From Microcystis aeruginosa NIES-843 (GTDB lineage: Bacteria > Cyanobacteriota > Cyanobacteriia > Cyanobacteriales > Microcystaceae): a stretch of 32,000 nucleotides of DNA. Location of the stretch: contig NC_010296.1 of assembly GCF_000010625.1 (NCBI RefSeq), forward strand, positions 2,370,001 through 2,402,000, written 5' to 3'. The notes beneath the pieces were generated by a model that saw nothing but the letters and a program-made list of their open reading frames with translations, had not been told where the DNA came from and ran no database searches. Below are positions 1 through 32,000 of this stretch, one piece after another. The translations under genes were made by a program, and so were the position numbers. Numbering within the stretch: the first letter of the stretch is position 1; every line of letters begins with the position of its first letter.

Positions 1-16850: not shown

Positions 16851-17021
16851 ATGAGCGGCTTGATTATAAAAATAATCTTGATATCGGCTTTGATTTCCCT
16901 GGGAATTAAATATCTTGCCCCTTTATTATCGATCGCTCCCAGTCCTCTTAACACTTTAATTCTGGTTTTTACTCCTTTTCTGCTCACGGTTTTTGCCCTC
17001 TGGAGACGGACAATAACTGAT
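16851..17021 (+). CDS. possible 56-aa small membrane protein (below ORF-track cutoff)
   Basis: Hand translation gives MSGLIIKIILISALISLGIKYLAPLLSIAPSPLNTLILVFTPFPAHGFCPLETDNN. The hydrophobic stretches look more protein-like than the antisense 76-aa tracked ORF. It lies directly upstream of the transporter gene. No clear RBS. Confidence 0.3.
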
Positions 17022-17045
17022 TAGGAATTTTTCTCCTTACTCATC

Positions 17046-18095
17046 ATGACTTTTGGCAGCAGCCTCGGTTTAGTTCTGTTAGTCTTTTGTCTGTTGATTC
17101 TCTGGCAGATTCGACAGATTCTCTTATTATTATTGATGGCGATTCTTCTGGCTCAGATTTTAAATTTGGCTGTGACTTGGTGGCAGCGTCATCACCTCAA
17201 GCGTTCCTACGCCCTAATTATCACTCTTTTTGGCTTCTTTATTGGTATTATCGGTATTTTTGTGGGGATTATACCCGCTTTAGTCCAACAATTTCGCCAA
17301 TTATTTAGTTTATTACCCCAAGCTATAGAAAGACTCTGGGGACAAGTCCATAGTCTTGAGGATTATCTCGATCCTAGTCTGGCCAGTGTCTTACCGGACT
17401 TTAAAACACTGCTCGCTCAATTACAACCCCTGATTAACCAAATTGCTGGGCGGGGTTTAAGCATTTTTTACGGTACTTTCGGCATTATCCTCAGCTTACT
17501 GCTAATTGTTGCCCTGGGCTTGATGATTCTCGCCGATCCTGCCGCTTACTACCGTTGTTTTCTGCGTTTATTTCCTGCTTTCTACCGTTCTAGGGTACGA
17601 TCGATCCTAGAACAGTGCGATCGAGATTTAAAAGCTTGGCTGAAAGGGATTTTCTGTCATATGTTGATTATGACCTTGGGCAGTTGCCTGGGTCTATCCC
17701 TGATCGGCATTCCCCTCGCTTTTTCCCAATCTATTCTCGCGGGATTTCTCACCTTTATCCCCAACCTCGGGCCAGTTTTAAGCACGATTTTACCCTTTTC
17801 TATCGCCCTTCTGGAAACTCCCTGGCAACCCTGGGCGGTTTTACTACTCTACAGCAGTATTTATCTGTTAATTCAATATTTCGACCGTCATTCACCGCTG
17901 CCCATTTTAACAGTGCGGTCGCTCAGGCTCTTACCCGCTTTTACCCTGTTAGCCCAGTTGTTTTTCGCCTCGATTTTTGGCTTTTTAGGGCTATTTCTGG
18001 CGGTTCCCCTGGCGCTTATCGGTCGTATTTGGCTAAAGGAAGCTTTGATCGAGGATATTCTCGATCATTGGCGGATTGGGGATAAAAAATCCTAA
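17046..18095 (+). CDS. AI-2E family transporter (PerM/UPF0118-type permease)
   Basis: 349 aa, polytopic and hydrophobic, with the typical family layout: N-terminal TM pair, central loop, C-terminal TM bundle. Confidence 0.75.
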   Translation: MTFGSSLGLVLLVFCLLILWQIRQILLLLLMAILLAQILNLAVTWWQRHHLKRSYALIITLFGFFIGIIGIFVGIIPALVQQFRQLFSLLPQAIERLWGQVHSLEDYLDPSLASVLPDFKTLLAQLQPLINQIAGRGLSIFYGTFGIILSLLLIVALGLMILADPAAYYRCFLRLFPAFYRSRVRSILEQCDRDLKAWLKGIFCHMLIMTLGSCLGLSLIGIPLAFSQSILAGFLTFIPNLGPVLSTILPFSIALLETPWQPWAVLLLYSSIYLLIQYFDRHSPLPILTVRSLRLLPAFTLLAQLFFASIFGFLGLFLAVPLALIGRIWLKEALIEDILDHWRIGDKKS

Positions 18096-18096
18096 A

Positions 18097-18169
18097 CTGG
18101 GGATCTAGGATTCGAACCTAGGAAATGGCGGGACCAAAACCCGCTGCCTTACCGCTTGGCTAATCCCCA
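18097..18169 (-). tRNA. tRNA-Gln (anticodon UUG)
   Basis: Cloverleaf read by eye. Acceptor UGGGGAU/AUCCCCA (U1-A72). D arm GCC-AAGCGGUAA-GGC. Anticodon stem GCGGG/CCCGC with loop UUUUGGU. T arm CUAGG-UUCGAAU-CCUAG. Discriminator G. CCA is not encoded. Confidence 0.9.
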
Positions 18170-18267
18170 TTGGACAGACCTTTTTAATATTAGCATTTAT
18201 CTCCCCGGTTTTGTCAAGAAGTTTATAAAAATTTTTTACTTAGGGTTTGCGGCAAAAAGTTTTTCGT

Positions 18268-18326
18268 GGGGGCAGGGTGTGGGGTGTGGGGTGTGGGGTG
18301 TGGGGTGTAGGGTGTGGGGTGTGGTG
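18268..18326. repeat. GGGGTGT heptamer array (about 8 units, some degenerate)
   Basis: Read directly: GGGGGCAGGGTGTGGGGTGTGGGGTGTGGGGTGTGGGGTGTAGGGTGTGGGGTGTGGTG. Confidence 0.9.
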
Positions 18327-18416
18327 CGATTCGTTGGCTAGAAACTAGACAGTAAGACGTTTAGAGGATTAGCCGCTTGGTAAATGTAGTACCTTGATAA
18401 CTTTATAACCCTACAG

Positions 18417-19108
18417 GTGCGGGTTAGTAATAACCTTAGTCCTGTCCTCTAGATGCCTAGAGTGACGGCATTTCCTGCTGCTTTAGACTTGGTACATCTG
18501 AGGTAGTGAGCGAGGAAAAAAAAGCGGTATCTGATAGCCTAAATCAGAAACCCGTTGAGCCAGAACCTATGGATAGCCCTGGGGCGAAGATACGAATTAA
18601 CCATCGTCAACACCCACGAGCCAAAAGGCTGACAGGCTCGAAACAAAAGTTAACAGAGTTGGGGCTGATAGCTCATACCACTATCAGTAAGGCATTCCCG
18701 TTACTCTGTTGTGGACAGTATCATCCTAAGGGTTCAACCAATGGTTATAGGGAACGAAGTAACCCTGATTGACTCTGCCCGTTCGGGGCAGTAGGAAACC
18801 ATCCGCAAGTCAATAGAGGGAGAGGATGTCCTTAAAAGCCAAGGCTTTGAGTAATATCAAAGATATGCTGACAAAGGACGGGTAACTAGGAAGTCTAAGC
18901 AACAATCAACGGTCATATACGCCCTAAAACCAACAATCTTGTCTGGTGGGGATACAGCCAAGAGGGTTGAATAGACAAGGAAATAATAATTCCCATTATT
19001 ATTCTACTAATGACAGTAGCCTAGTTACTCAGGAGCCGGATACGGCGAAAGTCGTAAGTCCGGTTTTGAAGCAGGGGGTGGGAAGGCGACTTCCTGCTCT
19101 ACTGTAAC
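18417..19108 (+). ncRNA. ORF-less group II intron (about 692 nt)
   Basis: 5' GUGCG at 18417. Domain V GAGCCGGAUACGGCGAAAGUCGUAAGUCCGGUUU at 19033-19066 has the AGC triad, an AA bulge and a GAAA tetraloop. Domain VI is a ~15-bp helix with a GCGA loop and a bulged A at 19101, 7 nt before the 3' end ...UAAC at 19108. No RT/maturase ORF. Confidence 0.75.
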
Positions 19109-19168
19109 GGGTTTGGGGTGTGGGGTGTGGGGTTTGGGGTGTGGGGTGTGGGGTTTGGGGTGTGGGGT
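19109..19168. repeat. 21-nt superunit array (GGGGTTT GGGGTGT GGGGTGT) about 2.8x, starting exactly at the intron 3' junction
   Basis: Read directly. Confidence 0.9.
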
Positions 19169-19192
19169 AGGGTTGATTCATGAATCAACCCT
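19169..19192. repeat. perfect 24-nt palindrome AGGGTTGATTCATGAATCAACCCT
   Basis: Read directly. It is followed by a partial repeat TGAATCAACCCTAGGGTTTGGGGT (19196-19220). Confidence 0.9.
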
Positions 19193-19236
19193 ACTATGAA
19201 TCAACCCTAGGGTTTGGGGTATAAGGAGAAAAATCT

Positions 19237-19422
19237 ATGGATAATAGCCGACAAAACTGGTACATTGTCCAGGAAAATACGGGAATTTGTCAGATTATAG
19301 CCCTAGAAAACGGAAAAACCCCAGTCAATGGTCAATACTGGGGTCCTTTTGCCGAGCGGGGAGAAGCGATCGCCCGTCGGGTGGGTTTAATTCGAGCGGG
19401 CAAATGTCAACCTATTGTTTAG
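19237..19422 (+). CDS. small conserved-looking hypothetical protein (61 aa)
   Basis: Strong RBS AAGGAGAAAAATCT before the ATG. Sequence is MDNSRQNWYIVQENTGICQIIALENGK... Family not recognised. Confidence 0.5.
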   Translation: MDNSRQNWYIVQENTGICQIIALENGKTPVNGQYWGPFAERGEAIARRVGLIRAGKCQPIV

Positions 19423-20704
19423 CGGTATTGGTGGGCGTTTTCTTGCCTTCAGTGATTTCTTTTTCCAAGATTTCAAAACCCTTCTTGAATTGAGGATCCT
19501 GGAAGGTTCCCACCTGCTCCCGTTCCTGTTGAAGATTTTTGCGATCTTCCTCGCTCAGTTCCGACTCCACATCCGGATGAATACCATCTTTATTGATGTC
19601 CCGTCCGTCGGGGGTAAGATACTTGGCAATTGTCACTGCTAATCCGGAACCGTCACTAAGACTGCGTACCGATTGCACTAATCCCTTACCAAAGGTTTTC
19701 GTACCGACAATAACCGCCCGATCATGATCCTGTAAAGCTCCGGAGAGAATTTCACTGGCACTAGCGGAACCACCATCGACGAGAACAACTAGAGGTTTAT
19801 TAGTCAAAGCTTGATTGTTGGCCCGTTGACGTTCCGTCACCCCTTTGCGATCGACCGTAGAGACAATTAAACCATCGGGTATCCACATCCGAGCGATTTC
19901 GATGCTGGCGTAGAGTAAACCGCCGGGGTTAGAACGCAGATCGAGAATATAACCCTTCACCTGTTCAGCTTCCAATTCGCGAATCGCTTGACTCATATCG
20001 CCACTAGCTTGGGCGCTAAATTGATTGAGACGGATATAACCGATTTTACCGATCGGGGTGTTTTCCGTGCGGGCCCGCACTGGGTGAATTTCAATTTTCG
20101 CCCGGGTAAGAGTCAATTCTTTCTTCTCCTCACCCCGTTGAATGGTGATCTTAACACTTGTCCCCACTTTGCCGCGGATCATGCTCACCGCTTGCTCCAG
20201 TTCCATACCTTCGGTAGATTTACCATCGATAGAGATAATCACATCTTTGGGCAGCACACCAGCTTTAGAAGCGGGAGTATCTTCAATGGGTGAAACCACG
20301 ACTAACTGCTTAGTTTTCTCATCTTTGGTCAGTTGAATCCCTACCCCGGTCAATTCTCCCGATGTATCGATCTTCATATTGTTAAACTCTTTGGGATCCA
20401 TAAAACGGGTATAGGGATCATTGAGAGTTTTCAACATCTCGCGGATAGCGGTGTATGCTTCCTCTTGATTTTTGTAGGAACGATTTAAATACTGATTGCG
20501 GATGGCGTTCCAGTCCGATTGATTAAAAGTGCCATCTAAATAAGTGCGGTTGATGATTTGCCAAACCTCATCAACGGTTTCCTTGGGACTTTCCTGAAAA
20601 AAAGCTTGACTTTGGGAGAGACGGAATCCCGCCCCCGTGACGGCGACGGTAGACAGGACCACTGCTGTAGCACCGAGAACAAGTCCGCGTTTGTTGATAA
20701 CCAT
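19412..20704 (-). CDS. carboxyl-terminal processing protease (peptidase S41, Ctp family) with PDZ domain
   Basis: N-terminal TM/signal segment. PDZ (GVGIQL...VVVSPIEDTPASKAGVLPKDVIISIDG). S41 core (LDLRSNPGGLL, VLVDGGSASASEI, TFGKGLVQ). Which Ctp paralogue (A/B/C) this is cannot be decided by eye. Confidence 0.9.
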   Translation of the reverse strand: MVINKRGLVLGATAVVLSTVAVTGAGFRLSQSQAFFQESPKETVDEVWQIINRTYLDGTFNQSDWNAIRNQYLNRSYKNQEEAYTAIREMLKTLNDPYTRFMDPKEFNNMKIDTSGELTGVGIQLTKDEKTKQLVVVSPIEDTPASKAGVLPKDVIISIDGKSTEGMELEQAVSMIRGKVGTSVKITIQRGEEKKELTLTRAKIEIHPVRARTENTPIGKIGYIRLNQFSAQASGDMSQAIRELEAEQVKGYILDLRSNPGGLLYASIEIARMWIPDGLIVSTVDRKGVTERQRANNQALTNKPLVVLVDGGSASASEILSGALQDHDRAVIVGTKTFGKGLVQSVRSLSDGSGLAVTIAKYLTPDGRDINKDGIHPDVESELSEEDRKNLQQEREQVGTFQDPQFKKGFEILEKEITEGKKTPTNTAKQ

Positions 20705-20949
20705 AGGTAATTTTCGGATAAATTAGGCTGTTCTTGCCAGAACGCTCTTTCTGGCTGACCGTCGAAATATCTTGGCAAAAAGGAGCGTTTAGGTTTCCTG
20801 GAGACAGACAAAAGAACGCCTGTAGACTACTACTGTTATAACATTTATTATCTCTTTCTTTGTCAAACTGGTTATTTGAGTAGCGATCGAGTTGCCAGCA
20901 GCCCACCTTGCGACCTAAGATAACAGCAAAACTGCCCGAGATTTTCCCT

Positions 20950-21771
20950 ATGAGTGATCAAATCCTTTCTTCCCTCTCCCTGGAACAAAAACGACAAAAC
21001 CTGCGCCACCAAAGGCGATCGAAGGTGTGGCAAGCCTTGGGTCGCTTTCTGGTGGTTAGTGGTTTAGCGACGGGATTAGCTTGGGGGATGACTTCGCCCT
21101 ATTGGACAATTACCAAGGCCGGACAGGTGGAAATCGCAGGCACGGAATTAATGTCGTCCGAGTCGATTCGTGCTTGGCTAAAATTAAGCTATCCTCTGTC
21201 TCTCTGGGAATTACCTACCCATCAATTGCGAGAAAAATTAGCAGCTATTCCCGCTATTGCCGACGTTAAGATCGAGCGGCAATTATTACCCCCGAAAGTG
21301 ATTGTTTCTATTCAAGAAAGAAAACCTGTTGCCCGTTGGCGTTCTCATCAACAGCAAGGTTTTTTAGATGCCACCGGAACGATAATTCCTCAAAACTATT
21401 ATGGTCGAACTCTGCCCAAAACCCAATTACCTAGCCTAGAAGTGCTTGGTTACGACCGACAATATCAACAACAGTGGCAAAAAATTTATCCCTTAGTTGA
21501 TAACTTATCGATTAAAGTTACCGCCATCGATTGGCGCAATCCTAGTAATCTTGTACTAAAAACTGAACTGGGACAGGTCTATTTAGGTTTTTATAAAGAT
21601 AGATTGCCCGAAAAATTAACCGCTCTCGTACAATCGCGGCAATTGTCATCCAAGATACCTCTAGCGCGAATTCTCTACATTGACCTGAGCAATCCCGATG
21701 CTCCCACTGTACAATTAAAACCGCAGCCAGCCCCTATCGTTGCCAAAGTAACGGCAACTGGTAGGGATTAA
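20950..21771 (+). CDS. ftsQ: cell division protein FtsQ/DivIB (POTRA domain)
   Basis: Single TM (FLVVSGLATGLAWGM) followed by a POTRA-like segment (VEIAGTELMSSESIRAWL...VIVSIQERKPVARW). Sits immediately upstream of ftsZ. Start is taken at ATG 20950. Confidence 0.8.
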   Translation: MSDQILSSLSLEQKRQNLRHQRRSKVWQALGRFLVVSGLATGLAWGMTSPYWTITKAGQVEIAGTELMSSESIRAWLKLSYPLSLWELPTHQLREKLAAIPAIADVKIERQLLPPKVIVSIQERKPVARWRSHQQQGFLDATGTIIPQNYYGRTLPKTQLPSLEVLGYDRQYQQQWQKIYPLVDNLSIKVTAIDWRNPSNLVLKTELGQVYLGFYKDRLPEKLTALVQSRQLSSKIPLARILYIDLSNPDAPTVQLKPQPAPIVAKVTATGRD

Positions 21772-21963
21772 CTGGAATTGATCAGCAAATAACCGCAATT
21801 ATTCCCTTTATGTATTGCCAAAAACCCCAAATTATGATTTTCTGAACCAGAAACTGATAATGTAGATACTGGAACCGACATAATATTAGTGATAGTGTTA
21901 ACATTGCATCTCTAATTCATCAAATCAATAACAGAATCTTGTACTAAGAGTGTTCCAATTCCA

Positions 21964-23211
21964 ATGACATCGATTAATGAAATCGTTCCTACCTATCCCA
22001 ATCTGAACAGTAACGATTATACCAGTTCAGCTATGAGCGAAGATAATCATTACTCTCAGAATAATGCTGGAGTATTATTTACTCGTCCCCATGAATCACA
22101 GATGACACCCCGAGAAGAAAGTCGTAGTAATCGCATCGTGCCGAGCAATGTCGCCAAGATCAAGGTGATCGGGGTCGGCGGTGGGGGCTGTAACGCCGTT
22201 AACCGCATGATCGCCAGCGGCGTGACCGGAATCGAATTTTGGGCAATTAACACCGATGCCCAGGCCCTGGCCCACTCCTCCGCCCCCCAGAGGTTACAAA
22301 TCGGGACAAAATTAACCCGCGGCCTAGGGGCGGGCGGCAATCCGGCGATCGGACAGAAAGCGGCGGAAGAGTCCAGGGATGAAATCGCCCAAGCATTGGA
22401 AGGAACCGATCTAGTCTTTATTACCGCTGGGATGGGCGGCGGCACGGGAACGGGGGCCGCTCCAATTGTGGCCGAAATTGCCAAAGAAATCGGCTGTTTG
22501 ACCGTGGGAGTTGTGACTCGTCCCTTTACCTTCGAGGGTCGTCGTCGCACTAATCAGGCCGATGAAGGGGTGGGTGGTTTACAAAGTCGGGTCGATACCC
22601 TGATTATTATCCCCAATAACCAGTTATTACAGGTAATACCCGCCGACACTCCCCTACAGGAGGCTTTTCGCGTCGCTGATGATGTGCTGCGACAAGGGGT
22701 ACAGGGGATCTCGGACATTATCACTATCCCCGGTCTGGTGAATGTGGATTTCGCCGATGTGCGGGCAGTGATGGCCGATGCGGGTTCGGCCCTAATGGGC
22801 ATCGGCATCGGTTCCGGAAAATCTCGGGCGAAGGAAGGAGCGATCGCTGCTATTTCCTCGCCGTTACTGGAATCCTCGATCGAAGGTGCGAAAGGCGTAG
22901 TCTTTAACATCACTGGTGGTCAAGATCTAACCCTACACGAAGTCAATGCCGCCGCCGAAATTATCTATGAAGTGGTGGATCCCAACGCTAATATCATCTT
23001 CGGGGCAGTAATTGACGAGAAAATGCAGGGAGAAGTCAGAATTACCGTCATTGCCACCGGTTTTTCCGGCGATTCCCCCTCTCGTCCCACCAGTAGCAAG
23101 GTGGTGATCAATGCCCCCGCACCCAGTCCGGCCCCGACTCCCGAACCACCAAAACCGGCGGGATTAGATATCCCCGAATTTCTGCAACGTCGTCGTCCTT
23201 TTGATCGCTAA
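21964..23211 (+). CDS. ftsZ: cell division GTPase FtsZ
   Basis: [13 protein letters not shown], the tubulin signature [17 protein letters not shown], and C-terminal DIPEFLQRR. Confidence 0.97.
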
Positions 23212-23217
23212 CCTCCT

Positions 23218-24018
23218 ATGACTGCCATTGCCCTCACCATCGCCGGTTCCGATAGTGGTGGCGGCGCGGGAATTCAAGCTGATTTGAAAACCTTCGCCTT
23301 CCACCGAGTTCACGGCACCAGCGCCCTTACCTGCGTTACCGCCCAAAATACCCTGGGGGTCGAGCGCGTCGAGTCCTTAAGTCCAGAAATGGTAACGGCC
23401 CAAATCGATGCCGTGGTCAGGGATTTCGGTGTGCAAGCGGTCAAGACGGGAATGCTGTTTAGCAGCGAGATTATCGAAGCAGTGGCCGAGGCGATCGAGC
23501 GCTGGCGTTTAATCAGTTTAGTGGTGGATCCGGTCATGGTTTCGCGGGTAGGAGCCAAATTAATTGATGATCGGGCTATAGATAGTCTTTTTGATAGTTT
23601 AATTCCCCTAGCTTCGATTGTTACCCCTAATCGTTACGAAGCACAGCTTTTAAGTGGCATTGAGATCAATGATTTTGAGACGATGAAAGCGGCCGCCGAA
23701 ATTATTTTCCAGAAGTCGGCCACACCCGTATTAGTGAAGGGGGGAGGCATGAAAGGCCGGCTGCGCGGGGTTGATATCTGCTTTGATGGGGAGGAATGGG
23801 AAACTTTTAAGACCAGAAGCGTCGAAACCAATAACACTCACGGGACTGGTTGTACTCTATCGGCAGCGATCGCTGCTAACCTCGCTTTGGGGGATGACCT
23901 GAAAATAGCGGTGAAAAAAGCCAAGGATTACGTTACTAACGCCCTTGAGCATTCCCTCGCTATCGGTCAAGGAACCGGTCCTGTGGGCCATTTTTACCGC
24001 TTAAAAGCCCTAAATTAG
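23218..24018 (+). CDS. thiD: hydroxymethylpyrimidine/phosphomethylpyrimidine kinase
   Basis: TIAGSDSGGGAGIQADLKTF, VKTGML, VVDPVM and NTHGTGCTLSAAIAA are canonical ThiD motifs. Confidence 0.9.
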   Translation: MTAIALTIAGSDSGGGAGIQADLKTFAFHRVHGTSALTCVTAQNTLGVERVESLSPEMVTAQIDAVVRDFGVQAVKTGMLFSSEIIEAVAEAIERWRLISLVVDPVMVSRVGAKLIDDRAIDSLFDSLIPLASIVTPNRYEAQLLSGIEINDFETMKAAAEIIFQKSATPVLVKGGGMKGRLRGVDICFDGEEWETFKTRSVETNNTHGTGCTLSAAIAANLALGDDLKIAVKKAKDYVTNALEHSLAIGQGTGPVGHFYRLKALN

Positions 24019-24039
24019 TCAATTCATCGAAAATTTTGG

Positions 24040-25352
24040 GTCTGAAACCCCGTCGTTCTACGACGGCTTTACTGTTAAATATGAGCATCGTTTACGAAAT
24101 ATATGCTAGTGTGAAAGGACATGGAAAAAGCCTATTCGTTTCGATTTTACCCCACACCCGAACAAGAGTCGCTATTGCGGCGCACTTTGGGCTGTGTAAG
24201 ATTGGTTTACAATAAAGCTCTCCATCTCAGAACACAAGCTTGGTACGAAAAGCAAGAAAGAGTAGGCTACGATCAAACTTCTTCAGTGTTGACCGATTGG
24301 AAAAAACAAGAAGAATTAGACTTTTTAAACGAAGTTAGCTGTGTACCTTTACAACAAGGGTTAAGACATTTACAAACAGCTTTTACTAACTTCTTTGCTG
24401 GTCGGACTAAGTATCCTAACTTTAAGAAAAAACATCAAGGAGGAAGTGCCGAATTTACCAAATCAGCCTTTAAATTTAAAGACAAACAAATCTATTTAGC
24501 CAAATGCACAGAACCTTTACCTATTCGATGGTCAAGACAAATACCAGAAGCTTGTGACCCAAGTACAGTAACAGTCAGATTACATCCTTCTGGACGTTGG
24601 CATATCTCAATTAGATTTGATGACCCAACGATTAAGCCATTACCAGTAACAGATAAAGCCATCGGAATTGACTTAGGAATTAGTAGCCTCGTGATTACCA
24701 GCGATGGCGATAAAGTGTCTAATCCCAAGCATTTTAACAAGCATTATCGGAGACTGCGAAAAGCACAAAAAAATCTTTCTAGAAAACAGAAAGGGTCAAA
24801 AAATCGGGAAAAAGCGAGAATCAAAGTAGCCAGGATTCACGCTCGAATCACCGATAACAGAAAAGACCATTTACACAAGCTAACCACTCAATTAGTTCGT
24901 GAAAACCAAACGATTGTGGTTGAGAATTTAGCTGTCAAGAATATGGTCAAAAACCCGAAATTATCTCAGGCAATATCTGATGTTAGCTGGGGAGAAATAA
25001 CCCGACAATTAGCCTATAAATGCCGTTGGTATGGGAGAAACTACATCGAAATAGATAGATGGTTTCCTAGCTCTAAAAGGTGTAGTAATTGCGGGTATAT
25101 TGCCCTTGAAAATGCCGTTAAATGTTCGAGAATGGGACTGTCCAGACTGTGGGACTCACCATGACCGAGATATTAACGCCAGTAAAAATATTTTGGCCGC
25201 AGGGCTTGCGGTGTCAGTCTGTAGAGCGACCATAAGACCAGAACAGAGTAAATCTGTTAAGGCAGGTGCGGAACCCCGCAAGGGAAAGAAGCAGAAACCC
25301 AAATCGTGAGGTTTGGGAATCGCCGTCCGTTTTACGGCGGCGAGGATGTCAA
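24040..25352 (+). mobile_element. IS200/IS605-family element of the tnpB-only (IS1341-like) type; boundaries approximate
   Basis: Subterminal hairpins at both ends: CCGTCG-TTCTA-CGACGG (24050-24066) and CGCCGTCCG-TTTTA-CGGCGGCG (25321-25342), the latter followed by GAGGATGTCAA. No tnpA (Y1) gene is present. Confidence 0.5.
24121..25309 (+). pseudogene. tnpB: TnpB (OrfB) RNA-guided nuclease gene with a 1-nt frameshift in the zinc-finger region (about 25095-25105)
   Basis: N-terminus MEKAYSFRFYPTPEQESLLRRTLGCVRLVYN. RuvC residues in IGIDLGI, VVENL and [11 protein letters not shown]. The CSNCGY...REWDCPDCG zinc finger is split between ORF 24121-25164 and ORF 25100-25309. Confidence 0.85.
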
Positions 25353-25616
25353 AGTTTATCAGTTAAGGCTATTTGAATTGCCGGTCATCACCGTCCGGCC
25401 CCGGCGGCGAGGATGTCAATTGGGTCGATTTCTCCACCAGAAAACCTTTTAGTCTTGAGATAATATTGGGTAGGGGTCTGATGGTCTCCGTATCCAATCG
25501 GTAGGTCGATGGTCAGGTGGGGACGTGAAGACCTTGTTTTGAGTCAGAGGATAGAGAAGAGTGAAGAAATTGAGTATCTTGAGTGAAGAAATGAGTCGGT
25601 TTGATGGGGTAAGTCG

Positions 25617-27021
25617 ATGAGACAATGGGATTGGAACCTAGTTTTTATCCACGGTACTGGGGTACGAGAACCTGCCTATAGCAAAACTGGGAGCATCTCA
25701 CCTTTGCAATGAGCATAAATACTTAGTGGAAAAATAGGCTTTTCGAGGGTAATTCTTGTTTTAATTCTCCATGTACGCAGTCTTTAAAAGCCTCTATTTC
25801 GTTCCAAGACACGATTAAGAGTGGCTTTTAGGCTAAGTATAATTACTTATCGCGTAAGTGAGATGCTCCCGCAAAACTTTTAGTATCATTATCCGAAAAT
25901 TGAAAGAACGCAATGAAAATTTGCGTTTTCAAAAGTGTTACTGGGGTGGTTCCCTCGGCACAACGTTAAATGCTGGGGGACTATCTATTCCAGTGTCGGA
26001 TCAAAAAAAAGCCTCAGAAACCGATTTAACTGATGAAGACTACGTTCTGGGTTTATGGGAGTTACTATATCAGGATCCACTCATCGAACTGCAAATCCTA
26101 ACCATAAGTTCCGAGGACAAAGGGGCTGTTTTTGGGGAAAAGCTAGGCGAGGATTTGGATAATCGGGTTCGAGCCTTAAATCCATCCTCTAATCTGCAAG
26201 AAATGCTCGATCAGGCTGGCATTGGCCAGTTTTTTAGTCAATCCCAATCCATTATCGTCAACGAAAGCGATTATCAAAAAGCGATCGAATCCGCCACGGA
26301 ACCATTAGGAGAATACCGCATAGCGATCGCCCGTGCGCTGGTAGCCCAGAGTGCTATTTTGGTAAGGGATAACTATGGCGAATTCGCCTTATCGGTTAAT
26401 GGGGGATTACGAGATCAAATTGTCGAGCAAATAGCGGCGGAATTAGGGGGTACGGAAAAAGGAGTTTTGTCCGGCATAAAAGAGATGATTTCTGGTACGA
26501 TCAGGCGTATTATTCAGAATAATCTCCAAAGAAAGCGAAATGGATTCACGGAAGAATATAGTGGCACTTTGGGAGATATTTTGATGTATCAAGCAAGGGG
26601 ACAAAAGCTTAGAGACTTTGTTCGCACAACCGTTGAACGTCTGGAATATCCCACCGTATTAATCGCCCATAGTTTGGGTGGTATTATTGCCGTCGATTTG
26701 CTATTAGAACAACAATTACCACAAGTGGCTTTGTTGGTGACGATCGGTTCTCAATCTCCTATTCTTTATGAACTGAATGCTTTGGTGGGGATGGAATATA
26801 ATCCCAATGCCAAGCTGCCGGATACTTTCCCCGATTGGTTAAATATTTATGATCGCAACGATTTCCTCAGTTATGTGGATGAGAAAATATTCCCTGGAAA
26901 GATAGAAGATGTGGAAATCGACAGTAAACAACCGTTCCCCGAGTCTCACGGTGCATATTGGAATAATGACAAGGTTTGGGATGCCGTTTGGCAGAAGATG
27001 GAGAAGATAGTTAATGGCTGA
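25617..27021 (+). pseudogene. alpha/beta hydrolase (Ser-Asp-His, large cap insertion) interrupted near its 5' end by a MITE
   Basis: Exon-like part 1 is 25617-25688 (MRQWDWNLVFIHGTGVREPAYSKT, containing the HG oxyanion motif). It joins in frame to 25879 onward (FSIIIRKLKE...) once the MITE plus one TSD copy is removed. Nucleophile AHSLGG. Acid NIYDRNDFLS. His PESHGAYW. Confidence 0.75.
25689..25870. mobile_element. MITE (182 bp) of the same family as 4506-4627, with 8-bp target-site duplication GCAAAACT
   Basis: IRs are GGGAGCATCTCAC (25689-25701) and GTGAGATGCTCCC (25858-25870). TSD copies lie at 25681-25688 and 25871-25878. Subterminal sequence resembles the IS ends at 28824 and 31317. Confidence 0.9.
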
Positions 27022-27832
27022 ACCATCGACAACGCAAGCTATTCTGGTCGGCATTGAAAGGTATGCCGATTCTAATGCTATTCCGGATTTGAACGGTCCG
27101 GTCAATGATGTTTATCGGTTCTGTCAATGGTTACGATATCGCAATGTGCCTCCTGAAAATATTTCGGTTTTCGCATCTCCACTCGATCGCAATACTGGAA
27201 TCGTTGACGAGATTACCAGTCTGATCAACAGTAAACCCTTAGAAGCGACCAAAGATATAGTCAATAAAGCTCTGCGCGAGGAAGCGAGAAAAAAAACAGC
27301 AAGCTTGTTTTTCTTGTTTTGGTCGGGACACGGTTGGATCGTCCCTCAAGGCGATCGTCGATTGATTTATGCCGATGCGACAATTGAGGACTTGAAGAAC
27401 CTTAATTTAACTGCCCAGCTTAATGCTATGCAGACCGATTTATATAAAAATTTACCTCAGCAGTTACTAATCTTCGATGCTTGCGCTAATTCCCAATTAT
27501 TAAAGATAACTCCACCTGACGATCTTCCCCCTATCGGTAAACATTTGCCAAGTCAACAACAAATGGTCATGCTGGCGGCTAATCCGGGAGAATATGCGAT
27601 TAATAAAGGCGACGAACAAACGGGTATATTTTCACGAGAACTATTAAATGAATTGAACTCATTAAAAGATACAGAGGTTTGGCCTCCAGATCTGGAGTCA
27701 GTTATGCAGTCCGTGCAGAAAAAGTTCATCAAACTGCGAGAAGATAAACAAACCAGGCAAACTCCTTCATATCTTTTATCCCACATTCCGCACCCTAAGT
27801 GTCACAACGTCTCAAAAGAGGAAGGGGCGTGA
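27014..27832 (+). CDS. caspase-like cysteine protease (peptidase C14 / orthocaspase-type, single domain, 272 aa)
   Basis: Catalytic dyad contexts FLFWSGHGW (His) and LLIFDACANS (Cys), followed by TGIFSRELLNEL. The start ATG overlaps the hydrolase stop by 8 nt (ATGGCTGA). Confidence 0.8.
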   Translation: MAEPSTTQAILVGIERYADSNAIPDLNGPVNDVYRFCQWLRYRNVPPENISVFASPLDRNTGIVDEITSLINSKPLEATKDIVNKALREEARKKTASLFFLFWSGHGWIVPQGDRRLIYADATIEDLKNLNLTAQLNAMQTDLYKNLPQQLLIFDACANSQLLKITPPDDLPPIGKHLPSQQQMVMLAANPGEYAINKGDEQTGIFSRELLNELNSLKDTEVWPPDLESVMQSVQKKFIKLREDKQTRQTPSYLLSHIPHPKCHNVSKEEGA

Positions 27833-28025
27833 GTCAAAATACTTATCTAGAGGAGTGAGTTGGCGGCAAGCTGCCGGCAACTAAGCCGAAAATTTCAGAG
27901 TTCCCCCGGTCATTCTCAATAAACAGTGCTTGTTGAGAATGACTAGGCAATCAGACTTAACATCTAGGGGGAGATGTTCCAGTTGCTCGCTTTGTTTTGT
28001 CACCCCTTGAAGTCAATCCATCTGG

Positions 28026-28823
28026 TCAAGATAAGAGATAATATTCCTGGCAAGGTTTGGGGAAAAATCTCAAAATGTTGCGCCTCTCATCCGTTAAGTT
28101 GCTAATCTTTTGATTGTCTTGAATACGGACGAGATGAATCCCTTGAAAGCCCTGAAATATCCAGCGTAACGTCGGTCGGTCAGTTAACTTACCCAACTGA
28201 TTTTTCAGTCCCGTCTCCTGCTGTTTTAAACTTAAACGAAGTTGTCTTTGACCAATAGTATAAACCAGCAGGCACAAGCCCATGAGCATGGCCATGACCT
28301 CGATTCTATGGGGAGATTTGAGAAAGACACTGTCAGCAAAAAAGCAGGGGTCTTTGAGAAAAGAAAATCCTCTTTCTGGAGCTTGTTGCCCCTTATATTT
28401 TTTGAGTATATCCTCACTGCTCAATCGTTTTTTCTCCAAATCGTTAGTTGCTAAAACGAATCGTCCTGCTCGTTTCTTTAGCCTCTCAATCGCTGCCAAA
28501 TTCAACTCTAATTCGGCTTGAACTTGATAGCTTTGAGAGGGTAAATCGTCTTTTGATTTGAGTTTTGACCCCTGGGACTCAGGCGGAATGAGATTGACTT
28601 TAATCTCCGTTAACTGATGAGATTTTAAGGAGTCAGATAATCCTTTGGCTATCGCCAACGCCACCGCTCTATTCTCAAATTCTCTTCGGGATAGTTGCCG
28701 GATTTTTTCTTGGGCAGAATTCTTTTCCTGCTCGATTTTTTTCTCTAATTTTTTCAAGTCTGATTCTTGTCTAGCTTGACTTTCAACTAGCAACCATCTT
28801 TGTTCTATACCCCCATAGTTAGA
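28026..28823 (-). pseudogene. IS1634-family (IS4-related) transposase, C-terminal part, separated from its N-terminal part by an IS insertion
   Basis: RFVLATNDL...YKGQQAPERGFSFLKDP...EVMAMLMGLCLLVY is a typical IS1634/IS4 C-terminus. Reading across the junction restores ...SWRETSSNYGGIEQRWLLVESQ. Confidence 0.75.
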
Positions 28824-29623
28824 GGGAGCATCTCACTTATGCAATGAGTATTAATGCTTATAGCCGTCAACAACTAGAAAATCTTCAACTTGATCACAAA
28901 GAGAAATGAGATTATAATAGTTATAGCTTACAATTCAGAATATGGCTCGATAGGAGGAATAATTCAATGTTATCAGAAAATGAAAAAAGAATTAAAGAGT
29001 TATGTCAAGAGTTAGGGCAATGTCTCTATGAGCAATCCCCAATTAAGAAATTTAATAACTTGGGAGAGATAGAGGAGACAGTCAGAGATTTAATGATTCA
29101 TTATGTCAACCCAGAAATCGGTATTTTTTTGTCAAAACAAGCACAGAAGAAACCGCCGGTCGGACGAGAAAAGTGAAAAGTATTTTGGGGGAATTACCAA
29201 TTACAGAAAAACAAGCGAAGAAGTTAGAAGTAAAGCCTCGGACTCAGATGAGTCCAATGTTAGAGAAGAACTGTTTGTTATTAAGTGGCGATGAATCCTA
29301 CGAGAAATCGGCGCAGAAAATCAAATCATTGACAGGGATTGCTGTTTCTCACAGTACCCAACAACGCCTCGTGCATCGCTATGCTTTTGAAGAATTACCG
29401 TCTAACCCAGAAGTCGAAGTGGAAGAAATGAGCATAGATGGCGGTAAGGTACGACTAAGAACTGCCAAGGGAAAAGCCTTGATTTGGCGTGATTATAAAG
29501 CAGTGAGTTTTCATCAACTGGGGGTAGCGGCCTTTTTTCAAGATAACTCGGCTTTATTAGATTTGGTTAATTCTCAAGTTTTGGCTGAACCTTTAATTTG
29601 TTTAGGAGATGGACATGATGGTA

Positions 29624-30853
29624 AGCTTTTACGCATTTAAGTTACATTGACAGCATTACCCTTATTTTTAAGTTTTCTACTCCATTTAATAATCAATCCC
29701 CCTTCATTTAAAAGCTGATTGACTACTTTTTCCAGTTCTTCTTTATTTTCAAATTCTCGATTAGCTATGTACTCTTTAGCGGAATGCCACACTAATTCTA
29801 TTAGGTTGTAATCTGGACTATAAGCTGGTAAAAACTCTAGCCTAATATTGGGCAACTCTTTTTCCACCTGCTCAATAACATCTTTCTTTTTGTGATAACT
29901 AGCATTGTCTAATATGATGATAATTTTCGGTCCTTTTTCTCGAAAATCTTCGGGCAGATTTCCCAAGTTTATCCATTCTTGACGAATCTCTTCATGAAGT
30001 TTCTTTAATTGTTCATGGAAAGTTTCTGAATTTCCTTTTTTGATCATAAAACAGACTCGTTTTTTGTCATTATATCTTAAGGCTCCCATCACATTCACCC
30101 TTCCTCTTTTTCTTTGTCCATTCACTTTTTTTCGCTTTCCTTTTTTTGTCCAAGCTCTCCTTCTTATTACTCTCAAACTAAATCCACACTCATGAGGGGC
30201 TGTGTGGCGAACCTGCGTCGCCACCTTGAAAGCCCCGTCCCAAAACCATACCTGGATTGACTCTGGCTTTTCTTTAGCCAACCTTAAATATTCATCTAAT
30301 TTTTCTTTAAATGCTTTTCTTAATTTCTTGTCTTGCTTATCTTCTAGACTATATTTCGCCCAGATATACACATACTTTTTTCTTCTCAATATTCTTCTCA
30401 CTTGCGAGCCACTCAGTTTAATTCTTGTTTCCTTTTCTAGATGCTCTGCTAATCTTGCCGCTGTCCATCTCCCGAATTCATATCCAAATTCCTTCGGGTC
30501 TTCATCAACTATTTTTAATAGTAAATTAATATATTCCTCTGTGGCTTTTTTATGATTTCCATTTTTTCTCCCATCTTCTAGACTTTCTAAATTGTTAGGA
30601 TCACCGTGAACACACCAAGGGGCGACCGTTTTGAGTGAACAGCCAATAAAGTCAGCTATTTCTCGTTGAGTTTTTCCGTCGTTTAGCAAGAGAAACATTA
30701 AAATTCTTTCCCTAACCTCTGCTCTTTCTTCTTCTTTAAGAGCTTTTTGTAAGTTTTTCTTTTCTTCTAAGTCTAGGAAATCTTTTGCTGGCATAAGTAG
30801 GATTTTTCTAAAATTACTATTTCTATTTTAGGTGGTTTAAGTGCGTTTTAGCT
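29624..30853 (-). mobile_element. IS630-family insertion sequence (1230 bp) flanked by TA target duplication
   Basis: Imperfect ~24-bp IRs AGCTTTTACGCATTTAAGTTAC and (rc) AGCTAAAACGCACTTAAACCAC. TA at 29622-29623 and 30854-30855. Confidence 0.8.
29637..30794 (-). CDS. IS630-family DDE transposase (385 aa) carrying a 15-aa in-frame insertion in the first catalytic motif
   Basis: N-terminal HTH (TQREIADFIGCSLKTV). ...ILDNASYHK... and LPAYSPDYNLIELVW are typical of IS630/Tc1. WFWD-[GAFKVATQVRHTAPH]-ECGFSL interrupts the usual D-E-x-G-F motif. Confidence 0.85.
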   Translation of the reverse strand: MPAKDFLDLEEKKNLQKALKEEERAEVRERILMFLLLNDGKTQREIADFIGCSLKTVAPWCVHGDPNNLESLEDGRKNGNHKKATEEYINLLLKIVDEDPKEFGYEFGRWTAARLAEHLEKETRIKLSGSQVRRILRRKKYVYIWAKYSLEDKQDKKLRKAFKEKLDEYLRLAKEKPESIQVWFWDGAFKVATQVRHTAPHECGFSLRVIRRRAWTKKGKRKKVNGQRKRGRVNVMGALRYNDKKRVCFMIKKGNSETFHEQLKKLHEEIRQEWINLGNLPEDFREKGPKIIIILDNASYHKKKDVIEQVEKELPNIRLEFLPAYSPDYNLIELVWHSAKEYIANREFENKEELEKVVNQLLNEGGLIIKWSRKLKNKGNAVNVT

Positions 30854-31317
30854 TATCTGGAATTTATTTGGTCAGATAGGAGAGAAACAGGAAAGAATTG
30901 AAATATTGGATTGGTATCATTTAATCGAAAACCTCTATAAAGTTGGCGGGTCATTCCAGCGGATTGATGAGGTAAAATGTTTTCTATGGAAGGGGGAAGT
31001 GGATGCTGCTATCTCCTGTTTTGAGGGATGGTCAGAGCCGCAAGTGGAGAATTTTATTATTTATTTGAACAAGCATAAACATCGAATTGTCAATTATGGT
31101 TATTTGCAGGCAGAGGGCATTTCGATTGGCTCTGGCTCTGTTGAATCAAAAATTAAACAAATTGCTCATCGTCTTAAAATTACTGGTGCAAGTTGGGAAT
31201 CTGGTAATGTACCGCAAGTCCTTCGTCATCGCTGTGCTTATCTAAATGGTTGCCTTTTTTAACTTTTTTATTGATCTCATTAAGCATTTCTACTTATTGC
31301 AAAGGTGAGATGCTCCC

Positions 31318-32000
31318 TAGTTAGAGCTTGTTTCCCGCCAGGAATAACCCGGTATTTCTGAATCGGTTAACTCTTTTTCTGAGATGCTATCGACTAACTC
31401 TTGAGCCTCTTTAATGCTTAATGGTACTCGAGACAACCAACGCATTTCTTTCATTAGTTTTAAATTCTCTTTGCTATAGAGGGCGCTATCGCCGACTATT
31501 AAACTGTCAAAGTCAACTTGTTTTTTAAATTCTCGGGCGATTTGACCAAAAACCGCTTTGTCCGCTTCATTTCCGTCCCCTACTTTCAGGAATAAAGGTA
31601 CATCTCCATCCCCACTTACGATTAAGTCAATCATAAATTGTTTTAAGTCAGGTCTTCGGTCGCGGGAGTATCCGTAGGTAATTTTTATTGGCTGTTGTCT
31701 GGTTTCAATTTCTTCTCCCACTGCTCCTGATTTCAGGATTTCTACTGTTGGGTATTCCTTTTTATATTCTCCTTCTACTGATAGAGAAGTCGAATCTAAA
31801 TGGGAGTTCTCGGTTGCTACACCAAATTTTTTCACGGCGGCTAAACTGATGAGTAGGAAAATGACCGAAACATTAAGTTGATAAAGTTTGTCCATTACTC
31901 GACCAATTTTATCATCATTCAAGTGCTTGGGTTCGATGCCCTCTCCCAGCAGATGTTCGGTTGCTTTATCTTCAAAAAATTGAGGAAATAAATACAAGGC
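31318..32000 (-). pseudogene. IS1634-family transposase, N-terminal/middle part (open to window end)
   Basis: HLDSTSLSVEGEY...ITYGYSRDRRPDLKQFMIDL...LIVGDSALYS are hallmark IS1634 motifs. The frame remains open at 32000. Confidence 0.8.

What the first reader, a model, noticed from the sequence alone, without database searches (positions are those of the whole stretch)
18417..19108. ORF-less group II intron inserted at the edge of a G-rich heptamer array, with an apparent empty-site paralogue 100 bp away
Seen: GUGCG 5' end, a textbook domain V (19033-19066), domain VI with a bulged A at 19101, and a 3' ...AAC end. The only internal ORF (88 aa) has no RT motifs. Joining the flanks gives ATAACCCTACAG|GGGTTTGGGGTGT. 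The sequence AACCCTAGGGTTTGGGGT at 19203-19220 is nearly the same without an intron. Established: ORF-less group II introns depend on a maturase/RT supplied in trans, and introns often home into repeated or terminator-like DNA. Inference: this intron appears to target the dispersed AACCCTA/GGGTTTGGGG repeat family next to tRNA-Gln rather than a gene. That would let it spread through a multicopy neutral site.
Basis: partly seen in the sequence, partly recalled or inferred. Interest (0 to 1): 0.65.

Follow-up and report, generated by a model that had tools for sequence, protein, structure and literature searches.

The report
ORF-less intron homing into heptamer repeats
This is a real protein-less group II intron in a Microcystis genome, but it is 785 bases long rather than 692, and it sits inside a GGGGTGT tandem repeat that its own guide sequences read, which explains how it has spread to several such repeats.

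Summary
The 5' boundary is wrong. The inserted unit is 18324-19108 (785 nt), and it also starts GUGCG. Four related Microcystis strains have an uninterrupted (GGGGTKT)n array at this locus, and the break falls exactly at 18324/19109. Five other loci carry the same unit at the same junction, ...AGGGTGT(G/A)GGGTGTG^GGG, and AP019314.1 has two abutting copies here. The first 442 nt are collinear with RT-encoding cyanobacterial introns. EBS1 (CAUACC), EBS2 (ACACC) and EBS2a (C) pair with two consecutive heptamers, and all occupied sites have A at -15, as EcI5 and TeI3c/4c require. The "empty-site paralogue" at 19203-19220 is not a target. True unoccupied targets lie at 18274-18291 and 4753-4770 (minus strand). 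No maturase/RT was found in the fetched sequence, so help in trans is inferred. Verdict: an ordinary IIB-type ORF-less intron with an unusual niche, a G-rich simple-sequence repeat.

The parts
18324..19108 (+). Complete ORF-less group II intron (785 nt): 5'-GUGCGAUUCG ... CUACUGUAAC-3'
   Evidence: The indel against empty orthologous loci breaks at 18324/19109. The same unit occurs at five other loci and as a tandem dimer. It is collinear from nt 1 with RT-encoding introns.
18274..18323 (+). 5' exon: upstream part of the GGGGTGT array. A-15 = 18309, IBS2a G = 18310, IBS2 GGUGU = 18311-18315, unpaired GG = 18316-18317, IBS1 GGUGUG = 18318-18323
   Evidence: Tandem repeat finder. Complementarity to the intron loops. 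The same 15 nt precede every copy that still has its 5' flank.
19109..19168 (+). 3' exon: downstream part of the same array, starting GGG. Joining the exons restores the heptamer register, with no target-site duplication
18330..18336 (+). 5' strand of the helix that closes domain I (UUCGUUG)
   Evidence: Pairs with 18753-18759. Helix 2: 95.9% of cells paired, 3 of 7 pairs with compensatory changes among 7 homologous introns.
18753..18759 (+). 3' strand of the domain I closing helix (AACGAAG)
18413..18445 (+). It carries about 16 nt more than in relatives
   Evidence: Alignment A1 columns 105-137; helix 6 is 97% paired, with 3 compensatory pairs.
18568..18572 (+). 5' half (UAUGG) of an 11-nt-type GAAA tetraloop receptor (zeta)
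   Evidence: Read directly from the sequence. The flanking helix GAACC/GGUUC belongs to the covarying domain I stem. The receptor role follows from the known motif and is an inference.
18725..18730 (+). 3' half (CCUAAG) of the zeta receptor
   Evidence: Mutated in copies L155 and L156.
18608..18614 (+). EBS2a (C18608) and EBS2 (ACACC, 18610-18614)
   Evidence: They pair with G-14 and GGUGU (-13..-9). The homologous loop of L153, L021, L011 and L010 pairs with each intron's own exon, and EBS2a-IBS2a is Watson-Crick in 5 of 5 (C-G x3, U-A, A-U) (rule from PMC8643678).
18665..18687 (+). EBS1 hairpin CUGAUAG[CUCAUACCA]CUAUCAG; EBS1 CAUACC = 18674-18679
   Evidence: Pairs with GGUGUG (-6..-1), five Watson-Crick pairs and one G-U. 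The stem covaries (helix 17). The homologous loops of L153, L021, L011 and L010 pair with their own exons, ending at -1.
18763..18820 (+). Domain II
   Evidence: Minimum-free-energy fold of 18760-19108; the same fold appears.
18828..18879 (+). Domain III
18880..19030 (+). Domain IV stub (151 nt) with remnants of the lost RT reading frame: ...AGGAAG UCU AAG... at the 5' side, ...LVTQEPD... running into DV at the 3' side
   Evidence: Comparison by eye with the L153 IEP start and C-terminus. No Pfam domain.
19033..19066 (+). Domain V (AGC triad, GAAA loop)
   Evidence: RF00029; RF04356, 41.7 bits.
19071..19105 (+). Domain VI, with bulged branch-point candidate A19101
18274..18291 (+). Unoccupied full-match target (A-15 plus IBS2a/IBS2/IBS1 plus GGG) in the same array, 35 nt upstream of the occupied one
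4753..4770 (-). Unoccupied full-match target in another copy of the repeat element, 13.6 kb away
19168..19220 (.). It is not part of the intron or its target
   Evidence: Present unchanged in strains with and without the intron.

Best explanation
Window 18324-19108 is a 785-nt ORF-less group II intron of the IIB, chloroplast-like type. It arose from an RT-encoding ancestor by loss of almost the whole reading frame in domain IV.

It reached this site by retrohoming, that is, reverse splicing into DNA followed by reverse transcription. The site is an intergenic (GGGGTGT)n tandem repeat. The intron RNA reads two consecutive heptamers:
- EBS1 CAUACC pairs with GGUGUG at -6..-1.
- EBS2 ACACC pairs with GGUGU at -13..-9.
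- EBS2a C pairs with G-14.

The helper protein probably reads the A at -15. That would restrict insertion to places where a variant AGGGTGT (or CAGGGTGT) unit precedes a GGGGTGT unit. The 3' exon begins with G, and so does the intron. An occupied site therefore still offers the full 5' recognition sequence, which would explain the head-to-tail dimer in AP019314.1.

Shown: boundaries, empty sites, multiple independent sites, homology, domain I structure, EBS/IBS complementarity, and the -15 bias.
Inferred: actual splicing, current mobility, the identity of the trans-acting RT/maturase, and the origin of the dimer by re-insertion.
For: 1. Rfam RF00029 scores 55 bits on DV-DVI. The folding z-scores are -5.1 and -5.9.

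2. Empty sites: L129, L130, L136 and L131 are 98.2-98.9% identical in the flanks and have one continuous array. The alignments break at 18324 and 19109.

3. Copies of 98.6-99.7% identity lie in different flanks (L148, L150, L155). There is also an IS-disrupted copy (L149) and a deleted copy (L156). The four with an intact 5' junction read ...AGGGTGT(G/A)GGGTGTG|GTGCGA; the four with a 3' end read ...GTAAC|GGG.

4. AP019314.1 (99.5-99.9% identical flanks) has two directly abutting copies that differ only in an A-run.

5. Nucleotides 1-442 are collinear with the intron on Fremyella plasmid AP018240.1, whose ORF has RVT_N, RVT_1, GIIM and HNH domains. They are also collinear with Hormoscilla introns.

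6. The consensus domain I structure has 81 pairs, 89.8% of cells paired against 39-46% in slid controls. 47 pairs show compensatory change against 9-17, and 0 of 500 shuffles reach this. The closing helix uses nt 7-13.

7. EBS1, EBS2 and EBS2a in homologous loops pair with each intron's own 5' exon in 5 of 7 introns. The geometry matches PMC8643678.

8. A at -15 occurs in 5 of 5 occupied sites, against 11 A: 33 G: 3 C in 47 empty core sites. A-15 is a stringent target position for EcI5 and TeI3c/4c.
Against: - No RT/maturase gene was found in the window or in any fetched Microcystis locus.
- No predicted protein in the 5.8-billion-cluster collection shares words with the intron's ORF remnants, apart from tiny ORFs in other copies. 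A closely related master intron is therefore not in evidence.
- EBS3 could not be assigned.
- Full-match targets remain unoccupied within 35 nt and at 13.6 kb, so mobility is at best infrequent.
- Some copies are visibly damaged.
- Splicing and transcription of the array were not tested, and the consensus promoter scan found nothing convincing upstream.
- The dimer could be a duplication or an assembly error rather than a re-insertion.
Confidence: 0.85

Rival explanations
1. One reading: a 692-nt intron starting at 18417, homing into the AACCCTA/GGGTTTGGGG repeat, with an empty copy of the site at 19203-19220.
For: GUGCG is present at 18417, and AACCCTA...GGGTTTGGGG recurs at 19203-19220. A weak RF01999 match (26.7 bits, below the gathering score) starts about 50 nt after 18417.
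Against: - Empty sites lack the 93 nt at 18324-18416 as well.
- All other copies carry those 93 nt.
- The 93 nt are homologous to the 5' end of RT-encoding introns.
- They supply the 5' strand of the covarying helix that closes domain I.
- The EBS1 loop (CUCAUACCA) cannot pair with CUACAG.
- 19203-19220 is unchanged whatever the occupancy.
Confidence: 0.02
2. The copies are relics of a dead intron. They spread or persisted by recombination, gene conversion or slippage between heptamer arrays, and the dimer is a tandem duplication. No retrohoming is going on and no helper protein exists in these genomes.
For: - No IEP was found.
- Damaged copies exist: L149 is cut by an ISL3 element, L156 has internal deletions, and L155/L156 have a mutated zeta receptor.
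- Many full-match targets are empty.
- The arrays are recombination- and slippage-prone repeats that vary in length between strains.
Against: - Copies are 98.6-100% identical while strain backgrounds differ by 1-2%.
- Occupancy at one locus is 0, 1 or 2 copies among close strains.
- Junctions are exact to the nucleotide at six loci with unrelated outer flanks.
- No heptamers lie between the two copies of the dimer, as array-mediated unequal exchange would leave.
- The A-15 bias fits protein-assisted target choice.
- M. aeruginosa NIES-843 is reported to encode seven group II intron RTs (PMC8934634).
Confidence: 0.12
3. The 785-nt unit is a non-intron mobile element (MITE-like) moved by a transposase, and it merely contains a fossil domain V/VI.
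For: Microcystis genomes are rich in MITEs and IS elements (PMC2779907). The unit is short, non-coding and multicopy.
Against: - There are no terminal inverted repeats and no target-site duplication; the heptamer register is restored exactly when the unit is removed.
- The ends are the canonical GUGCG and AC.
- All six domains are present, with covarying helices.
- The insertion point is set by EBS/IBS complementarity.
Confidence: 0.01

Closest known systems
TeI3 ORF-less introns of Thermosynechococcus elongatus (CL/IIB1), mobilised in trans by TeI4 RTs (Mohr, Ghanem & Lambowitz 2010, PMC2882425)
   Same: - A cyanobacterial IIB intron that lost its ORF by deletion.
- Multiple near-identical copies, mostly intergenic or in other repeated or mobile DNA.
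- Sites match EBS1/EBS2.
- A-15 and position -14 matter in the target.
- Damaged copies coexist with intact ones.
   Different: - The TeI3 introns are 85-100% identical to co-resident ORF-containing TeI4 introns. No related ORF-containing sibling was detectable here.
- TeI3 targets are an RT start region, an IS200 element and unique sites. Here the target is a simple heptamer tandem repeat in which both EBS1 and EBS2 read the same repeat unit.
- Head-to-tail dimers are not reported in the sections of that paper I read.
EcI5 of E. coli (IIB1, CL1 RT) and the EBS2a-IBS2a rule (Monachello et al. 2021, PMC8643678)
   Same: The target geometry is identical: IBS1 at -6..-1, two unpaired positions, IBS2 at -13..-9, IBS2a at -14 paired to a nucleotide two positions upstream of EBS2, and A at -15.
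   Different: - EcI5 encodes its own RT and sits in a plasmid gene.
- C-18, C-17 and T+5 are also important there but are not conserved here: -17/-18 are G/U, A/U or G/G, and +5 is U or G.
RT-encoding introns of Nostocales and Hormoscilla (e.g. Fremyella diplosiphon plasmid AP018240.1, L153 3501-5927)
   Same: - The same 5' end, GUGCGAUUCGUU.
- Domain I is collinear (63.5% identity over 442-455 nt), with the same positions for the EBS1 and EBS2 loops.
- DV has the same AA bulge.
- The RT reading frame runs into DV.
   Different: - Those introns carry a roughly 600-aa RVT_N-RVT_1-GIIM-HNH protein and have unrelated targets.
- The Microcystis intron has a 151-nt domain IV and about 16 extra nt in one domain I hairpin.
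Introns that home to repeated non-coding DNA: IIC introns behind terminators or in attC sites; RmInt1 in ISRm2011-2
   Same: The strategy is the same: colonise a neutral multicopy site (from my own knowledge, plus PMC2882425 for the IS200 case).
   Different: IIC introns recognise a DNA hairpin, lack EBS2 and have a short DV. Here DV is 34 nt and EBS2/EBS2a are present, so this is not a IIC intron.

Membership tests
Group II intron (ribozyme) | Domain V with AGC triad and 2-nt bulge, followed by domain VI with a bulged A 7-8 nt from the 3' end | tested here: met
   RF00029, 55 bits against a gathering score of 40. A19101 is the only unpaired base in the DVI 3' strand.
Group II intron (ribozyme) | 5' GUGYG and 3' AY at the ends of the inserted unit | tested here: met
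   The indel boundaries from empty sites give GUGCG...AAC. There is a one-base (G) ambiguity in placing the indel.
Group II intron (ribozyme) | Six-domain secondary structure with a covarying domain I | tested here: met
   81 pairs, 47 with compensatory change, 0 of 500 shuffles, slid controls 39-46% paired. DII-DVI come from folding one sequence only.
Group II intron (ribozyme) | EBS1-IBS1 pairing ending at the 5' splice site | tested here: met
   CAUACC pairs with GGUGUG at -6..-1. The homologous loops pair with their own exons in L153, L021, L011 and L010, but poorly in L120a and L083.
Group II intron (ribozyme) | Self-splicing or protein-assisted splicing with lariat formation | not testable with these tools
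   Needs RNA data.
Subgroup IIB1/IIB2 (chloroplast-like lineage) | EBS2-IBS2 (5 bp at -13..-9) plus EBS2a-IBS2a Watson-Crick pair at -14, with EBS2a two positions upstream of EBS2 | tested here: met
   ACACC pairs with GGUGU and C18608 with G-14. The pair covaries across 5 introns (C-G, U-A, A-U) (definition).
Subgroup IIB1/IIB2 (chloroplast-like lineage) | EBS3-IBS3 pair with the first 3'-exon nucleotide | tested here: inconclusive
   +1 is G at all sites, but with 6 sequences in two clades many columns fit.
Subgroup IIB1/IIB2 (chloroplast-like lineage) | RT of the CL1/CL2 lineage | not testable with these tools
   The intron has no RT. Its RNA relatives encode RVT_N-RVT_1-GIIM-HNH proteins, but I did not place them in a lineage tree.
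ORF-less derivative intron | No RT/maturase ORF in domain IV; remnants of one | tested here: met
   DIV is 151 nt. The internal ORFs have no Pfam hits. The frame through DV reads ...LVTQEPDTAKVVSPVLK..., against L153 ...SQVIEEPDEVKVSRPVLK....
ORF-less derivative intron | A compatible RT/maturase encoded elsewhere in the same genome | tested here: inconclusive
   None in 32 kb of window or the other Microcystis loci, and none sharing words with the remnants. The whole genome could not be scanned. The literature reports seven RTs in strain NIES-843.
Mobile (retrohoming) element | Presence/absence polymorphism with exact boundaries, and several sites sharing the recognition sequence | tested here: met
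   0, 1 or 2 copies at this locus; six loci in all.
IIC (terminator/attC-targeting) introns | Short DV, no EBS2, insertion just after a DNA hairpin | tested here: not met
   DV is 34 nt and EBS2/EBS2a are present. The 5' exon is a G-rich repeat, not a hairpin.
MITE / transposase-driven element | Terminal inverted repeats and target-site duplication | tested here: not met
   Neither is present. The array register is restored on removal of the unit.

The most novel reading that the evidence does not exclude
This may be a bacterial retroelement specialised for a G-rich, quadruplex-prone simple-sequence repeat. Slippage in the repeat keeps creating and destroying homing sites. The -15 A variant acts as the gate, and an occupied site stays a target, so arrays of introns can build up.

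If the family really has no cognate RT-encoding sibling, it would also be an 'orphan' ribozyme that lives off a distantly related RT. This would be a prokaryotic parallel to the eukaryotic non-LTR retrotransposons that insert only into telomeric or microsatellite repeats. That comparison comes from my own knowledge and was not tested.
Probability: 0.2. Interest if true: 0.6.

Novelty: new member of a known kind. Interest (0 to 1): 0.4.

Why it matters
It corrects the annotation: the intron is 785 nt, and its target is the heptamer array.

It also gives a clean natural example of how a IIB intron's guide sequences and the -15/-14 rule, established experimentally for EcI5 and TeI3c/4c, determine where an ORF-less intron sits in a wild genome.

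Targeting a tandem repeat explains three things:
- why short-read and metagenome assemblies of Microcystis break here;
- why strains differ by 0, 1 or 2 copies at one locus;
- how head-to-tail intron dimers can arise.

For Microcystis genomics it adds a retroelement family that the genome papers I could read do not mention. It also links that family to G-rich heptamer repeats, whose biology is poorly understood.

Tried and rejected
1. The genome-contig scan used a degenerate DV pattern. Those loci did later supply relatives (L010, L011, L021, L083, L120) for the domain I alignment.

2. Three viral-contig scans with intron patterns found nothing.

3. The metagenome scan with the 19-mer at 18417 gave four hits. 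One (L151) was a chance match in unrelated coding sequence.

4. Searches for a master RT gave no Microcystis RT:
- tblastn of the L153 RT against all fetched DNA;
- a protein search with the L153 RT, where the top 120 were all filamentous cyanobacteria;
- two searches with the intron's ORF remnants, which hit only small ORFs called inside other copies (these led to L155 and L156).

5. EBS3 assignment by covariation with the +1 nucleotide was not resolvable.

6. The 8-bp complementarity of intron 18408-18415 (ACCCUACA) to exon -18..-11 was rejected as an exon-binding site. In the covarying structure that segment pairs with 18748-18752 (helix 5). It would compete with EBS2/EBS2a, and the register is not kept at L150 and L155.

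7. The 9-bp match of 18918-26 in domain IV was treated as chance.

8. The promoter/terminator scan showed nothing above shuffled expectation.

9. The Microcystis genome papers do not mention these introns or the heptamer arrays.
Full report
**What is at the coordinates.** Rfam's group II intron model (RF00029, domains V-VI) matches 19031-19108 on the + strand at 55 bits, against a gathering score of 40 (E 2.3e-8). It is the only such match in the 32-kb window.
- Domain V is 19033-19066 and has a GAAA loop.
- Domain VI is 19071-19105. Its one unpaired base in the 3' strand is A19101, 7 nt before the end ...CUGUAAC.
- The region folds far better than shuffled sequence, with z = -5.9 for 18417-19108 and -5.1 for 18324-19108.
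- The two internal ORFs (88 and 53 aa) have no Pfam match.
- tRNA-Gln(UUG) lies at 18097-18169 on the minus strand.
- GGGGTGT arrays lie at 18275-18324 and 19109-19168.

**The 5' boundary is wrong.** The neighbouring proteins are the AI-2E-type permease (17046-18095), a 61-aa ORF (19237-19422) and a PDZ/S41 protease (19412-20704, minus strand). They are encoded identically in NCBI record AP019314.1 and in several Microcystis assemblies and metagenome contigs.
- In four of these (L129, L130, L136, L131; flanks 98.2-98.9% identical to the window), the space between tRNA-Gln and the 61-aa gene is one uninterrupted (GGGGTKT)n array.
- The alignments to the window stop at 18324 and resume at 19109.
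- The missing piece is therefore 18324-19108 (785 nt; a single G makes the placement ambiguous by one base).
- The piece itself begins GUGCGAUUCG.
- Removing it restores the heptamer register (GGGGTGT G|GGGTTT GGGGTGT), so there is no target-site duplication.

**More copies.** A metagenome scan and two small ORFs called inside other copies led to further insertions.
- L148, L150 and L155 (M. aeruginosa PCC 9443) are full copies, 98.6-99.7% identical.
- L149 has the first 139 nt, followed by an ISL3-family insertion sequence.
- L156 is an internally deleted copy.
- The outer flanks are unrelated, so together with the window these are six separate loci.
- The four full or 5'-intact copies read ...AGGGTGT(G/A)GGGTGTG|GTGCGATT at the 5' junction.
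- The four copies with a 3' end read ...CTGTAAC|GGG.
- In AP019314.1 (flanks 99.5-99.9% identical to the window but with SNPs, so a different strain), the window's locus holds two copies that abut directly (...CTGTAAC|GTGCGATTCG...). They differ only in the length of an A-run.

**Homology shows that 18324 is a canonical intron 5' end.** A BLAST search of the 785 nt against plasmid records matched nt 1-60/96 to several Nostocales plasmids.
- On Fremyella diplosiphon plasmid AP018240.1 the match is the first base of a 2.4-kb intron (L153 3501-5927).
- That intron has its own RF00029 match and a 607-aa ORF with RVT_N, RVT_1, GIIM and HNH domains.
- With relaxed scoring, nt 1-442 of the Microcystis element align collinearly with that intron's domain I at 63.5% identity.
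- They also align with introns from Hormoscilla genomes that my otherwise wasted genome scan had fetched.

I aligned seven of these introns (A1). RNAalifold gives 81 pairs, of which 47 are kept through changes on both sides. Counting on that structure gives the following:

| Measure | Structure | Partners slid 1-3 columns |
|---|---|---|
| Cells paired | 89.8% | 39-46% |
| Pairs with compensatory change | 47 | 9-17 |

None of 500 shuffles reached the observed values. The structure was derived from the same alignment, so this is favourable to it, but the margin is large.
- The helix that closes domain I pairs nt 7-13 (18330-18336) with 18753-18759 and covaries: UA to AU at two pairs and CG to UA at a third.
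- An intron starting at 18417 would lack that strand.
This is a covarying helix in all seven introns, and in Microcystis it carries about 16 extra nucleotides.

**How the target is read.** The terminal loop of hairpin 18665-18687 (CUGAUAG[CUCAUACCA]CUAUCAG) contains CAUACC. This pairs with the last six exon bases, GGUGUG.
- About 60 nt upstream, an internal loop (UCAACACCCA) contains ACACC, which pairs with GGUGU at -13..-9.
- Two positions upstream of ACACC is C18608, opposite G at -14.
- This is exactly the EBS1/EBS2/EBS2a geometry described for IIB1 and IIB2 introns: IBS2a immediately 5' of IBS2, and EBS2a two positions 5' of EBS2 (PMC8643678).
- The homologous loops of L153, L021, L011 and L010 pair with each intron's own, unrelated 5' exon in the same registers.
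- The EBS2a-IBS2a pair is Watson-Crick in all five introns (C-G three times, U-A, A-U). Two relatives (L120a, L083) fit poorly.
- The one target position that varies among occupied sites (G or A at -8) falls in the two unpaired positions between IBS2 and IBS1.
- Both guide sequences therefore read the same repeat unit in two successive copies.
- A GAAA-tetraloop receptor of the 11-nt type (UAUGG 18568-72 / CCUAAG 18725-30) sits in the covarying domain I stem, and DV has a GAAA loop. That the two interact is inferred from the known motif.

**Why only some registers are used.** The loci I hold contain 47 unoccupied copies of the 14-nt core followed by GGG. The base at -15 there is G 33 times, A 11 times and C 3 times.
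- All five occupied sites with a known 5' flank have A. With A at about 0.23-0.31, the chance of this is roughly 0.001-0.003.
- A-15 is one of the stringently required target positions of EcI5 and of the TeI3c/4c thermotargetron, and it is thought to be read by the RT (PMC8643678).
- I take this as indirect evidence that a CL-type RT chose these sites.
- Full-match sites with A-15 are still empty at 18274-18291, 35 nt upstream in the same array, and at 4753-4770 on the minus strand.
- These, and not 19203-19220, are the empty paralogues.

AACCCTAGGGTTTGGGGT (19203-19220) is part of a palindromic block (TAGGGTTGATTCAT / ATGAATCAACCCTA). This block is identical in strains with zero, one or two intron copies. 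It has no IBS1/IBS2 arrangement.

**The dimer.** The 3' exon starts with G, and so does the intron. After insertion, the 5' exon plus the first intron base still present A-15, IBS2a, IBS2, IBS1 and +1 G.
- A second reverse-splicing event at the exon-intron junction would give exactly the head-to-tail arrangement seen in AP019314.1.
- Consistent with this, the downstream copy is identical to the window's single copy, while the upstream one differs in the A-run.
- Unequal exchange between the flanking arrays would leave heptamers between the copies, and there are none.
- This reading is an inference. A duplication by slippage or an assembly error is not excluded.

**The helper protein.** Domain IV is a 151-nt stub.
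- By eye, it retains the ribosome-binding region and first codons (AGGAAG UCU AAG, against L153 AGGAAGUAUAUAUG UCU AAA).
- It also retains a C-terminal frame running into DV (LVTQEPDTAKVVSPVLK, against SQVIEEPDEVKVSRPVLK).
- The intron therefore descends from an RT-encoding one.
- I found no RT in the window or in any fetched Microcystis locus.
- I found no Microcystis protein among the 120 best relatives of the L153 RT.
- I found no protein sharing words with the remnants, apart from tiny ORFs in other copies.
- The whole genome could not be scanned.
- A published survey reports seven group II intron RTs in M. aeruginosa NIES-843 (PMC8934634).
- Help in trans is therefore plausible but not shown. 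A closely related master intron, such as the TeI3 introns have, is not in evidence.

**Comparison and verdict.**
- The closest described system is the TeI3/TeI4 family of Thermosynechococcus elongatus. There, ORF-less CL/IIB1 introns derived by ORF deletion have multiplied in intergenic and repeated DNA, at sites matching their EBS sequences, with RTs supplied by sibling introns (PMC2882425).
- The Microcystis element works like these. It passes every RNA-level membership test I could run for a IIB group II intron. EBS3, the RT lineage and splicing remain untested.
- What differs is the niche: a G-rich heptamer simple-sequence repeat. This kind of repeat is known in cyanobacteria as abundant, intergenic and quadruplex-prone (PMC4692102).
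- Two full-text literature searches for an intron-repeat link surfaced no such case, and the two Microcystis genome papers I searched mention neither this intron family nor these arrays.
- It is a new member of a known kind, of moderate interest.

Noticed in passing
window 18242-18279 (+) and 4798-4764 (-); L150, L155: The GGGGTKT arrays start with a conserved ~35-nt leader (AGGGTYTGCKG(C)AAAAAGYTTTTCSTRGGGGCAGGGT). Some also share a tail (GGGGTTTTACCRRTTTTGAGG...AATTTTCAGGGAAAAAGTACCTGAATTT). The arrays are therefore part of a dispersed intergenic repeat element of unknown function.
   Followed up: partly
L133 3625-4000 and L134 (the orthologous site is window 19220|19221): In other Microcystis strains a ~440-nt non-coding element is inserted right after GGGTTTGGGGT. 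Its size resembles MaeMITEf (429 bp) of the NIES-843 genome paper, but identity was not tested.
   Followed up: no
L149 12611-14652: One intron copy is interrupted after nt 139 by an insertion sequence. Its 384-aa transposase has Zn_ribbon_ISL3, HTH_Tnp_ISL3 and DDE_Tnp_ISL3 domains.
   Followed up: partly
L148, L155, L156 flanks: Other heptamer arrays (GATAACT/TAACTGA and ACTGATC units) lie within about 100 nt of several intron sites. TAACTGA direct repeats have been described in Beggiatoaceae and cyanobacteria, including Microcystis (PMC4679880).
   Followed up: no
L155 ~1880-1905; L156 ~95-130: Two copies share a variant in which the 3' half of the putative tetraloop receptor is replaced (CAUCAAAUACGG for CAUCCUAAGGG) and a nearby stretch is changed (CUCUCGGUGG for CUCUGUUGUGG). 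L156 also has a C-to-U change in the EBS1 loop. These copies are probably impaired as ribozymes.
   Followed up: no
L140 3095-3204: The last ~110 nt of this metagenome contig diverge by about 15% from the window's intron but keep the EBS2 loop. This suggests a second, more divergent subfamily, or an assembly chimera, in the same sample.
   Followed up: no
window 19237-19422 (+): The 61-aa ORF downstream of the array has a strong ribosome-binding site, is identical in many Microcystis assemblies (88 index blocks) and has no Pfam family. If the array is transcribed from upstream, the intron would lie in this gene's 5' untranslated region.
   Followed up: no
L154 3501-4629 (Nostoc sp. UHCC 0926 plasmid pn1): This is a 1.1-kb deletion derivative of the related Nostocales intron. 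It keeps the first ~200 nt, part of the RT frame and DV-DVI, but has lost most of domains I-III.
   Followed up: no

Follow-up and report, generated by a model that had tools for sequence, protein, structure and literature searches.

An α/β-hydrolase gene and a caspase-like protease gene lie in tandem, among mobile elements, in a 32,000-nt stretch of the Microcystis aeruginosa genome (the window). The question is whether they make up a minimal two-gene system, as the first-pass annotation proposed, or are what remains of a larger one. We believe that the genes in the window are very probably the 5′ end, now inactivated, of a conflict operon of the VMAP type (a MoxR-vWA "ternary" system). The system is dead in this genome, where mobile DNA has disabled both genes; the locus is thus an unremarkable, defunct copy of a system already known, and it has little weight as a discovery. 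It does show cleanly, and in datable steps, how mobile DNA has broken down a costly immune operon in Microcystis. The annotation had also not recognised the pair as characterised. In fact Kaur et al. 2020 (PMC7159879) described the pairing and Evans et al. 2025 (PMC12642450) dissected a representative by experiment, so that the pairing, its MoxR-vWA-VMAP and STAND contexts and the logic of a protease activating a zymogen are already known. The one addition of this analysis is a cleavage-site prediction for the large-insert hydrolases, near Lys68 and at Arg244.

The two genes and the mobile DNA that disabled them

The features of the locus are as follows.

24121-25309, plus strand: TnpB (IS605 OrfB/Cas12f-like), frameshifted (ORFs 24121-25164 and 25100-25309; Pfam)
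25617-25688, plus strand: hydrolase codons 1-24 (stretch matching the start of the intact genes in contigs L005 and L011)
25689-25870, unstranded: MITE of 182 bp with 13-bp terminal inverted repeats, GGGAGCATCTCAC (repeat matches, empty sites)
25879-27021, plus strand: hydrolase codons 25-404 and stop (homologues, invariant residues, AF2 model, Foldseek, loop motifs)
27014-27779, plus strand: caspase-fold (Peptidase_C14) catalytic domain, aa 1-255 (Pfam, dyad, tblastn)
27780-27832, plus strand: end of the caspase ORF that has no counterpart in the homologues, 17 codons and stop (IS-derived; identity to L011 ends at 27779)
27780-32000, minus strand: IS4-family element truncating the caspase gene (Pfam DUF4277 and DDE_Tnp_1), extending past the window end
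28824-31317, unstranded: 2.5-kb element nested in the IS4-family element (51-nt inverted repeat arms)

The hydrolase gene starts at the ATG at 25617, and the oxyanion HG motif (His12-Gly13) is encoded within codons 1-24. Unrepaired, the frame enters the MITE and is only 31 codons long. Excision of 25689-25878 regains a 404-aa ORF that ends at 27021, with the catalytic codons at 26671-26673 (Ser289), 26860-26862 (Asp352) and 26947-26949 (His381). The Ser-Asp-His hydrolase of about 404 aa that had been claimed is therefore recovered once the MITE is removed. The search gave 625 homologues (best E=3.5e-236). HG (12-13), HSLGG (Ser289), D352 and H381 were invariant in 44 homologues, and D349 was conserved in at least 90%. 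The invariance of the triad indicates that enzymatic activity is under selection. All Pfam matches to α/β-hydrolase families were below threshold, the best being Abhydrolase_6 with 22.1 bits against a cut-off of 26.3. The oxyanion motif HG, the G-x-S-x-G elbow and the canonical placing of the acid and the His support the fold, and the core strands of the AF2 model agree with it. Foldseek matched the model to Bacillus subtilis LipA and other minimal lipases with a probability of 1.00 and weak E-values (8.7e-3). A search of PDB sequences with the hydrolase profile returned nothing beyond weak nucleophile-elbow matches, and PADLOC-DB v2 and NCBIfam held no model matching the hydrolase.

The caspase ORF (27014-27832, 272 aa) starts within the end of the hydrolase gene, overlapping its stop codon. 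The 8-nt overlap reported earlier is present at 27014-27021 (ATGGCTGA). Pfam Peptidase_C14 (PF00656) scored 57.5 bits against a gathering threshold of 21.4, over residues 9-255 and model positions 4-225 of 233. The dyad, H106 in SGHG (27329-27331) and C157 in DAC (27482-27484), was invariant in 32 homologues. The family profile aligned with metacaspase-4 and MCA2 through the catalytic His, and the full-length protein as a single query against PDB sequences gave no match. In PADLOC-DB v2, the caspase matched the generic "caspase" model only (PDLC02987, E=3.7e-17). The database check proposed for the pair thus identified the caspase domain, by Pfam and by this generic model, and left the hydrolase without a PADLOC model and below the Pfam thresholds.

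The caspase is a 3′-truncated caspase-EAD2 allele, cut at nt 27779/27780 by the IS4-family element. Its homologues are 378-389 aa long with a C-terminal EAD2 domain (PF19956), which is also carried by those that are 84-97% identical to it. In tblastn, the window caspase aligned with full-length homologues over aa 1-255 only (to nt 27778), and the DNA matched L011 as far as nt 27779 and then continued as IS sequence. The IS-derived tail stands in for the linker and EAD2 adaptor domain of about 130 aa in intact homologues, and tblastn within the window did not find the missing EAD2-coding part. Of the stand-alone 272-aa caspase described before, the SGHG and DAC contexts are intact as stated, but the protein is not naturally a stand-alone one. 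The annotated "caspase family protein" of this genome is accordingly a truncated pseudogene product, which bears on counts of Microcystis "orthocaspases".

The MITE interrupts the hydrolase after codon 24. It is flanked by an 8-bp target duplication, GCAAAACT, at 25681-25688 and 25871-25878, and its terminal inverted repeat has six matches in the window against 0 expected by chance. The Microcystis contigs L005 and L011 have the empty site, each with a single GCAAAACT; L003 and L004 carry the same insertion. L005 is 99.9% identical to the window over 2094 nt. On the other side of the pair, the IS4-family transposase is split into 28026-28793 and 31317-31997, and L003 has an uninterrupted 504-aa copy at the same caspase junction. 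The nested 2.5-kb element contains an IS630-type transposase gene on the minus strand (29637-30794; Pfam DDE_3 and HTH_33). Because it and the MITE are bounded by the same inverted repeats, it likely represents the parent family of the MITE. Upstream, the first TnpB ORF has the OrfB_IS605, HTH_OrfB_IS605 and Cas12f1-like_TNB domains and the second the remainder of TNB, so the frameshift falls in the C-terminal zinc-finger (TNB) domain.

These data agree with the first-pass annotation that the pair sits among a tnpB element, a MITE and nested IS elements and was inactivated by a MITE, and they widen the damage from the split hydrolase to the lost EAD2 of the caspase. Several environmental Microcystis contigs share the 272-aa caspase allele, whose catalytic domain is intact, and in L005 this allele adjoins an intact 404-aa hydrolase. 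Since the L005 allele is truncated and has no MITE, the IS truncation preceded the MITE insertion.

Intact relatives and the gene neighbourhood

Intact relatives share one gene order: α/β-hydrolase, caspase-EAD2, EAD2-VMAP-C, MoxR AAA+ ATPase and a large protein with an FGE-sulfatase (FGS) domain at its C-terminus. Operons in this order were found in L011 (Microcystis), L001 (Nodularia), L008/L009 and L002. L011 is 98% identical to the window DNA up to nt 27779 and then runs on into the VMAP, MoxR and FGS-domain genes. A VMAP-C protein is encoded directly downstream in L011, L001, L008 and L009, AAA_5 was detected in the relatives' loci, and VWA_CoxE was detected in L002. For the VMAP protein of L011, the N-terminal EAD2 match was below threshold; its close relatives have EAD2 on record. 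The fifth L011 gene sits where Kaur et al. put the vWA component (PMC7159879). Its product has an FGE-sulfatase domain; Pfam gave no vWA match in it even at E≤1, BLASTP against the L002 VWA_CoxE protein was not significant, and a DxSxS-like motif is the sole vWA-like trace. Within the window, tblastn and an ORF scan gave no VMAP-C, MoxR-type AAA+ or vWA-effector gene; after nt 27779 there is IS sequence. None of the VMAP homologue clusters stems from a 5.84-Mb contig.

The proposal that the pair belongs to a conflict or cell-death module is upheld. The proposal of a minimal two-gene system is not: in intact relatives, hydrolase and caspase come first in a VMAP/MoxR operon of five genes, or the caspase is fused to an NB-ARC-TPR STAND protein.

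The species-representative loci with at least 1 kb downstream of the hydrolase (n=73) were surveyed for synteny. A caspase domain followed the hydrolase directly on the same strand in 65 of the 73. This adjacency spans Cyanobacteria, Actinobacteria, Gemmatimonadota, Chloroflexota, Acidobacteriota, Verrucomicrobiota and others, so, as far as adjacency goes, the check on conservation across phyla that had been suggested for the pair came out in its favour. The sensor genes were counted in the caspase-positive loci with at least 5 kb downstream (n=52): MoxR was present in 25, VMAP-C in 16 and NB-ARC in 27. In Nostoc-type loci, the partner caspase is fused to NB-ARC and TPR repeats, or NB-ARC and TPR follow it directly. 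Apparent natural hydrolase-caspase fusions, seen as long ORFs in high-GC loci, were rejected as gene-calling artefacts; no stop-to-stop ORF held both domains.

One might regard the two genes as chance neighbours: a housekeeping esterase beside a cyanobacterial "orthocaspase" of the ordinary kind, with no functional link. The sub-threshold matches of the hydrolase to generic α/β-hydrolase families and its lack of a PADLOC model would fit this view. The synteny census already refutes it, and the pairing is published (PMC7159879). Hydrolase and caspase distance matrices also correlate (r=0.96, 0 of 999 permutations as high), a value inflated by shared phylogeny and for that reason not relied on. 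We give chance proximity almost no credence.

Another reading, that of the first-pass annotation, is an autonomous toxin or defence module whose two members, the hydrolase and a stand-alone caspase, control one another unaided. The genes overlap and are always adjacent, the 272-aa allele recurs in environmental Microcystis, once beside an intact hydrolase (L005), and Evans et al. reconstituted cleavage in vitro with the two proteins only (PMC12642450). However, none of the other loci examined showed a complete caspase partner below about 348 aa. All of them are extended by an adaptor or sensor part: EAD1 or EAD2, VMAP-C or NB-ARC-TPR. The 272-aa form itself terminates in IS-derived codons at an IS junction, and the nearly identical L011 locus runs on into the further genes of the operon. 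Such a module is thus quite improbable as an account of this locus, and we prefer the stump of a VMAP-type operon.

Helical insert, predicted cleavage loops and proposed mechanism

In the AF2 model of the hydrolase (pLDDT 81), strand 40-45 is separated from the helix preceding the nucleophile strand 283-288 by an insertion of about 200 aa, all of it helical, at roughly residues 46-251. The insert of about 230 aa claimed earlier is close to this. The pLDDT fell below 50 in just two segments, residues 62-72 (nt 25990-26022) and 241-251 (nt 26527-26559), which flank the helical insert. Arg244 was present in 189 of 189 hydrolase sequences, mostly after Arg or Lys, and was followed by Gly in 115 (~61%). 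At position 68 of the same sequences, Arg (81) or Lys (23) occurred in 104 and Leu in 63. Leu at this position is found in the Nostoc NB-ARC-linked clade; therefore, a common first cut specific for Arg/Lys is not universal. From the disorder of the modelled loops and the conservation of these residues, the two loops are likely the caspase cleavage sites.

A mechanism for the intact operon can be proposed on this basis. By extension from Kaur et al. 2020 and the Lysobacter pair, the VMAP/MoxR/vWA core would sense an invader and set the threshold for the response. EAD2-EAD2 contact would recruit the caspase, which would become active and cut the latent hydrolase at the two exposed loops, with P1 at about Lys68 in the first and at the invariant Arg244 in the second. 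The double cut would free a helical insert of about 176 aa. The two remaining fragments, of ~7.8 kDa (N-terminal) and ~18.3 kDa (C-terminal), could then form an active minimal Ser-Asp-His hydrolase, leading to cell death. A membrane-targeting lipase role, at which the first-pass annotation had hinted, is no more than a candidate for it. One partner had been expected to license or restrain the other. This is probably correct, and activation of the hydrolase by the caspase matches the biochemistry of a comparable pair (PMC12642450).

The roles could also be reversed. The hydrolase would then be an upstream regulator or sensor whose insert might, for instance, bind a ligand or an invader protein and control the caspase, and the FGS-domain protein would be the effector. 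Kaur et al. assigned a "signalling" place to the VMAP-linked peptidases, with the effectors carried by the vWA protein (PMC7159879), and an insert of about 200 aa that is well conserved far exceeds what simple auto-inhibition needs. Yet in the sole tested pair the caspase cleaves the hydrolase and the fragments are toxic (PMC12642450). The selection on the catalytic triad also argues against a mere sensor, as do the two disordered basic loops, which bracket the insert as they would an excisable segment. We consider the reversed arrangement unlikely and retain the hydrolase as the zymogen of the caspase.

The zymogen theme may have a variant here. The VMAP- and STAND-linked hydrolases of cyanobacteria and actinobacteria may be a distinct caspase-activated type in which the excised piece, instead of a short linker of 44 aa, is a conserved helical domain of about 176 aa between two loops with caspase sites. 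Besides blocking the active site, this domain might have a further role, for example binding a ligand or acting on its own once released. In the Nostoc clade, the P1 specificity of the first cut may have switched from Arg/Lys to Leu. In Microcystis populations, alleles of the L005 type, in which the hydrolase is intact and the caspase lacks EAD2, might be kept as a module that needs no sensor. The joint reading, a large-insert variant with a P1 switch in Nostoc and a sensor-free module of the L005 type, is offered tentatively, and we rather doubt that all of it holds.

Comparison with known systems

PADLOC-DB v2, its gasdermin-protease system included, contained no single catalogued system matched by both proteins. 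In the two-gene membrane system of EACC1 and caspase (Kaur et al. 2020; Evans et al. 2025), the caspase gene likewise follows, on the 3′ side, that of a small conserved partner, the presumed target of its activation. That partner is a single-TM EACC1 protein, whereas the upstream gene here encodes a 404-aa soluble hydrolase, and the caspase scored 49.2 bits against NCBIfam NF047832 (caspase_w_EACC1; cut-off 140). A likeness to the STAND-caspase logic of the Apaf-1 apoptosome, and to bacterial caspase-NB-ARC-TPR proteins, lies in the 27 of 52 caspase-positive loci with at least 5 kb downstream that also contain an NB-ARC domain. The caspase-NB-ARC-TPR arrangement is absent from the window and from its Microcystis relatives, which use EAD2-VMAP-MoxR.

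The LcHydrolase/LcCaspase pair of Lysobacter capsici AZ78 is a comparable pair with known biochemistry (Evans et al. 2025, bioRxiv 2025.11.14.688446, PMC12642450). LcCaspase cuts the LcHydrolase zymogen at two Arg sites (R|G; Arg73 and Arg117), which releases a death effector whose fragments are toxic. Both systems pair an α/β-hydrolase with a caspase-like Cys protease on varied sensors, STAND proteins included, and the window likewise encodes, beside the hydrolase, a caspase-like protease with His106 and Cys157 that is predicted to be competent. In both hydrolases, basic sites, here predicted ones, flank the stretch that separates the N-terminal strand from the nucleophile. The closest folds are lipases and oligopeptidases in both (by Foldseek here and by HHpred for LcHydrolase), and the fragments of 7.8 and 18.3 kDa predicted here compare with 8.1 and 19.8 kDa. 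The central segment, however, has about 176 aa of helices here and 44 aa in LcHydrolase, which is about 110 aa shorter; the likeness is drawn from the published description. Unlike the R|G sites of LcHydrolase, the predicted second site here has P1′ Gly in only ~61% of sequences, and the first-site P1 is Leu in one clade here and Arg in LcHydrolase.

In gene content, the closest system is the VMAP ternary system (MoxR-vWA-VMAP). Kaur et al. 2020 (eLife, PMC7159879) reported that the caspases of VMAP systems always have a neighbouring α/β-hydrolase gene and that the two "operate together", without giving a mechanism for the hydrolase. The window retains this pair of neighbouring genes. It has no VMAP-C protein, no MoxR and vWA-effector pair and no caspase-VMAP fusion or shared EAD, and a copy lacking EAD2, VMAP, MoxR and vWA, with its hydrolase split by a MITE, is a remnant. 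The intact relatives match the ternary system in gene content and order: the hydrolase, a caspase that is linked to VMAP through EAD2 or fused to it, the MoxR AAA+ protein and an effector protein bearing an FGS domain. Both have the same phyletic pattern (cyanobacteria and actinobacteria), and in both EAD2 recruits the signalling peptidase.

An interrupted hydrolase gene and a truncated caspase gene

The region 25617-27832 contains two genes, both on one strand. The features of the locus and of the related repeats are listed below.

Features of the hydrolase-caspase locus and related repeats
25617-27021: hydrolase gene, start ATG at 25617; 404-aa open reading frame once 25689-25878 is removed
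25689-25870: MITE of 182 bp, inserted in the hydrolase gene after codon 24
27014-27832: caspase gene, 272 aa, overlapping the hydrolase gene by 8 nt (ATGGCTGA)
4506-4627: MITE of 122 bp, bounded by the same 13-bp ends (GGGAGCATCTCAC) as the 182-bp MITE
28824-31317: element of 2.5 kb, bounded by these same 13-bp ends

In its present state, the hydrolase frame meets a stop codon within the MITE after 31 codons. Perfect 13-bp terminal inverted repeats, GGGAGCATCTCAC, close the MITE at both ends, and an 8-bp direct repeat, GCAAAACT, lies on either side of it. The uninterrupted site with a single GCAAAACT is carried by the related Microcystis contigs L005 and L011, so the insertion is more than an inference; an alignment of L005 with the repaired window sequence shows 99.9% identity across 2094 nt. 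Six copies of the MITE's repeat ends lie in the window, where none would be expected by chance. Because the same ends bound the 122-bp and 2.5-kb elements, we assign the 182-bp insert, as a MITE, to a resident IS family, which has these three copies in the window.

The second gene encodes a peptidase of the caspase fold. Its product scored 57.5 bits against Pfam Peptidase_C14 (cut-off 21.4), and a generic caspase model of PADLOC also matched it. All of 32 diverse homologues keep His106 (SGHG) and Cys157 (DAC), and the alignment of the family profile to metacaspase-4 of plants and MCA2 of trypanosomes runs through the catalytic His. The identical protein is publicly annotated as "caspase family protein [Microcystis aeruginosa]". 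The first-pass annotation took it for a stand-alone caspase; it is instead truncated. Nearly all of its 78 homologues are longer (378-389 aa), their caspase domain being followed by effector-associated domain 2 (EAD2, Pfam PF19956), and query coverage in that search was only 94%. When a full-length homologue was compared with the window by tblastn, only aa 1-255 were matched (27014-27778), and no EAD2-coding part was found anywhere in the window. The window DNA tracks L011 (98.1% identity) to nt 27779 and diverges beyond, where an IS4-family element (DUF4277 and DDE_Tnp_1) lies. The final 17 codons of the "272-aa caspase" come from this IS. The IS4-family transposase gene is itself interrupted by the 2.5-kb element, in which an IS630-type transposase lies in turn, making three levels of nesting. 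L005 has the IS-truncated caspase with an intact hydrolase, which indicates that the IS insertion came first and the MITE later.

Just upstream, a frameshift disrupts the C-terminal zinc-finger (TNB) domain of the TnpB gene (OrfB_IS605/Cas12f-like, 24121-25309). A repeated CGGCGGCGAGGATGTCAA motif follows 3' of this gene (about 25310-25460) and could be the right-end/omega-RNA region of the TnpB element. Immediately upstream of TnpB, 21964-24018 holds what we take, from the translated sequences, to be ftsZ (415 aa) and a ThiD-like kinase gene (266 aa); the decayed defence locus thus adjoins core housekeeping genes, with no obvious defence island around it. Farther away, a 1862-aa open reading frame (5747-11335, minus strand) with two stretches of Jacalin-like lectin domains (Pfam PF01419) encodes a giant lectin-repeat protein.

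Operons of the relatives

With each species represented by one genome, a scan gave 325 hydrolase relatives. The best 80 of these loci belong to Cyanobacteria, Actinobacteria, Gemmatimonadota, Chloroflexota, Acidobacteriota, Verrucomicrobiota, Bacteroidota, Deinococcota and Alphaproteobacteria. Adjacency across phyla, proposed as a check in the first-pass annotation, was borne out: by an HMM of the caspase family, in 65 of the 73 loci with at least 1 kb downstream a caspase domain follows the hydrolase immediately and in the same orientation. Of these 65 loci, 52 had at least 5 kb downstream; among the 52, 25 contained a MoxR gene, 16 a VMAP-C domain and 27 an NB-ARC STAND domain, and eight had none of the three. 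A Pfam census of the gene after the hydrolase was concordant (Peptidase_C14, NB-ARC, AAA_16, EAD2, VMAP-C, TPR, FGE-sulfatase and EAD1).

A minimal two-gene system had been suggested; intact relatives instead head larger operons. In Nodularia (L001), the metagenomic loci L008 and L009, and Microcystis M131 (L011), the hydrolase is followed by caspase-EAD2, EAD2-VMAP-C (~540 aa), AAA_5 MoxR-type ATPase (~360 aa) and a large protein, which in L011 ends in an FGE-sulfatase domain. The 8-nt overlap of the first two genes is also present in all four. Locus L002 reads hydrolase, caspase-EAD2, then a 368-aa protein, AAA_5, VWA_CoxE and EAD1-CHAT. Caspase-VMAP-C fusions, caspase-EAD1 with EAD1-VMAP-C, and caspase-NB-ARC-TPR were also seen. 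Apart from the truncated Microcystis allele, no complete partner caspase shorter than ~348 aa was seen at the relatives' loci. VMAP, MoxR and vWA genes were absent from the window. With the VMAP protein of L011 as query, 82 relatives were obtained, none of them on a contig matching this genome in size; this suggests, short of proof, that no intact VMAP gene is left in the genome.

Other arrangements were observed. No caspase domain was detectable directly 3' of the hydrolase in L013 and L014, with barely 1 kb of sequence there, or in L025, L028, L046, L051, L058, L078 and L090, with 3-10 kb. At seven Streptomyces loci (L071, L075, L080, L081, L084, L088 and L089), VMAP-C, MoxR and NB-ARC-like matches precede the hydrolase by 3-8 kb in the same orientation, and an opposite-strand gene (cluster c16, ~450-490 aa) separates them from it, so the operon order differs from the cyanobacterial one. 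In Nostoc, a small unannotated conserved ORF (c14, ~100-140 aa) separates the hydrolase from the caspase-NB-ARC-TPR gene (L016, L025, L036, L038, L039, L042 and L043), and a conserved unannotated 142-aa ORF (c2) lies directly upstream of the hydrolase.

The hydrolase insert and comparison with known systems

Generic alpha/beta-hydrolase Pfam models gave the hydrolase sub-threshold scores. HG12-13, H288-S289-L-G-G, D352 and H381 are invariant across 44 homologues. The AlphaFold2 model (pLDDT 81.3, pTM 0.69) has the core strands expected for the fold (7-12, 40-45, 283-288, 307-313, 343-348 and 366-370). Foldseek ranks minimal lipases, B. subtilis LipA among them, as the closest structures to the core (probability 1.00, weak E-values), with oligopeptidases also among the matches. 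The invariant residues, modelled strands and Foldseek matches support an alpha/beta-hydrolase fold. The insertion was described essentially correctly: the model places a ~200-aa all-helical insertion between strand 40-45 and the helix preceding the nucleophile strand.

Only residues 62-72 and 241-251, flanking this insert, have pLDDT below 50. Arg244 is invariant in 189 family members, mostly with Arg/Lys before it and with Gly after it in 115. At position 68, 104/189 have Arg or Lys and 63/189 have Leu; Leu was found in the Nostoc and other filamentous-cyanobacterial sequences inspected. In the Nostoc/Anabaena loci L016-L043 and L047-L057, loop 1 has Leu ("DATL|AL") at the predicted first cut, with Arg244 still invariant. 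Leu in this NB-ARC-linked branch may mean that the first cleavage follows another P1 preference, or that the protein is cut only once.

VMAP ternary systems were defined by Kaur, Burroughs, Iyer and Aravind (eLife 2020, PMC7159879) as a MoxR-vWA pair with VMAP as third component, in which the vWA protein bears effectors and EAD adaptors take part; EAD2 recruits their signalling peptidases. They state that a caspase in these systems always has an alpha/beta-hydrolase gene as its neighbour. Citing that work, Evans et al. (bioRxiv 2025.11.14.688446, PMC12642450) characterised a Lysobacter capsici hydrolase-caspase pair. The caspase cleaves the hydrolase at Arg73|Gly and Arg117|Gly, R|G motifs conserved in 161 homologues, giving fragments of 8.1, 4.7 and 19.8 kDa and releasing a death effector from the zymogen; the hydrolase substrate is unknown according to these authors. 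Cuts at ~Lys68 and Arg244 would here give 7.8, 19.4 and 18.3 kDa. The N and C ends match those of Lysobacter in size (7.8/18.3 versus 8.1/19.8 kDa), whereas the predicted middle piece is far larger (19.4 versus 4.7 kDa). Because disordered loops bracket the insert, Arg244 is invariant and the fragment ends resemble those of Lysobacter, we propose that the helical insert would be an excisable inhibitory segment of a hydrolase zymogen.

Overall, the observations of the first-pass annotation were largely correct and the pair is a defence or cell-death module, while the stand-alone caspase, the two-gene minimum and the novelty did not hold. A protease licensing a hydrolase was right in spirit; the pairing had already been described (PMC7159879) and a Lysobacter representative tested (PMC12642450). 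With its hydrolase split by a MITE and its caspase lacking an adaptor, the window locus is a decayed copy of this known kind of system.
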